In this document: positions 1-64,000 of the stretch, in pieces
How positions within the stretch are numbered: the first letter of the stretch is position 1
Layout: each line of letters begins with the position of its first letter
Origin: Gemmatimonadota bacterium
GTDB lineage: Bacteria > Gemmatimonadota > Gemmatimonadetes > Gemmatimonadales > GWC2-71-9
Assembly (NCBI GenBank): GCA_039586365.1
Contig: JBDHKN010000018.1
Coordinates: 22,643 to 86,642, forward strand
Direction: 5' to 3'
DNA length: 64,000 nt
The notes under the pieces: model-generated
Seen by the model: only the letters and a program-made list of their open reading frames with translations
Database searches by the model: none
What the model was told of the DNA's origin: nothing
Translations under genes and position numbers: made by a program

Positions 1-819
1 GAAGTCCTCCTCGGCGTCACGCCATCCCTTGAGATCCAGCCCGTCCAGATCGGCGATTGCGCGGTCGATACGTGCCAGCGTTGCCGACTCGCCCGCAATC
101 TGACTGAAGCGCATTGCCAACTCGGTAGCCTCACCCTCCATTCCCAGCATGTCGCGAGCTGTCTCGAGGGGAATGAAGAAACTGCCCTGGTCAATCAGGG
201 GATTACCGGTTCCTATCACGCCGGTGATTGGAATGTCGATCGCCTCGTATGCACCGGCCTTCGTCTTTGCCAGAACTGTGAGCCAGTCGCCGACGCCGAG
301 CCCGAACATCTCAGCCAGTCCGCTGCCCAGAAGCATGCCTTCCTCTCCAGGCGATAGGTACTCCCCGTCGACCACTGCCTGAGGTATGCGGAATACCTCG
401 GTGTCGCTGCCCCACACCTGAATGCCGATTCCGAGGCAGGGAATCTGATCGGCGCCGTCGGACAGGTGCGCCTGGAAAGTGAGCCGGGGCGTCGTCGCCG
501 CCACACCGTCCACGGACGATACGGATGCCCGTATCGCATCCAGGTCCGTGAGCGAGCGGTCGAGCGGAAGCTCTTCACGTATCTCGAAGTAACCGGTCGC
601 ATATAGCTTGGCATGCCCGGTCTGGTAGTTGATCAGGTTGTCGTAGGACTGGCGCTCGATCCCGACGATCATGGACCAGGTGATCTGGAGAAAGAACACG
701 GCTAGGCCGACGGTCGTTGCTGTTATCCAGGTGCGGCGGTGGTTGCGCCGTAGGTTACGCCAGCCCAGACGCAAGACGGTAGCCGGACCCAGCTTGCCCG
801 GGAATATCTCAGGCGACAT
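1..819 (-). CDS. ABC transporter permease (FtsX/LolE/MacB-like), 3' end runs off the window
   Basis: Not in ORF track. ATG at 819 with GGAGG RBS, overlapping the ATPase stop; translates MSPEIFPGKLGPATVLRLGWRNLRRNHRRTWITATTVGLAV..., a typical permease N-terminus (WRNLxRxxRRT). Confidence 0.85.
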   Translation of the reverse strand, partial: MSPEIFPGKLGPATVLRLGWRNLRRNHRRTWITATTVGLAVFFLQITWSMIVGIERQSYDNLINYQTGHAKLYATGYFEIREELPLDRSLTDLDAIRASVSSVDGVAATTPRLTFQAHLSDGADQIPCLGIGIQVWGSDTEVFRIPQAVVDGEYLSPGEEGMLLGSGLAEMFGLGVGDWLTVLAKTKAGAYEAIDIPITGVIGTGNPLIDQGSFFIPLETARDMLGMEGEATELAMRFSQIAGESATLARIDRAIADLDGLDLKGWRDAEEDF

Positions 820-1519
820 CGCGGCCTCCATTCTTGCGCTCATCTGACTCGATGAGACCATCGCGCAAGCGAACCAAGCGCGTTGCTCTCTCCATCACCA
901 TTGGATCGTGGGTCGAGAACACGAATGTGGTACCGTGTTTCTCGTTCATCGCCTGCATGAGATCGATGATCTCACCGGCGGTACCGCTGTCGAGGTTTGC
1001 GGTGGGTTCATCTGCGAGCACGAGGGTCGGGTTCTTTACCAACGCCCGCGCGATTGCCACGCGCTGTTGCTGGCCTCCGCTCAACTCCGTCGGACGGCGC
1101 TCGGCCATCTCACCAAGTCCGACTTCGCTCAAGATGTTGTCAACTCGTTCGCGACGTTCGCCCTTGTGCGCCATCCCGTGGAGTTGTAGCGGGAACTCCA
1201 CGTTCTCTCTCACTGTGAGCACTGGAATCAGATTGAAGGTCTGAAACACGAATCCCAGATGTGTGTTGCGAAAATCGGCGAGATCTTTGAAAGACATCCC
1301 ATCGGTTGAACGGCCCCCGATCTCGATGGTACCGGAGGTGGGTGTGTCCAATGCGCCGAGTAGGTTGAGGATCGTAGTCTTGCCGGATCCTGACGGCCCC
1401 GCGATCGACAGGAACGCGGCTGCCTCAATAGCGAGACTCACTCCGCGCACGGCGAGGACTTCCAGGTCTCCCACTCGATAGATCTTCTTGACTTCCTCTA
1501 GTCGCGCTTTGACGGTCAT
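809..1519 (-). CDS. ABC transporter ATP-binding protein (LolD/MacB type)
   Basis: Walker A GPSGSGKT, signature LSGGQQQR, Walker B LADEPT, H-loop STHD. Confidence 0.95.
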   Translation of the reverse strand: MTVKARLEEVKKIYRVGDLEVLAVRGVSLAIEAAAFLSIAGPSGSGKTTILNLLGALDTPTSGTIEIGGRSTDGMSFKDLADFRNTHLGFVFQTFNLIPVLTVRENVEFPLQLHGMAHKGERRERVDNILSEVGLGEMAERRPTELSGGQQQRVAIARALVKNPTLVLADEPTANLDSGTAGEIIDLMQAMNEKHGTTFVFSTHDPMVMERATRLVRLRDGLIESDERKNGGRDVA

Positions 1520-1522
1520 GGT

Positions 1523-2011
1523 TCACATCCTTCGTTGCTTGCGGGACTTGTTCCGGTCCTGCTCGGCTCGCCAGCGAGCCACCATCTCGTTGGTCTCGGC
1601 AATGGCGAACTCGTAGAAATCCCGCATCTCCGTCAATCTGGTGCGGGCGGCCAAATTGGCCTCATCAATCGCGGTCAAGCCATGCCGGGCCAGTCGAATC
1701 AGTTCCTGAGCGACTTGGAGCCGAATGGTGATCGCCCGTTCAAAGGAGCCGGGCGAAGCCTCATAGTAGTCACGGCGGTCTCCAGGGACACTGACCCGCT
1801 GGGCAAGACCAAGCTGTTCGCAGACCCTAGCGTTGGTGCTTATCGACGCCTTGCTTACCTGGAGTAGCGCGGTTATCTCGTTGAGTGACAGAGGCTTATC
1901 TGCAATCATCAGGAGCCCATGAACCCGTCCCGATGTTCGCGTGCCGCCCAGCCGCTCCCAGATCAACCCCATCTGTTCAACGAAGTCACGCTCCTCATGT
2001 GTCAACTGCAT
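1523..2011 (-). CDS. GbsR/MarR-family transcriptional regulator
   Basis: FVEQMG...GRVHGLL...SKASIST...GDRRDYY pattern; ATG at 2011 preferred over 2047. Confidence 0.85.
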   Translation of the reverse strand: MQLTHEERDFVEQMGLIWERLGGTRTSGRVHGLLMIADKPLSLNEITALLQVSKASISTNARVCEQLGLAQRVSVPGDRRDYYEASPGSFERAITIRLQVAQELIRLARHGLTAIDEANLAARTRLTEMRDFYEFAIAETNEMVARWRAEQDRNKSRKQRRM

Positions 2012-2052
2012 ATGCCGCCACCCTCGTTCTGCTACCGGAACCAACATTCACT

Positions 2053-2074
2053 ACGTTCAGTTTGTTCTTAACGT
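2053..2074. promoter_or_regulatory. Candidate operator upstream of the GbsR-like gene
   Basis: Imperfect inverted repeat ACGTTCAG-N6-CTTAACGT in an AT-rich gap. Confidence 0.35.
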
Positions 2075-2096
2075 TTCAAATACCAGCGATCTGCCT

Positions 2097-2906
2097 CTAT
2101 TGCAAGTGACTCTCAAACGGTGTGGCAAACAGGTCCCAGTCACTCTCGTCGATGAGGCTACGTGCCTCTTCACCCAGCAGCGCCAGCAGCCGTGGCAGGT
2201 ATAAGTCGGTCCGGAGGTGGTGTTCCGCCACGAATACGAATAGCGGGCTCCGGGTCCACGATGCCTTCGCCCTGTTCTGGGTGAGTAACTCCCCGATGAG
2301 CGCCTCCCTGCCGTCCGCAACCAGCACCATCCACAATCCCTCGAGTCGATTGGATGCCTGCACTGGGACCGGTGAGACGACAACTCGACCCTCGGGGAAG
2401 TCCAGCTCGCTCGTACTGTAGACGACTACCTGAACACCGCGCTCGGCAGCGTTGCTGAGTGGCTTACGCAAGGTGTGGAAGGTCTCGGGGAGTAGAGCTA
2501 GATACACCCGCGCTTGTGCCTGGCCGAGCATCTCCTTCGCCTTCGCCATCACGTTGTCGTGTCCCTCGATGTTCCAGATGTACTCGAGGTTCGTTTCGGA
2601 GCTGACGCTGCTGAGGTTGTCCTTCAGAGCCGTGACCAGGTCCTCATGGTCCCGCTGCAGTTTGTCGAGAAACTCGGCGGCAGGGATCGGAGAGTATTTG
2701 GTGCCTCCCTCCTTGCGCAACGTCATTGCCGCACCCCGAACCACGAGCTTGCCCAGTACCTCATAGATCATCGACCGCGGCACACCTGAGCCCTTGGAGA
2801 CCTGATAGCCTGTCGCTGGATTCTCCTGCAAGAGTGCTAGGTAGGCCTTGGACTCATATTCGGAAAAACCCAGGCTCACTAGCTTGTCGACGGTATTGGA
2901 ACCCAT
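2097..2906 (-). CDS. TrmB-family transcriptional regulator
   Basis: LGFSEYESKAYLALL...SGVPRSMIYEVL wHTH plus C-terminal TrmB effector domain. Confidence 0.9.
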   Translation of the reverse strand: MGSNTVDKLVSLGFSEYESKAYLALLQENPATGYQVSKGSGVPRSMIYEVLGKLVVRGAAMTLRKEGGTKYSPIPAAEFLDKLQRDHEDLVTALKDNLSSVSSETNLEYIWNIEGHDNVMAKAKEMLGQAQARVYLALLPETFHTLRKPLSNAAERGVQVVVYSTSELDFPEGRVVVSPVPVQASNRLEGLWMVLVADGREALIGELLTQNRAKASWTRSPLFVFVAEHHLRTDLYLPRLLALLGEEARSLIDESDWDLFATPFESHLQ

Positions 2907-2924
2907 TGTTCGGCCCTATACGTG

Positions 2925-2938
2925 GTTAGTACACTAAC
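2925..2938. promoter_or_regulatory. Candidate TrmB autoregulatory operator
   Basis: GTTAGT-AC-ACTAAC inverted repeat about 20 bp upstream of the start codon. Confidence 0.4.
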
Positions 2939-3157
2939 TGAGTGGTTGTTAAGCTAACGTCTTCATTCTCTATACGCAATATTGCGCCTGATGTTTCAAC
3001 TGGAGACGGGGGGTAGAATGTGACGAGGCGTGAGCAATAAGTGGTGAGCAGTGGGCGCCATTCCTCGCTTATCAACCGTTGGGACATCATCTTACGGCCA
3101 GTTTGGGTGGGCGTCTGAGGCCGGACGGGTTGGCGCTCGCACCATCGAGCCGCGGAA

Positions 3158-4451
3158 ATGAGGCATATGACTTCGACACATACGATCGAGCAACGGCGGA
3201 ACATCTGGTCTCGTGCAGCTGAGTTGGCGGCTGAGACTCCGGAGTCGCGTAACCGCTACGTGGATTTCCTGCGCGCCCTGTCGATTGGGGCTGTGGTGAT
3301 TGGGCATTGGCTGGTCGCCGCCCCGTACTTGAATGGCGGGGAGATCAACCTGGAGAACATGCTCTATTACCAGCCCTGGACCCAGTGGCTCACCTGGGCG
3401 TTTCAGGTCATGTCCGTCTTTTTCATCGTGGGTGGATACTCCAACGGGGTCTCTTGGCGATCGGCCCAGCGATCGAATCGCAGGTACGCTGAGTGGTTGA
3501 GCGGGCGACTGCAACGACTGGTAGGTCCCGTGTTGCCGCTGCTGTTCGTTTGGGCGTTGCTCGGCGCTATCGCTCACTGGTGGGGAGTCGATCCCGGGTT
3601 GATCAAGCTGGGCTCCCAAATGGCGCTCATCCCGATCTGGTTCCTTGCGGTATACGTAGGCGCTGTAGTGCTGGTGCCGGTCACTCATGCGGCCTGGCAA
3701 CGCTTCGGCATGTGGTCGTTTGTGGCACTTGCCGTCGCCGCCGCGTTGGATGATGTTGGTCTGGCTGGCCGTACATCAGCTGGGTTACGCGTGGCATGAT
3801 GGAAGACTCACGGGACTCTCGAAATTGCTCCCGCTGTGTCTTGGAGCTCTGCTGATACTGGTTGGCCTCGTGACCCTGGGGCCTTATCCACTGAGCATGG
3901 TCAGTGTGCCGGGTGAGGCTGTCAGTAACTCGCTGCCACCCAAGCTCACGATGCTGGCGCTAGGTGTGTTCCAGGGTGGCCTGCTCCTCTCCTTGGAAGC
4001 GCCGCTACGTCGCTGGCTTACGCGCATGACGCCGTGGACGGCAACGGTGCTGGTGAACGGGATGATCATGACGATCTACCTCTGGCACCTGAGCGCCATG
4101 GCATTGATCGCCGGTCTGGGGCTGGCGACTGGCTTTGCAGGTTTGACTCTGGTACCAGGGAGTGGCGTGTGGTGGCTGTGCCGACCGGTGTGGATTGCTA
4201 TCCTCCTGGTTGTCTTGGCTCTATTCGGACTGATCTTCGGGCGGTTCGAACGCTCCGCTGCTGGGTCTGGCAGTATCGGCGCGTGGCGACTCATAGTTGG
4301 ATCTGCACTAGTGTGTGGTGGACTGGCCTTGGTGGCGCTGGACGGGGTCGGAGGAAGTGGTTGGCTCGGGATTCGCATCTGGGTAATCGCGCTTCCGTTT
4401 GTTGGGGCGGCTGTAGCAGGAGTGAACCCAATGCGCAGCCGGCCGGGTTAG
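3158..4451 (+). pseudogene. Acyltransferase_3 family membrane acyltransferase, frameshifted near 3755
   Basis: N-half (RNRYVDFLRALSI..VVIGHW..FFIVGG) in ORF 3158-3799; C-half (LVWLAVHQLGYAW..MTIYLWH) in a second frame, ORF 3687-4451. Confidence 0.8.
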
Positions 4452-4699
4452 CTATCAAGCGTTCGCCGTGCACTCTCATTGATTCTCACGCCACGATCGT
4501 CCGTGTACTCCAAGAGATCGCCGGGCTGACATTGGAGTTCTCGGCAGAGCGCATCCAGGGTGGAAAACCGGATCGCCTTGGCTTTGTTGGTCTTGAGGAT
4601 TGACAGGTTGGCGAGTGTGAGGCCCACCCGCTCTGAGAGCTCGGTGAGGCTCATCTTCCTTTTCACCAGGACCAAGTCGAGGTTCACCGAGATCGGCAT
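4448..4699 (-). CDS. XRE/Cro-CI HTH regulator (YozG-like)
   Basis: MPISVNLD..RKMSLTELSERVG..NLSILKTNKAKAIRFSTL..CQPGDLLEY; usual partner of DUF2975. Confidence 0.9.
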   Translation of the reverse strand: MPISVNLDLVLVKRKMSLTELSERVGLTLANLSILKTNKAKAIRFSTLDALCRELQCQPGDLLEYTDDRGVRINESARRTLDS

Positions 4700-4756
4700 G
4701 GCCTGCTGCTCGAAGTGTTGGTAAGACGTCGAGGCCACATCATCTGCCGCCTGGCG

Positions 4757-5260
4757 TCAAATCGTGAGCGACTGGTCACTCTCCAGTCGCGAGCCGTATT
4801 CGAAGACGGTGGCGAGAACCAGGAGCAGCAGACCCACAAGTATCACTCCGACGTCTAAATCAAATGGCGGACTCAATACAATCCCTTCGGTGATTACCTG
4901 ATCCAAGACCAGTCGTGCGACAGAGTACTCTGTCATCGGAACGGCGACCGCACCAATCATCAGTATCAAGCCGATCCATCGCATACGGCGGACGTTTGTA
5001 GCGGCGAAGGGGTGTCCCTCCATGACAGTTACATTGATCTTCCGAAGCATGTAGATGACGAAGAGAACAGCGAATGTACCCACCAGCATTCTCACGGCGC
5101 TTACAAAGTGGAGCCACCAACTGGTGGTCAGGAATCGCAGCTCGCCCCGTCCCTCTACAATGCGCAACGACTCAATAGATGCCGACCCGGACGCCTCTGC
5201 TCTCACTGACAGGACGGGTCGCACCGAGCCTGACCCAATTCTGTTCCTCACTGTGTACAT
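4757..5260 (-). CDS. DUF2975 family membrane protein, probably 5'-truncated
   Basis: G.PF...NVRRMRWIG and VFEYGSRLESDQSLTI C-terminus; no N-terminal TM helix and no clear RBS. Confidence 0.75.
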   Translation of the reverse strand: MYTVRNRIGSGSVRPVLSVRAEASGSASIESLRIVEGRGELRFLTTSWWLHFVSAVRMLVGTFAVLFVIYMLRKINVTVMEGHPFAATNVRRMRWIGLILMIGAVAVPMTEYSVARLVLDQVITEGIVLSPPFDLDVGVILVGLLLLVLATVFEYGSRLESDQSLTI

Positions 5261-5334
5261 TCATGCGGTCGTGATTCTGCAGGCAGGTTAATGACTTTAG
5301 CCAACCACGAGTAGTGCGTTAACGAGGGGCGAAG

Positions 5335-6855
5335 ATGACGCTGACTCTCAAAGGAACTGGACTGACTATAGAGGATGTCGTGCAGGTTTCCCGGGGCGGG
5401 TTACGGGTACAGCTGCACCCGAAGGCGGAGGAGAGAATTCTAGCATGCCGTTCCATGCTCGAGAGGAAGCTAGCAGCGCATGAGATCATCTACGGCATCA
5501 ACACAGGGATCGGTGAATTCTCGGAGACCAGGCTTGCGGACGATGAGGTCAAGCGGTTTCAGCGCTACCTGATCTACAACCACGCTGCTGGCATTGGGGA
5601 TCCTGCACCAGAGGAATACGTCCGAGCAGCGATGCTATCACGCGCCAACGTGCACGCCAAGGGGCGCTCGGGTATGCGACTCGAGATGACGCAGCTCCTG
5701 GTTGAAATGCTGAACCGAGGGGTCACACCGTTCGTCTGCCAGAAAGGCTCTGTTGGAGCCTCTGGTGACCTGGCGCCGATGTCGCAGATAGCGCTGGTCG
5801 CCATAGGCGAGGGACAGGCATGGTTCGAGGGCGAGCTCCTGCCCGGCCACGAGGCGCTCAGGCGAGCAGGTCTGGAACCGGCCGTGCTACATGCCCGTGA
5901 TGGCCTCGCCATGATAAACGGTTCCAACTTCCTAAACGGCATGAGCGCGCTCCACCTGTACGACGCAAACCGCTGGTTGAAACAGGCCGAGATCGCTGCC
6001 GCAATGACGCTGGAAGCGTTGAACGCCAACATGAGACCGTATGAGCCCAGGCTGCACCAAGAGCGCGGGTTCGCTGGAGCGGTGCGAAGTGCCAAGGCGA
6101 TCATGAAGTGCATACATGGGAGCGACGTGCTCGAAGCGGACAGGAAGAAGGTGCAGGACGCCTATTCAATGCGTAGTACCCCTCAGGTGATTGGTGCAGC
6201 TCACGATGCCTTGGGCTTCGCACGCAGTCAGGTGGAGATCGAGCTGAACGGCGTTGGTGACAATCCGGTCTTCTTGGCTGAAGACGACGTGAGTCTGACG
6301 GGAGCGAACTTCCAAGGCACTCCTGTGTCGCTGCCGATGGAGCTGATGGGGATGGCCGTAACAATGGTGTCGGTCTTGTCCGAGCGCCGACTGAATCGCC
6401 TACTCAACCCTGCGCTGTCGGTCGGGCTACCGCCGTTCCTCACAGAGAATCCCGGGTTGAACAGCGGTTTCATGCTGTCCCAATACACGGCCGGCACTCT
6501 GATTGTGGAACAACGGATGCTCTCGGCTCCGGCCGCAACCGCATCGATCCCGGCGGCTGCCGATCAGGAAGACTTCGTTAGTATGGGGATGAACACAGCG
6601 ATCAAGAACGGTCAAGTGCTCGAGAACGCCTATGGCGTACTGGGGATTGAGTTCATGGCTGCTGCCCAGGCACTCGATCTCCGCGGGCACAAGGTCGGAA
6701 AGGGGGTCGCGGCTGCGCGTGAAGTTGTCAGAAGCCGAGTCGAATACCTCGCGGAAGATAGACCTCTCTATCCGGATCACACAGCGATGGCGGATCTGGT
6801 CAAATCATGCCAGATCCTCGAGGCGGTGGAAGCAGCGGTCGGGCCGTTGGAGTGA
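5335..6855 (+). CDS. hutH: MIO-dependent aromatic amino-acid ammonia-lyase (histidine ammonia-lyase-like)
   Basis: GSVGASGDLAP (MIO-forming ASG), YGINTG, QDAYSMR, QEDFVSM; specificity loop LIYNH. Confidence 0.85.
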   Translation: MTLTLKGTGLTIEDVVQVSRGGLRVQLHPKAEERILACRSMLERKLAAHEIIYGINTGIGEFSETRLADDEVKRFQRYLIYNHAAGIGDPAPEEYVRAAMLSRANVHAKGRSGMRLEMTQLLVEMLNRGVTPFVCQKGSVGASGDLAPMSQIALVAIGEGQAWFEGELLPGHEALRRAGLEPAVLHARDGLAMINGSNFLNGMSALHLYDANRWLKQAEIAAAMTLEALNANMRPYEPRLHQERGFAGAVRSAKAIMKCIHGSDVLEADRKKVQDAYSMRSTPQVIGAAHDALGFARSQVEIELNGVGDNPVFLAEDDVSLTGANFQGTPVSLPMELMGMAVTMVSVLSERRLNRLLNPALSVGLPPFLTENPGLNSGFMLSQYTAGTLIVEQRMLSAPAATASIPAAADQEDFVSMGMNTAIKNGQVLENAYGVLGIEFMAAAQALDLRGHKVGKGVAAAREVVRSRVEYLAEDRPLYPDHTAMADLVKSCQILEAVEAAVGPLE

Positions 6856-7104
6856 GTCAGTCTCGAGCCTGGTTGGGAGTGTGGCTTCCCCCAGCAGCTG
6901 TCAGTTGTGCCCCGCGCGGTCAGCATGAAGTGCGGGGCTTTTGACAAGCGCATTCCTGAGGCTCCGTCAGTGCTTCACATGCAGTTCACCGAGGTTTCAT
7001 TCAGGAGCGACATAATTGCTACGGTCTCCTTGAATCCGAACCAGGACTTCCCCGTCAGGAGGAAGTGGAGGATCGCGAACCCGCGCCACGTGAAAGGAGA
7101 ATCC

Positions 7105-7428
7105 GTGACCGAACTGTTCGTAGGTGCAGCCGTAGCTACAGGCTTCTGGCTGACCGTGCAATTCACTCGTAGGAAGTCCCTCGCGGTCAGATGGTGGCAG
7201 TGGGGCCTGACAGTGTTGGGTTTCATCTATCTGGTGTTTGTGGCTGAGGTTGTGGTTGGCTTCCTGAGGGAAGGGACTCCCAAGGGCGCAGTGGTGATGG
7301 GAACGATGTTGGGTTTCGTAGCGGTTGTGTGGGGTGTCCTATTGGGACGGTTCGTCTTTCGCGGCAATCTCGCACCGAGGGCTGAGAGCGGTGAGGTGTC
7401 AGGGACAGGAGGTGAACATGTCGCATAG
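7105..7428 (+). CDS. rdhB: Reductive dehalogenase membrane anchor (RdhB-like)
   Basis: GTG after AAGGAG; ~107 aa with 3 TM helices, WWQW and EGxPxGA motifs; overlaps the rdhA start. Confidence 0.8.
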   Translation: MTELFVGAAVATGFWLTVQFTRRKSLAVRWWQWGLTVLGFIYLVFVAEVVVGFLREGTPKGAVVMGTMLGFVAVVWGVLLGRFVFRGNLAPRAESGEVSGTGGEHVA

Positions 7429-8821
7429 ATCCATGGACAGGCGAGAGTTTCTGGGATTGTTGGGTGCCGGCTCGGCCATCACGAGCGTTGGGTTCGGCGG
7501 CACGCGATTGGTAGCGCGGACGAACAGCGGCGCGGTAGTTGAGTCAGAGAGTGAGTACGGTGGCTTCTTGGTCGAAAAGCTGACGACCGGGCAAATCCCT
7601 TACGAATGCGATCCCACCGTGCTGCGACGGATGAGTGAGAAGAACACCGTGTTTAGCCGCAACGGGTGGGATCACGTCCGGCGGGACATCTTGACAGCGG
7701 CCGATGACATCACTGAAATCAACCTAGTGGAGGGTGAGGGGAAGAACCCTAATCAGACCAGGCTGGATTACGCGCTGATGGCGGCTGCGTGGCGACACGC
7801 GAACATGGGAGGCAGTGGTGGTGACTACGGCTGGGGTAGTGCCGGTGGGATGGTGAGAGACGCTGGGCTCCACGAGATGGGACCGTGGGATCCTGCCGAA
7901 TTGGGGATGACCTGGGAGGATGCATCTCTCGCCGTGAGACACGCCGCACTCTTCTACGGTGCTTCACTCGCTGGAATAGCCGAACTCAACCCGTTGTGGC
8001 TCTACGCGGATCACTACGCCCCCACCCGGGATAACGCCGAGCGAGCCGTCCCTGTCCAATCAGAAGGGGACCGGCTCGACCGGGGTGGGGATGCGTGGTA
8101 TATCCCACAGTCGATGAATCGGGTTATAGCCTTGGCGTTCGAGGAGTACTACTTCGGGATTGCCAACTCACCTGGAAGGTTGGCATCGGCAGCGACAGGT
8201 GACGGTTATTCGCGGATGGCGGTAACGTCGTCCACCCTTGCGGATTTCATACGGGGGCTGGGTTATCGGGCCTTACCGGCGGGCAATGGCGTTGGCTTGA
8301 GCATCCCCATGGCAATCGACGCCGGTTTGGGTCAGCTCGGACGCCTCGGGCTGCTCATCACGCCAAAGTACGGCCCTCGTGTCCGTCTCGCCAAAGTGAT
8401 AACCGACATGCCACTGGTTCCGAACAGTCCTATCGATTTCGGGGTGACGGAATTCTGCGACATCTGTATGCTGTGCGCTGACGAATGTCCGAGCGGCGCG
8501 ATCACCGATGGTCCACGTACCTGGGAGGGCAAATCGGTCTCCAACAATCCGGGCACACACAAATGGTATGTGGAACCCGAGAAGTGTTACGACTTCAATG
8601 GCTTCAGTTGCTCCAACTGCAAGCGTTGTTGCCCATTCAACAAGCCCAATGACTCGTGGCTCCATCGAATGATCAGAGAGGTCGTAGCTGGACGAATTAG
8701 GCCTGCTGATCGTGTGATGGTTCGTCTGGATCAAGTGAGTGGGTACGGGAGGCAGCTAGAGGATACCGAGTTTTGGAGGTTGGATGGGAGCAAGAGTGTC
8801 ACGGCGCGTGAGAGGATGTGA
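7418..8821 (+). CDS. rdhA: Reductive dehalogenase catalytic subunit 1 (Tat-exported, cobamide and 2x Fe-S)
   Basis: Tat DRREFL; GYSRM; AGLGQLGRLGLLITPKYGPRVRL; FCDICMLCADECP; CYDFNGFSCSNCKRCCP; AGGAGG RBS. Confidence 0.92.
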   Translation: MSHRSMDRREFLGLLGAGSAITSVGFGGTRLVARTNSGAVVESESEYGGFLVEKLTTGQIPYECDPTVLRRMSEKNTVFSRNGWDHVRRDILTAADDITEINLVEGEGKNPNQTRLDYALMAAAWRHANMGGSGGDYGWGSAGGMVRDAGLHEMGPWDPAELGMTWEDASLAVRHAALFYGASLAGIAELNPLWLYADHYAPTRDNAERAVPVQSEGDRLDRGGDAWYIPQSMNRVIALAFEEYYFGIANSPGRLASAATGDGYSRMAVTSSTLADFIRGLGYRALPAGNGVGLSIPMAIDAGLGQLGRLGLLITPKYGPRVRLAKVITDMPLVPNSPIDFGVTEFCDICMLCADECPSGAITDGPRTWEGKSVSNNPGTHKWYVEPEKCYDFNGFSCSNCKRCCPFNKPNDSWLHRMIREVVAGRIRPADRVMVRLDQVSGYGRQLEDTEFWRLDGSKSVTARERM

Positions 8822-9006
8822 ATTGAGGAAAGACCATGTCTGAAGCTGGCCTGCTATCTCGGGGGACAGCATTCTCAAAGCACCACTCACCTCACACGTG
8901 TTCGAAGAGGTTGACGATGTTCTCTCTGCTGCGGCGTAACAGGGAGAATTGCGGCACCTGTTCGATGGAATCACGACTGGCGAACCACCAAAAACGAGCG
9001 TGAACC

Positions 9007-10512
9007 GTGAGCGAGAACCAACCGGAGAGCGGGGTTAGCCGGCGTCAGTTTTTGAAGGGTGCTGGAGTGGTGAGCGGAATAGCTGGTGGTGCTGGCCTTG
9101 GGCTGTTCGGCTATGCCGCTGGCAGGGACCCACATACGTACCTTGGCTGGCAGAACGAACAGGGTGCGAGCCAGACCTTCTACAGAAAGCGTTATGAGGT
9201 GGAAGAGCCCACATATGAGGTCGTCGGACCCACCAGCCGTCCAGACGCCCGGGTCGAGAATATCTTCGCGCGCCGCGGCAGCTTCCGAATACAGTACACG
9301 AGGGTCAAGGAGGGTGGTGAGTTCGAGGAACCCCTCAAGTCGTACTACGATAACCACCCACAAGATCTCGAGTTGGATATCATCAACCAAGAAGAGATCA
9401 TGCCCCGGATGATGCAGGATCAGGCTACGTACGGCGACCAATTCCTGCTTGCGGTGGCCTGGTCGAGCGCAATGGGTGCTGTCTCTCCTCTGCCGATATC
9501 CGGTCCGCCCCAAGAAGCCGATTTCCCTCGGCCCAGAGGCGGTGGGATGATGGCGGGTGGAATGGGTATGGGGGGGGCGCCGCAACCGTTGCGGCTCAAG
9601 GATCCGGCAAAGACCGCACTGTTGATCAAGAAACTGGCTCACGAGTTCGGCTCCACTCTCGTGGGGATAACCGAACTCAATCCGGACTGGGTCTACGGCT
9701 ATCCGCTCCGCGGCAGGGGCTTCGAGAACGTAGACGAGCCGCTGGAGATCCCGGCTCACTGGAAGTATGCGATCGTGGTTGGGACACCGATGTCATGGGA
9801 TCCCATGTACGCCAATCCCAACTACGGCACTTCCAACGATGCCTACTCGCGCTCCCGTATCATTGCAGCGCGGCTTGCGGCCTTCATCAAAGCATTGGGA
9901 TATCCGGCTCGCACGCACACTCCAGGCAACAGCTATGATCTGATGGTACCGCCGATTGCGGTCGATGCAGGTCTGGGTGAACACGGACGGCACGGCATCG
10001 TGATCACTCCGGAGCTGGGGAGCAACATCAGACCGGCTATTGTGACCACCAACATGCCGATGGCTACCGACAAGCCTATCGACTTTGGTGTGCAGGATTT
10101 CTGTAGGCACTGCAAAGTCTGCGCGGAGAATTGCCCCAGTGGTGCAATCACGCTGGGTGACAAGGTCGAAGTGCGGGGCTACCGCCGCTTCAAGGTCGAC
10201 ACGGCGAAGTGCAACAACTTCTGGACGTCAAATCTCGGGAACATCGGTTGCCGCCTCTGCGTCAGTGTATGTCCCTACACTCGTAAGGCCAACTGGCTCC
10301 ACAGAACCGCACTCAAGTTGACAGCAAACGATCCTACCGGTCTGTCGGAGCGAACGTTGACGGCACTTCAGAAGGGGATGTACGACGCTCCTGATCCGCA
10401 GACCTACTACATGCCGTCACTTGGTGGCGAGAACTCCTCATATCGTGAGCCCCCCTGGTGGCTCAAGACGGAAGACTTCATCGAACTCGAGGCAGACCAT
10501 GCAGATCTTTAA
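9007..10512 (+). CDS. rdhA: Reductive dehalogenase catalytic subunit 2 (Tat-exported)
   Basis: Tat SRRQFLK; AYSR; AGLGEHGRHGIVITPELGSNIR; FCRHCKVCAENCP; CX12CRLCVSVCP. Confidence 0.92.
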   Translation: MSENQPESGVSRRQFLKGAGVVSGIAGGAGLGLFGYAAGRDPHTYLGWQNEQGASQTFYRKRYEVEEPTYEVVGPTSRPDARVENIFARRGSFRIQYTRVKEGGEFEEPLKSYYDNHPQDLELDIINQEEIMPRMMQDQATYGDQFLLAVAWSSAMGAVSPLPISGPPQEADFPRPRGGGMMAGGMGMGGAPQPLRLKDPAKTALLIKKLAHEFGSTLVGITELNPDWVYGYPLRGRGFENVDEPLEIPAHWKYAIVVGTPMSWDPMYANPNYGTSNDAYSRSRIIAARLAAFIKALGYPARTHTPGNSYDLMVPPIAVDAGLGEHGRHGIVITPELGSNIRPAIVTTNMPMATDKPIDFGVQDFCRHCKVCAENCPSGAITLGDKVEVRGYRRFKVDTAKCNNFWTSNLGNIGCRLCVSVCPYTRKANWLHRTALKLTANDPTGLSERTLTALQKGMYDAPDPQTYYMPSLGGENSSYREPPWWLKTEDFIELEADHADL

Positions 10513-10819
10513 CAGCGGCCTGTTCTGGTTTGTCGAAGGAGTTCTCTGTTGTGTCACACTGCTCGGACTCAAGGCATGGGCGCAGGATCGCTCGATCCCG
10601 ACACCGTGGTGGAAGTGGGTCGTGTTGGTGCTGTGGGTAAGTCTCGCTGGCTTCACCATTGCGTTTGTAGGTACAAGCTTCGGTGAAGGTGAGTCGACTG
10701 CGGCGATCCGTGGTGGTATGCTCTTCGGTATCCTTGCCGTGTTGTCAGGAGTTGGCGCGTGGCGACTGTGGATGATCGGGGCCGGGTCTAGTAACCAAGT
10801 GACGGATGCGAAGCCATAG
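10499..10819 (+). CDS. rdhB: Reductive dehalogenase membrane anchor 2 (RdhB-like)
   Basis: 106 aa with 3 TM helices, PWWKW and EGExxAA motifs; overlaps the rdhA2 stop. Confidence 0.82.
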   Translation: MQIFNSGLFWFVEGVLCCVTLLGLKAWAQDRSIPTPWWKWVVLVLWVSLAGFTIAFVGTSFGEGESTAAIRGGMLFGILAVLSGVGAWRLWMIGAGSSNQVTDAKP

Positions 10820-11966
10820 ACGCGCGCTATTCGCATACTCGCTCGGAGTCATCGCGCTCATCATCGCGCTTTGGTACGGTAGGACGCGAACAGCGCCAGA
10901 TCTTGCCGTGCCCATTGCAGAGATATTTCCCCAGGCTACGGCTTTCAGATTCGAGCGCGGTGTGTTCCACGTCTACGACGATCGCGAGAGTCTACTGGGT
11001 TGGGCTGGTAGCGGCAGTGAGAGTGGGTATGGCGGTCCGATGTTACTCGTTGTGGGGATCGACACCCTTGGGAGGGTAGCTGGGTCAAGGGTTGTAGAGC
11101 AACGAGAGACACCGATATTCTGGCGGATGGTGAAGGCAAGGGATTTCCTCACATCGTTCGTTGGTGACCACTTCGACCAAATCAACTACGACTATGGCGC
11201 AGTAGTTGGTTTGACCGGTGCGACAATTTCGGCGACCGCGATTGGCGCGAGCGTGAGGAGTGCCGTTGCCGACTTGGCCAGTGAAGCATTCGATGTCACC
11301 GTGCCGGTCCCAGCCCGGCCCTTCGAGTTCGGGCTTCTCGAAATCACCGTCCTGCTATTGTTCATTGTCGGTGCGGTCACACAGCGGGCGCGAGGTCCGG
11401 TGCGGCGTCGAGTCAGGTGGGCATGCCAGATCACAGGGCTCCTTGTCCTAGGCTTCTGGAGAGATTCACCGATCACGCTCGCAAAGATCACGGCACTGCT
11501 TTCCGGATACTTCCCGGATCCGCGGACTCAAGTTGCGCTCTATTTGTTGATCGCAGGCTTTGTGCTGACATCGTTCCACTGCAGCCGCAACCTCTATTGC
11601 CTTTACGCCTGTCCATTTGGGACAGCACAGCGGTGCGTTGGCGTCATCGGCGGGAAAGGTCTCAAGCTTCCGATCTGGTTCGTCCGGTGGATGGAGCGGA
11701 TCCGCAACGTTGCGGTGTTCGCGGCCATGTTCATGGCGTTTCTCACCCTCAAGCCGGTGTTGGCCAGCTACGAGCCCTTCGCGGTACTCTTTTCGCTCAA
11801 CGGGACAACTCTGCAATGGCTCTTGTTGTTCATAGTGTTGGTGATGTCGCTAGGGATCAGCACTCCCTGGTGCAACCTGTTTTGCCCGATGCGCACCATA
11901 GAACTCCTGTTCCAGAATCTCCGCAGGACGTTACGCGGACCACGGACGGCATCCGCGAATGAATGA
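10806..11966 (+). CDS. rdhC: RdhC/NosR-NirI-like membrane protein: FMN-binding domain plus polytopic Cys-motif domain
   Basis: GYGGP; flavinylation motif LTGATIS; CX3CP motifs YCLYACP and WCNLFCP; multiple TM helices. Confidence 0.85.
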   Translation: MRSHRRALFAYSLGVIALIIALWYGRTRTAPDLAVPIAEIFPQATAFRFERGVFHVYDDRESLLGWAGSGSESGYGGPMLLVVGIDTLGRVAGSRVVEQRETPIFWRMVKARDFLTSFVGDHFDQINYDYGAVVGLTGATISATAIGASVRSAVADLASEAFDVTVPVPARPFEFGLLEITVLLLFIVGAVTQRARGPVRRRVRWACQITGLLVLGFWRDSPITLAKITALLSGYFPDPRTQVALYLLIAGFVLTSFHCSRNLYCLYACPFGTAQRCVGVIGGKGLKLPIWFVRWMERIRNVAVFAAMFMAFLTLKPVLASYEPFAVLFSLNGTTLQWLLLFIVLVMSLGISTPWCNLFCPMRTIELLFQNLRRTLRGPRTASANE

Positions 11967-12075
11967 CCAAAGTAAGCATGCAGTCAGGCTGTATGACGTT
12001 GCGCTAGTTGTACTTGGGCTGTCGGTCTTTGCGGTGATTGCCGCGATCCTGGTACAGGGCCATCTTGGTGTGTGA
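11959..12075 (+). CDS. 38-aa single-TM microprotein
   Basis: ATG overlaps the rdhC stop (ATGAATGA); MNDQSKHAVRLYDVALVVLGLSVFAVIAAILVQGHLGV. Confidence 0.6.
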   Translation: MNDQSKHAVRLYDVALVVLGLSVFAVIAAILVQGHLGV

Positions 12076-12101
12076 GCAGGGAGCAGGGAGCAGGGAGCAG
12101 G
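12074..12101 (+). repeat. (GAGCAGG)4 heptamer tandem repeat
   Basis: Read directly from the sequence. Confidence 0.9.
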
Positions 12102-12155
12102 AGTCCCATAATGGATAGCTGACAGGCGTCGCTGACTGCCGATAGGAGCAGACCC

Positions 12156-15056
12156 ATGCGTTACATCACAGTAGTCCGGACCGTGTTGGGTTGTGTTGTG
12201 TCTGCAACCGTCTCTTCGCTGACACCTGATTCGGCCACAGCGCAAGTGTCAGATGAGGCTCTATTGCAGGCGTTCCGCTGGCGAAACATCGGCCCAGCTA
12301 ACATGGGTGGCAGGGTGTCCGATATCGAGGCGGTGGAGGGTGATTTCAAGGTCGTCTATGTGGCAGCAGCATCGGGAGGTGTTTGGAAGTCGGTGAATGC
12401 AGGCACCACCTGGGAACCAATATTCGACGACTATCCTTCGGCCTCGATAGGTGACATCGCGATTTTCCAGCCGAACCCGGAGATTATCTGGGTGGGAACC
12501 GGGGAGGCCAACAACCGCAATAGCGTGGCGTGGGGCGATGGCATTTACAAGTCGACGGATGGCGGCAAGACGTTCGCCAGTATGGGTCTTGCGGAGACAC
12601 ACCAGATCGCGCGGGTCATCACACATCCGGCCAATCCGGACATCGTTTACGTCTGCGCGATCGGCCATCTCTGGGGCTACTCCGGCGATCGCGGTTTATT
12701 CAAGACCACTGACGGTGGTGAGACGTGGACCAAGCTAGCTGATGGTCTTCCCAATGACGACAAGACCGGGTGCACTGATTTAGTGATACACCCGGCCGAT
12801 CCCAATGTGCTCTACGCTGGTCTTTACCACCGCATTCGCCGGCCCTGGACCTTCTATAGTGGCGGTCCGGACGGAGGCATCTTCAGGTCGACAGATGGCG
12901 GCGCCAGTTGGGTGAAGCTCACGAACGGCCTTCCACAGGAAGAAACAGGCCGTATCGGTCTCGCTATTTATCGGCGGAATCCCAGCATTGTGATGGCGTT
13001 TGTGGAGGCGGAGAGGAAGGACGACTTGAGCAGACCAGGCTCTGGCGTGTACCGGTCGGAGGACGGCGGTGACAACTGGGCATATGTCAACACCTATAAC
13101 AACCGACCATTCTACTACAGTCAGATCCGCATCAATCCGCTTGACGATGAACGCGTGTATCTGCTCACTACAAGATTCATGGTTTCCGACGATGGTGGTG
13201 AGACCATACGTAATGGCAGCGAGGATGAAGAGATACATGGCGACTTCCACGCCATGTGGCTCGATCCGCACGATGGTGATCGCTACTACATCGGTGACGA
13301 CAAGGGATTACACCTCACCCATGATCACGGTGAACACTTCGTCTTCCTGGATAACCTGCCGATCGCGCAGTACTACAGAATCGGCGTCGACATGCGGGAT
13401 CCGTACTACGTGTATGGTGGGCTGCAAGACAATGGGACCTACGGGGGTCCGAGTTTCGCGCGGGATATCCGCGGTATTCTGAATGACTACAACTGGAAGC
13501 TGCATTGGGGTGACGGCCAGGACATTCAGGTCGATCCCACTGACTGGCGCACTCTCTATACGGAGGCGGAGAATGGTAGCTTCCGGCGCTACAACGTTGA
13601 GACACACCGCTCTTCTGGTGCCAGACCCAACCCGCTGAACGTCCACAATTACCGGGTAGCAGTCCTAGATTCTGAGCAGCGAGGTGGGCGCGAGTTCCGC
13701 TACAACTGGTCTGCGCCACTTGTGATGTCTCCGCATGATCCCAGCACGCTCTTCTTGGGCGCCCAGTACCTGTTCAAGACGACTGACCGGGGAGAGACCT
13801 GGACCATAATCAGTCCCGATCTTACCACAAACGACGCTGAGAAGTGCACGCCGGGGCAGAGCGGTGGTGTGACGCCCGATAACACGGGCGCTGAGCAGCA
13901 CTGTTCAATAACCTCGGTGGCGCAGTCCAGTATCTCCCGGGATGTCATATGGGTTGGTACCGATGACGGCAACGTTCAGGTAACCAAGGATGGAGGTGCG
14001 ACGTGGGACAATGTCCGTGGCAACATCACGGATGTACCGGAAGGAATCTGGCTGGGTCGACTTGAGGCGTCACACCACAATCCGGGCACAGCCTACGTGA
14101 CCTTCGACGGTCATCGGAGTGATGTGTTCACTCCGTGGGTTCTTAAGACAACCGACTACGGTGACACTTGGACGAACATCAGCGGCAATATCCCGGCTGG
14201 TCAGGTCGTCCATCTGTTGCGGGAGGATCTGCGAAATCCGAATCTCTTGTTCGTTGGAACGGAGTTTGGCGTGTTCACATCCCTAAATGGTGGCCGCAGC
14301 TGGACTCGGTTCATGAACAACTTGCCGACTGTTGCAGTGCAGGACATCGTAATACACTCGCGCGACAATGACCTGGTAGCAGGTACCCATGGACGCAGCA
14401 TCTGGATCCTGGACGACATCACACCGCTGCAGCAGTTGACTGATGACGTCATTGCGTCCGATGCCCATCTATTCGAGCAGAGGGTCGCCACTCTCTGGGA
14501 AAATACGAGTCGTGGCGGCCAGCGGGGCCACTTCTGGTTTGCGGGAGAGAATCCCCCCACCATCGAACCGACCAGTAGTCTGCCCAGGGCCGAATTCAGG
14601 AACGTCGTGCTGGTCACGTATTACCTGGGAAAGATCCCGAACCAGCCAGCTACCCTGGAGATCAGAGAGGTCAGCGGCCGGAACGGACGTACGGTGACAC
14701 TCGGCTCTGCACCAGGCATCCACCGTTACCGTTGGGACCTGGCTTTCGATGCGGAGCCGTTCACGGACGCGCAGGTGGCACGTGTTTCGGAGGCATTCGA
14801 GAGGGCGATCAGTGAGATTCCGTTTCCCCAGATCCAACGGGCATACACCCGATTCCAAGAGGCTGCGACTCCGCGTGAGCAGCGAGACGCTGTTCAAATC
14901 CTCCTGAGTCCGCCCTTCGCCTCCGGTCTCGGGGCCGAGTACGGTACACCTACTGCCGGTCCCGGCTCATACTTGCTGACGATGACGGTTGATGGGACTG
15001 CGTACACCAGCACGCTCACCCTCCGACCGGATCCGTTGTTGACGAACAGTCAGTAG
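12156..15056 (+). CDS. Secreted VPS10/BNR (Asp-box) beta-propeller protein
   Basis: Signal peptide; WRNIGPANMGGRVSDI; many S/TxDGGxTW Asp-boxes. Confidence 0.9.
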   Translation: MRYITVVRTVLGCVVSATVSSLTPDSATAQVSDEALLQAFRWRNIGPANMGGRVSDIEAVEGDFKVVYVAAASGGVWKSVNAGTTWEPIFDDYPSASIGDIAIFQPNPEIIWVGTGEANNRNSVAWGDGIYKSTDGGKTFASMGLAETHQIARVITHPANPDIVYVCAIGHLWGYSGDRGLFKTTDGGETWTKLADGLPNDDKTGCTDLVIHPADPNVLYAGLYHRIRRPWTFYSGGPDGGIFRSTDGGASWVKLTNGLPQEETGRIGLAIYRRNPSIVMAFVEAERKDDLSRPGSGVYRSEDGGDNWAYVNTYNNRPFYYSQIRINPLDDERVYLLTTRFMVSDDGGETIRNGSEDEEIHGDFHAMWLDPHDGDRYYIGDDKGLHLTHDHGEHFVFLDNLPIAQYYRIGVDMRDPYYVYGGLQDNGTYGGPSFARDIRGILNDYNWKLHWGDGQDIQVDPTDWRTLYTEAENGSFRRYNVETHRSSGARPNPLNVHNYRVAVLDSEQRGGREFRYNWSAPLVMSPHDPSTLFLGAQYLFKTTDRGETWTIISPDLTTNDAEKCTPGQSGGVTPDNTGAEQHCSITSVAQSSISRDVIWVGTDDGNVQVTKDGGATWDNVRGNITDVPEGIWLGRLEASHHNPGTAYVTFDGHRSDVFTPWVLKTTDYGDTWTNISGNIPAGQVVHLLREDLRNPNLLFVGTEFGVFTSLNGGRSWTRFMNNLPTVAVQDIVIHSRDNDLVAGTHGRSIWILDDITPLQQLTDDVIASDAHLFEQRVATLWENTSRGGQRGHFWFAGENPPTIEPTSSLPRAEFRNVVLVTYYLGKIPNQPATLEIREVSGRNGRTVTLGSAPGIHRYRWDLAFDAEPFTDAQVARVSEAFERAISEIPFPQIQRAYTRFQEAATPREQRDAVQILLSPPFASGLGAEYGTPTAGPGSYLLTMTVDGTAYTSTLTLRPDPLLTNSQ

Positions 15057-15064
15057 TTCCATTG

Positions 15065-15091
15065 TGAGGCTGAGGTTCTGCGTCGGCCTCA
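15065..15091. terminator. Hairpin between convergent genes
   Basis: TGAGGCTGA...TCGGCCTCA stem just after the stop; no strong U-tract. Confidence 0.4.
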
Positions 15092-15193
15092 TGTCAGAGG
15101 GAGTGTGCTGGGAACGCGATACCGTGGCGGAACTCGTGTGTAGCTCACTGCTCCGATGGAAATTTGGCGTGAATAGTGATTTTGGTTGAAAGA

Positions 15194-15928
15194 CTATGCT
15201 GACGCTCCAACGGAAGCGGAGTCTCGATCACCTAGAGCTTGTTTGAGACGTGCGTATGTGTCGGGCCCGAACTGCTTGCGTTCTTTTAGGTGGGCGCGCA
15301 AGTCCACCCCCGTCTTGAGTACGACCAGCAGCAGCAGCCCCAGGGTAGGCGAGCCTGCTGCCATTACGAGGAAGCCGCCGCCGATGATCGTGATGTGCAA
15401 CACTACGACCCTGCTATAGGGCTGTTGCATGAGTTTCTCCAACTCAGCCCGCCTGTACTCGCCTATCCCAAGGTAGTTCCAGAAGAACGAAAACCCATGG
15501 CTTGCAAACAGAGCCAATGCTGCGTAGACGATGCCGTACTCGATCAAAGCTGAGCGAACGACGGCGACGCTTATGAACTCTCCTCCAGATAGATCGCCAC
15601 CGAATATGGCGAATACGAACACACCGTGAATTAGGGTGAACATCCCATAGTGGAAGATGAAGAACGGGATCATGAAGAGCTTGGCTAACCATCGGCCCAA
15701 GTCGTTGGGCCTGGCGCAGAGGAAGCGGGCCACATTGAATACGCCAACGATGACGTTCTCGAGCCAGTAGAGCAGTACGACTGGGAACACCTCCCAAGCC
15801 AAGAGAAGGACACCACCCAACGGGATGAGGTTGACTAGGATGAGGATCACACCAGACGGCGAGATCTCCTGGTGAGTGTCGGTGCGGAGCAGTTCAGCGA
15901 GTGACCGTGACACGTCGTGATAATACAT
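15194..15928 (-). CDS. DUF6498-like membrane protein
   Basis: NLIPLGGV..W..LLYWLENVIVG; FFIFHYGMF..HG; PYSRVVVLH. Confidence 0.8.
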   Translation of the reverse strand: MYYHDVSRSLAELLRTDTHQEISPSGVILILVNLIPLGGVLLLAWEVFPVVLLYWLENVIVGVFNVARFLCARPNDLGRWLAKLFMIPFFIFHYGMFTLIHGVFVFAIFGGDLSGGEFISVAVVRSALIEYGIVYAALALFASHGFSFFWNYLGIGEYRRAELEKLMQQPYSRVVVLHITIIGGGFLVMAAGSPTLGLLLLVVLKTGVDLRAHLKERKQFGPDTYARLKQALGDRDSASVGASA

Positions 15929-16024
15929 CGGTTTGAGGTCCCGCCAAACCCACCAGGGCGGTCAGGAGATAGAACGGGGGAAGCGAACCATGGAGAGCAA
16001 GGCTGACACGTAGTGTGGGTGCGA

Positions 16025-16573
16025 CTATACCTTGTCCCGCAAGATCTCAGGGCGTGGCTGAGGAATGACGACTTTGTTGACCAACAGGCCTTTGTTGCGA
16101 ATGTATGCAGCACCTGCATCGACGGCGGTGGTCACGGCTGCCACGTCGCCGGTCAGTGTGACGTATCCTTTGCCACCGATCGCCATGGCCAGGTGGATCT
16201 CTATCAGCTGTACGTGTGCGGCTTTCACAGCCGCATCGGCGGCTTCGATGATCGACGCTACCGAAAATGTCTCAATGATTCCCAGGGCGCCCGTCTTTTC
16301 GATCACCCGGGTGCCGCTGATCGCTGGGAAAACCTCAGGGTGGACGTTAGGGATGATGAGATCGTCGACCACTGTGTCGCCCCCGATCTCCAAGCCAGCC
16401 TCGATGCTGGAGCGTACTGCGGCGGTCTCACCCGCCACCATCACCATGAATTTCCCTGGGCAAATCGATCGATTGAATACCATCTGGACCCTTGCCGCCT
16501 TGAGCAACGCATCCGCAACCTCGTAACCTTTGGCTATCGACGTCAGCTCGATCAGTCCGATGGAGTGTTCCAT
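16025..16573 (-). CDS. pduT: Tandem-domain microcompartment shell protein (BMC-T, PduT-like)
   Basis: Two BMC domains (SIGLIE..ADALLKAA; ALGIIE..ADAAVKAA); Fe-S-ligand motif ICPGK. Confidence 0.9.
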   Translation of the reverse strand: MEHSIGLIELTSIAKGYEVADALLKAARVQMVFNRSICPGKFMVMVAGETAAVRSSIEAGLEIGGDTVVDDLIIPNVHPEVFPAISGTRVIEKTGALGIIETFSVASIIEAADAAVKAAHVQLIEIHLAMAIGGKGYVTLTGDVAAVTTAVDAGAAYIRNKGLLVNKVVIPQPRPEILRDKV

Positions 16574-16597
16574 CAATACCTTGGCCGTTTACCTAGT

Positions 16598-17935
16598 TCA
16601 CGAACCGGCCGGCGACCGGTCTACCACGATCGTGTCGTCAACTGAACGCACGATTCCAGTCAGGCTAGCATGAATGGGGACGCTCAGTCCGGACGCCACC
16701 TCTTTGGCCACCATATCTCCAAGTTTGACTTCAGCTCCCTCGGCGGCCACCGGAATGGCAGCGAGACCGATATGCTGTTGCAGTGGAATGGCTACGGTAC
16801 TTGGTTCCGGCACATCGGCCCGTAGCGGAGCTGCTGCAGAGTAGCGGTCCAACCCAAGGCGTCGAGTCAGCCGGCCTGTCGGTACCCCGCGGTAGCTCTT
16901 CAAGGGATGTACGTCCTGTGCTAGCCGTTGGAGTTGTTCGGGCGACAACCACTTATCGCGCTTCTTGAGATCCCGCTTGGTCACGACGCACACGTTCCGT
17001 GGATCGAGGTCCTCCGGACAGGCCCACAGAGAGCAAATGTTGCAGTCGCAGCAAGCCTGGGCCCAATGTGTGAGAGTCGTACTCATCTCACCGCTGGTAA
17101 GCAATGACCGCATCACGAGATGAGGTTGGATCGGGTATCCGAGGAGGTATCGCGGACACATTTCCGTACATAGACTACACTGATCGCACGCTGACTTGCC
17201 GAAGCGCACGAATGCAGTCTCCGTTTGAGACTTGCGTACTGCCAGCCTTGACTTACGTGGTACTGCGATGAATCCACTCGAGACTCGCGTGACAGGAGTC
17301 GACATATCAGTTACCACGCTACCCATCATCGGTCCACCATCGATCAAGACGAAGTCTTCGATGGTCGCCCCCCCGGCGGCCCGGAGCACATCACCGTAGC
17401 TCATGCCGATCGGGAACCATGCCGTGAGCGGTTGCTGTACGTCACCGTGCACAGTCATCATGGAATGTGTCACAGGATGGCCGTGGGCAGCACGGTGTAC
17501 GTTGTACAGGGTCTCGACGTTTTGTACTAGTACACCGATGTCAAGCGGTAATCCTCCTGCGGGAATCCGTCTACCAGTAGCTTGGTAGACCACTTCGTAC
17601 TCATCACCGGCAGGGTACACGTCATCCATCTCGCGGACCGTGATGTTCGTCGGTGAGTGCTCTGAGATCGAGCGTATCGCTTCCCGGTTCTTTCCCTTGA
17701 TGGCGACGATCCCTCGCTCGGCACCCGTATGCTCCATCGCGCGCAACATCCCATCGAGGATCTCTGCCGGATAGTGTTCCATTACCGCTTGATCTTTGTA
17801 GAGCAGTGGCTCGCACTCGGCCCCGTTGGCGATGACCGTGTCCACACGCGTGTCAATCTTCTTGTAAGTAGGGAAACCAGCCCCACCTGCGCCGACCACG
17901 CCTGCGCTTTGCACTAGTCGGACTAGACTTGCCAT
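16598..17935 (-). CDS. pduS: PduS/RnfC-like flavin-Fe-S oxidoreductase
   Basis: GVVGAGGAGFPT, NGAECEP, YPAGDE, GGPMMG, CDQCSLCTEMCP, CCDCNICSLWACP, C-terminal PLQQHIG barrel. Confidence 0.88.
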   Translation of the reverse strand: MASLVRLVQSAGVVGAGGAGFPTYKKIDTRVDTVIANGAECEPLLYKDQAVMEHYPAEILDGMLRAMEHTGAERGIVAIKGKNREAIRSISEHSPTNITVREMDDVYPAGDEYEVVYQATGRRIPAGGLPLDIGVLVQNVETLYNVHRAAHGHPVTHSMMTVHGDVQQPLTAWFPIGMSYGDVLRAAGGATIEDFVLIDGGPMMGSVVTDMSTPVTRVSSGFIAVPRKSRLAVRKSQTETAFVRFGKSACDQCSLCTEMCPRYLLGYPIQPHLVMRSLLTSGEMSTTLTHWAQACCDCNICSLWACPEDLDPRNVCVVTKRDLKKRDKWLSPEQLQRLAQDVHPLKSYRGVPTGRLTRRLGLDRYSAAAPLRADVPEPSTVAIPLQQHIGLAAIPVAAEGAEVKLGDMVAKEVASGLSVPIHASLTGIVRSVDDTIVVDRSPAGS

Positions 17936-18005
17936 GTTCCGGTGCAGGCCGGCGCCGGCTGGTACATACTCTTGTGTTGGATGACGGCAGGCCTGGACGG
18001 TTGCA

Positions 18006-19253
18006 TCAGGGGTGTGGAACATCCGATAGCACGCGGAATGTATCGCGGGCGATCAGGAGTTCTTCGTTGGTGGGTATGACATAGGCTTTGAGGGCGGCAC
18101 CGTCGGCCGTGATTTCGCCTAGCAGGCCCTCAGCCAGATTGTTGTTCTTCTCCGTGTCGAGTATCAACCCAATCGCCTCCAACCCCATACTGATCCGCTC
18201 GCGGATTTGGGGAGATCGCTCGCCGATGCCACCGGCGAAGATGACGGCCTCCGCTCCTCCCATCTCGGCCAGGTACGCTCCTATGTAGTGCTTGACGCGA
18301 TGACAAAACATGTCGATCGCCAGTCTCGCTCTGCGGTCTTGGTTCTCTGCCTCCTCCTCCAACAACTCCTTCATATCGCTAGTAAGACCGGACACGCCGA
18401 GCAAGCCAGAATGCTTGTTGAGCATGGTGTCGATTTGCGCAGTGCTCATTCCCTCTTGAATCGACAGGTATTCGATCAGAGATGGGTCGATGCTTCCTGA
18501 GCGGGTGCCCATAACCAGGCCCTCGAGCGGTGTGAATCCCATCGATGTGATGTACGACTCACCTGCCTTGATCCCACACGCAGAGCAGCCATTCCCCAAA
18601 TGGAGAGTTATGATGTTCACTTGCTCACGACTCAGTCCCACGATCTTCCGGTAACGGTAGGATAGATAGCGGTGTGACGTGCCATGGAAACCATAGCGCC
18701 GGATCTTGTGTCGGCGGTACAACTGATAGGGTATAGGGTACAAGTAAGAGGTTTCCGGCATCGTCGAGTGAAAGGCCGTATCAAACACCGCGACCTGTGG
18801 TATTCCCTCACCAAGAATCTCGGTTGCAGCTCGAATACCCTTGAGGTTTGCAGGGTTATGTAGCGGTGCCAGATCGATGCAGTCTTCGATGCCTTCGATC
18901 ACCTCAGCGTCGATACGAACCGACGTTCGGAAATGCTCGCCCCCGTGCACCACCCTATGGCCCACCGCATGGATATCTGCCAGAGACGAGATATTGCTGA
19001 CCGCCGACGCTCGCGAGACGATCCACCGCAGGATGGTGTCGATGGCCGCACGATGGTCCCGCAGTGCCTCGGCATGCTTCTCTTTGGGATGTCCGTCGGC
19101 TTGGAAAGTGAGCAGCGCCTGTCCTCCAACCCGTTCCACGACGCCGCTCGCCAGCCGACGATCGGCGTCGTTAGATATGCGATCGAGGTCAGTTTCGATG
19201 ATCTGGAATTTTACCGTCGCGGAACCACAATTGAGTACCAGTACATTCATCAT
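18006..19253 (-). CDS. ackA: Acetate/propionate kinase
   Basis: NCGS, HRVVHGG, APLHNP, DTAFH, GFHGTSH, HLGNG, TPLEG, PTNEE. Confidence 0.95.
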   Translation of the reverse strand: MMNVLVLNCGSATVKFQIIETDLDRISNDADRRLASGVVERVGGQALLTFQADGHPKEKHAEALRDHRAAIDTILRWIVSRASAVSNISSLADIHAVGHRVVHGGEHFRTSVRIDAEVIEGIEDCIDLAPLHNPANLKGIRAATEILGEGIPQVAVFDTAFHSTMPETSYLYPIPYQLYRRHKIRRYGFHGTSHRYLSYRYRKIVGLSREQVNIITLHLGNGCSACGIKAGESYITSMGFTPLEGLVMGTRSGSIDPSLIEYLSIQEGMSTAQIDTMLNKHSGLLGVSGLTSDMKELLEEEAENQDRRARLAIDMFCHRVKHYIGAYLAEMGGAEAVIFAGGIGERSPQIRERISMGLEAIGLILDTEKNNNLAEGLLGEITADGAALKAYVIPTNEELLIARDTFRVLSDVPHP

Positions 19254-19337
19254 GAGACCCCGTCGACCGATCCCTCGGAGGGAAGCTACCAACCGTGGGG
19301 GCGGTCTCCAGTGTGCAGCGGTCAGTGATCGGCCACT

Positions 19338-20882
19338 CTACGGCATACTCCTCCGCGGGGGGAAGCAACTAGGCCATTCGCCTTCGGTGGGCACCAATCG
19401 ATCACGGGGCATCTGCGCGGTATCCTCGGAAGCCAGATAGGCTACCATCGCTGCCAGAGTGGCGTTGTTCATCAGGTCGTCGAACACGATCTTGTCGAAC
19501 GTGTCGCGGTTGGTGTGCCACGTGTATTGCCGGTACTCGGGGTAATGTGACTGCAATCGAAAGCCCGGAGCGCCGGCACACGTGAAGGACATATGGTCGC
19601 TCCCCTGCCCCGGTGTGCCGGGTATGTCCAAATCTATGTGTTGCGCTATCTCGAGTGGAATCTTGGAAAACCAGCGGCCGAAGTGCTCCCCGGCACCGAC
19701 GAGTCCTTGGGCTTTCAAATAGTCGATCCGCCAGGTCCCATTGTCCTGGTTGAACAGTGCGTGAAGACCCTCCATCACCTCGGGGTGATCTTCCCGGAAA
19801 GCGCCGGATCCAACCAGCCCGACTTCTTCCGAGCCCCAATGGCCGACGAGAATCGTGCGCTTAGGGCTGGGATAGGCCAAGTGCAGAACCCTCATCGCCT
19901 CTAGCATCATAACGGTACCCGTACCGTTATCCGTTGCACCTGAGGCAGCATCCCACGAATCGACGTGAGCAGACAGGACCACGTACTCGTCCGGCTTCTC
20001 GGTACCCCTCATCTCAGCCACAACATTGAAGACCGGAGTCTCACCCAGGAATTCGGACTCGGACTCCAACCGGATTTGTGGTGCCTGACCGTTCTCAGCT
20101 AGTCGGAACACCAGGCCGTAGTCCTCACAGCTCAGGTCCAGAGCCGGAACGCGGCTAGTCTCGGTGTAGAACACCTTGTTGACTCCCCAACCCTCTGACC
20201 ACAGTGAGGTCAGGATTCCGAGTGCGCCAGCTTCCTCAATCGCGGACATCACATCTGTGGGGCGGCGTGCACCGACCTTACGGAAACGGTCGTTCCAGGC
20301 CCTCCGACCGGCATTGCGTGAGTCCGTCAGGCGCTCGAATGACTCCGGTGTCGCCAACCGCTCCCAGACTTCGTCAGGCCTGCACGTGGGTTCGGGGAAC
20401 GAGAGCAGCACGAACTTGCCGCGCACGGCGGGCAGCCAGGAGCGGAACGCAGCTTCATCGGGCAGATCGGGGAAGATGACTGCGCCGCCTTCGACGGGGC
20501 CGCCGGTCCCCGGACTCCAGGCCAACATCGTGCCCTCGAGGGTCCTGACTCTGGGCGCAATCAGGTCGACGTGGGTGATACCCCGCCTCCAGCCCAGCCA
20601 AGTTCCAAACTGCTCTTTGCGGGCGCTGATCCCCCAGCGTTCATATTGGGAAAGAAGCCACTGTACGGCCGCGTCGTTGCCCGGCGATCCGGGCAGGCGT
20701 GGCCCGATAGAGTCCAGCAGAGCTTGCGCCAGCGGATACAGTTGCGAGTTCTCCATCCCTTCGGCCCAGATCCGCTTGATTACTGGGTCGCCGGTCGGGA
20801 ACGTTTGGGCTGAGGTGGCCATACTCAGTGTTCCAGCGGCCAGGATCAGAGTAGCGGCGTGACTGAGCGACCGTACGATCAT
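19338..20882 (-). CDS. Secreted M28 family metallopeptidase (carboxypeptidase Q-like)
   Basis: Signal peptide; AHVDSW, DNGTG, EE, NQD, WHT metal and catalytic motifs. Confidence 0.9.
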   Translation of the reverse strand: MIVRSLSHAATLILAAGTLSMATSAQTFPTGDPVIKRIWAEGMENSQLYPLAQALLDSIGPRLPGSPGNDAAVQWLLSQYERWGISARKEQFGTWLGWRRGITHVDLIAPRVRTLEGTMLAWSPGTGGPVEGGAVIFPDLPDEAAFRSWLPAVRGKFVLLSFPEPTCRPDEVWERLATPESFERLTDSRNAGRRAWNDRFRKVGARRPTDVMSAIEEAGALGILTSLWSEGWGVNKVFYTETSRVPALDLSCEDYGLVFRLAENGQAPQIRLESESEFLGETPVFNVVAEMRGTEKPDEYVVLSAHVDSWDAASGATDNGTGTVMMLEAMRVLHLAYPSPKRTILVGHWGSEEVGLVGSGAFREDHPEVMEGLHALFNQDNGTWRIDYLKAQGLVGAGEHFGRWFSKIPLEIAQHIDLDIPGTPGQGSDHMSFTCAGAPGFRLQSHYPEYRQYTWHTNRDTFDKIVFDDLMNNATLAAMVAYLASEDTAQMPRDRLVPTEGEWPSCFPPRRSMP

Positions 20883-21103
20883 TGTGTCCTCGACGAAGAA
20901 TGGCATGATCCGTTCGTCATTGCGTGCGGAAATGTTCATTGAGGCACGTAAAGATAATGCACCAGCCACTATTTGCTCAGTGAGGGCTAGTGGCGATCGT
21001 CCATGTCCATGCTGGACGGAACAATATCGCCGAGGTCAGTTTATCACTGTACCTCAGGCTCGCGTTTCTCACTGGAGTTGTGCGCAAAGGAATCCCTGAA
21101 TCG

Positions 21104-22444
21104 ATGCTGCAAAGTCCGGCGCTCCGAATCGGCACATTCAACGCCCGGTTCCTACCACATCTGTTGAGCAATCGACGGCGAGCTCGACTGTTGGCGGAGC
21201 GAATCGCGGAGTATGACTACGACATTATGGTCCTGAGTGAGGTCTTCAGTGAAAGGGCACGTCGCGCTCTACTAGGCAAGCTCTCGTCGCGGTATCGCTA
21301 CATCGTACAGTATATCGGGAGTCGCAGACGGCTACGTGACGACAGCGGCCTCGTGCTGTTGAGCAAGTATCCATTCCAGACGTTGCCGGGGTCAACGGCG
21401 TATGGGCGTGGCAGGCTGCAGATCAGTGGATGCCAAGGATCTGATGATGGGCCGGCTGTCTGGTTTGTCGAGTATGCCGATTGCTGCTGCTCGGACTGCT
21501 TGGCGGGTAAAGGTGCTGCCTACGTGCGATTGGGCGTCAATGACCGTCGATTGCACGTCTTCTTCACGCACATGCAAGCAAGGTACGACTTTCATGGTCC
21601 CAAGAAGCAGCAGCTGACGCGTGAGATTCGGGCAGCACAATTGCACCAGTTGTCTACTCTCGTGCGTGAGGCACTGAGTCGAGAGCCATCTGTCACCGAC
21701 GACGTGCTGCTGTTGGGTGACTTCAATGTTGATGGAGTCAGGACAGGGGAGGTTCACACCGCGGCAGAGGATGCTGGGTATCGCGACGGTGAAGAGTGGT
21801 TCGCTATGCTCGACACGCTCAGTGAGCATTTACCAAATGGTCTGGTGGACGCGTGGCACGAGCACGTGCCGCTGGCCGATCCGGGCTTCACGTACCCGGC
21901 AACTCAGCCCGCAGCGAGGCGCGACTACATTCTGTTGAGTGCGGCGGATCGGGAGCGGACTCTCTGCGTGCAACACGTTGCCATCGCTCACAACCTCACA
22001 GCCGCGGCGGACGATGGGGTATTGCGTACGGAGCGCGGGACATCGCATCTGAGCGACCATCTGGGAATCAATGCGGATCTCAACTGGTCTTCGGCTGGGT
22101 GTCATCCTCGAGATGCCCACCAAGTAAGCCTCACTTCTGGGCGGGCAACCGTGACTGGCCGAATCGAGTACGCCGGGGCATTGCAGTGGTATCGGCTACA
22201 CGGGAATGGTGGGTTTATGATTGGATTGGAGGGGTCCGACTGTGGAATAGGCGGAACGGTGCAAATCTACGCAGCAAGCGATATTTCGCGTCCGCTATTA
22301 CCGTTGGGTTCGACCGCGTCCTCACTCGTCAGGTCTGACCCGGGGTGTTACATCTTGAACGGTGATTGCCTTGTTCGCGTGGGTGAGCCGCAGTCGTTGG
22401 ACGTAGGTGAATACGTGCTAACTGTGCGTGCGGCGGGGCGATGA
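21104..22444 (+). CDS. EEP-superfamily phosphodiesterase (sphingomyelinase-like) with C-terminal beta domain
   Basis: TFN, EVF, DSGL, KG, THMQ, GDFN, DY and SDH motifs. Confidence 0.8.
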   Translation: MLQSPALRIGTFNARFLPHLLSNRRRARLLAERIAEYDYDIMVLSEVFSERARRALLGKLSSRYRYIVQYIGSRRRLRDDSGLVLLSKYPFQTLPGSTAYGRGRLQISGCQGSDDGPAVWFVEYADCCCSDCLAGKGAAYVRLGVNDRRLHVFFTHMQARYDFHGPKKQQLTREIRAAQLHQLSTLVREALSREPSVTDDVLLLGDFNVDGVRTGEVHTAAEDAGYRDGEEWFAMLDTLSEHLPNGLVDAWHEHVPLADPGFTYPATQPAARRDYILLSAADRERTLCVQHVAIAHNLTAAADDGVLRTERGTSHLSDHLGINADLNWSSAGCHPRDAHQVSLTSGRATVTGRIEYAGALQWYRLHGNGGFMIGLEGSDCGIGGTVQIYAASDISRPLLPLGSTASSLVRSDPGCYILNGDCLVRVGEPQSLDVGEYVLTVRAAGR

Positions 22445-22541
22445 TCCGAGAAGCCACTTTGTGTTGGCAAGCGCAGCTCGAAGCCTCGACATCGCTGTCA
22501 ACCGAACCGCAACTCGAGACTGGGATGCTCCAGGCTCTGCC

Positions 22542-25178
22542 TCAAAAGGCGAATCCCCAGTCGACGTAAAACCCGCTACTCTGCTCTTCCTTCCCCTTGA
22601 AATATGATGCAGAGAAGAGGTATCTGGAGCCGAGGAATCCGAGCCAGATGCCACCGCCATACCCTAGATGCCACCCACCTGGTGATTGGCCCTCAACCCA
22701 CACCCGCCCGGCGTCCACAGCCCCGAAAACACCGAAAAGATGGGGCATGACTGTGCGAAACTGCGTTATGTGGGTGCGCAACTCCGCGCTGCCGAATAGC
22801 GATGCGTCACCGGCGAATCGCTGTGATCGCCAACCACGGAGCGACTGGAGGCCACCGATGAAGGCGGCATCAAACCAAGGGTAGCTTCCCCAGATCTTCT
22901 CAGCTCCGGCCCGCAGAGCTAGCACAGTATGGGGCAACGGCTTAGCTGGCAGGTAGGTCCTGCCGAGTGCTCGCACAGCACCGTAGGCACCGTCCAGGTC
23001 CCAGGCCTCGGGATACACGGAGCCATCCACATCGAGTCCCAGACCGATAAGATCTTCCAGCTCTTCGATCTCGTCCAACGTCATACCCTGGCGCGTATCC
23101 AAGCTGAGATTGAAGACCAAACCCAACTGCCCAAAACCTCCTGTACCATAGAGATCGGGCAGTGTCGCGATGAACCGACCAGTGTTATCCCTGGTCCTCG
23201 AGTACCGGAGGGTCGGGCCAAGCGCAAGTTCCAGGGAGCGTCCGGGAGAGCTGGCCACCAATGGTTCGATTACAAACATACCCCGCCATACGCTGTGGAA
23301 CTCGCGGTTAGCCAATTCGGAGATATCGTTGCCGATTCCGTAATAGTGCACGACGTCAAAGGAAGTGGCGTAGGTACGGAAAACAGTATGCAGCGAGGAG
23401 TTCTCGATGCGGTAGTCGTATTCGATCGACAGATCGTAACGGCTATCGGTCGACAGCGCCGCATTGAGCTTCCACATGGTTGCGTAGGGGTTCTTTCTGA
23501 ACCCAAAGGAGTGACGTGAGAAGCCGCCTCCCATAAGCAGGCCGTAGTCGGAACTGTACCACAGCTTGGCCCGCGGGAGTATGCGCCTGCCCCAGTCTTG
23601 CGGTGCGGCGTTCTGGTCCGGCTCGTACGGCTTCTCATTGATAGCAGTCCTCGAGCCAATGACGCGATTACTGCCGCGCGCGTCGTACAACTTCACGCCT
23701 TTCGAAGGCGTCTCAAACACGAAACTGTCGTTGCCCTGTCCGCCAACGACGCGGATTGTCGGGCGTAAACGGTCCGCTCCGTTGATGGTGACGCGGTCGT
23801 CGCCATCGTAAAGAAGGATACGTATCTCATCGGTCTCGGAGGGGTCGAACCGCCGCCTGTAGTACGGAGCTGTACTCGCCGACCGCTCAGCGATCGTTAC
23901 ATCCACGTGGCCACCCGGCAGCTGTGTGACGTTCACTTCCTCCGCAACGTCCGTCGCATGGACGTCCACCTGAGCTGCCAACAGTCGATAGAAGCTGCTC
24001 GCTACCTTCGGCAGACCCGCCCGCCTTCTCTTCAAGGCGTTTTCGAGCCACTGACCGTCGGCTTCGTACATTTCGGAAGGCAATCGTCCCACCGCTTGCT
24101 CGATCACCTCGTCAGTGAGTCGCTCGGCGACGCTCGTGGCGATCGAGTCCCACACAGGTTTCTCGAGATCCGTGAGGAATTGACGGTCGAGCAAGCGTGC
24201 GTTCCAATGCAGGCTGTACGTGCTCAGGTACTTGCCTGAGAATCCGACCATCTGTGGCATGCTCCATTGCCCGATGGCCGGGAACACACCATCTAGCTTC
24301 GAAAAGGCTTGGTCGCGGTCGCGCGGGATAGGGTACCAGCCAGGTGTCGAGTCAGTGCCAAAGTGCGCCCACCGCCATTGGTCGGCGTGTCGGTCCCAGT
24401 CTCCCAGGAAGAAGTCTAGCAGGCGAGCGTTCAGGAACGCCCGCGAGTTCACTCTGCCTGCCGGTGACTCCCGCAGCCTCTCGAATAGGGACTCACTCCC
24501 GATGACCCGCTCCGCGCCGGCAAAGGTCGCTAGGGCGTTCACTCCCTCGTCCGGCCGTTCTTCGATGATCCCCAACATTCCGGCGAACTCGTCCCGGAAT
24601 TCTCCGAGGATCGGATCATCGGGCATTACTGCGAGTTGCGGTTTCGCGTGAAGCACGCCTGCAGCTTCCAGCAGCGGCTCGCACACGAGTACGCCCACGG
24701 GATGCTGTGAGCTGATCTGATCTTGGAGAACATCCGCCGCCAGTGTGGTCCTCAGAATCGGTGGTAGAGCCGCAGCAGGGTTCTTGTCCATCGACCGGAA
24801 CGAGTATTCCTTGCCGTCAGCACCTTCAAGCCGCAGCGATCGAGTTTGTTGTCCACCACCGCGCCTGACCGGTGTCAGACCCTGCCCAAACGTGCGCAAG
24901 TTGAGGATCGGGACTTCAATGGGAGTGGTCCAAGCGTCTCGGTAGTGATTCCCCCAAAAGAGCCGTCCAAATCCGCTCATGCCATAACGAATGCCCGGGG
25001 TCACGACAACCGTGCTGTCACTGGTTTGGGAGGGAATCTGAGGGATAGCGGGGGCGGGTGTGAACAGCGTGACAACTACCACTGCTGCTTCCCAGGACAA
25101 CAACTCCCCTTTAGCCCACCTGTTCGGTGGAATTCCGGGCTTGCGTGTGGTGGACTGACGCTTACCGTGAGCTCGCAT
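22542..25178 (-). CDS. Omp85/BamA-TamA-type outer membrane protein with N-terminal kinase-like region
   Basis: C-terminal barrel (LRG..RFAG, DAGRVW, terminal GFAF); N-region GGGQQT, DWDRHADQW, RDRDQAF. Confidence 0.75.
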   Translation of the reverse strand: MRAHGKRQSTTRKPGIPPNRWAKGELLSWEAAVVVVTLFTPAPAIPQIPSQTSDSTVVVTPGIRYGMSGFGRLFWGNHYRDAWTTPIEVPILNLRTFGQGLTPVRRGGGQQTRSLRLEGADGKEYSFRSMDKNPAAALPPILRTTLAADVLQDQISSQHPVGVLVCEPLLEAAGVLHAKPQLAVMPDDPILGEFRDEFAGMLGIIEERPDEGVNALATFAGAERVIGSESLFERLRESPAGRVNSRAFLNARLLDFFLGDWDRHADQWRWAHFGTDSTPGWYPIPRDRDQAFSKLDGVFPAIGQWSMPQMVGFSGKYLSTYSLHWNARLLDRQFLTDLEKPVWDSIATSVAERLTDEVIEQAVGRLPSEMYEADGQWLENALKRRRAGLPKVASSFYRLLAAQVDVHATDVAEEVNVTQLPGGHVDVTIAERSASTAPYYRRRFDPSETDEIRILLYDGDDRVTINGADRLRPTIRVVGGQGNDSFVFETPSKGVKLYDARGSNRVIGSRTAINEKPYEPDQNAAPQDWGRRILPRAKLWYSSDYGLLMGGGFSRHSFGFRKNPYATMWKLNAALSTDSRYDLSIEYDYRIENSSLHTVFRTYATSFDVVHYYGIGNDISELANREFHSVWRGMFVIEPLVASSPGRSLELALGPTLRYSRTRDNTGRFIATLPDLYGTGGFGQLGLVFNLSLDTRQGMTLDEIEELEDLIGLGLDVDGSVYPEAWDLDGAYGAVRALGRTYLPAKPLPHTVLALRAGAEKIWGSYPWFDAAFIGGLQSLRGWRSQRFAGDASLFGSAELRTHITQFRTVMPHLFGVFGAVDAGRVWVEGQSPGGWHLGYGGGIWLGFLGSRYLFSASYFKGKEEQSSGFYVDWGFAF

Positions 25179-25284
25179 TGCGTCCAGTCCTTCTCAATTG
25201 GATCCTTTGCCCAGCCAACATGGTTGGCTGCTCTACGGCCAACACAAATGTGGTGGTTCGGGCTCCCGCAGGGAAGAGCGCGGG

Positions 25285-25333
25285 GCTATCAGCTGTCAGC
25301 CATCAGTCGCCAACTTGCAGCTATCAGCTGCAC
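25285..25333 (+). repeat. Degenerate GCTRTCA-type heptamer array (~7 units)
   Basis: gctatca gctgtca gccatca gtcgcca acttgca gctatca gctgcac. Confidence 0.75.
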
Positions 25334-25344
25334 CCCAGCCTGGT

Positions 25345-26208
25345 TCACCCACCCGGCCGTGGAGCTTCCGGGTTCGGGACCCACAGCACGTTGATGATCT
25401 TCCACTCGCCATTGACTTTCGCTAGCTGGAGATGGTCGATGTACAGGGCTGAGGAGACCTTCACTGCCGCGATGCCCTTGGAGATGTCGTAAGTTTCCAG
25501 CTCGACGTCTCTCTTGTCCTCGTCGAGCTTCCCCAGACCTGCGCGCGTTCCCTCAATGAGGTTGGACGCCCCCATCTTGTATAGGAACTGTTCTCCCGTC
25601 TGGCGGTGGCGGTTCAAAAGGACCTTGTTGAGTTCGGGGTGAAGGGCTCGCTCCATGCGTTCCGCGTTTCCTGAGTAGGCCCCTTCGATGTAGTCGAGGG
25701 CGGCTGTCTCTACATCCACCCTGTCTGCCTCCAGAACGTCTTGATCCAGTTCACTCTCAGCGTTCGGCTGGTTCCGTGCCCACAGCACGTTCACGATCCT
25801 CCACTCGCCCTTGATCTTCGCCAGCTGCAGGTGGTCGTACCACAGTTGTCCGACGGCCCGAGCGCTCGCAATGTCGTTCCCGACGTCGAAGACGGTTACC
25901 TCGACGCTCCGGTCGACTTCAGCCATCTGCTCCGCCAAACCTCGCACAATCTCCACCAGCGTGGTGTGCGTGTTGTAGCTCAGGACCTGCCTACCGGTCT
26001 GGCGCAGAGTCGTCACGACCACTTTGTTCAGCTCTTCGTGCACACCCCTAGCAACGCGATCGGCATCTGCGGTGACGGCACCTTCCATGTAGTCCATTGC
26101 GGCGCGAACGATGCCTTGCTCATCACTCTCCCTATGTGTGCCATTTTGAGCAATGGTTGGGGCGGCAGCGACCGCGGCCAGCAGAATGGTGGGAAGTAGA
26201 CCTTTCAT
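25345..26208 (-). CDS. Secreted tandem NTF2-like (putative lumazine-binding) domain protein
   Basis: Signal peptide; two copies of DYxEG..DAxR..HxELNK..DHLQLAKxxGEWxIxNVLW; GAGGAG RBS. Confidence 0.85.
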   Translation of the reverse strand: MKGLLPTILLAAVAAAPTIAQNGTHRESDEQGIVRAAMDYMEGAVTADADRVARGVHEELNKVVVTTLRQTGRQVLSYNTHTTLVEIVRGLAEQMAEVDRSVEVTVFDVGNDIASARAVGQLWYDHLQLAKIKGEWRIVNVLWARNQPNAESELDQDVLEADRVDVETAALDYIEGAYSGNAERMERALHPELNKVLLNRHRQTGEQFLYKMGASNLIEGTRAGLGKLDEDKRDVELETYDISKGIAAVKVSSALYIDHLQLAKVNGEWKIINVLWVPNPEAPRPGG

Positions 26209-26261
26209 GGCCAGATTCTCCTCTTTCAGAGCCACTGACGTGGGATGGAATATTGTAATTC

Positions 26262-26277
26262 GATATATCGATATATC
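26262..26277. promoter_or_regulatory. Perfect 16-bp palindrome, candidate operator
   Basis: GATATATCGATATATC in an AT-rich island of a divergent intergenic region. Confidence 0.5.
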
Positions 26278-26534
26278 ATAAATAGATGACACGAAGTGTG
26301 CCGCGGTGGTCGCTGGCTTAACCTCTTGATTAGAAACAATTTGCCCGAAGCAACCCGGCGTGGCAGGAAGCGGGAGTGACCGGTACTGGGACTTTCGGTT
26401 CCGCCAACGGACAGCACGGCAGGCAGTTACAGCCGTCGGCGGATCGATAGTTCCGCTGACAGTGGACAACTGGCGGCAGTAATGTTGATTGGCTACCGAG
26501 CGGTTCTGTCTGGGAGAGTCTGACGTGTCGAAGC

Positions 26535-28382
26535 ATGAGTGACATACCTGAAGCCCTTGGCGTTGCTCTGGCCGATCGCTACGAGCTGGATCGGGTGGTC
26601 GGTCGTGGAGGGATGGCTACCGTCTACCTCGCCCGCGATCTGAAACACGGTCGAGAGGTCGCACTCAAAGTGTTGCGGCCGGATCTCGCAGCATCCATCG
26701 GAACGGATCGCTTCCTCGTCGAGATCGAGATAGCAGCGCGGCTCACTCACCCGCACATCGTACCGCTGCATGACTCCGGCGAAGCCGAGGGATTTCTCTA
26801 CTACGTGATGCCGTTCGTGGAGGGTAAATCCCTGCGCGCATTGCTCAACCGTGAACGCCAGATCGAGCTCGCTACCGCCGTGTCTATCACCGTGCAGGTA
26901 GCCGATGCATTGAGTTACGCCCATCGGATGGGTGTGCTGCACCGCGACATTAAGCCGGAGAACATCTTGCTGTCAGGACGCCACGCCTTCGTCACCGACT
27001 TCGGAATTGCCAAGGCACTGAGTTCGGCTGGCGGTCCCAAACTCACACGGTCAGGGTTTCCGCTGGGCACAGTTGGGTACATGAGTCCGGAGCAGGCAGC
27101 CGGTGTCCGGGACATTGACGTGCGGTCGGATGTGTACGGGTTGGCCTGCGTTCTGTATGAAATGTTGGTTGGGGACACTCCGGGACTGTGGCTCACGGAA
27201 GAGGCAGTGCGGTTGGGCCGACTCGTAGATGCTGAGGCCAATCATCGTACTCAGCTCGATAAGCTCCCGGGGCGGGTAGAGCAGGTTCTCGCGCGGGGTT
27301 TGGCTATGCGACCGACCGACCGGTATCCCACACCCACCGGTTTCGCTGACGCGCTGGTTGCCGTGTTGGGCACCACTGATGTGAAGTTCCGAGAGATCCA
27401 GGTTCAGCAAATAATCGGGCGCGCGGCGCAACTACAAGCAGAGTCACCACTCGATGAGGATGCGTTCTCGCTTGGCACGTTAGAGCAAGTTGCTGCCGAA
27501 GTTGGCATCCCCCCGGAGCGCGTGCGTGAAGCCGTAGAGCAGCTGGGTGACCCTGTCACTCCGGAGAATCTGGAGCAATGGGGGCCTCCTCCTAGCAGCA
27601 GTGTCGGCTTTAGTGACACCGAAGTGCGTCAGATCATAGAGCGGGCAGTTGAGCTGGAGGCGAAGTATTCGGGTGAGCAGGCGGCATTGACGGAGGGTGG
27701 CCTCGAATTGGTGGCGGCCGAGGTCGGTATACCGCCCGAACGTGTGCATGAGGCTATTGGAGAATTGCGGCGGCTGCCCGATCACGCAGCTGTCGCGGGG
27801 ACTCCTCCCGGACCGTGGAAACCGGCAGCGGTGGTGGTGGACCGGACGATTGGACATGAGATCACCGAGTCGGAGTTCGTACTGATGGTCGAAGAGATTC
27901 GGGGGGTGCTTGGTGCCAGGGGCCAGATAACCAACCTGGGCGCGTCTTTGACGTGGAGCACAGAACCACGCTATGCTGGCGACCGGGACGTGCAGATCGT
28001 AATGAGTCCCAGTTCCGACGGCACCCAAATCCACGTGGAAGAGCGCCTGCGGATTCTCGGTCGCGAGATCGGGGGCAGCGTAGCGGGGTGGGCGATTGGA
28101 GGTCTCGTCGGGATCGCGGTGGCGCTGGGATTCGGCGCCGTGGATACATCAATCGTACCACTGTTCGGGATCAGCTTCTCAGCAGCGGGTGCCTACGTAG
28201 CTCACCGGTCGATCTTCGAGAGCACGGTGCTACAGCGGAGGCGGCAGCTGGAGGACCTCGCCGATCGGTTAGTGACTCGTGTTAGGCAGTCGGCCAGCGG
28301 CCGAGAGCGGTCCGCGTTCGGCTTTCAGCCTCCGGCTGTCAGCGGTCAGCAGGCACCCTCAAGTTTGCCTGGTAGTAACTAG
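26535..28382 (+). CDS. Hanks-type Ser/Thr protein kinase with duplicated helical module and C-terminal TM hairpin
   Basis: GRGGMATV, VALK, HRDIKPEN, DFG, YMSPEQ. Confidence 0.93.
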   Translation: MSDIPEALGVALADRYELDRVVGRGGMATVYLARDLKHGREVALKVLRPDLAASIGTDRFLVEIEIAARLTHPHIVPLHDSGEAEGFLYYVMPFVEGKSLRALLNRERQIELATAVSITVQVADALSYAHRMGVLHRDIKPENILLSGRHAFVTDFGIAKALSSAGGPKLTRSGFPLGTVGYMSPEQAAGVRDIDVRSDVYGLACVLYEMLVGDTPGLWLTEEAVRLGRLVDAEANHRTQLDKLPGRVEQVLARGLAMRPTDRYPTPTGFADALVAVLGTTDVKFREIQVQQIIGRAAQLQAESPLDEDAFSLGTLEQVAAEVGIPPERVREAVEQLGDPVTPENLEQWGPPPSSSVGFSDTEVRQIIERAVELEAKYSGEQAALTEGGLELVAAEVGIPPERVHEAIGELRRLPDHAAVAGTPPGPWKPAAVVVDRTIGHEITESEFVLMVEEIRGVLGARGQITNLGASLTWSTEPRYAGDRDVQIVMSPSSDGTQIHVEERLRILGREIGGSVAGWAIGGLVGIAVALGFGAVDTSIVPLFGISFSAAGAYVAHRSIFESTVLQRRRQLEDLADRLVTRVRQSASGRERSAFGFQPPAVSGQQAPSSLPGSN

Positions 28383-28487
28383 GCCAGCCGAGCGTGCGTT
28401 GAGACGAGGCACACCAGCGGCAAGCAGTTGAGACCGGCGCTCCACAACACCTAGGGCTTGCGCTCTTACGATGATTTCAGTATCGCC

Positions 28488-28564
28488 CTCCCGGCTCCCG
28501 GCTCCCGGCTCCCGGCTCCCGGCTCCCGGCTCCCGGCTCCCGGCTCCCGGCTCCCGGCTCCCGG
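28488..28564 (+). repeat. (CTCCCGG)11 perfect tandem repeat
   Basis: 77 bp of perfect repeat, 3 bp beyond the ADOP stop codon. Confidence 0.95.
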
Positions 28565-28567
28565 CTG

Positions 28568-31291
28568 CTATTCTGCCCGCAATGCTTCTATTGGGCTGCA
28601 TCGTGTCGCCCGTAGGGCTGGGGCGTAGCTGGCCCCCACGGCGACACCGATGAGGATCAGTGCGATTCCTCCGAGGGTTACGGGGTCGGTGGGACTTATG
28701 CCGAACAGCATGCTGCGCAACTGCGCTGCCAGGGGGACAGCAAGCCCGAAGCCGATGATCAACCCGACCATGACCAACCGGATCCCGTCCCAAACAACCA
28801 TGTAACGCAGGTCAGTCGTATGAGCACCCAACGCCACGCGGATTCCGAACTCACGGGTCCGTTGGGAAACGGTGTATGCTAGAATGCCGTACAACCCAAT
28901 TGCGGCCAGCAACAGTCCGACTCCGCCGAAGACGCTAGCGAGCAGCGTCGTGGCCCTGCTCGGCAGCAGGGCGATTCCCATGATATCCTCATACGAGGTG
29001 TTCGCGTCGACCGGGACTTCGGGGTCAAGGTCATGCATGATGTCGCGTAGATGCTCAGCTAGCGCACCCTCATCCCCACTGAAGCGGGCAACCATGACCA
29101 GATCGGCGTGGGGCTGCTGCTCGTATGGGACGTACACGAAGGAGCGCTGTTCCTCGCCGAGCGTACGGTACTTGGAGTTGCGAACGACACCCACCACTTC
29201 GATTTCGGGATCATCGGCTGTGCCCAGGCGGATCCGCTTGCCAAGAGCAGTCTCGCCTGGCCAGGTTCGAATGGCAAAGGCCTGGTTCACGATTGCCACC
29301 AAGGGAGAACCTCCCTTGTCGGAACTGTTGAAGTCACGTCCTTGTAGGATCGGGATTCGGAAGGTGGCGAAGAAGTTCGGCGTCACGATGGCATAGTCGA
29401 TCTCGGGCCACTCTTCCTGGTCAACTGGCTCACGAGCCGGTATGGAGTAAGTAATCGAATGTCCCCCTAGAGTAACGGGCGGCCAGTTGGTGAGGGCCAC
29501 CGACTCCACCTGCGGCAAGGCGATCGCGCGGTCCATGAGGTCGTGCGAGAGCTGAGCAGCTGTTTCGGCCGTGTAGTTCCGATGGAAGTCGAGTTCGCTA
29601 CTGAAGAAGTGGACGTTCTGAGGATCGAAGCCAAGGTCGGCTGAGTTGGCCTGTGATAGCCCCCGAGCAAACAGCCCGGCGACGACCAGCAGCAGGGCCG
29701 AGCCCGAAACTTGTAGGACGACGAAGGTGTCTCGGAGCCGTCTGCGTAACCGCCGCCAGCCGCGGGCTTCGGCCTTGAGCGCGGTGTTCAGGTCCGGTCT
29801 TGTCACCTGTAGAGCCGGTGTCAGGCCGAACGCGATACCGGTGAGCATTGCGACCAAGAGCGAGAACGCGAGTACTCGATGGTCCAGCGACAAGTCGAGC
29901 ACCAGAGGAACGTCGATGGGCAGCTGAAAACTGCTCAAGAGCTTGGTGACGTAGCCAGCGATGAGTACTGCACCGACAGCACCCAGTAGGAAGAGAATGA
30001 TGCTCTCGGTGAGTAGCTGGCGGATGACTCGCGCGCGTGCCGCGCCAAGCGCCAGTCGCAGTGCGACCTCTCGGTTGCGCCGTTCGGCACGGGACAACAA
30101 CATGCTGCCGACGTTGATGCTCGCGATCAGCAGAACGATACCGGACAACAAGAACAGGAACAACGATATGGCGAACGCTCCTGTCATCGCCCGCGGCGAG
30201 AGCGAGTCGTACGGTTCAATCCTGATCCCGTGGTCCGGGTTGTTCTTGGGGAATTCGGCCCGGAGGCTGGCGCTGACCACGTTGAACGCGGCTTCGGCCT
30301 GTTCCCGGGATACTCCCTCCCTCAGACGTGCCAGCGGCCTCACCCACGACTCGGTGCGATCCGTGTGGTTGCGTTCGCTGAAGATGGCGGGTGCCGAGCC
30401 CATTCCGAGCCACACACCGATCTCCATGATGGTGATGGGTCCCCGGAAACCAGCTTCAGTAACCCCAACGATAGTGAACGGCTGCTGGTTGACCCGTACT
30501 GTCCGCCCGACCACCGAGGAGTCCCCGCCGTACTGCCTCGTCCACGTTCCGTGACTCAACACGGCAACCAGAGGTGCGCCGTCACGATCTTCCTCGGGAA
30601 GAAAGAACCGTCCCAGCGCCAAGCGAGTCCCCATCACCTGGAGCAGATCGTGCGTCGCCAGGAAACCCACTGTGGCCCCGGATTGGGTCGCACCTTCCAC
30701 ACTTACAGTAGCGAGCGCCATCCCAGCCAGATCCACCAGCTCGCTGGTTCCCTCCCGATAGGCTAGGTAGTTGGGATACGACATGTCCTCTTCGTTGGAG
30801 CCATCCTCGGTTACCGTGCGGACCTTGACCAGATCATTCCAGTTGCGCATGCCGGGAGCTGGTCTCAAGAGGACCGAGTTCACTACGCTAAAGATCGTCG
30901 TCGTTGCACCGATTCCGATGGCGAGCGTGACTGCGGCCATCAAGGTGAACGTCGGTGACTTTCTCAGGATGCGGCCGGCGAAACGGATGTCCTGGGCTAA
31001 TGTCTCCCAGACGGGCGCACGGTTGCGGGGAGATCGGTGGTTGCCGCGGTTCGGCTGATTCTGCCCCGTGTGGCGGCCTGGTAGCCGGTTGGAGAGACGT
31101 TCCAACGTGTACCGCGCTGCAGCGAAGCAAGCCTGATAGGAATACCACATGCTACTCGACAACCGACCCTGCGAGATCCGTCGCTCGACGTACATCTCGT
31201 GGAGGTCGCCGAGCACTCCATCTCGAGCCGCTCCCGCTGGTAGCAGTGCTGCTGCCAGGGCCCGGGCTATGCGAGGCGGTCGCGGATTCAT
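28568..31291 (-). CDS. ADOP-type duplicated ABC permease (MacB-PCD/FtsX x2)
   Basis: QDIRFAGRILRKSP, REVALRLALGA, QRTREFGIRVALGA, terminal ALRAE; follows padR. Confidence 0.92.
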   Translation of the reverse strand: MNPRPPRIARALAAALLPAGAARDGVLGDLHEMYVERRISQGRLSSSMWYSYQACFAAARYTLERLSNRLPGRHTGQNQPNRGNHRSPRNRAPVWETLAQDIRFAGRILRKSPTFTLMAAVTLAIGIGATTTIFSVVNSVLLRPAPGMRNWNDLVKVRTVTEDGSNEEDMSYPNYLAYREGTSELVDLAGMALATVSVEGATQSGATVGFLATHDLLQVMGTRLALGRFFLPEEDRDGAPLVAVLSHGTWTRQYGGDSSVVGRTVRVNQQPFTIVGVTEAGFRGPITIMEIGVWLGMGSAPAIFSERNHTDRTESWVRPLARLREGVSREQAEAAFNVVSASLRAEFPKNNPDHGIRIEPYDSLSPRAMTGAFAISLFLFLLSGIVLLIASINVGSMLLSRAERRNREVALRLALGAARARVIRQLLTESIILFLLGAVGAVLIAGYVTKLLSSFQLPIDVPLVLDLSLDHRVLAFSLLVAMLTGIAFGLTPALQVTRPDLNTALKAEARGWRRLRRRLRDTFVVLQVSGSALLLVVAGLFARGLSQANSADLGFDPQNVHFFSSELDFHRNYTAETAAQLSHDLMDRAIALPQVESVALTNWPPVTLGGHSITYSIPAREPVDQEEWPEIDYAIVTPNFFATFRIPILQGRDFNSSDKGGSPLVAIVNQAFAIRTWPGETALGKRIRLGTADDPEIEVVGVVRNSKYRTLGEEQRSFVYVPYEQQPHADLVMVARFSGDEGALAEHLRDIMHDLDPEVPVDANTSYEDIMGIALLPSRATTLLASVFGGVGLLLAAIGLYGILAYTVSQRTREFGIRVALGAHTTDLRYMVVWDGIRLVMVGLIIGFGLAVPLAAQLRSMLFGISPTDPVTLGGIALILIGVAVGASYAPALRATRCSPIEALRAE

Positions 31292-31620
31292 GATTCGTCC
31301 AGCCTTGTCTCGAGGCCGCTCCAGAGGTTGAGCATCGCCGCGCGGACTTGCCGGATAGCTTGAAGACCTGCTTCCGTGACGGTGACGAATCGTTTGGGTC
31401 GGCCACCGCGGTTGGGAGCCGAGCTACCCATCCGGGATTGCAGGTAGCCCTTGGCCTCCAGGCGATCCAGTGTGACCGAGAGAGATCCGCTGGGAACGCG
31501 ACGGCCTGTTTCGCGCTGGATCTCGCGGATGATGGCTGTGCCGTACGCCTCTTGGCCGAGCCTGAGGACGGCCGCGAGCACCACGTGCTCGAATTCGCCG
31601 AGGTATGATGTGCCACCCAT
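31288..31620 (-). CDS. PadR-family regulator (acidobacterial type)
   Basis: LGEFEHVVL..AYG..TLDRLEAKG..GGRPKRF; stop overlaps the permease start. Confidence 0.9.
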   Translation of the reverse strand: MGGTSYLGEFEHVVLAAVLRLGQEAYGTAIIREIQRETGRRVPSGSLSVTLDRLEAKGYLQSRMGSSAPNRGGRPKRFVTVTEAGLQAIRQVRAAMLNLWSGLETRLDES

Positions 31621-31784
31621 TACAAGCTGACTTTGTAAGGTTGATGGTCCCTACGGGGCGAGTTTTGAGGAAGTTTCGGGAGCAGGGAGCCGGGGGCAGC
31701 TCGTTGACCGTCCAGGGATTGGGGCTGGCTTGGGGGGCCAAGGGGCTGAAGCTCTGAGACTCCAGCCCCCGTGATCTGGTCGGT

Positions 31785-33317
31785 CTACCTGTGCAAATCC
31801 ATTTCTCCCAGTGCCCAAATGGCCCAGCGCCGCACCTCGGGACTCTCATCCTTGAGGGCTGCGGTCAGAGCCTCGGCTGCCCGGCCGTCGCCGATTTCGC
31901 CGAGTGCCCAGGCCGACCATCGACGCACCTGGTCGACGTCGTCCTGCAGCAGAGCTGCGGTCAGTGCGTCGACAGCTCGTGAATCGCTTATCTCACCAAG
32001 TGCCCATGCGGCCCAGCGCCGCGCCTCAGCGTAGGAGTCTCGCTGGAGCGCGACCGAAAGAGCTTCTACCGCTCGGGGATCTCCGATCTCACCCAGCGCC
32101 CAGGCAGCCCAGCGACGGGCCTCAGCGTGGGAGTCTCGCTGGACGGTGACCGAGAGGGCGTCGACGGCTCGGGGATCCCCTATCTCACCCAGCGCCCAGG
32201 CAGCCCAGCGACGGGCCTCAGCGTGTGTTTCGTCCTGGAGTGATGCTGCCAGCCCGTCCACTGCCCGCGCGTCGCCTATCTCCCCCAGCGCCCAGGCTGC
32301 CCAGCGTCGCGTCTCACCATGGGTGTCGTCTCTCACTGTCGCCGATAGTGGACCGACTGCTCGGGAGTCTCCTATCTCCCCCAGCGCCCAGGCTGCCCAG
32401 CGGCGGGTCTCACCGTTTTGGTCGTCTCTCAGCGCCACCACGAGCGCGTCGACTCCCCGCGGGTCCCCGATTTCACCCAGTGCCCAGGCGGCCCAGCGAC
32501 GCGCCTCCGCATAGCTGTCTTTCCAGACCGCGACTGCAAGGGCTTCGACCGCACCCGGATCCCCTATCTCACCCAACGCCCAAGCGGCCCAACGGCGAAC
32601 CTCGTTATCGGGGTCGTTCAGTAGCGCGTCCGCCAGCGCCTCGAGAGCTCGTGGGTCCTGCAACTCACCCAAGGCCTGGGCGACCGACTTCCGCACGTGA
32701 GCATCTTCGTCCTGCAATGATCCGAGCAGGGCGTTGAGGCTCAAGCCCCTCGCCCGAGCCGCTTGTTCCTCGTAATCCGCCGCGGCGGCTTCTGCGGCCG
32801 CTTGTGCTGCCTCTTGGGCTATCTCCATCGCCATGCGAATGGCGTCCGCAATCGACTCCGTGTCGATTTCGATGGCGGTCTCTCCGGCGAAAATGGGTTC
32901 GTCAGCGAAGATTGGTTCCTCGTCGTGGTCGGCCGATCTCATGAGCCCAGCGACTGCGACAGTGCCGGGCACCAGTAGCGCCACGAGCCCGGCAGCCCAC
33001 AAAGCCGGCCTGGGCACCTTCCGCCGGCGTTTCTGACTGGTGCCCAGAGGTGCGACCATGGCTCTGTCAGACACTCCGGCCACGATGCCAGGCCAGAGGT
33101 CGTTTTCTGGGGTCCCTTCGGTCGGTAGGGAGTTGACTGCCACTACCGTGGCCTTCAGTTCGTCGAGTTTGGCCGTGCAGGCCTTACACGAATCGAGGTG
33201 CTGGCGCACAAAAGCGTCAGCATTGGCGTTCAACTCCTCATCGAAGAATGCGGATAGCAGTTCTTCGACGACATCGCATTCGCTGCCTTCTCGGTCCAAA
33301 AAATCGTGCTCAGTCAT
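31785..33317 (-). CDS. zf-HC2 anti-sigma factor with TM helix and 10 HEAT (PBS-lyase-like) repeats
   Basis: HLDSCKAC; TM helix ALWAAGLVALLV; ~32-aa repeats ExRRWAAWALGEIGD. Confidence 0.88.
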   Translation of the reverse strand: MTEHDFLDREGSECDVVEELLSAFFDEELNANADAFVRQHLDSCKACTAKLDELKATVVAVNSLPTEGTPENDLWPGIVAGVSDRAMVAPLGTSQKRRRKVPRPALWAAGLVALLVPGTVAVAGLMRSADHDEEPIFADEPIFAGETAIEIDTESIADAIRMAMEIAQEAAQAAAEAAAADYEEQAARARGLSLNALLGSLQDEDAHVRKSVAQALGELQDPRALEALADALLNDPDNEVRRWAAWALGEIGDPGAVEALAVAVWKDSYAEARRWAAWALGEIGDPRGVDALVVALRDDQNGETRRWAAWALGEIGDSRAVGPLSATVRDDTHGETRRWAAWALGEIGDARAVDGLAASLQDETHAEARRWAAWALGEIGDPRAVDALSVTVQRDSHAEARRWAAWALGEIGDPRAVEALSVALQRDSYAEARRWAAWALGEISDSRAVDALTAALLQDDVDQVRRWSAWALGEIGDGRAAEALTAALKDESPEVRRWAIWALGEMDLHR

Positions 33318-33949
33318 TTGAGCAATGCCTCCCGCACGAGCCGTCGTGCTCTGTTCAGCTGAGACTTGACCGTTCCTTCAGCCACTTCGGTCATCTCGGC
33401 GATTTCCCGATATCTGTAACCCTCGATGTCATGGAGGATGAGGACCTCCTTGGCGCCTGGGGGGAGTGTGGCGATAGCCCTCTCCAGGTCCATCTTGGTC
33501 TCTGGCATGGCCATCTTAAGCCCGCTCTCGAACTGCTCCAGGTCGGGCGTCTCGGTGATTCTGCTATCGTGGCGCTTCTGTGACCTGATGTGACCCAGTA
33601 CGACGTTCGTTCCCAACCGGTGGAGCCAAGTACCGAAAGCACTCTCGAACCTGAAAGACTTGATGGTCTCCCAAGTCCTGATAAAGATGTCCTGCGTGAG
33701 TTCCTCGGCGCGCTGGTGGTCGCTCACCATACGTAGCGACAGCGCGTACATCCGGCGTACGTAGGCTTCGTAGAGGCGCTCGAAAGCCCCGGCATCGCCG
33801 GTCTGGGCCCGCTGTACCAAATCGTCCTCGTCCCACGCAGGGGCACGCTCGAGTGTGTCTTGCACGTTTACCCCAGGTTCATCGACCGCTCTCGCCTGAC
33901 TGGCTTGAGACGAAATCCAATATTGATTCCTGAGCGCTGACACCGCCAT
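33314..33949 (-). CDS. ECF sigma-70 factor
   Basis: AEELTQDIF, FGTWLHR, EGYRYREIA..GTVKSQLNRAR; AAGGAG RBS. Confidence 0.93.
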   Translation of the reverse strand: MAVSALRNQYWISSQASQARAVDEPGVNVQDTLERAPAWDEDDLVQRAQTGDAGAFERLYEAYVRRMYALSLRMVSDHQRAEELTQDIFIRTWETIKSFRFESAFGTWLHRLGTNVVLGHIRSQKRHDSRITETPDLEQFESGLKMAMPETKMDLERAIATLPPGAKEVLILHDIEGYRYREIAEMTEVAEGTVKSQLNRARRLVREALLK

Positions 33950-34000
33950 GGCAACTCCTTGAAGGGAACCGAACATCGGTTTCGGTTCGTCGTCACCAGT

Positions 34001-34029
34001 TTGGATGCCGCAGGCGCCTGTTTGGTTCG
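34001..34029 (-). promoter_or_regulatory. Candidate ECF autoregulatory promoter
   Basis: GAACC-N16-CATCCAA on the minus strand, about 50 bp upstream of the sigma start. Confidence 0.55.
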
Positions 34030-34087
34030 AAGGGGTGGCGGCGGTCGGCGTTGGGTCATGAGCGTCAATTCGGTATTGTCGAGCCGC

Positions 34088-35842
34088 TCAGGCGCTGGCT
34101 CTAACTCCTTGTGAGACACTGCGATAGAGGACGAAGCCAGCGGCAGCAGCGGCGATAATATAGCTGAGTCCAGCGGCGACGCCTTCCAGGATCACTTTGC
34201 CCACCGCGAAGAGGCCACAGTAGATGAACGCCAAGCCGGCACACCAATCGATGACGTCGGACCAGCCCATTCGGTCTACATTGATGCTGCTCCGACGAGC
34301 AATGGGACCCCACCAGGGGGACCCTGGGCGCACCAATTCGTAGAACTCCGTCAGTTTCTTCGGATCGGTCGGTGGCGTCACCAATGCCACTGTCAGCCAG
34401 CACAACGTCGACATGCCTGCCGTGACTATCAGATGCCAACCGAACTCCATTGCCGGATTCATCAAGTGAATACTTACGTAGACCAGGGCCGTCGACACCC
34501 AGGCTGCGATCTCGCTCCAGGCATTGACTCGCCACCACCACCACCGCATCACGTAGACACCTCCAATGCCAACCGTCATGCCGAAGAAGAGTTCCCAGGC
34601 GCCGCGGATAGACTGCATCATGTAGGCTGTAGTTCCGCCAACCAGCATGAGTACAATGACCAGCAATCTGGATGTCGTCACGTAGTGCTTCTCACTTGCT
34701 CGTGTGTTGATGAATGGTCTGTAGCAGTCGTTCACCAACAACGACACGCCCCAGTTGAGGAGGGTGTCTATTGTACTCATGAAAGCTGCCAGCAGGCTGG
34801 CGACCATGACGCCCAACAGCCCCACCGGCATGAATTGCACGATCATCATCGGATAGCCCAGTTCCCTATCCTCCAGTTCGGGGAATACCACCAAGGATAT
34901 GAGTCCCACTACGATCCAGGGCCATGGTCGCAGGACATAGTGGGCGAAGCAGAACCACAACACACCCAGGAAACTGTGCTCCTCGTTCTTGGCAGCTAGC
35001 ATCCGTTGCACCATGTAGCTGGTACCACCGGCGTCCCTGGTAGCCCACCAGTTGACACCGATCAGGGCAACAAATGTGAGCAGGGGTAGAGAATTGCTAC
35101 CCGCTGTGGGGAAGAAGCTGAGAATACCATCCAGCGAATCGCCGTACTGTTCGGCCAGTCGAAGCTTGAGCTGGCTGATTCCACCTATGTCCCCAACCGC
35201 AATCACAGCGAGTGCGATAGCCCCGGCCATGGCCAAGAGGAACTGCACGAAATCAGTCATCACCACGCCCCAGAAACCGGAGAGCACCGTGTACGCCACG
35301 GCGACGACCAGACACAAGAGGATTCCGAACCAGCGGCCATCAATCACGCCATCGATGCCAAGGCGCGCGGTTACTGCATCGAGGTCGATCAAGACACCCA
35401 TGATCTTGACCATGGCCAGTATCACCCATCCCATGATGATGCAGTTGAGGACTGCTCCCTCCCATATGCTCCGGAATACCCGCAGGGCAACAGCGGGTCG
35501 ACCTGAGTAACGAAGTTTGACCAGCTCCACATCGGTGATGACGCCGGCGCGACGCCACAGGCGGGCGAAGAAGAACGTGGCCATGAGGTGAGCTGCCGCG
35601 AAGTTCCAGATGAACCACACCCCAGAAATACCGTCGTTCGCTACCAACCCGGTGACCGCCAGGGGGGTATCCGCCGCGAACATTGTGGCAACTATGGAGG
35701 TGCCGAGTATCCACCAAGGAAGGTTCCGTCCGGAGAGGAAATACTGGGTGATGTCCCGACCCGCCCGGCGCCGGTATACGAATCCGATGCCGAGAGCGAA
35801 GATCATGTACAGTGCAACGATCGCCCAGTCGAGTGGGGCCAT
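34088..35842 (-). CDS. Sodium:solute symporter (SSS family)
   Basis: YFLSGRNLPWW..ATMFAADT, QRMLAAK, AAFMSTIDT; many TM helices. Confidence 0.92.
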   Translation of the reverse strand: MAPLDWAIVALYMIFALGIGFVYRRRAGRDITQYFLSGRNLPWWILGTSIVATMFAADTPLAVTGLVANDGISGVWFIWNFAAAHLMATFFFARLWRRAGVITDVELVKLRYSGRPAVALRVFRSIWEGAVLNCIIMGWVILAMVKIMGVLIDLDAVTARLGIDGVIDGRWFGILLCLVVAVAYTVLSGFWGVVMTDFVQFLLAMAGAIALAVIAVGDIGGISQLKLRLAEQYGDSLDGILSFFPTAGSNSLPLLTFVALIGVNWWATRDAGGTSYMVQRMLAAKNEEHSFLGVLWFCFAHYVLRPWPWIVVGLISLVVFPELEDRELGYPMMIVQFMPVGLLGVMVASLLAAFMSTIDTLLNWGVSLLVNDCYRPFINTRASEKHYVTTSRLLVIVLMLVGGTTAYMMQSIRGAWELFFGMTVGIGGVYVMRWWWWRVNAWSEIAAWVSTALVYVSIHLMNPAMEFGWHLIVTAGMSTLCWLTVALVTPPTDPKKLTEFYELVRPGSPWWGPIARRSSINVDRMGWSDVIDWCAGLAFIYCGLFAVGKVILEGVAAGLSYIIAAAAAGFVLYRSVSQGVRASA

Positions 35843-36065
35843 GGTCGAGTCTATTGCGCGGACTGCGGATCCGCCATAGGCCGATGGGGAGTCGGCCCCC
35901 TACCTTACTCGGAGGGCAGCCAACGGATCAACTCACGCTGCTCACCTGGCAGGAATCAAGCTGGCGGCCAGGGAGGTCAGTGCCAGTGGTAACAGGGCGT
36001 CTGTTTCAGGCGGAACAGGACGCAGATCAGATGTGGGAGAATCGGTGGCTCGCAGCTATCAGCTG

Positions 36066-36506
36066 TCAAAACGTCACAGTCACCCAGTCACCTTTCAGCA
36101 TCTCGGTTAGGGGAACGCCCATGTATTTCACTTCGACCCCGAGTCCCTCCAGCTGCCCCGAGACTCCGTAGCCGTCGGCGCATGCCTTGCAGGCGACGAG
36201 CTCGATCCCTGCATCTTTCATCTTGGTAACCTCCGTCTGAAGTTCTGCATCTTCAGACAGGAGCTTTGATGAAGGTCCCCACACGATGAGTGTGACCTCG
36301 TCGAACCAGCTGCGACTCTTCGCGTTGAGTGTGTACATGAATACCATCTTCAACGCGACATCCCGATCGCCACTGGTCCACACGACGGCCAGCTTAGATG
36401 GAGCGGGACTTTGGTGCTGTGCCCACAGGTGTCCTCGGGTGGTGGTCACCACAGCCGAAGTTCCTACACACAGCAGTGCTATGATGAACAACGTGGGGCG
36501 TTTCAT
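36066..36506 (-). CDS. DsrE-family protein with N-terminal signal peptide
   Basis: VVWTSGD..MYTLNA..WGPS..ACKACAD..YMG. Confidence 0.85.
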   Translation of the reverse strand: MKRPTLFIIALLCVGTSAVVTTTRGHLWAQHQSPAPSKLAVVWTSGDRDVALKMVFMYTLNAKSRSWFDEVTLIVWGPSSKLLSEDAELQTEVTKMKDAGIELVACKACADGYGVSGQLEGLGVEVKYMGVPLTEMLKGDWVTVTF

Positions 36507-36567
36507 GCTGACTCCTTTGACAGCTGACAGCTGTCAACAGGTGTGTCATAGTTGCGGGCTGACTCTG

Positions 36568-37014
36568 CTACAGCCGCGGTGGCAAATCTCCGTGGGGGGC
36601 GATTATTGGCTCAAGTTCGCGTGAGCCGCAGGCTGCACAAATCTCGTACTGTCGGAACTGGCGCCATAGCGAAAACAGTATCGGGATCGGCAGGACCCAC
36701 CAAGCCATCTTTACGAAATCCAGGATCTTCCGGTAGGTCCACGTCACGAGTTGCATGCTGCGATTTGGAGCCACGGGAACATCGTCTTGCGCCGTCTGAG
36801 GTTGCTCAATTGACTGCTCTGAGGACAGCGTGAATGCTGAAAGCACGCGACTCAACGGTGGCGCTGATGGGGAGGTAGCGGCCGACCAGGTACCTGCAAC
36901 CAGACCAACGAAGATTGCGGCCGTCCAAACGGTGCTCTCCGCTCGCAGGCTGGATGGGTGGCGCCGTTTTGGATGTGCCTCAGTACCACAGGAGGTACAA
37001 TGCTTAGACACCAT
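36568..37014 (-). CDS. Hypothetical membrane protein with split zinc ribbon
   Basis: CTSC near the N-terminus, CAAC near the C-terminus, two hydrophobic segments between. Confidence 0.65.
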   Translation of the reverse strand: MVSKHCTSCGTEAHPKRRHPSSLRAESTVWTAAIFVGLVAGTWSAATSPSAPPLSRVLSAFTLSSEQSIEQPQTAQDDVPVAPNRSMQLVTWTYRKILDFVKMAWWVLPIPILFSLWRQFRQYEICAACGSRELEPIIAPHGDLPPRL

Positions 37015-37078
37015 GGCGCACTCTCGGCTGGAGGAGACAGGACCAAGTTATGGGTTTCTATACTAGGATGCTAGAAGC

Positions 37079-38140
37079 ATGCCAAATAGGAACGTGACAG
37101 TAGTTCGTATACTGTTCCTAGCAGATAGTCATCTCGGCTTCGACCTACCAACTCGGCCACGTGTGATACGGCGCCGTCGTGGCGAGGACTTCTTTGACAA
37201 CTTTGACCGCGCACTCACAGTCGCACGCAGCGGCGAAGTCGACTTGGTCGTGCATGGCGGGGATCTACTCTATCGTAGGCGCGTGCCCGCGAGTCTGGTC
37301 CAAAGAGCTTTCCTGCCGCTCAAGCAAGTGGCAGACGGGGGCATCCCCGTCTACCTGGTGCCCGGCAACCACGAACGGTCAGAGATCCCCTACGAGATGT
37401 TGGCGCTGCATCCCAAGATCCACATCTTCGACCGACCCCGAACGTTCGCGACGGAGGTCAACGGAATCAGTGTGGCGTTGGCGGGATTTCCCTATTGTCG
37501 CAACGGTGTGCGCGGTGCATTTGCGGCCCTGCTCGCCGCAACCGGCTGGTGGAGAGTCGCTGCACCCATCAACCTACTCTGTGTGCACCATTGTTTCGAG
37601 GGTGCCACGGTCGGACCGGGCAACTACACGTTCCGAAACGCCAGTGATGTGGTCAGGGTAGCTGATGTGCCCGAGCAGTTCGCGGCCGTGTTGTCGGGAC
37701 ACATCCACCGGCATCAGATCCTGACGGCGGACCTGCGAGGCCGCGCCCTGGCGACACCGATTCTATACCCGGGATCAATCGAGCGAACGTCATTTGCCGA
37801 GAGAGATGAACTGAAAGGTTACCTAGTGCTCGATGTTGCTCCGGGCTGCAGCAACGGGGGCGTGCTTCGGAGCTATGAGTTCCGGTGTTTGCCAGCCAGA
37901 CCTATGCTGCAGTGCGATCTCCGTTCAGGACGGGTTGGTGGTGCCGGACTGCAACGAGCCATTGAGCACGCTATTGCGCAAGCACCATCAGATGCGATTC
38001 TACGTCTCAAGGTGCAAGGGCCGCTGGATGATAGAGCTCGATCCGTGCTGTCCGCCGCCAACTTGAGATCGCTTACACCGCAGACTATGAACGTGGAAGT
38101 GCGAATAGTCGAAGACAGCAGTTTGTCTCGTCGGCGCTGA
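37079..38140 (+). CDS. SbcD/Mre11-like metallophosphoesterase
   Basis: DSHLG, GGD, GNHE, HH, SGHIH, YPGSIER. Confidence 0.85.
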   Translation: MPNRNVTVVRILFLADSHLGFDLPTRPRVIRRRRGEDFFDNFDRALTVARSGEVDLVVHGGDLLYRRRVPASLVQRAFLPLKQVADGGIPVYLVPGNHERSEIPYEMLALHPKIHIFDRPRTFATEVNGISVALAGFPYCRNGVRGAFAALLAATGWWRVAAPINLLCVHHCFEGATVGPGNYTFRNASDVVRVADVPEQFAAVLSGHIHRHQILTADLRGRALATPILYPGSIERTSFAERDELKGYLVLDVAPGCSNGGVLRSYEFRCLPARPMLQCDLRSGRVGGAGLQRAIEHAIAQAPSDAILRLKVQGPLDDRARSVLSAANLRSLTPQTMNVEVRIVEDSSLSRRR

Positions 38141-38142
38141 TC

Positions 38143-39363
38143 TCACAGGCCACGACCGACCGCGTCGCTCCCGAACTTAGCCCGCACTTCATCCACCGCG
38201 CGCGATAATGCTCGGTCACGCTCACTTTCGCCGACGTCGTCTTCGTGTAGATCGAAGAGTGTGAGCTGATCCACTTCATCCTGTTCACACAGCTTGGACA
38301 GCGATACACTGAGCAAGCGGGCGGGCACACGCCGTGCTGCACGGAGTCGCGCCAACAACTCCTTGGCGACCGCAACGACGGATCGGTCGGACATGAGGGG
38401 CTCGGGTAGAGTGCGGCTCTTCTGGCGAGTTGTGAAATCGTGATCACGTATCTTCACCGAGATGGTGCGTGCAGCCCAGCGGTGTTTGCGCAGGTCGCCC
38501 GTAGCCCGGTCCACTAGGCGCAACAGCTCCCGCACGAGGTCAGCGTCTTCCGACAGGTCCGTTGCAAACGTCTCGTCTCGACTGATCGACTTGGCTTGTG
38601 CTCGCGGTTCAACCGGCGTGCGATCTGCGCCGCGTATTCGGTTATGAAGCCAAGCACCCGTGCGCTCGCCGAACCACTGCTGCATAGTCGGCAGGTCGTG
38701 GTGCAGCGCGTCGTGTACCGATCTCATGCCGAGGCGCCCAAGTCGCTCTTGAAAGCGAGGCCCTATGCCTGGGATGTCCGCGAGGTCAAATCCGGCCAAG
38801 AACGCCGCCTCCGCTCCGGCGGGAACGATGACTACACCGTGAGCTTCGGGCGTGCGGTGCGGTTTCGCGCGATTTGCCGCCAGCTTTGCTACGAGTCGGT
38901 TGCTGCCCCCACCGATCGACACGGAGATGTCGGTTTGGTCCAGTACGGTTGCCCGAATTTGCCGGGCTGTGGTTTCCAGCGACTCGCCGCAGTACAGTTC
39001 CTCGGTACCAGTCAGATCTAGGTACATCTCGTCAATTGACGCAGGTTCAACCACCGGGGTGAACTGTTCCAACACCCTCACAATCGCGCGGCTCTTCTCG
39101 CTACAAAAGCCGCGTGGCACCCCCACCACCATCGCCTCAGGACAAAGTCGCAGCGCCTGGGCCGTAGGCATACCAGATCTGGCCCCGAACGCCCGGGCAG
39201 CATACGACGCGGAAGTCACAACTCCCCTCCCTTGAGCGGAGCCGCCCACCAGAAGAAGCTCCGCCCGACCGGCACCGTCCGGGTCGTTCAGCCGGGCGAC
39301 CTGTACATAGAAAGCATCGGCATCCACTTGGAGGATGCGCGGTGTCCGGGAATCCACGCCCAT
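38143..39363 (-). CDS. dinB: DNA polymerase IV
   Basis: VDADAFY, ASYAAR, SIDE, AKLA, little-finger domain. Confidence 0.93.
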   Translation of the reverse strand: MGVDSRTPRILQVDADAFYVQVARLNDPDGAGRAELLLVGGSAQGRGVVTSASYAARAFGARSGMPTAQALRLCPEAMVVGVPRGFCSEKSRAIVRVLEQFTPVVEPASIDEMYLDLTGTEELYCGESLETTARQIRATVLDQTDISVSIGGGSNRLVAKLAANRAKPHRTPEAHGVVIVPAGAEAAFLAGFDLADIPGIGPRFQERLGRLGMRSVHDALHHDLPTMQQWFGERTGAWLHNRIRGADRTPVEPRAQAKSISRDETFATDLSEDADLVRELLRLVDRATGDLRKHRWAARTISVKIRDHDFTTRQKSRTLPEPLMSDRSVVAVAKELLARLRAARRVPARLLSVSLSKLCEQDEVDQLTLFDLHEDDVGESERDRALSRAVDEVRAKFGSDAVGRGL

Positions 39364-39424
39364 GAAAGGAAGTATACTGCAGCGGCCAGCAGGCTACTGG
39401 AAGCTGAAAGCTGGTAGCTGGTGG

Positions 39425-41230
39425 TCAGCGCCCTCGCACCACAGGCAGTTCGATCATGGAAGCGTGAGCGGTGTTGCGAGCGACCGTGATTACCGGATCG
39501 CCAGTAGCGGGGATTCGGGTGAACAAGCCGTTGTCATGCCCTGCGATGGCCACACGAATGCGGTGCCCGGCTCTAACAAGTACTGACGTTGGGAGCAGCC
39601 CGAAAGTGATTGCCGTGGTCTCTCCGGGAACAAGGGGCTCACCGTCCTGTGTCTCGAAGGAATGGTAGGGGATGTCCAATTCGTAGGGTGGCGTGTTGTC
39701 TGACACCTTTCGATGCAGTGCCCGCAGCTGACCCTCAGTTATGTAGGTGACCGTACCCGCTTCGTCGACGTCCTCCAGGTATACGAAGAAGGCGCCATCC
39801 GTATGGGTCGATGTCACGTACAACGTGACGACGGGATAGCCCGTGATCTCGAGGTCTTCATAAAGGGGATCGCTTGTGTAGGTAAGGAGCCTGTCATCCT
39901 CGTCGCGCCGGTCGGGATAGATCACAGGACCGTCCAGTGCTGTGTGCCAACGAGTGTTCTCACCAGTTGTAGCGGTGAAATCCACCGCGTAGGTGTCACT
40001 GCCTGCAGGCTCGGCAGGTGGAGAAGTGGACAGTCCGTTCGCCGCATCGAAGTACCACCGCTCGGTAGCGGTCCCTGCGACCGGCCACACGTTTGTGGAC
40101 CTCCACTCCTCAGCACCAAGAGTGTAGTAGTAGAGCACCCTTTCCACGGTCCCAGGACCGTCTTGCTTGAGGTACCGGTCCATGAAATTCAGGGCCTCGT
40201 ACCACTGTTGCCCCAGCTCCGGTTCTGGGGGTGTCCCGGGTGGGCGGTATGGGCTGGCATGGCCCCATCCGGCGTTCGTCCATGCTCCGATCACGGCTTG
40301 CTGCGGATTGCTGAGCGTCATAAAGCGGGTGAGCGTCGCGTGAGCGCTGGAGTGGTCCATCCAGCTTCCCCAGCCGTACACGGCGGCATCCGATCCCTCC
40401 AACGCTTCCCGGTATGAGTGGGCGCTCATATCGTTCATGGTGATGCCGAGCGAGGACATCTGATCGCGGTAGACTATTTCCCTGAACCCTTCATAGACGC
40501 TGCCGTTATTGACATGCTCGGCAACGGCATCTGACAGAAGAGAGCCACTGTAGTCATCGTCAACACGCTTGACACTACGGTTTGGTTGCCCTGGCCACTC
40601 GTTTGCATCGAAAAACACGTTCGCAGCACTCCAGGTGCCGACGAACCAGTCAAGGAAGATCCCCCCTGGAAACGCGACGTCAGTGTAGATGTCGTATTGG
40701 GTGAACGCCGGGACTATCACCCGTACAGCTCGATGACTCGTGGTGCTCAGGAACTGCGCCGACATACCCTCGTAGGAGATGCCCCACGCACCGACTCGGC
40801 CGTTGGACCAATTCTGTTCGATTACCCAGTCGACTACCTCTGAGAAGTCAGCCAAAGCAGTCTCGCTCCACGGATAGGGCCACGTTCCGAAAGAAGCGCC
40901 GGTGCCGCGTTCGTCCACGGTCACAAATGCGTAACCCCGGTTGCTGGCCACTCGAGTGCGCCAGTCGACATCGTCTCCGTCTTCAGCCCGCCAGAACCGC
41001 GTCATGGACACGATTGTGGGTATTTGCGCGTCGTACGGCAGTGGGTATGGCAGAGTCACATCGACTGCAATCCGCACCCCATCCCACATGGTCAGGTACT
41101 CGGCATCAGTACGGTAGTACTCGTACTCGGGTCCGAAGTTGGCTTCGACGGACTCTGTAAATTCCGGGAGATCGGGATCGCACGCTAGAAGAGAAAGCGC
41201 GCAGATGATCGAGAGGATCGACAGTCGCAT
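39425..41230 (-). CDS. CocE/NonD family hydrolase-like lipoprotein, possibly catalytically degenerate
   Basis: Lipobox LLAC; DERGTGAS.G; GISYEG; C-terminal PepX_C-like domain; the His position reads GAWTN. Confidence 0.85.
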   Translation of the reverse strand: MRLSILSIICALSLLACDPDLPEFTESVEANFGPEYEYYRTDAEYLTMWDGVRIAVDVTLPYPLPYDAQIPTIVSMTRFWRAEDGDDVDWRTRVASNRGYAFVTVDERGTGASFGTWPYPWSETALADFSEVVDWVIEQNWSNGRVGAWGISYEGMSAQFLSTTSHRAVRVIVPAFTQYDIYTDVAFPGGIFLDWFVGTWSAANVFFDANEWPGQPNRSVKRVDDDYSGSLLSDAVAEHVNNGSVYEGFREIVYRDQMSSLGITMNDMSAHSYREALEGSDAAVYGWGSWMDHSSAHATLTRFMTLSNPQQAVIGAWTNAGWGHASPYRPPGTPPEPELGQQWYEALNFMDRYLKQDGPGTVERVLYYYTLGAEEWRSTNVWPVAGTATERWYFDAANGLSTSPPAEPAGSDTYAVDFTATTGENTRWHTALDGPVIYPDRRDEDDRLLTYTSDPLYEDLEITGYPVVTLYVTSTHTDGAFFVYLEDVDEAGTVTYITEGQLRALHRKVSDNTPPYELDIPYHSFETQDGEPLVPGETTAITFGLLPTSVLVRAGHRIRVAIAGHDNGLFTRIPATGDPVITVARNTAHASMIELPVVRGR

Positions 41231-41259
41231 GTGTCCGCGTTCCTTCATTGTCATGTGGC

Positions 41260-43914
41260 TCAAAATTCCCAGCGCGCCCCGATGGTCGGCAGCACGCCAA
41301 TCAGCTCATGGGTTCCGCGGTAGACGCCGACTTGAGTGGCGCTCAAACCCTCGAGGTAGTAGTCATAAGCCTTAGCATTCTCCCGGTCGTACAGGTTGAA
41401 CACATCGAGATAGACCGAGAGTCGACCGCGGCCTATGGGGAAGTCTCGGGACACCCTGAAGTCGAACCGGTGGTAAGCCGGCAGTCGCTCCCCGTTAATA
41501 GGTCCGAAACTGCGTTCCCAGTAGAGATAGCCCATAGCGAGCGTGTCGAGACTGTACTGCTGTGCTGTGCCGGGCCAAGGAGAGTGGTATTGCCAAGCCC
41601 AGCTCAAGGCCCAGAGGGGATTGGGTCGGTAGGCGAATTCCAGGCGGAGAGTGTGTCTCTGATCGTAGGGGCGCGGTACCCACTCACCGTCCAACTCGTC
41701 TTCCGCTACAGCGAGTGCGTAGCTGGCGAACCAAGCGAACCTTCCTCCTACATCCCGTTTGGCGAACAACTCGATACCCCTGGCGTGGCTCCGGGTGGGG
41801 GCAATGCGAACTCTGTCGTCGGGGCCTTCTTCAGGGACTGTCTCGTACTGCGGCTCCAGGCTGCGGTATTCGGGGCGCGGGTCTGTGACCCTTCTCTCGT
41901 AGGCTTCGACCCGGATGGAGATGCCGTCGATCATCCGGTGCTCCACCCCCAGGATGCGATGCTCGGCCCATTGAGCAGGATAGAAGGTGTCATCCCCGTC
42001 ACGCACGAGCAGTTCGTGGAGTCCATGGGATTGGTAGAAATACCCCCAGGCTCCGCGCACCGTCGTTCGCGGCGCGATGTCTAGCGAGACGTTCACTCTT
42101 GGGCCCCACATGTTCTCGCCGGTGTGCGATTGGTGATCGTAGCGCAAGCCCAGTTCGGTCGTAACAGCAGACACAGGCCGGATCCGATTCGACAGATAGA
42201 GACCGACCTCGTATCCATCCGGCTCCGTGGCTATTGAGAGCGTGTCAGTCCAGGTGTAGAAAGGCGGGCCGAAGGGGTTCGCCTTGTTGGGCTCGTCTGA
42301 GAAACGCCAGCGGAAGTAGTCGTACTCTGCGAAACCTCGTTTGAGGTCAAAGCCCCAGCGCGTTAGGAGCCCCTGGGACACGAGCAAACTCCAATCCTGC
42401 TTGAGCCCGTAGAAGTCGAATGTGCCACGCTCGTCCACGCTCAACCATTGTTCATCGTTGTAGTCCCCCCTGTAGTCCCGGCCGTCCCGCTCCCGGGTCA
42501 GCCGGCCGACAGAGATAGTCGTGTGCGCCGTAAGTGCACTTGTGAGGTCGGCCTGCCAATTCAGCCAGGCATAGCTGCTGCCGTATCCACTCTCGAGTTC
42601 GGTGCCGTCTTCTTCGACTACCGAAAAAGCGTCGCCAGCATGCAGCACGTGACCAGAAATCAGGTGCCGGGCACCTAGCTGATATTGGACTTTACCGAAC
42701 AGGTCATAGTAGGTGGGTGAGAGCTCGACTCCCTCGTCGGTGGCGTTCGTGATGTCGAGAACGATGTCGAGGTACCCTCTCCTCGCGGAAGCCAGCCAAG
42801 TTCCGGCGCCCCGCGCGAAGCTTCCTTCGCTTTTGAAGGTCGCGTTCATGAAGCTCAATCCCAGGGTGGTCTTGATGCGGTCTGGTTCGGGGGTAACGGT
42901 TCGCATCGAGACAACCCCGGCCATCTTGTCACCGTATTCAGCGGAGAAACCACCGGTCATCAAGCTCAGCTCGCGGATAGACTCGACATCCAAGATGCTC
43001 AGTGCGCCGTCGAGTTCCTTGAGGTGAAACGGCTCATATAACTCCAGGCCGTCCAGGATCTCGAGTACCTGGTCGCTAGGCCCGCCCCTGATGTGCAGTC
43101 TCGCTGAGATATCGTCGGTGGTAACTCCAGGGAGGCGATCCATGGCGCGGTAGATGTCTTCACCAACGTGGGGTCGGGTCTCAACATCCCGCCTGGTCAA
43201 CGTCCGAGGCGCCACTAGTTCCGCTTCTCCGATGATGCCATAGGTACTGGGTGTTATCACTACGGTCCGGAGCTGAAGTGGGGCCCGGTCCAGCAGCACA
43301 GTTACGGTTGTCGTGTCCCCATCGGTGACGAGGACGTCCTCCAATCTCCGTGGCGCGTATCCGAGCGATCGCACAGTCAACTCGTATGTGCCAGGTCCCA
43401 AGGTTAGACGGAAGCGGCCCGCCTCGTCCGTCCGCACCTCTCCTACGCGGCCGGATACTCTGATCTGGGCTTGGACAACTGGCTGGCTATCAGGTGTGGC
43501 CAGCACCTCGCCAAGTACAGTCCCGACTTGAAGTCTGAATGGCCTCAGAGGCTTGGGTTGCGAGAGGATCAGAGGGTCGTTAGGGGGACCTACGATCACG
43601 CGGTTTGGCGTTTCGAGGTAGCGTAGACCCGTACCGACAAGAAGAGAATCGAGGGCCTCGGCCACCGTGACGACGCCGCATGAGCAATTGACAGGTCTGT
43701 GACCTGAGAGGAGATCGGGACTAAACGCAAGCTGCACGCCTGATCGCAGACCGAGGAGAGGCAAAGCGGTTTCAAGCGGCACTTCCCGGACGTCGAGACG
43801 CGCCAGCCTATGGAGCAATGGACCATTGCCAGCCGACTGTGCCTGCTGGCCATGCGTTGCCGTCGCTACAGTACTCATCATGAGAACTACGAAGAGGTGG
43901 CGACTCAAAGTCAT
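41260..43914 (-). CDS. TonB-dependent receptor with N-terminal STN signalling and carboxypeptidase-regulatory-like domains
   Basis: Signal peptide; plug LPGV..IRGG..LDG..GGFSAEYG; C-terminal DVFNLYD..RWEF; ATGA overlap with fecR. Confidence 0.9.
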   Translation of the reverse strand: MTLSRHLFVVLMMSTVATATHGQQAQSAGNGPLLHRLARLDVREVPLETALPLLGLRSGVQLAFSPDLLSGHRPVNCSCGVVTVAEALDSLLVGTGLRYLETPNRVIVGPPNDPLILSQPKPLRPFRLQVGTVLGEVLATPDSQPVVQAQIRVSGRVGEVRTDEAGRFRLTLGPGTYELTVRSLGYAPRRLEDVLVTDGDTTTVTVLLDRAPLQLRTVVITPSTYGIIGEAELVAPRTLTRRDVETRPHVGEDIYRAMDRLPGVTTDDISARLHIRGGPSDQVLEILDGLELYEPFHLKELDGALSILDVESIRELSLMTGGFSAEYGDKMAGVVSMRTVTPEPDRIKTTLGLSFMNATFKSEGSFARGAGTWLASARRGYLDIVLDITNATDEGVELSPTYYDLFGKVQYQLGARHLISGHVLHAGDAFSVVEEDGTELESGYGSSYAWLNWQADLTSALTAHTTISVGRLTRERDGRDYRGDYNDEQWLSVDERGTFDFYGLKQDWSLLVSQGLLTRWGFDLKRGFAEYDYFRWRFSDEPNKANPFGPPFYTWTDTLSIATEPDGYEVGLYLSNRIRPVSAVTTELGLRYDHQSHTGENMWGPRVNVSLDIAPRTTVRGAWGYFYQSHGLHELLVRDGDDTFYPAQWAEHRILGVEHRMIDGISIRVEAYERRVTDPRPEYRSLEPQYETVPEEGPDDRVRIAPTRSHARGIELFAKRDVGGRFAWFASYALAVAEDELDGEWVPRPYDQRHTLRLEFAYRPNPLWALSWAWQYHSPWPGTAQQYSLDTLAMGYLYWERSFGPINGERLPAYHRFDFRVSRDFPIGRGRLSVYLDVFNLYDRENAKAYDYYLEGLSATQVGVYRGTHELIGVLPTIGARWEF

Positions 43915-44873
43915 GGCCTCACCTCCACTGTGTCGCCCATGACACAACTTGCTCCGACCACCTGACAGATGGCGCTTACGACTTCCTCAAAAGCTTCATC
44001 CTCAAACCACGCGGTCACTGATCTCTGGGCGATCGAGCTGTCCCGGATGACAAACGGAACGCCGAATTGCGATTCCACCTCGGCCACCACCCGCGCGAGC
44101 GGCGTGGCGTGGAAGATGAGCAGCCCGTCGCGCCAGTCGAGCATCTCCCAAACATCTGCTTCCAGCGGAGCAGACGGCGCGGATCCCTGCGCTATCCGGC
44201 TCATTGCACCCCCACTCACCTCCACTTGGTGCCCGGCCGCGGAGAGAGCTACGCGTCCCTCGACCACCACGAGTCGGAGCGAATCAGCCTCGGCTCGGAG
44301 CTCGAATCGCGTGCCAAGGACTTCAGCTTTGCCGGCTTCCGTGCTAACGACAAAGGGTCGGGTGGAGTCGGAAGCGATAGCGAAGAACGCTGTACCGGCC
44401 AATGCAGCCCTGCGTTGCTCCCCGCCCCATACCTCAAGGCGACTACTCGGGCCCAGCCGCACTACACTCCCGTCCTCGAGGGGAACAGTCTTTGTTTCGA
44501 CTGGGCCGGAGCAATAGGTGGCATCCGGGGGTGTCTCGCGAAGCTTGTGAATGCCGATGCTCACAGCCGTAACCGCTGCGGCTGCCGCGGCGGCCGCTCC
44601 AGCCCATCGCCATGTCCTGTTTCCGTGAGCAGGTCTCGGTCGGAGTGGGACTGCCTGACGACGGCGGCGGTTCCCTTGCGCGATGATGCACTCGGGAAGT
44701 GGCGGGGCTGATATGGATTCTTGTGAATCGTGCAGAGCAGTGAGCCGCCAAGTGTGCGCGAACTCCTGAAAGGTGCGCTCATTCTCGGCCGACTCGCTCC
44801 GCCACCGCTCGAGTTGGGATTCCTCAGGCGGGGTCGCTTCGCCGCTCAGCACTCGTGTGATGAGATCTTCCAT
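43911..44873 (-). CDS. fecR: FecR-family anti-sigma/transducer
   Basis: N-terminal LERWR..S.EN; TM helix; LEDGS.V.LGP.S; VLGTRF; W.DG.L.F. Confidence 0.9.
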   Translation of the reverse strand: MEDLITRVLSGEATPPEESQLERWRSESAENERTFQEFAHTWRLTALHDSQESISAPPLPECIIAQGNRRRRQAVPLRPRPAHGNRTWRWAGAAAAAAAAVTAVSIGIHKLRETPPDATYCSGPVETKTVPLEDGSVVRLGPSSRLEVWGGEQRRAALAGTAFFAIASDSTRPFVVSTEAGKAEVLGTRFELRAEADSLRLVVVEGRVALSAAGHQVEVSGGAMSRIAQGSAPSAPLEADVWEMLDWRDGLLIFHATPLARVVAEVESQFGVPFVIRDSSIAQRSVTAWFEDEAFEEVVSAICQVVGASCVMGDTVEVRP

Positions 44874-45028
44874 GAGACGACTGTCCTCCAATGTCGTCTA
44901 CAACACGAACGCGACGGCGGGGTTATACCAACGGGTGGATGGGCGTCCGGGCGGAAGCGCGACTGACGCAGGAGATGCACCGGAATGTACTGTGCGGCTC
45001 CAACTACATGTGCCGCTCAGGCTGAGAA

Positions 45029-45619
45029 TCAGGCGCTGAGGTCTGCCGCAGAATCGCGCGGCGGCTTCTCAATGTGGCCGTAGAAGTAGGGAGCCAAGCT
45101 GTCCCGCAGGTTTGCCAGCGCCATACTCAGGTGGTTCGCGACGGTCTGCGGTGCCAGGTCCAGTACCTGTGCGGCTTCACGGTAGGAGAGACCGTGGTAG
45201 CGAACCAGGACGAACACGTCCCGCCGTCGCGGCGGGAGGGCGTCCACGGCACGCGCAATGATGTTCCCAAGCTCCTCATGCTCGACATTTTCGGCGGCAG
45301 TAGAACGCAGCGCCGGTCGTGATGCTCGTTTGTCAGCCCGCTCGCGAGCTGATCGGCGCCGGATCTCGTCGAGGCTCAGGTTGCGAGTGATCCGGAATAG
45401 CAGGGCCCGCAGCGAACCCTCCTGCTGCCAGGCATCGCGGCGCTCCCATAGGCGCACGAACGTTTCCTGGGCGACGTCTTCAGCTGCATCGCGGCTGTGC
45501 AGGAAGCCAGTGGCGAACCGCACGACTGGGGCCCAATAGCGCTCGAGGATTACCCCAAGTGCAGCAGGGTCGTCCGTGCCAATACGCGACAGCAGTTCGA
45601 GGTCTGAGTGAGACGGCAT
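45029..45619 (-). CDS. ECF sigma-70 factor (FecI-like)
   Basis: AEDVAQETF.RLW; GLSYREAA; adjacent to fecR. Confidence 0.9.
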   Translation of the reverse strand: MPSHSDLELLSRIGTDDPAALGVILERYWAPVVRFATGFLHSRDAAEDVAQETFVRLWERRDAWQQEGSLRALLFRITRNLSLDEIRRRSARERADKRASRPALRSTAAENVEHEELGNIIARAVDALPPRRRDVFVLVRYHGLSYREAAQVLDLAPQTVANHLSMALANLRDSLAPYFYGHIEKPPRDSAADLSA

Positions 45620-46090
45620 TCCCTCACGATCCGATTGCGGGGTGTCATGAGAGCCGGGCCGTAGCGACCTTTGAGGGCGACCGACGGTCGATTCCTGATA
45701 CCTCGACCAGCGTCAGGAGGTTGCCCCTCCGCAGGCGTGCGCGGCACAGAGCCACGGCCCTACATTTACGCCAGATATATATATCATATTGCTAGTGACC
45801 GCAAGCCCTCCGGCCGGATTCCGATGGGCACGCCGTGAAATAGGCATTGTGAATTCTCGAGCTAGAGCGGATTGACCTACTGGCGGAGCCAACAGCTCCT
45901 GTTAGGGTGAGAAGATCGGGATCTCAGTAAATCCGTGAGCGGTACGCGGTCAGATAATTCTGAACGCTGACCGCCCCTTGTGATCGCTGTCCGCCGGGGC
46001 CAGTCGGCCGGTCGTCGACTACCGCTTGGCGAGAAGGCGAGTGATCTTTGGTCGGGACTGCGAACTCCTTCTCTATTGTGAACACATGTC

Positions 46091-48340
46091 ATGTATAGAC
46101 GCCTGAACGCGGCTTTAATAGGCCCATTGTTGGTATCAGGGAGCCCTATCCTGAGCGGGCTAGCAGCTCAGACCTACGACGAGACGACAGTCATTGCTGT
46201 GCCCACCGCGCAGGCGACAGCTACGGGCCGGGCTCCGGTAATCGACGGACGACTGGATGAAGCCGTGTGGAGTTCTGCCACGGTGCTTGAGCATTTTCTC
46301 CAACACGAGCCACTCGAGGGACAACAGCCCACCGAGCGAACAGAAATCCGCGTTCTCTATGACGCTGCTGCGATCTACATCGGAGGTTGGATGTTCGACC
46401 GTGATCCTGGTGGGATACTGCTGGGAGAAAACCGCCGCGATGCCAATCTTCAGGACGCTGATGCTCTATTGATTGTGCTCGACACCTTTCACGATCGGCA
46501 GAACGCCTACGTCTTCGGGACGACACCGGTTGGCATCGAGTACGACGGCCAAGTGACAAGAGACGGGCAGGGAGGCTTGAGCACTGCCCGGCGGATGCAA
46601 TCCGGTGCCGGGTCAGGGGGTGGGTTCAGTCTCAATTGGGACGGAAGCTGGGAGATCGCAACTTCGATAGATGAGGACGGGTGGTACGCCGAGTTTAGGA
46701 TTCCGTTTTCGACACTGAGGTATGCGTCAGGTGGGGCGCAAACGTGGGGATTGAACATTTCCCGCACTGTCCGACGCAGGAACGAAGAGGCGTTTTGGGC
46801 GCCCATACCGAGGCAGTACACGCTGTATCGCGTCTCGCAAGCCGGGATCTTGGAAGGCATAGAGGCTCCGACCCGACGTTCAGCCAGGGTGACGCCCTAC
46901 GTTCTGAGCTCGGCCCACCGGGATTACGATGCCGCCACGGAGGTGGATTGGGCGGGTGAAGTCGGCGGCGACGCCAAGATCGGTCTCACATCCGGCCTCA
47001 ACCTGGATCTGACCTACAACACGGACTTCGCCCAGGTCGAGATAGACGAACAACAGATCAATCTCACCCGCTTCAGCATCTTTCTGCCGGAAAAGCGGCC
47101 GTTTTTTCTCGAGAATGCCGGCATGTTCTCAGTGGGAACGCCGAGTGCGGGGAGTGATCTTGGACTCGACCTATTCTACAGTCGACGAATCGGGATCGGC
47201 CTGGACGGACAGCCGGTGCCTATCATGGGCGGTGGCCGGCTGACCGGCAAGGCTGGAGGTATCACGATCGGTCTGCTGGACATCCAAACTGAGGCTGTTG
47301 GAGCGGAGGGAATTCCTCCCAACAACTACTCCGTCGGTCGCGTAGTTCAGGAGCTACCAAATCGTTCTCAGATTGGTGCCCTGGTGATAGGGCGGCTCAA
47401 CACGGACTCCACCGCGGACTACAACCTCACGTACGCAGTCGACGGACGACTGGGAATCGGTCAGAGCATCAACTTGGACGCATACGTTGCCCGCACGGAG
47501 ACGCCGGGGCTAGGTGGCCGCCAGCACGGATTGGGATTCAACGGCGGATACCAAACTCGCGACTGGGACGTTGGGTTCCAGTATCGAGAGATTGGGGAGG
47601 ATTTCAATCCCGAGGTGGGGTTTCTGCCGAGGAGCGAGTACCGCGTGTTCATCGGGCGGCTGCAGCGCAATATCAGGGTCCCGTCGGTCAGCTGGATAAG
47701 GGAGCTGCGACCACACGCTCTGTGGCGAGAGTTCTTTGATTTCGAGGGGTTTCACGAGACCCGCTATATCCACATCGACAACGCTATCGACTTTGAGAAT
47801 GGGGCGTTCCTGTCGACTGCTGTGAATGTGCACCGCGAAGGCCTGAAGGAACCCTTCGAGATCGCCGACAGTGTGATCGTTCCGGTCGAAACCTATGACT
47901 TCGTCGAGAGCACCGTGCGGTACGGCACCAATCAGAGCGCAGTCTGGTCCCTCAACGGCGAGGCGACGATCGGTGGCTTCTACTCGGGAACCCGAAAGGG
48001 CCTGGCCGGGACCCTGACCAACCGGATCGGATCGACTTGGTCGGGTTCGCTCCGCTTCAGTTACGATGCCGTGGACTTGGATGAGGGGAGTTTTGAGACT
48101 ACGCTCGTTGGCATCAAGGCAGCATATTCGTTCACACCCAGAGTCTTTCTGCAATCGCTGATCCAATACGACAACCAGAGCGACGACTTCTCTGTCAACT
48201 TGCGCTTCGGCTGGCTCAACACTGCGGGGACGGGACTCTACCTTGTCTATAACGAAGTACAGCAGACGGTGTCACCTACTGGACCGAAGGATCGGGTGTT
48301 CGTCGTGAAATACACGCGTCAATTCAACCTGATTCAATAG
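46091..48340 (+). CDS. CBM9-like plus DUF5916 outer membrane protein
   Basis: IDGRLDE..W, EFRIPFSTLRY, NTDFAQVE.D, EKRPFFLE, SRRIG. Confidence 0.88.
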   Translation: MYRRLNAALIGPLLVSGSPILSGLAAQTYDETTVIAVPTAQATATGRAPVIDGRLDEAVWSSATVLEHFLQHEPLEGQQPTERTEIRVLYDAAAIYIGGWMFDRDPGGILLGENRRDANLQDADALLIVLDTFHDRQNAYVFGTTPVGIEYDGQVTRDGQGGLSTARRMQSGAGSGGGFSLNWDGSWEIATSIDEDGWYAEFRIPFSTLRYASGGAQTWGLNISRTVRRRNEEAFWAPIPRQYTLYRVSQAGILEGIEAPTRRSARVTPYVLSSAHRDYDAATEVDWAGEVGGDAKIGLTSGLNLDLTYNTDFAQVEIDEQQINLTRFSIFLPEKRPFFLENAGMFSVGTPSAGSDLGLDLFYSRRIGIGLDGQPVPIMGGGRLTGKAGGITIGLLDIQTEAVGAEGIPPNNYSVGRVVQELPNRSQIGALVIGRLNTDSTADYNLTYAVDGRLGIGQSINLDAYVARTETPGLGGRQHGLGFNGGYQTRDWDVGFQYREIGEDFNPEVGFLPRSEYRVFIGRLQRNIRVPSVSWIRELRPHALWREFFDFEGFHETRYIHIDNAIDFENGAFLSTAVNVHREGLKEPFEIADSVIVPVETYDFVESTVRYGTNQSAVWSLNGEATIGGFYSGTRKGLAGTLTNRIGSTWSGSLRFSYDAVDLDEGSFETTLVGIKAAYSFTPRVFLQSLIQYDNQSDDFSVNLRFGWLNTAGTGLYLVYNEVQQTVSPTGPKDRVFVVKYTRQFNLIQ

Positions 48341-48405
48341 ACAGTGCACCGCCTATTCAGGTGCTGCCGTATCGGACAGCACCCGCGTACAAGGAGACGT
48401 TGACC

Positions 48406-48858
48406 ATGGGACGGATCATTAGCAGCGTTGTTGTTGGCTACGTCACGATGTTCGTGGCTGTGTTCATCATTTTTTCCGCCGCGTACCTATTGTTGGGGAC
48501 CGACGGATCCTTTCAAGCGGGCAGTTGGGATGTGTCGATCGCATGGATAGTTGTTAGCATCCTGGTCGGAATCGTGGCCGCGATTGCTGGCGGCTATGTC
48601 TGCGCTGCGATTGCGAAAGATCCGAGAGGGCCGTTGGCGCTAGTAGTGGTTGTCGTGGTCCTTGGGCTGATCCTGGCGATTCCCGTGCTCACCGGCGCAT
48701 ACGATGATGTCGGAGTTGACACCCGACCCGCAACTGTAGGGTTACTTGAAGCAATGCAGAACGCGAAGCAACCGGTGTGGATCGCTTTCCTGAATCCGCT
48801 GCTTGGCGCGGTAGGTGTCATGGTTGGCGCGAAGCTCAAGCAGCGGAGTGGGCCCTAG
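48406..48858 (+). CDS. Hypothetical 4-TM membrane protein
   Basis: AAGGAG RBS; four hydrophobic helices. Confidence 0.75.
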   Translation: MGRIISSVVVGYVTMFVAVFIIFSAAYLLLGTDGSFQAGSWDVSIAWIVVSILVGIVAAIAGGYVCAAIAKDPRGPLALVVVVVVLGLILAIPVLTGAYDDVGVDTRPATVGLLEAMQNAKQPVWIAFLNPLLGAVGVMVGAKLKQRSGP

Positions 48859-48906
48859 CAACCGCCGGCTCTGACAACACTACAACACGAACCTCCAGAG
48901 AGTACA

Positions 48907-51051
48907 ATGACACTCTTCCAGAGAGGCCCACTGAGCAGACACAGCGGTTTCACGTGGGCAGTATCTGCGGCCTTCCTTTTCTCCGGGGCCTGTTCCTCGT
49001 ACCCACCACCGCCGGAGACACGTCGGGATGTGGTGGTCGATACGATTCACGGAGTCGAGTTCCAGGATCCTTACCGGTGGTTGGAGGATCAGGAGAGTGA
49101 ACAGACGCGTGCCTGGATAGACCACCAAAACGCCTATGCTGACGAGATAGTGGGGCAGTCACCGCTCAGAGATCGAGTGCGGCTCAGGCTCCAGGAACTG
49201 ATGGATGTCGAAGATGTCGGGTCACCTCAGAAGGCGGGGGAATTCGAGTACTTCACGCTGCGCCGCAAAGGTGAAGAACTTCCGATCATCTATCGTCGTC
49301 CAGCTCCTCCAGAGGGTACGGAACAAGAAATCGATCCTGCCGGTGAGTACGAGGTTGTGATCGACCCCCACCCCATGAGTCCGGGTCACACCACCCGGGT
49401 ATCGATTCGTTCCTTGTCACGCGATGGCCGGCGGATGATCTACGATATCCGTGATGGAGGCGCGGACGAAGTGGAACTGCGTGTGCGTGACCTCGCGACG
49501 GGGACCGACCTGCCCGAGCAATATCCCTGGGCCCTCTACGATGCGGCGTCGTTCAGCGACGACGGCTCCGGGTTCTACTACGTGCGGCGATCCCGCCAAA
49601 CGGGTCCCCGTGTGTACTTCCATAGTATTGGTGAGGATCCAAGCCAGGATAGAGAGATCTTCGGCGCAGGCTATGGGCCTACGAGTTTCGTCCGAGTGAG
49701 CCAGGTCGAGCGAGGCAGGTATCTCCTCCTAACCGTGCAGCATGGGTGGGCCCGCAGTGAGGTCTGGCTGCAGGAAGTGAGAAATGGAAGGGTCACTCCG
49801 ATCGTCACGGACGTGGATGCACACTTCAATGCGCGGTACACTGATGGTGAGATATACCTGAGGACGGACCTCGATGCCCCTAACTATCGGATCGTGGCGG
49901 TGGACCCGGGCCGCCCTGCGCGCAGCAACTGGCGTGAAGTGATTCCAGAGGCGGAAGATGTGTTGCAGAGCTACACGGTGATCGACAATCGCTACTACGT
50001 GACCTATCTGCACAATGTGAGCACGAAGATCAAGATATTCGAGATGGATGGCACGTCGGCGGGTGAGATCCCAATCCCCGACTATCACACGGCGAGTATT
50101 CGCAATGGTGATGATGGGAAGGCTGTCCTGTCTCTGAGATCTCTGATCATGCCCGAGACCGAGTATGAGCTCGATCTCGAGACTGGGGAGCTAGAGCTAT
50201 CGCAGGAGCCGGAGGTACCGTTCGTAGGGGATGACTATGAGGTGAAGCAGGTGTGGTATACGTCGAAGGATGGAACCAACGGTCCGATTTACGTTGTGCA
50301 TCGAAGTGACATCGAGTTGACCGGCGATCATCCAACGCTGCTCTACGGTTATGGTGGGTTCACGTCGAGTCTGACTCCTGGGTTCAGCGCAACGACAGCA
50401 GTCTGGCTGGAACAGGGTGGAGTGTATGCAGTGGCCACCCTCCGTGGTGGAAACGAGTTCGGTGAGACCTGGCATCGCGACGGTATGCTGGAGAACAAGC
50501 AGAACGTGTTCGACGACTTTATCGCGGCGGCCGAGTGGCTCATCGACAACGGCTACACCGATCCCGACCGACTGGCCATTCGTGGAGTCAGCAACGGAGG
50601 GCTGTTAGTGGGTGCTGCACTGACGCAGCGACCGGATCTGTTTCGAGCTGTGCTATGCGGGTTCCCCGACTTGGACATGGTTAGGTTCTACTCCTTTACA
50701 GAGACGAACAACATGCCGGCACTGTTAGAGTATGGGGACGGCTCCAAGCCCGAACAGTTCGAATATCTCCGGCTACACTCCCCCTATCAGAATGTGCGAG
50801 ATGGTGTCCACTACCCGGCCGTGATGCTCACGTCCGGAGACTTGGACACGCGGGTTTCACCACTCCAAGCGCGCAAGATGGCAGCCAGGCTGCAGAGCGC
50901 GACCAGGTCGGGTTTGCCGATCATACTGCACTACGATCCCAAGCAGGGGCATGCTGCGGGACGGGGTCGACCGATGAGCACAGCCATCGACGATACGGCA
51001 ATGGAGATCACATTCCTGTTGTCCCAGTTGGGGGTGCCGACAGGCAATTGA
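48907..51051 (+). CDS. Prolyl oligopeptidase (S9A), probable lipoprotein
   Basis: DPYRWLED, YGYGGF, RGGNEFG, GVSNGG, DTRV, GH; FSGAC lipobox. Confidence 0.93.
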   Translation: MTLFQRGPLSRHSGFTWAVSAAFLFSGACSSYPPPPETRRDVVVDTIHGVEFQDPYRWLEDQESEQTRAWIDHQNAYADEIVGQSPLRDRVRLRLQELMDVEDVGSPQKAGEFEYFTLRRKGEELPIIYRRPAPPEGTEQEIDPAGEYEVVIDPHPMSPGHTTRVSIRSLSRDGRRMIYDIRDGGADEVELRVRDLATGTDLPEQYPWALYDAASFSDDGSGFYYVRRSRQTGPRVYFHSIGEDPSQDREIFGAGYGPTSFVRVSQVERGRYLLLTVQHGWARSEVWLQEVRNGRVTPIVTDVDAHFNARYTDGEIYLRTDLDAPNYRIVAVDPGRPARSNWREVIPEAEDVLQSYTVIDNRYYVTYLHNVSTKIKIFEMDGTSAGEIPIPDYHTASIRNGDDGKAVLSLRSLIMPETEYELDLETGELELSQEPEVPFVGDDYEVKQVWYTSKDGTNGPIYVVHRSDIELTGDHPTLLYGYGGFTSSLTPGFSATTAVWLEQGGVYAVATLRGGNEFGETWHRDGMLENKQNVFDDFIAAAEWLIDNGYTDPDRLAIRGVSNGGLLVGAALTQRPDLFRAVLCGFPDLDMVRFYSFTETNNMPALLEYGDGSKPEQFEYLRLHSPYQNVRDGVHYPAVMLTSGDLDTRVSPLQARKMAARLQSATRSGLPIILHYDPKQGHAAGRGRPMSTAIDDTAMEITFLLSQLGVPTGN

Positions 51052-51054
51052 ATG

Positions 51055-51127
51055 GCAGATTGCAGATTCACGATTGTCGACTATCGGGTTGACGATCGTC
51101 ACTTGCAGAGTGCGGATTGCCGGATTG
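51055..51127 (+). repeat. Degenerate GCAGATT-type heptamer array
   Basis: gcagatt gcagatt cacgatt gtcgact ... gcagagt gcggatt directly after the stop codon. Confidence 0.65.
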
Positions 51128-51288
51128 AAACCACGTATGCGCGTACCGGGAGTACCCGATTCCTCGGCGGTTTACGCTCGTGGGGGTTACAACTTCAACC
51201 AGTGATACAGGGTGGCATTGCCATCATCAGTCGCGCACGCATGTATGCGTGCTTGTCTTTGGTTCAATAATTGACGAGAGGTCGCGGC

Positions 51289-54200
51289 ATGAACAACTAC
51301 GTTCGCACTGCTACGTTCGCGTTTGTCTTGGTTCTGGCAGCTCAGCCGCTCGTGGCCCAGGGAGTCCTTGGCTTCTACCGCTACCCCGCTTTGTATGGCG
51401 ACACCATCGTGTTCGCCGCCGAAGGGGATCTTTGGAAGGTGTCTGTGGATGGAGGGGTCGCCCGGCGACTGACCACGCACCAAGCCGAGGAGACGAACCC
51501 GGTCATCTCCACGGACGGTAAGACATTGGCGTTCACTGCCCGCTATGAGGGACCTGCCGAAGTCTACACGATGCCACTAGCTGGAGGAGTGCCTGTACGA
51601 CGCACCTACGAGGCTGAAGCTTCTATCGCCACCACCTGGGCGCCCGACGGCGGCCTGGTCTATGCCACCACTCACTACTCCGGTGTCCCGAAGCAGAGCT
51701 TGGTGAAGCTCAACCTGGACGATGCAACGCGGACACTGGTGCCGCTCGCCACTGCCTCTGAGGCCACCTATGACGCTGCAGGGTCGACGCTCTTCTTCGT
51801 CCGCCCGGCATTTCACAATAACGTCACCAAGCGCTACGTAGGTGGCACTGCGCGGGATGTATGGAAGTTCGAACAAGGGGCGGATGAAGCGGTAGAGTTG
51901 ACCGGTGACTACGATGGAGAGAGCCATTCACCAATGTGGTGGAATGGACGCATCTATTTCGTCACTGATCGCGACGGAACGATGAACATCTGGTCGATGA
52001 ACGAAGCTGGCGGAGATATGCGCCAGCACACGCGACACAGCGGGTGGGATGTCAAGAATCCGTCACTTTCGCAGGGCCGAATTGCGTATCAGCTGGGTGT
52101 CGATCTCTGGCTCTATGATGTGGCGGCGGACGAGACTCAGCTCGTTCCCATCAGGTTGGCCTCCGACTTGGATCAGCTACGTGAGAAATGGGTCACCGAC
52201 CCGATGGACTATCTCACTTCGGCTCACATCCACCCTGCGGGCGAAAGCGTAGTCCTCACAGCCCGGGGCCGTGTATTCATGGCACCGACCGGCCGCGGTC
52301 GTCTGGTGCGGGCCTCGCATAAGGACGGCGTGCGCTATCGCGATGTGGTCTTCATGCCAGACGGAGTAACGCTCCTCGGGCTCTCCGACGAAACGGGAGA
52401 GCTCGAGTTCGTACAGATCCCAGCAAACGGAGTTGGGGCGGATGAGGCGCTCACGGACAACGGTACCATTTTGCGCTTTCAGGGCACTCCTTCTTCCGAT
52501 GGCAAGTGGATTGCCTACGACGACAACAACCGGGATCTGTGGGTGCTCAATGCTGCAACAGGCGAGCAAAGGAGGATTTCCGAAAATCGTGAAGGAATCG
52601 GCGACGTTGCGTGGTCGCCGGACAGTCGCTGGCTGGCCTACACCATGACGGCTGGCAACACTTTTCGTCTGATAAAGCTGTACAACGTCGAGGATGAGAC
52701 GACTGTGCCGCTCACGGGCGATCGAGTGAATAGCTTCAGCATCGCCTGGGACCCGAGTGGAGAGTTCATCTATTTTCTCTCCGACCGCAACCTGCGCTCG
52801 TTGGTTGGAAGTCCTTGGGGATCGCGCCAGCCCGAGCCGTACTTCGACAAGTCCATAGAGATCTACCAGGCAGCGCTGAGAAACGGGTTACGCTCCCCGT
52901 TCCAGCCGGATGACGAGTTGGCCGCCGATGATCGCAGTAAGTCCGTGGCTGATCGCGCAGACTCAGGCGGTGCGGCATCCCAGACAGTCGAACCGATTCA
53001 AATCGCCATTGATGGTTTGATGCAGCGGGTGAAGCGGGTTCCCGCACCTGCTGGCAACTACAGCTCGCTGTACGCGAACGAGGACGCACTGTTCTGGGTC
53101 GCCCGTGAGTCGGGACCCAGTCCCGCTGCTCACTTGATGGGTCTCGAGATCGACAATGAAGGTGGCGAGCCAGTGACAGTCTTGGAGGACATTCGGTCAC
53201 TGGAGATGTCACTCGACGGCAAGAAGCTATTGCTCCGCAAGGGGAACAACCTCCACGTGATAGAGGCGAAGCCGTCTGGGGTCAACGACCTAAGTGACAC
53301 CAGGGTCGACTTGGCAGGTTGGAGCTTCTCGATTGATGTGAGGGAAGACTGGCGCCAGATTCTGGTGGACGCCTGGCGGCTGGAACGAGATTACTTCTAC
53401 GATCCCAACATGCACGGTGTCGATTGGGACGCCATGCTCGAGAAATATCTGCCACTGGTCGATCGGGTAACCACCCGTGACGAGCTGTCCGATATCATCG
53501 GTAGGTTTGTCGGTGAGTTGTCGGCGCTCCATACCAGCGTGCGGGGTGGTGACCTGCGTACCGGCGAGGACAATGTTAGCGTGGCGAGTCTTGGGGCTCG
53601 ACTGTTCCGAGAACCCAACGTTGGCGGCTACCGCATCGACTACATCTACCAAGCGGATCCAGACTATCCGGATGAAATGTCACCCCTGGCCGACCCCGAC
53701 CTCGACATCCACGCGGGCGATGTGATCGAGACGGTTAACGGTGTCAATGCGTTGGATGCACCAGACATAGGAGCGCTCCTGCGCAACCAGCAGAACCGTC
53801 AGGTGCTCCTTACGGTGCGTTCCGACGGCCGGTCACGCGACGTCATCGTCGTTCCAACAGCTAATGAGTCCAACCTGCGCTACAGTGATTGGGAGTACAC
53901 CCGCCGCCGGAAGGCAGAGGCAGAGAGCGATGGGAAGATCGGCTATGTTCACCTGCGTGCTATGGGCGGCGGTAACCTGACTGAGTGGTACCGTCAGTTC
54001 TACCCGGTCTTCGACCGGCCAGGGCTCATAATCGACGTGCGCCACAATCGGGGCGGCAACATCGACAGCTTCATACTGGAGAAGTTGATGCGGCGTGCCT
54101 GGATGTATTGGAAGACGCGGGTTGGAAAGAACACCTGGAACATGCAATACGCGTTTCGGGGCCATATGGTGGTGTTGGTCGACCACGAGACCGCTTCCGA

Positions 54201-54573
54201 CGGTGAGGCGTTTGCTGATGGGTTCCGGCGGTTGGGTCTGGGGCCGGTCATCGGGACGCGCACCTGGGGTGGAGAGATCTGGCTGAGTTCGTCCAACCGG
54301 TTGAGTGACGGTGGCCTCGCCCGGGCGCCCATGATGGGTGTTTATGGACCAGAAGGTGAATGGCTCATAGAGCAAATCGGGGTAGTGCCAGACATGGTAG
54401 TTGACAACCTACCGCATGCGACGTTCAATGGATCGGACGCTCAGCTGGATGCGGCGATCCAATACCTGTTGGGGCAAATCGAGCAAGACCCGCGCGACGT
54501 ACCCGTAGCACCAGCATATCCCGACAAGTCGTTTAGGTACCCGACCGCTGGTAATGGTGGCGGCGGCAACTGA
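51289..54573 (+). CDS. Tricorn-type S41 protease
   Basis: Propellers (EGDLW, PMWW), GELSALH, PDZ domain, DVRHNRGG, TASDGE, RTWGG. Confidence 0.93.
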   Translation: MNNYVRTATFAFVLVLAAQPLVAQGVLGFYRYPALYGDTIVFAAEGDLWKVSVDGGVARRLTTHQAEETNPVISTDGKTLAFTARYEGPAEVYTMPLAGGVPVRRTYEAEASIATTWAPDGGLVYATTHYSGVPKQSLVKLNLDDATRTLVPLATASEATYDAAGSTLFFVRPAFHNNVTKRYVGGTARDVWKFEQGADEAVELTGDYDGESHSPMWWNGRIYFVTDRDGTMNIWSMNEAGGDMRQHTRHSGWDVKNPSLSQGRIAYQLGVDLWLYDVAADETQLVPIRLASDLDQLREKWVTDPMDYLTSAHIHPAGESVVLTARGRVFMAPTGRGRLVRASHKDGVRYRDVVFMPDGVTLLGLSDETGELEFVQIPANGVGADEALTDNGTILRFQGTPSSDGKWIAYDDNNRDLWVLNAATGEQRRISENREGIGDVAWSPDSRWLAYTMTAGNTFRLIKLYNVEDETTVPLTGDRVNSFSIAWDPSGEFIYFLSDRNLRSLVGSPWGSRQPEPYFDKSIEIYQAALRNGLRSPFQPDDELAADDRSKSVADRADSGGAASQTVEPIQIAIDGLMQRVKRVPAPAGNYSSLYANEDALFWVARESGPSPAAHLMGLEIDNEGGEPVTVLEDIRSLEMSLDGKKLLLRKGNNLHVIEAKPSGVNDLSDTRVDLAGWSFSIDVREDWRQILVDAWRLERDYFYDPNMHGVDWDAMLEKYLPLVDRVTTRDELSDIIGRFVGELSALHTSVRGGDLRTGEDNVSVASLGARLFREPNVGGYRIDYIYQADPDYPDEMSPLADPDLDIHAGDVIETVNGVNALDAPDIGALLRNQQNRQVLLTVRSDGRSRDVIVVPTANESNLRYSDWEYTRRRKAEAESDGKIGYVHLRAMGGGNLTEWYRQFYPVFDRPGLIIDVRHNRGGNIDSFILEKLMRRAWMYWKTRVGKNTWNMQYAFRGHMVVLVDHETASDGEAFADGFRRLGLGPVIGTRTWGGEIWLSSSNRLSDGGLARAPMMGVYGPEGEWLIEQIGVVPDMVVDNLPHATFNGSDAQLDAAIQYLLGQIEQDPRDVPVAPAYPDKSFRYPTAGNGGGGN

Positions 54574-54774
54574 GGTTCACCCACTGAGTTCGGTGAGTCA
54601 GACCGAGGAACGTCGAGTGATGAAATGGCAGCTTCATGCCAGCTCTTCATGCGACGTTCCTCCCTCGAAATCCGAGTGTCTGATTCCAGATCGTCCCTGC
54701 CTGTCATATATCTGATCCCTTGCCTCCACTAATAGGGTGACAGCTTGACCGGAGCGTTCACCGGTGGTCACCGC

Positions 54775-55287
54775 ATGCAACAGAGCGAACTCAGAATCAA
54801 GCTCGAGGAACACCACCGAGACGCGTTTGGGTGGGCGCTTTCCTGCTGCGGGTGGGACCGAACAATGACAGAGGATGTGTTGCATTCGAGCTACCTCAAA
54901 GTGCTGGACGGAAGAGCGGTGTTCTCCGGGCGGTCGAGTTTCAAGACCTGGCTGTTCGCGGTGATCCGGAGAACTGCCTCGGAGCAGCGGAGACGTCAGA
55001 TGTTGCGCCGGTTTCTGCCCGTTACACTCCTCACTGGCCAGAAAGACTCCAGTATGGCCGATGCAGAGTCGGATCTGCTCCGCTCCGAGAGCAGCGCTCG
55101 ATTGGTGGCAGCCCTCAAGGTTCTACCGCCAAGGCAGCGGGAGCTGCTGCACCTAGTGTTCTACCAAAATTTGACTATCCGGGCAGCAGCTGAAACCCTG
55201 GGCGTCTCGCTTGGAACGGCACGCACGCATTATGAGAGGGGAAAAGAGCGGTTGCGCGATCTGCTTGCAGAGGAGTACACGAAATGA
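54775..55287 (+). CDS. ECF sigma-70 factor
   Basis: FSGRSSFKTWLF; LPPRQRE..GVSLGTARTHYERGK. Confidence 0.9.
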   Translation: MQQSELRIKLEEHHRDAFGWALSCCGWDRTMTEDVLHSSYLKVLDGRAVFSGRSSFKTWLFAVIRRTASEQRRRQMLRRFLPVTLLTGQKDSSMADAESDLLRSESSARLVAALKVLPPRQRELLHLVFYQNLTIRAAAETLGVSLGTARTHYERGKERLRDLLAEEYTK

Positions 55288-55652
55288 CTGAGAGTCCGGA
55301 AGAGAGACATCTCCGCTCATTGTTCAGGGAGCTACGTCGCGAAGTGGACGCCTCAGTGTCGGCATTTGAGGTGAGAGCAACGCAGCCGGTGCGGACCGGC
55401 CATCGTCGATTGGTGATGGTGACGGCGACTGCAGCGGTTGTGATGGCCGCGGTCATGGTCGCTCGGGTGGTGAGAGACGACCACAACCCTGAATTCGGAC
55501 TGGATCTGGCCGCGACAACTTGGGTTGCGCCGACCGATTTTCTGCTCGACACGCCCGGCAGCGATCTGCTTCGGTCGTTGCCGGAGATCGGCATGCCTGC
55601 CTACACGTCGCAGTCTGTTACCGGCCCTGGGGCGGTTGATACATCAAGTTGA
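55284..55652 (+). CDS. Putative single-TM anti-sigma factor
   Basis: ATGA overlap with the sigma gene; central TM helix; WxAPTDFLL motif. Confidence 0.65.
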   Translation: MTESPEERHLRSLFRELRREVDASVSAFEVRATQPVRTGHRRLVMVTATAAVVMAAVMVARVVRDDHNPEFGLDLAATTWVAPTDFLLDTPGSDLLRSLPEIGMPAYTSQSVTGPGAVDTSS

Positions 55653-55668
55653 ACAGGGAGGGAAAGTC

Positions 55669-56304
55669 ATGACAAGATCAACGATGCTAGCCGTAGCGGC
55701 GGCGTGTCTGCTGTCGCAGACGGTGGCTGGCCAACGGGTTCATCTGGAACCCCGGAATGTCTCGGACCATCTGTTTGAGCCAGAGCTCGTGATGCGGTAT
55801 CAAAGGCACCTCGAGCTCACCGATCAGCAGCGCACCGTCATCGTGAATGAAGTGCGGGAACTGCAAGCCGCTGTGCTGCAACTCCAGTGGCAGCTCGAGG
55901 ACCAGAACCAGGTACTCTCTGAGTTAATGGCCGGCGATGCCATCGATGTCGAGGCTGCGTTGCAGCAACTCGATCGGGTGATGGAACTAGAACACCAGAT
56001 CAAACGCAACCACTTCCGCTATTTGATTGAAATCAAGAACACCTTGACTGCCGACCAGCAACTGAGACTGCGGGAACTCAGGGAATCCGACAGGGTCATG
56101 CACATGGATAGTGAGAGCGGCATGATTGAGGGCGCGATGAGAGAACACATGGAGGGCGGGATGATGCTGGAGATGAGGGAGCGTGCGATGAGAGAACACA
56201 TGACGGAGCGCGCGATGAGGGGGGAGATGAGAGAGCGCGAGATGAGGGAACGCATGCGGGAGCAAGGCATGAGGCGGCGCCCCGAACCTGCCAACCGCTT
56301 GTAG
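55669..56304 (+). CDS. Spy/CpxP/ZraP-like periplasmic protein with Met-rich tail
   Basis: Signal peptide; LELTDQQ and LTADQ (LTxxQ) motifs; 15 Met in ~60 C-terminal residues. Confidence 0.8.
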   Translation: MTRSTMLAVAAACLLSQTVAGQRVHLEPRNVSDHLFEPELVMRYQRHLELTDQQRTVIVNEVRELQAAVLQLQWQLEDQNQVLSELMAGDAIDVEAALQQLDRVMELEHQIKRNHFRYLIEIKNTLTADQQLRLRELRESDRVMHMDSESGMIEGAMREHMEGGMMLEMRERAMREHMTERAMRGEMREREMRERMREQGMRRRPEPANRL

Positions 56305-56627
56305 GACTTGGGGCCGATGATCTAGGGAAGGTCCACCGCCGATCGGGCTTTACCTAGACAAACTCGCATATCGAACGTTGAAGATCGAGCGCTGTCGCTT
56401 CGCGTGTGCACGTTTGATCCTTATTGCCTCGTAGTCGGTAGCGAGTGGCGACCTCCGGCCCGCGTGCGCCTGGTTCTCGGGCAACACCGCGATCGCTTGC
56501 CAGTGTGACCTGCCAACTTCCACCCGGTAGTGGACCCCCACCATCAACTGATCGATGCCATCACCACTGGTGAAGTATCTCGAAGATCGCTATCGTAGAT
56601 ACGCATTATTAGTTTGAGGTTGGTGGG

Positions 56628-58178
56628 TTGCCGTACCTCGAAGAGCAAATCAAAGCTGCCCTTGCCGACCACTACGCCATCGAGCGGGAGCTGGGTAGTG
56701 GTGGGATGGCGACGGTGTATCTGGCGCACGATCTCAAGCATCAGCGCCAAGTAGCGGTGAAAGTTCTCAAGCCGGAACTTGCTGCCGCTCTGGGATCCGA
56801 ACGGTTTCTGCGTGAGATTCAGATCACCGCGCGGCTCAATCATCCGCATATCCTTCCGCTGCTCGATTCCGGTGCCGCCGAGGGATTCCTCTACTACGTC
56901 ATGCCATACGTCGTCGGTGAGTCTTTGCGCCGGCGATTGAACCTAGCGGCACCGGTACCACTCGATGACGTAGTGCGCATAACGCAGCAAGTCGCTGCGG
57001 CTCTCGACCATGCGCATCGCCACGACGTAATTCACCGTGACATCAAACCCGAGAACATCTTGTTCTCTGAAGGACTCGCGATCGTGGCGGACTTCGGTAT
57101 CGCCAAGGCGGTTAGCGTGGCAGGCCGCGCGGCGCTGACACGTAGCGGTTTTCCAGTGGGAACACCCGGATACATGAGCCCGGAGCAGGCGGCTGGAAAC
57201 AGCGAACTCGATGCCCGAACCGATGTTTGCAGTCTTGCGTGCGTGGTCTACGAGATGCTGGTCGGTGAAACGCCTGGTGTGTGGTCAATGCCAGATGAGG
57301 TGAAGCTGGGCCGGTTTCTCGAGTTGTCCCAGGGCCACCGTGACAGGTTGGAGAAGTTTCCGGGGCGGGTGGAACAGGTTCTGGTCAGGGCGCTGGCCAT
57401 CCGGTCCGCTGACCGGTTTGGGACTCCCGTGGATTTCGCCGCAGCATTGGCAGCGGTATCCGAACGGGGTACCGCGCTCGCTGACACCGAGGTGCAGCAG
57501 ATACTCGGTCGCGCTGCCGAACTCGATGCCGCGCTGCCGACGCAGGGAAGTGCGTTGTCCCTCGGTGGGGTCGAGCAAGTAGCGGCGCAAGCTGGAATCC
57601 CACCGGAGCGCGTGCGGGAAGCAATGGGCGAACTCGAGCGGCCGCCTGCGTCAAAGTCAGTGATTCAGGGTGCACCTGCGGTTGCGGTGTTCTCGAAGGA
57701 GAAACTGACGGTCGACCGTACTGTCGAGGGGGAGGTGACCGCGGCCTCACACGAAATGTTGGTCATGGAAATCCAGACCGCACTCGGGATCGCAGGTCAT
57801 GTCTCGACGCTTGGGAACTCACTGACCTGGAGCCCCGCAGCTCCTGGTAGTGAGACTCGCAAGGTCGTTGTCACGGTTGCGCCACGCGCTGGTGCGACAC
57901 ATATCCACGTCGAAGAGCGGCTCGAGTTGGCGGGGTGGAGACTGTTCGCTCCCGGATGGGGCGCTGCGGCAGGGGCTCTGTTCGGCTTCGGGTCCGGAGC
58001 TCTACTGGGAGTAAGCGAAGTGGCCGTGGCGGTTCAGGGACTCATCTGCGCATTCGCTGGTGCATTCCTCTCGGTGCAAGGCTTCATCAGGATTCCCGCG
58101 AGGCGACGCAAGCCGCAGCTCGAGCAGCTCACGGACCGGTTGGCGGCTTTGGTCTCGGCGGACTCCAGCACGAAATGA
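56628..58178 (+). CDS. Hanks-type Ser/Thr protein kinase (paralogue of 26535-28382)
   Basis: GSGGMATV, HRDIKPEN, DFG, YMSPEQ; C-terminal TM hairpin. Confidence 0.92.
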   Translation: MPYLEEQIKAALADHYAIERELGSGGMATVYLAHDLKHQRQVAVKVLKPELAAALGSERFLREIQITARLNHPHILPLLDSGAAEGFLYYVMPYVVGESLRRRLNLAAPVPLDDVVRITQQVAAALDHAHRHDVIHRDIKPENILFSEGLAIVADFGIAKAVSVAGRAALTRSGFPVGTPGYMSPEQAAGNSELDARTDVCSLACVVYEMLVGETPGVWSMPDEVKLGRFLELSQGHRDRLEKFPGRVEQVLVRALAIRSADRFGTPVDFAAALAAVSERGTALADTEVQQILGRAAELDAALPTQGSALSLGGVEQVAAQAGIPPERVREAMGELERPPASKSVIQGAPAVAVFSKEKLTVDRTVEGEVTAASHEMLVMEIQTALGIAGHVSTLGNSLTWSPAAPGSETRKVVVTVAPRAGATHIHVEERLELAGWRLFAPGWGAAAGALFGFGSGALLGVSEVAVAVQGLICAFAGAFLSVQGFIRIPARRRKPQLEQLTDRLAALVSADSSTK

Positions 58179-58263
58179 AATGAGCCATGAGTGGTGAGTC
58201 GTGGTCTCGAACTTGGGAAGTACGAGTCACGACCCACGGAGTTGATCGAGAAGAACAAACCTC

Positions 58264-58290
58264 CAACCTTTTCCTGCGCAAACGGGGCTA
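58264..58290 (+). promoter_or_regulatory. Candidate ECF promoter
   Basis: CAACC-N17-GGCTA directly upstream of the sigma RBS. Confidence 0.35.
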
Positions 58291-58308
58291 TAGCTGTAGG
58301 AGCAGGCT

Positions 58309-60012
58309 ATGCAGCGCTGGGATGAGCTTTTAGGCAGGGCTCAGGACGGTGACCTGAAAGCCTTCGACGCCCTGGTACGGCAGTTCCGAGACATGGCTGT
58401 GGGGTACGCCTACGCTCTGCTGAGCGACTTTCACTTGGCAGAAGACGCGGCGCAGGAAGCTTTCGTCCAGGCATTCCGGGATCTCCGGATGCTCAGAAGT
58501 CCACAGGCATTCCCAGCGTGGCTTCGCAGGCTTGTCTTCAAGCATTGCGATCGATTGACGCGCAAGAAGAGTGTTGCAACGGTGCCGCTCGACCGAGTGG
58601 AGTTGCCCGACGAGAGAGTGTCCTCTCCCCTCGATCTATTGGGGGAAGAGGAGAGACGGCAGGCGGTACTGCAAAGCATCGAGGGACTGCCGGAGACCGA
58701 GCGGACCACCACTACATTGTTCTACATAGACGGATACTCTATGGCGGATGTGGGTCAGTTCTTGGATGTCCCGGTGAGTACCGTGAAGAGCCGCCTGCAC
58801 TCGGCCCGCAGGAAGCTCAGGAAGAGGATGGTTGCCATGGTGAAGGATACGCTGCAGAGCCACACGCCAGGAGAAGAGTTCAACGAACAGGTGCGGCGAG
58901 TATTGGAGCAGGTGCCCTTGGTGAGCTTCGAACTGCACCAGGAGCCGCCGCAGGATGGGCTGCCCCGCTGCCCGGAGTCGATACCGTTCCCGTCTTGTCT
59001 CAGGGCCTGGCTCCAATACGTGGGGGACGACTTGGGTTGGCGGAAGATCACAGCCCACGGACAGAGCTGGCGACTCGACAAGACCTACGTGTTTCTCATG
59101 GGTACCACTGGCTGCGCGTTCAGGTTGACGTGGAAACCCGGCTGGCACCTGGACAATCCGGCGCTCTGTTATATGTCGGACGACTCTGAAGCACCGCTCC
59201 GGCGGGGATTCGAGTCAGTGGGCTACAGTTGGGATATTATCCGCAAGCAAGATGAGGGAGTGACCGAGGCTGATATGCGTGCGCGAGTCGTCCAGAGCAT
59301 CAGCCAGGGTCGCCCTGTGATAGCACGGGGGGTCGTGGGCCCCCCAGTCGAGTGTGTCGTCACCGGATTCGATGAGAGCGGTGCCGTTCTGCTCGGGTGG
59401 AGCTTCTTTCAACAGGCCAGAGAATTCAGTGACGACGTGGAGTTCGAGTCGAGCGGATACTTCCGCAAGAGGAACTGGTTCGACAGCACTGACATGGTCA
59501 TCACACTCGGTGACAAGTACACACCGAAGGCACCTGCCGATATCTACCGCGATGCACTGGAATGGGCGCTACAGGTGGTCCGTACCCCGCTCGTGCACGG
59601 GGACCGCAAGAGCGGTTTGGCTGCCTATCAGGGCTGGGCCGATGCGATCCGACAGGATCAGGAATTCGCCAACAAGAGCAGCGAACAACTGAGGTACCTC
59701 TATGACGTACATCAGGATGCGGTCGGCACGGTAGCGGAAAGTCGCTGGTACGCGCACAACTTCCTGAACCAGGTTCAGGAGGACGTTGCCGTCCCCGCAG
59801 CGCTCACAAAGGCGGCGGGTTGCTATGACAGGGAACACTCACTCATGTGGCAGGTGTGGGGGCTGGTGGGTGGCCCAGGTGCGTCGGACGATACAGCGCG
59901 GCAGTTCGCGGATCCGGCAGTGCGGAGCCGGACAGCGGATCTGATTCTCGAGGCTCGGGACGCGGACGTCGAGGCTGCGGAGTGGATCCAACAGGCGCTA
60001 CAGGAATGGTGA
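58309..60012 (+). CDS. ECF sigma factor with ~380-aa soluble C-terminal extension
   Basis: AEDAAQEAF, FPAWLRR, STVKSRLHSAR, followed by a long non-TM domain. Confidence 0.88.
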   Translation: MQRWDELLGRAQDGDLKAFDALVRQFRDMAVGYAYALLSDFHLAEDAAQEAFVQAFRDLRMLRSPQAFPAWLRRLVFKHCDRLTRKKSVATVPLDRVELPDERVSSPLDLLGEEERRQAVLQSIEGLPETERTTTTLFYIDGYSMADVGQFLDVPVSTVKSRLHSARRKLRKRMVAMVKDTLQSHTPGEEFNEQVRRVLEQVPLVSFELHQEPPQDGLPRCPESIPFPSCLRAWLQYVGDDLGWRKITAHGQSWRLDKTYVFLMGTTGCAFRLTWKPGWHLDNPALCYMSDDSEAPLRRGFESVGYSWDIIRKQDEGVTEADMRARVVQSISQGRPVIARGVVGPPVECVVTGFDESGAVLLGWSFFQQAREFSDDVEFESSGYFRKRNWFDSTDMVITLGDKYTPKAPADIYRDALEWALQVVRTPLVHGDRKSGLAAYQGWADAIRQDQEFANKSSEQLRYLYDVHQDAVGTVAESRWYAHNFLNQVQEDVAVPAALTKAAGCYDREHSLMWQVWGLVGGPGASDDTARQFADPAVRSRTADLILEARDADVEAAEWIQQALQEW

Positions 60013-60025
60013 GCCCACGTCACTT

Positions 60026-60046
60026 CGGGGAGCGGGGAGCGGGGAG
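60026..60046 (+). repeat. (CGGGGAG)3 heptamer repeat
   Basis: Read directly, 14 bp after the stop codon. Confidence 0.8.
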
Positions 60047-60261
60047 CCGTAACCTCTAACCTCCTGGCCGGCGTCTTTGCTGCCCTAGCCCTCTGACCGG
60101 CTCCGCCGCCGCTGAGTAGCTCAGCATTCCCTCTGGCACGACGCTCTAGACCGTTCACCCCTTTCTGCGGCCACCACAAACCCAGCCTTACCCCAGTGGC
60201 TCAGTACCTAAGACTCCCAGGGTGCTCCAATCGTCCCGAACGGGGGTGAGCTCGCCTGGTC

Positions 60262-61018
60262 CTAGGGTTTCCGTACGAACGGCGCGGTGAGCACGATCCG
60301 TATCGGCGCACCAGTGTCGATCATCACCTTCTCACCCTTCGTGGCAATTGCGACACCGGCACCGGCCACGGTGCCCACGGCCGCACCCACCAGCGTGCCG
60401 GTCTTGTTGCCACCGATCAGCCTCCCGGCTATCCGCACCTGTCTTGGCCACGTCTCCCGCGGAGATTCCACCCTTTTCGGTGCGAATGGCGATGCTGTCT
60501 GTGAGGGCTTCGACTCCATAGCTCGCCCCGTCGATTTCCACATTGTTGAAGGTCAATAGCAGTGCCTCGGTCGTTCCGCCACCGTCGGACATCTCTGTCT
60601 TGATGACGGTACCGGAGAAGACCGCTCCAGCCGGAATCACCTCCCGTCCCCGGTTGTCCAGCAGCGACGTCGCCGCCCGCGCGAGTACAATCTGACCGAT
60701 CAGGTCGTCGTTCAATTGTACGGTGTCGGCTGCGTAGAGTTCGATCTCCGTCCCTTCGCTCAACGAGGGGGGAGGTGGAGGCGGTGGTGGAGGAGCAGGT
60801 GGCCGACTCACTTCTGGTGCTGCTTTCTCGGTTGGCGGTTGGGTCTTGCTCGGCTCTGGAAGAGTGTCGCTCAGCGCGACGTCCGACAGCGCAAAGGTGG
60901 ACTCCGCCGGCAGGAGACCGACGTCTCGCTCCGTATCCGCTTCGCTGTCGCCGCCACCGCAAGCGGTCAGAGACACAATCGCAAGGGCAGCTCCTAGGGT
61001 AACCGTTCTGGCAAGCAT
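60262..61018 (-). pseudogene. Pro-rich lipoprotein with glycine-zipper C-terminus, frameshifted near 60433
   Basis: Lipobox LTAC; ..DVAKTGA in one frame continues as IAGRLIGGNKTGTLVGAAVG..VLTAPF in another. Confidence 0.75.
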
Positions 61019-61329
61019 CCGACTCCTCCAGGGTAGTCCTCATTGCAGCTCGGTGCACTGGATATCTCCGGGCACCATCTCGACCGGCCCCAAATCTATT
61101 ACACTGCTGGGCCAGGTTTGGTGAGCGACGTCACCAGTCGAGTCCGCTTGACGAGTTGTCTGCCAGACTCGATGGGATATCCGGAATTGACAGCCCCAGT
61201 TGCCTGGTTTCACAGGCAGGTGGATTGGTGTGTGGCTCCTTGCAGCGTATTAGTCGAGTTCTCTCCCTGATGGCGGACCGGCATGGATAGACCGGACGGG
61301 TGAAAGTGGGGGGTCTTCTGCTCGAGGGC

Positions 61330-62658
61330 CTATTCCAGCCCGTACTTCTCGATCAACCTGTTGAGCCGAGGTCGTGACACACCAAGGATCTCGGCCGCGC
61401 GTGCCTTGTGGCCTCCCGTGGCGGACAACACTCGTTCCACGTGGTCGCGCTCCGTCTGGTCGAGAGGGGGAAGATACGCTGGGGATTCCGGTGGCGCGGG
61501 CCCGAGTGCCAAGTGCTCGGGTCGAATTACACCGCCGGTAGCGAGCACAACCGCTCGGGTGAGACAGTGGTCCAGCTCGCGCACGTTCCCCGGCCAACGG
61601 TGCCGCATCATGGCGTCCAGCGCCTCGGGTGAAATCACTGGTGAGGTGTGGTGCAGCATCTCGCTGGAGCGGCGGATCAGGTGCTCCGCAAGTACTGGGA
61701 GATCTGTGAGGCGTTCGCGCAGTGGTGGTACCACGATCTCGACGACCCGCAGGCGGTAATAGAGGTCCTCGCGGAAACGACCCCCGGCGATCATCTCCTC
61801 CAGGTTCCTGTGCGTCGCCGCAATGACGCGGGCTTCAGTGCGCTCAGGGCGTTCGCCGCCCACAGGATAGTACTCGTGGTCCTCCAATACGCGGAGCAGC
61901 TTGCTCTGAAACTCAGGTGAAGTATCACCGACTTCATCGAGCAAGATCGTGCCGCGGCCCGCGAGTGCGAAGCGGCCCCGATGATCAGTGATCGCGCCCG
62001 TGAATGCTCCTTTCACATGTCCGAACAACTCCGACTCGAGTAGGGTGGGCGCAAACGCGGTACAGTTGACCGGAATGAATGGCTCATCGACATCCGCCGA
62101 GTTGAAGTGGATTGCCCGGGCGATCACTTCTTTGCCGGTTCCGGTCTCGCCGCGAATCAACACATTGGTGCGATTCGCCGCCAGCTGGCCGACCAGCTTG
62201 TAGATCTCGATCATGCGCTGGTCGTGCCCTACGAGTTCGTTCAGGCGATAGGCACTGGCCTCCTCTTCGGCGGCTCGGCGTGCTCGCTCACGCGTACGGC
62301 GGTCGGCGAACACGCTGTCAAGCACTCGACGCAGATCGTGCAGATCGAGCGGCTTCACCAGGAAATCACACGCACCCTCCCGCATCGCAGCCACTACAGT
62401 CGGCATGTCGTCGTAGGCAGTCATGAGAATGACGTCGACAGAGGGGGCTCGCTCACTCAGCAGCTTGAGCAGAGCGAGCCCATCGAGACCCGGCATGCGC
62501 ACGTCGCTCAGCACCACGTCGGGCACGTTCTCGTTGATCAAGGTGAGAGCGCGCTCGGCATCCTCGGCCGTACTTACCTCTGTGGCGTTGTTGGCCAGCG
62601 CCTCTGAGAGCGATGTGCGAATGGTGGTGTCGTCGTCAACGACCAGAATGCGTTTCAT
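61330..62658 (-). CDS. Sigma-54-dependent response regulator (NtrC/AtoC/ZraR type)
   Basis: REC domain (VVDDD, DVRMP, KP), GETGTGKE, GAFTGA, WPGNVREL, Fis-type HTH. Confidence 0.95.
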   Translation of the reverse strand: MKRILVVDDDTTIRTSLSEALANNATEVSTAEDAERALTLINENVPDVVLSDVRMPGLDGLALLKLLSERAPSVDVILMTAYDDMPTVVAAMREGACDFLVKPLDLHDLRRVLDSVFADRRTRERARRAAEEEASAYRLNELVGHDQRMIEIYKLVGQLAANRTNVLIRGETGTGKEVIARAIHFNSADVDEPFIPVNCTAFAPTLLESELFGHVKGAFTGAITDHRGRFALAGRGTILLDEVGDTSPEFQSKLLRVLEDHEYYPVGGERPERTEARVIAATHRNLEEMIAGGRFREDLYYRLRVVEIVVPPLRERLTDLPVLAEHLIRRSSEMLHHTSPVISPEALDAMMRHRWPGNVRELDHCLTRAVVLATGGVIRPEHLALGPAPPESPAYLPPLDQTERDHVERVLSATGGHKARAAEILGVSRPRLNRLIEKYGLE

Positions 62659-63018
62659 GGCTCACCAAGTCCCTGCGGTGTGGGAGCGTTGCGTTGCCAG
62701 AGCGGCTAGTGCCTAGCGCAGGACCTGGCCCGCCACCTAAACATGCAGCGAGCCAGATCGGTGTGCCAGAGAACCGTCCGTTGCCTGGACGTCGTTGCGA
62801 CCCTCTTGTTCTCATCCCTCGTCAGGAGTGGAAGTCCGGCTGACGTCGAAGTGTCATGGGCCCGCTTGGTCCGCTGCAGAAGTCGAACACACAGCACAGC
62901 ACGGCGACCAGGAGCAGCGCGAGCAAAGCGACAGCAATGCCGAGGTTCAGGAACGCAAGGATCGGTAGAGCCTTCGGGAGCGACGACGTTGGGCGAGACG
63001 AAGTCACTCCTGGATGAC

Positions 63019-63285
63019 TCAGGGCCCTGAACCCACCCCACCACTAGTGTCGGATGGCAGGAAGTTCTCCATTACCCACACCTCGGCCCCACCACTTCCC
63101 GAGTCAAACGCGATGCGACGCCCATCGGGGTGAACGCGGAGGTTGCGCAAGGTCTCCATCTGCACGTCAAGCTTCTGGGCAGGTCCCCCCGCTACGGATA
63201 CCCGCCAGAGTTGATGGCCGCCTTCGGTCTCGACCGGATAGAACACGCTCTTTCCGTCCCGTGACCACGCCACGTTTCCCGACGC
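63019..63285 (-). pseudogene. C-terminal fragment of a PD40/TolB-like propeller protein
   Basis: AWSRDGK, VHPDGRRIAF, EVWVMENFLP; no N-terminal part. Confidence 0.7.
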
Positions 63286-63288
63286 GCG

Positions 63289-63753
63289 TTGCGCTATGAG
63301 TTCAAGGGGAAGGGCTCCTATGCCTTCAACATCCATGTCGTTCCCGCAGAAGGTGGGGAGCCGGTTCGACTCACGTCGGATGCGGACAGTGTCGAACAGG
63401 CCACCATCGCATACTCGCCCGACGGCGAGCGGATAGCGTTCTTCTCCACTGGCGTTATCAAGGCCATGCCCGCGGATGGTGGAGAGCCGAAAGTGCTGAT
63501 CGCAGGAGTCCCATTGGAGGGCAGGCATCGCCTGGCCTGGTCCCCAGATGGCCGAAAGATTGCCTACACCGCGGCGGGCAAGATCTGGCTGGCATCAGTC
63601 GAGGGTGGCGAGCCGGTGGAGCTGCGCACCGGGTTGCCGGAGGGTACGCGATACGGTGCTTTCGGCTGGTCCCCAGATGGGAGGAAGCTCACATTCATCG
63701 GGGCATTGGGCGGCGAGGTCGAGTTCTGGATGATCAGCGATTTCCTTCCGTGA
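63289..63753 (+). pseudogene. C-terminal fragment of a second PD40/TolB-like propeller protein
   Basis: YSPDGERIAF, WSPDGRKIAY, WSPDGRKL, EFWMISDFLP; in-frame stop at 63262, no RBS or signal peptide. Confidence 0.7.
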
Positions 63754-63779
63754 TCAATCGCGTACCAGTATAAGACGAG

Positions 63780-63810
63780 CCCCGCAGCGTTGGCATGAGT
63801 TGCGGGGTTT
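63780..63810 (+). terminator. Rho-independent terminator-like hairpin
   Basis: CCCCGCAGC-N10-GTTGCGGGG followed by TTT, between convergent ORFs. Confidence 0.6.
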
Positions 63811-63893
63811 GTACTGCGGGAGCCAATGTCGTGGGCTAAGCTGCCAGGGACTCAGGTCGGGATTGGCCTTTCATCGCAGCCTCTGACCACGCC

Positions 63894-64000
63894 CTATCCC
63901 GCCCAAAACCTGAACAGCGCGACCATCGTTCCCAGCGTGCCGACCCAGAACAGGAACATCCAGCGAATCAGGCGAGTCTCCAGTCTCGCAATTTCCTGAT
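63894..64000 (-). CDS. 3' end of a DUF1640-like coiled-coil/TM protein (partial)
   Basis: QEIARLETRLIRWMFLFWVGTLGTMVALFRFWAG-stop. Confidence 0.7.
   Translation of the reverse strand, partial: QEIARLETRLIRWMFLFWVGTLGTMVALFRFWAG

What the first reader, a model, noticed from the sequence alone, without database searches (positions are those of the whole stretch)
7105..12075. Dual Tat-RdhA respiratory-type dehalogenase locus (rdhB1-A1-A2-B2-C) in a probable Gemmatimonadota genome
Seen: two full-length RdhA homologues with twin-Arg signals and both Fe-S motifs, each overlapping its own 3-TM RdhB-like anchor in mirror order (B-A, then A-B), followed by an overlapping flavinylation-motif RdhC. Established: Tat-RdhA with RdhB and RdhC is the architecture used by organohalide-respiring Desulfitobacterium, Dehalobacter and Desulfobacterota, unlike cytoplasmic catabolic NpRdhA/BhbA or QueG. 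Inference: the flanking genes point to Gemmatimonadota-like peptide degraders, in which I know of no demonstrated organohalide respiration. This could be an undescribed respiratory module with two divergent catalytic subunits sharing one RdhC. No rdhK, rdhT, cobamide gene or mobile element is adjacent.
Basis: partly seen in the sequence, partly recalled or inferred. Interest (0 to 1): 0.9.

Follow-up and report, generated by a model that had tools for sequence, protein, structure and literature searches.

The report
Conserved two-dehalogenase operon in sediment bacteria
A five-gene cluster that recurs in uncultured sediment bacteria joins two distantly related enzymes predicted to use vitamin B12 to strip halogens from organic compounds outside the cell; both enzyme types were already catalogued, but their stable pairing likely lets these generalist bacteria use two different sets of halogenated compounds.

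Summary
The locus is real: rdhB1-rdhA1-rdhA2-rdhB2-rdhC plus a 38-aa membrane ORF. Both RdhAs pass TIGR02486 (214 and 179 bits, cut-off 160), fail QueG, and keep the catalytic Tyr/Arg and both Fe-S motifs in 118-119 of 119 homologues. A1 keeps all five PceA menaquinone-pocket residues; A2 keeps two or three. They are 33% identical and lie in separate clades. Neither is new: Han et al. 2025 (PMC12219181, Table S7) lists Tat/RdhB RdhAs in Gemmatimonadota and files orthologues of this pair as 'quinone-dependent' (A1) and 'novel clade' (A2). I found the joined operon discussed nowhere in seven searches. All 27 linked cases fall in one A2 subclade, which points to one origin. Either half also occurs alone, with or without rdhC, so they are not obligate partners. 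The host is probably Gemmatimonadota, has oxygen reductases and likely imports B12; a genus-mate has the empty site. Activity, substrate and respiration are untested. The scan earlier noted an rdhAB relative of A2 on other DNA (e1-5119699), not this pairing.

The parts
7105..7428 (+). rdhB1: 107-aa membrane anchor (WWQW, conserved Glu56 in the loop)
   Evidence: directly upstream of A1 in 61 of 63 decidable A1 loci; no blastp match to B2 or to the T. lovleyi anchor
7418..8821 (+). rdhA1: 467-aa Tat-signal RdhA of the PceA-like, quinone-dependent type
   Evidence: TIGR02486 214 bits; best PDB match S. multivorans PceA, E 1.5e-61; Y264, N290, R323, K409, H416, R420, Y443 in 119 of 119 homologues, D438 in 118
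9007..10512 (+). rdhA2: 501-aa Tat-signal RdhA of the 'novel clade' of Han et al. 2025
   Evidence: TIGR02486 178.5 bits; best PDB match NpRdhA, E 8e-46; orthologue on L007 is Han's novel-clade gene _11; Y280 in 118 and R342 in 119 of 119
10499..10819 (+). rdhB2: 106-aa three-helix membrane anchor (WWKW, E63-G-E65)
   Evidence: directly downstream of A2 in 72 of 72 decidable A2 loci; its ExE aligns with that of the T. lovleyi anchor, E 7e-4
10806..11966 (+). rdhC: 386-aa membrane flavoprotein, predicted FMN on Thr140, two CX3CP motifs
   Evidence: PF04205 and PF12801 above cut-off; motifs; 24% over 325 aa to the gene in the pceC position of T. lovleyi pIAE1
11959..12075 (+). 38-aa single-helix ORF overlapping the end of rdhC; role unknown
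   Evidence: weak matches (12-15 bits) behind rdhC in 5 loci; T. lovleyi pIAE1 also has a 47-aa hydrophobic ORF overlapping the end of its rdhC-like gene

Best explanation
The locus encodes two separate RdhA-RdhB pairs and one shared RdhC, which likely work as two parallel, outward-facing cobamide enzymes that take electrons from menaquinol and reductively remove halogens from two different sets of natural organohalides. Shown: gene anatomy, motifs, family membership, independent occurrence of each half, and the clustering of all linked cases in one subclade. Inferred from the PceA2B2 structure (PMC10624902): each RdhA is exported by Tat and docks on its own RdhB; menaquinol is oxidised at the A/B interface and electrons pass through two [4Fe-4S] clusters to the cobamide. 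This step is strongest for A1, which keeps the whole pocket, and weaker for A2. RdhC is likely flavinylated by ApbE and an accessory electron carrier for either pair. The host is likely a facultative generalist that imports B12 and uses organohalides as an occasional electron sink.
For: TIGR02486 passed, QueG model failed. Catalytic and pocket residues map on PceA and are near-invariant. B1 precedes A1 in 61 of 63 loci and B2 follows A2 in 72 of 72. After A1 comes A2 in 17, C in 30, neither in 16, undecidable in 4 of 67 loci; after A2-B2 comes C in 32, none in 28, undecidable in 20 of 80. Inside the operon subclade either half can be missing while C stays: L011 is B1-A1-C; L088, L093, L106, L145 are A2-B2-C. 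Single-record chromosomes G026 and G047 hold A1 and no A2. The genome has tatC, two ApbE genes, two methylmalonyl-CoA mutase genes, a cobalamin riboswitch and homologues of the genes that follow it in genus-mates, read by me as btuF-btuC, and two heme-copper oxidase genes. Operon carriers G057 and G200 have menaquinone genes.
Against: No member of either clade has shown activity that I could find; Han et al. say validation is still needed. PF13486 is not passed. A2 lacks the counterparts of PceA N272, R499 and D515. A1 lacks counterparts of PceA W376 and Y382, so its pocket differs from PCE enzymes. No mqnA/D, mqnC, menB or cobS was found in this 86%-complete genome. The hydrogenase seen looks cytoplasmic, by my reading of its neighbours. 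No regulator or riboswitch lies at the locus.
Confidence: 0.55

Rival explanations
1. One or both proteins are exported cobamide reductases for a common non-halogenated substrate; A2 is the likelier one.
For: Both families stay 62-79% identical across at least 119 clusters each, from several phyla of generalist degraders, which suggests an old, common substrate. A2 sits on a long branch far from the reference enzymes. PF13486 is not passed.
Against: Catalytic Tyr/Arg, RdhB-type anchors and RdhC are all kept; both are far from QueG, and the genome has its own QueG-like gene.
Confidence: 0.2
2. They are true dehalogenases but serve detoxification, or prepare halogenated aromatics for use as carbon, without supporting growth by respiration.
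For: The host has oxygen reductases, only three rdhA genes over the cut-off and no cobS. The module is patchy: A1 in 1 of 7 genus-mates and 1 of 400 phylum genomes.
Against: A1 keeps the full menaquinone pocket. No degradation gene is a conserved neighbour across 160 loci.
Confidence: 0.15
3. In this lineage A1 and A2 assemble into one mixed complex (A1-A2-B1-B2, with C) with two different active sites acting in sequence.
For: The order B1-A1-A2-B2-C is kept in 27 loci of one subclade. The two halves also meet in other orders (L058 divergent; L140 A2-B2-B1-A1-C; L017 remnant). In one other class 4 of 201 genomes hold both, against 0.56 expected if independent.
Against: 6 of 17 decidable A2-seeded loci of the subclade have no A1 upstream. 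26 of 50 A1 genomes have no A2-family gene above 500 bits. 10 of 14 A2 genomes in that class lack A1. The two are only 33% identical over 263 aa.
Confidence: 0.1

Closest known systems
PceA2B2 menaquinol:organohalide oxidoreductase and pceABCT of Desulfitobacterium hafniense TCE1 (PDB 8Q4H; PMC10624902, passages read)
   Same: Tat-RdhA, small anchor, RdhC. A1 has counterparts of Y337, R396, K489, H495, R499, D515 and Y520; B2 has the ExE loop.
   Different: Two different RdhAs and two different anchors in one cluster; rdhB1 precedes its rdhA; no rdhT seen; A1 is 36% identical over 387 aa to the T. lovleyi plasmid enzyme of this type; substrate unknown.
'Novel clade' and 'quinone-dependent respiratory' RdhA-like groups of cold seeps (Han et al. 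2025, PMC12219181; sections 6, 7, 9 and rows of Tables S4, S7, S10 read)
   Same: Genes _10 (467 aa, quinone-dependent) and _11 (485 aa, novel clade) of contig k141_3879587 are the A1 and A2 orthologues of locus L007. Gemmatimonadota carriers with Tat and rdhB are listed.
   Different: The main text has no hit for 'operon', 'two rdhA' or 'rdhC'; it treats the genes singly, and its table gives both genes the downstream rdhB. Its figures and figure supplement were not visible to me.
Paired rdhAB loci of Sulfurospirillum (plasmid pSulSP)
   Same: Two rdhA-rdhB pairs in one region.
   Different: There the two RdhAs are close sisters in the tree, lie about 4 kb apart with two-component regulators, and sit beside cobamide synthesis and NapGH-like genes.
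Catabolic NpRdhA / BhbA
   Same: NpRdhA is A2's best PDB match.
   Different: A2 is 501 aa against 704-725, has a Tat signal and an anchor, and does not group with the Comamonas plasmid enzyme.

Membership tests
Reductive dehalogenase RdhA | TIGR02486 above curated cut-off | tested here: met
   214.4 (A1) and 178.5 (A2) against 160.35
Reductive dehalogenase RdhA | PF13486 above gathering score | tested here: not met
   A1 16.1 bits against 24.3; A2 no hit at E 0.01
Reductive dehalogenase RdhA | Two Fe-S binding motifs | tested here: met
   Both motifs in both proteins and in 119 of 119 homologues each
Reductive dehalogenase RdhA | Catalytic Tyr and Arg (DhPceA Y337/R396) | tested here: met
   A1 Y264/R323; A2 Y280/R342 (residues named)
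Reductive dehalogenase RdhA | Cobamide binding and halide release | not testable with these tools
   Needs purified enzyme
Respiratory (prototypical) RdhA | Twin-arginine signal | tested here: met
   RREFL, RRQFL; RRxF-like in 106 and 111 of 119 homologues; PF10518 itself below cut-off; tatC present
Menaquinol:organohalide oxidoreductase (PceA2B2 type), A1 | Quinone-pocket residues K489, H495, R499, D515, Y520 | tested here: met
   K409, H416, R420, Y443 in 119 of 119; D438 in 118
Menaquinol:organohalide oxidoreductase (PceA2B2 type), A2 | Quinone-pocket residues K489, H495, R499, D515, Y520 | tested here: inconclusive
   R426 and H432 invariant, Y459 a possible match; hydrophobic residues at the R499 and D515 positions, where the alignment is uncertain
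RdhB | Small adjacent protein with three membrane helices and loop glutamates | tested here: inconclusive
   B2 meets it (3 segments, ExE). B1 shows 2 segments above threshold and one conserved Glu, and no match to the T. lovleyi anchor; no Pfam or NCBIfam hit for either
RdhC | FMN motif [S/T]G[A/S]TX[S/T] and two CX3CP motifs (PMC5928378) | tested here: met
   TGATIS 137-142; CX3CP 265 and 356
RdhC | Six membrane helices | tested here: inconclusive
   Six hydrophobic windows found, but one covers the FMN motif
Han et al. 'novel clade' | Placement with members of that clade | tested here: met
   A2 and L007 A2 (Han's gene _11) share a strongly supported clade
QueG epoxyqueuosine reductase | TIGR00276 above cut-off; grouping with QueG | tested here: not met
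   45.1 and 55.4 bits against 200; separate from both QueG rows
Organohalide-respiring bacterium | Growth coupled to dehalogenation | not testable with these tools
   Uncultured host

The most novel reading that the evidence does not exclude
Sediment Gemmatimonadota respire organohalides with a five-subunit A1-A2-B1-B2-C membrane complex that joins two RdhA clades into one machine with two different cobamide sites, removing different halogens in sequence from one menaquinol/flavin input.
Probability: 0.1. Interest if true: 0.8.

Novelty: new variant of a known kind. Interest (0 to 1): 0.42.

Why it matters
A1 and A2 stand for two large, well-conserved RdhA families of sediment generalists for which I found no assayed member. 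This locus supplies both, with their own anchors and an RdhC, as one 5-kb unit that can be expressed and dissected half by half. It makes three open questions testable at once: what the 'novel clade' does, whether RdhC is needed when the quinone pocket is complete (A1) or altered (A2), and whether a phylum not known to respire organohalides does so.

Tried and rejected
Chimera: rejected. Local duplication giving A1 and A2: rejected, 33% identity and separate clades. Recent foreign origin: not supported; third-position GC is 0.67-0.69 in the module and 0.67-0.69 in four neighbours, and the genus-mate G057 copy is 71-72% identical, like hutH at 71-74%. A pathway with hutH or the Vps10-domain gene: rejected; these two are neighbours without the module in G052, G057 carries the module among other genes, and no neighbour family recurs in more than 11 of 160 loci. 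Riboswitch, promoter or terminator at the locus: none above chance. Marker-gene taxonomy: no 16S and no rpoB in the assembly; ten further window proteins gave no taxon names. Expression: no RNA holder listed, which is no evidence either way. Structure: the A1 model was poor (pLDDT 49.9) and was not used; the A2 model reached 71.7, but no fold search was obtained. Complex prediction of A1 with A2 was not available. The careful tree did not finish; one search is the quick tree and one search is FastTree. A look-up of four named cold-seep genomes in Han's table found nothing. A word search of earlier findings for this pairing found none.
Full report
Observation. Both large proteins pass TIGR02486 (214.4 and 178.5 bits, cut-off 160.35) and score far below the QueG cut-off. 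Neither passes PF13486. C carries the FMN motif and two CX3CP motifs that PMC5928378 uses to define RdhC. There is no sign of a chimera: six of the genes recur in clusters with one independent 12,696-bp contig length, and contigs of another run bridge hutH-B1, A1-A2 and the end of C.

Host. The flanking hutH-like and Vps10-domain proteins share 90%-identity clusters with Gemmatimonas sp. SG8_17, and the nearest named carriers of A1 and A2 are Gemmatimonadota. The assembly (5.44 Mb, 86% complete) has no 16S or rpoB, so the placement rests on neighbours. It has tatC, two ApbE genes, two methylmalonyl-CoA mutase genes, a cobalamin riboswitch and two heme-copper oxidase genes. The genes behind that riboswitch in genus-mates, which I read from sequence as btuF-btuC, are present on another contig. 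No cobS, mqnA/D, mqnC or menB was found. mqnC is over cut-off in 3 of 4 genus-mates tested, among them the carrier G057, and the carrier G200 has menB. A third, membrane-helix-type RdhA lies on contig C63.

Two different enzymes. A1 and A2 are 33% identical over 263 aa. A1's best solved relative is PceA, A2's is NpRdhA. In a quick tree of 68 rows they lie in separate, supported clades, both far from QueG; the deep order is unresolved. Mapped on PceA, A1 keeps Y246/Y337, N272, R305/R396 and all five menaquinone-pocket residues in 118-119 of the best 119 homologues, but has no counterpart of W376 or Y382. A2 keeps the Tyr, the Arg, a basic residue and the His, but not N272, R499 or D515. Each has at least 119 clusters above 62% identity, named where named as Gemmatimonadota, Latescibacteria, KSB1, Aminicenantes and Planctomycetota.

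Synteny. I took the best 80 of 157 A1 loci from genomes and the best 80 of 127 A2 loci from metagenomes. Of the A1 loci, 67 scored 600 bits or more and 13 were dropped. B1 precedes A1 in 61 of 63 decidable cases; A2 follows in 17, C in 30, neither in 16, and 4 are too short. B2 follows A2 in 72 of 72 decidable cases; C follows in 32, not in 28, and 20 are too short. So B1-A1 and A2-B2 are the fixed units and C is optional. Among 97 A2 rows of 500 bits or more, all 27 with A1 directly upstream (window included) lie in one subclade of 40 rows (support 99), with 6 rows lacking A1 and 7 too short; outside it 0 of 35 decidable rows have that order. Fifteen of the 27 were found through A1; in the A2-seeded set the count is 11 of 17, and some rows are identical sequences. 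The ten linked A1s in the tree that have this order form one clade with L011 (support 98). One fusion, inherited together with occasional loss of either half, is the simplest reading. The halves also meet in other orders in L058, L140 and, as a remnant, L017.

Are they obligate partners? No. Of 50 genomes with A1 and no adjacent A2, 17 have A2 elsewhere, 7 more have a more distant A2-like gene and 26 have neither; two of these are single-record chromosomes. In 201 genomes of the class of G026, 8 have A1, 14 have A2 or A2-like genes and 4 have both, against 0.56 expected if independent; kin, habitat and completeness are not controlled.

Distribution. A1 is in 1 of 7 genus-mates and none of 53 other relatives. 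In 400 phylum genomes A1 is in 1 and A2 in 2, with only 3-4 candidates scored per genome. In G052 hutH is followed directly by the Vps10-domain gene, the empty site; G057 has the module among other neighbours. Third-position GC matches the neighbours. No outside gene travels with the module.

What is in print. Han et al. 2025 (PMC12219181) reports respiratory-type rdhA-like genes in Gemmatimonadota and lists 30 or more. Its Table S7 classes genes _10 and _11 of contig k141_3879587 as quinone-dependent and novel clade; that contig is locus L007, which has B1-A1-A2-B2-C. A Gemmatimonadetes contig there also holds one gene of each class side by side. So both families, and the raw pair, are in a published table. 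The main text does not mention an operon, two rdhA genes or rdhC. I read passages, sections 6, 7 and 9, and rows of a spreadsheet that was cut; I could not see the figures or the figure supplement, which may draw the pair. Of PMC5928378, PMC10624902, PMC12090745 and bioRxiv 10.1101/2020.10.01.322446 I read passages only; the last two report RdhAs in Bacteroidota and marine Acidobacteriota. Seven searches listed no paper on this operon or on organohalide respiration by Gemmatimonadota; other hits were seen as listings only, and most subscription journals are not covered.

Mechanism. Most likely (0.55) two parallel RdhA-RdhB enzymes face outward, oxidise menaquinol, and pass electrons through two [4Fe-4S] clusters to a cobamide that cleaves a carbon-halogen bond, each with its own substrates, with RdhC as a shared accessory flavoprotein. 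The anatomy is shown. Export, quinol use, activity and energy gain are inferred. Rivals: a non-halogen substrate (0.2), dehalogenation without respiration (0.15), a mixed A1-A2 complex (0.1).

Verdict. A correct observation; a new variant of a known kind. The parts and their presence in this phylum are published. The conserved joined operon appears not to be discussed, and it is a convenient test system for two unassayed families. Interest 0.42.

Noticed in passing
window 3158-3799 and 3687-4451 (+): An acyltransferase-3 gene lies in two overlapping frames, while genus-mate G054 has one 440-aa frame; likely a frameshift or an assembly error.
   Followed up: partly
window 16025-19292 (-): Acetate kinase, an RnfC-like Fe-S/FMN protein and a double-BMC shell gene form a small microcompartment-type cluster.
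   Followed up: no
L003 1435-2868 (-), G000:C63: A third RdhA with N-terminal membrane helices and no Tat signal, just over the TIGR02486 cut-off.
   Followed up: partly
L004 1501-1959 (+), G000:C86: A 259-aa frame with a weak RdhA/QueG-type match (67 bits), apart from the QueG-like gene on C125.
   Followed up: no
window 12072-12103: A short run of a 7-base unit just behind the module recurs at many places in genus-mates.
   Followed up: no
L195 5745-5888 and window 11959-12075: A tiny one-helix ORF overlaps the end of the rdhC-like gene both here and in the T. lovleyi plasmid cluster; possibly an overlooked small subunit.
   Followed up: partly
G000:C14 7268-14799: A NiFe hydrogenase cluster beside a 1092-aa Fe-S protein; looks cytoplasmic by my reading of the ORFs.
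   Followed up: no
L018, L045, L097, L017: Broken or frameshifted A1 or A2 copies in several assemblies: decay or assembly error.
   Followed up: no
L080-L085: Archaeal relatives of A1 at 37-52% identity; the four placed in the tree (Thorarchaeota, Promethearchaeota, one unnamed archaeon) form their own clade.
   Followed up: no
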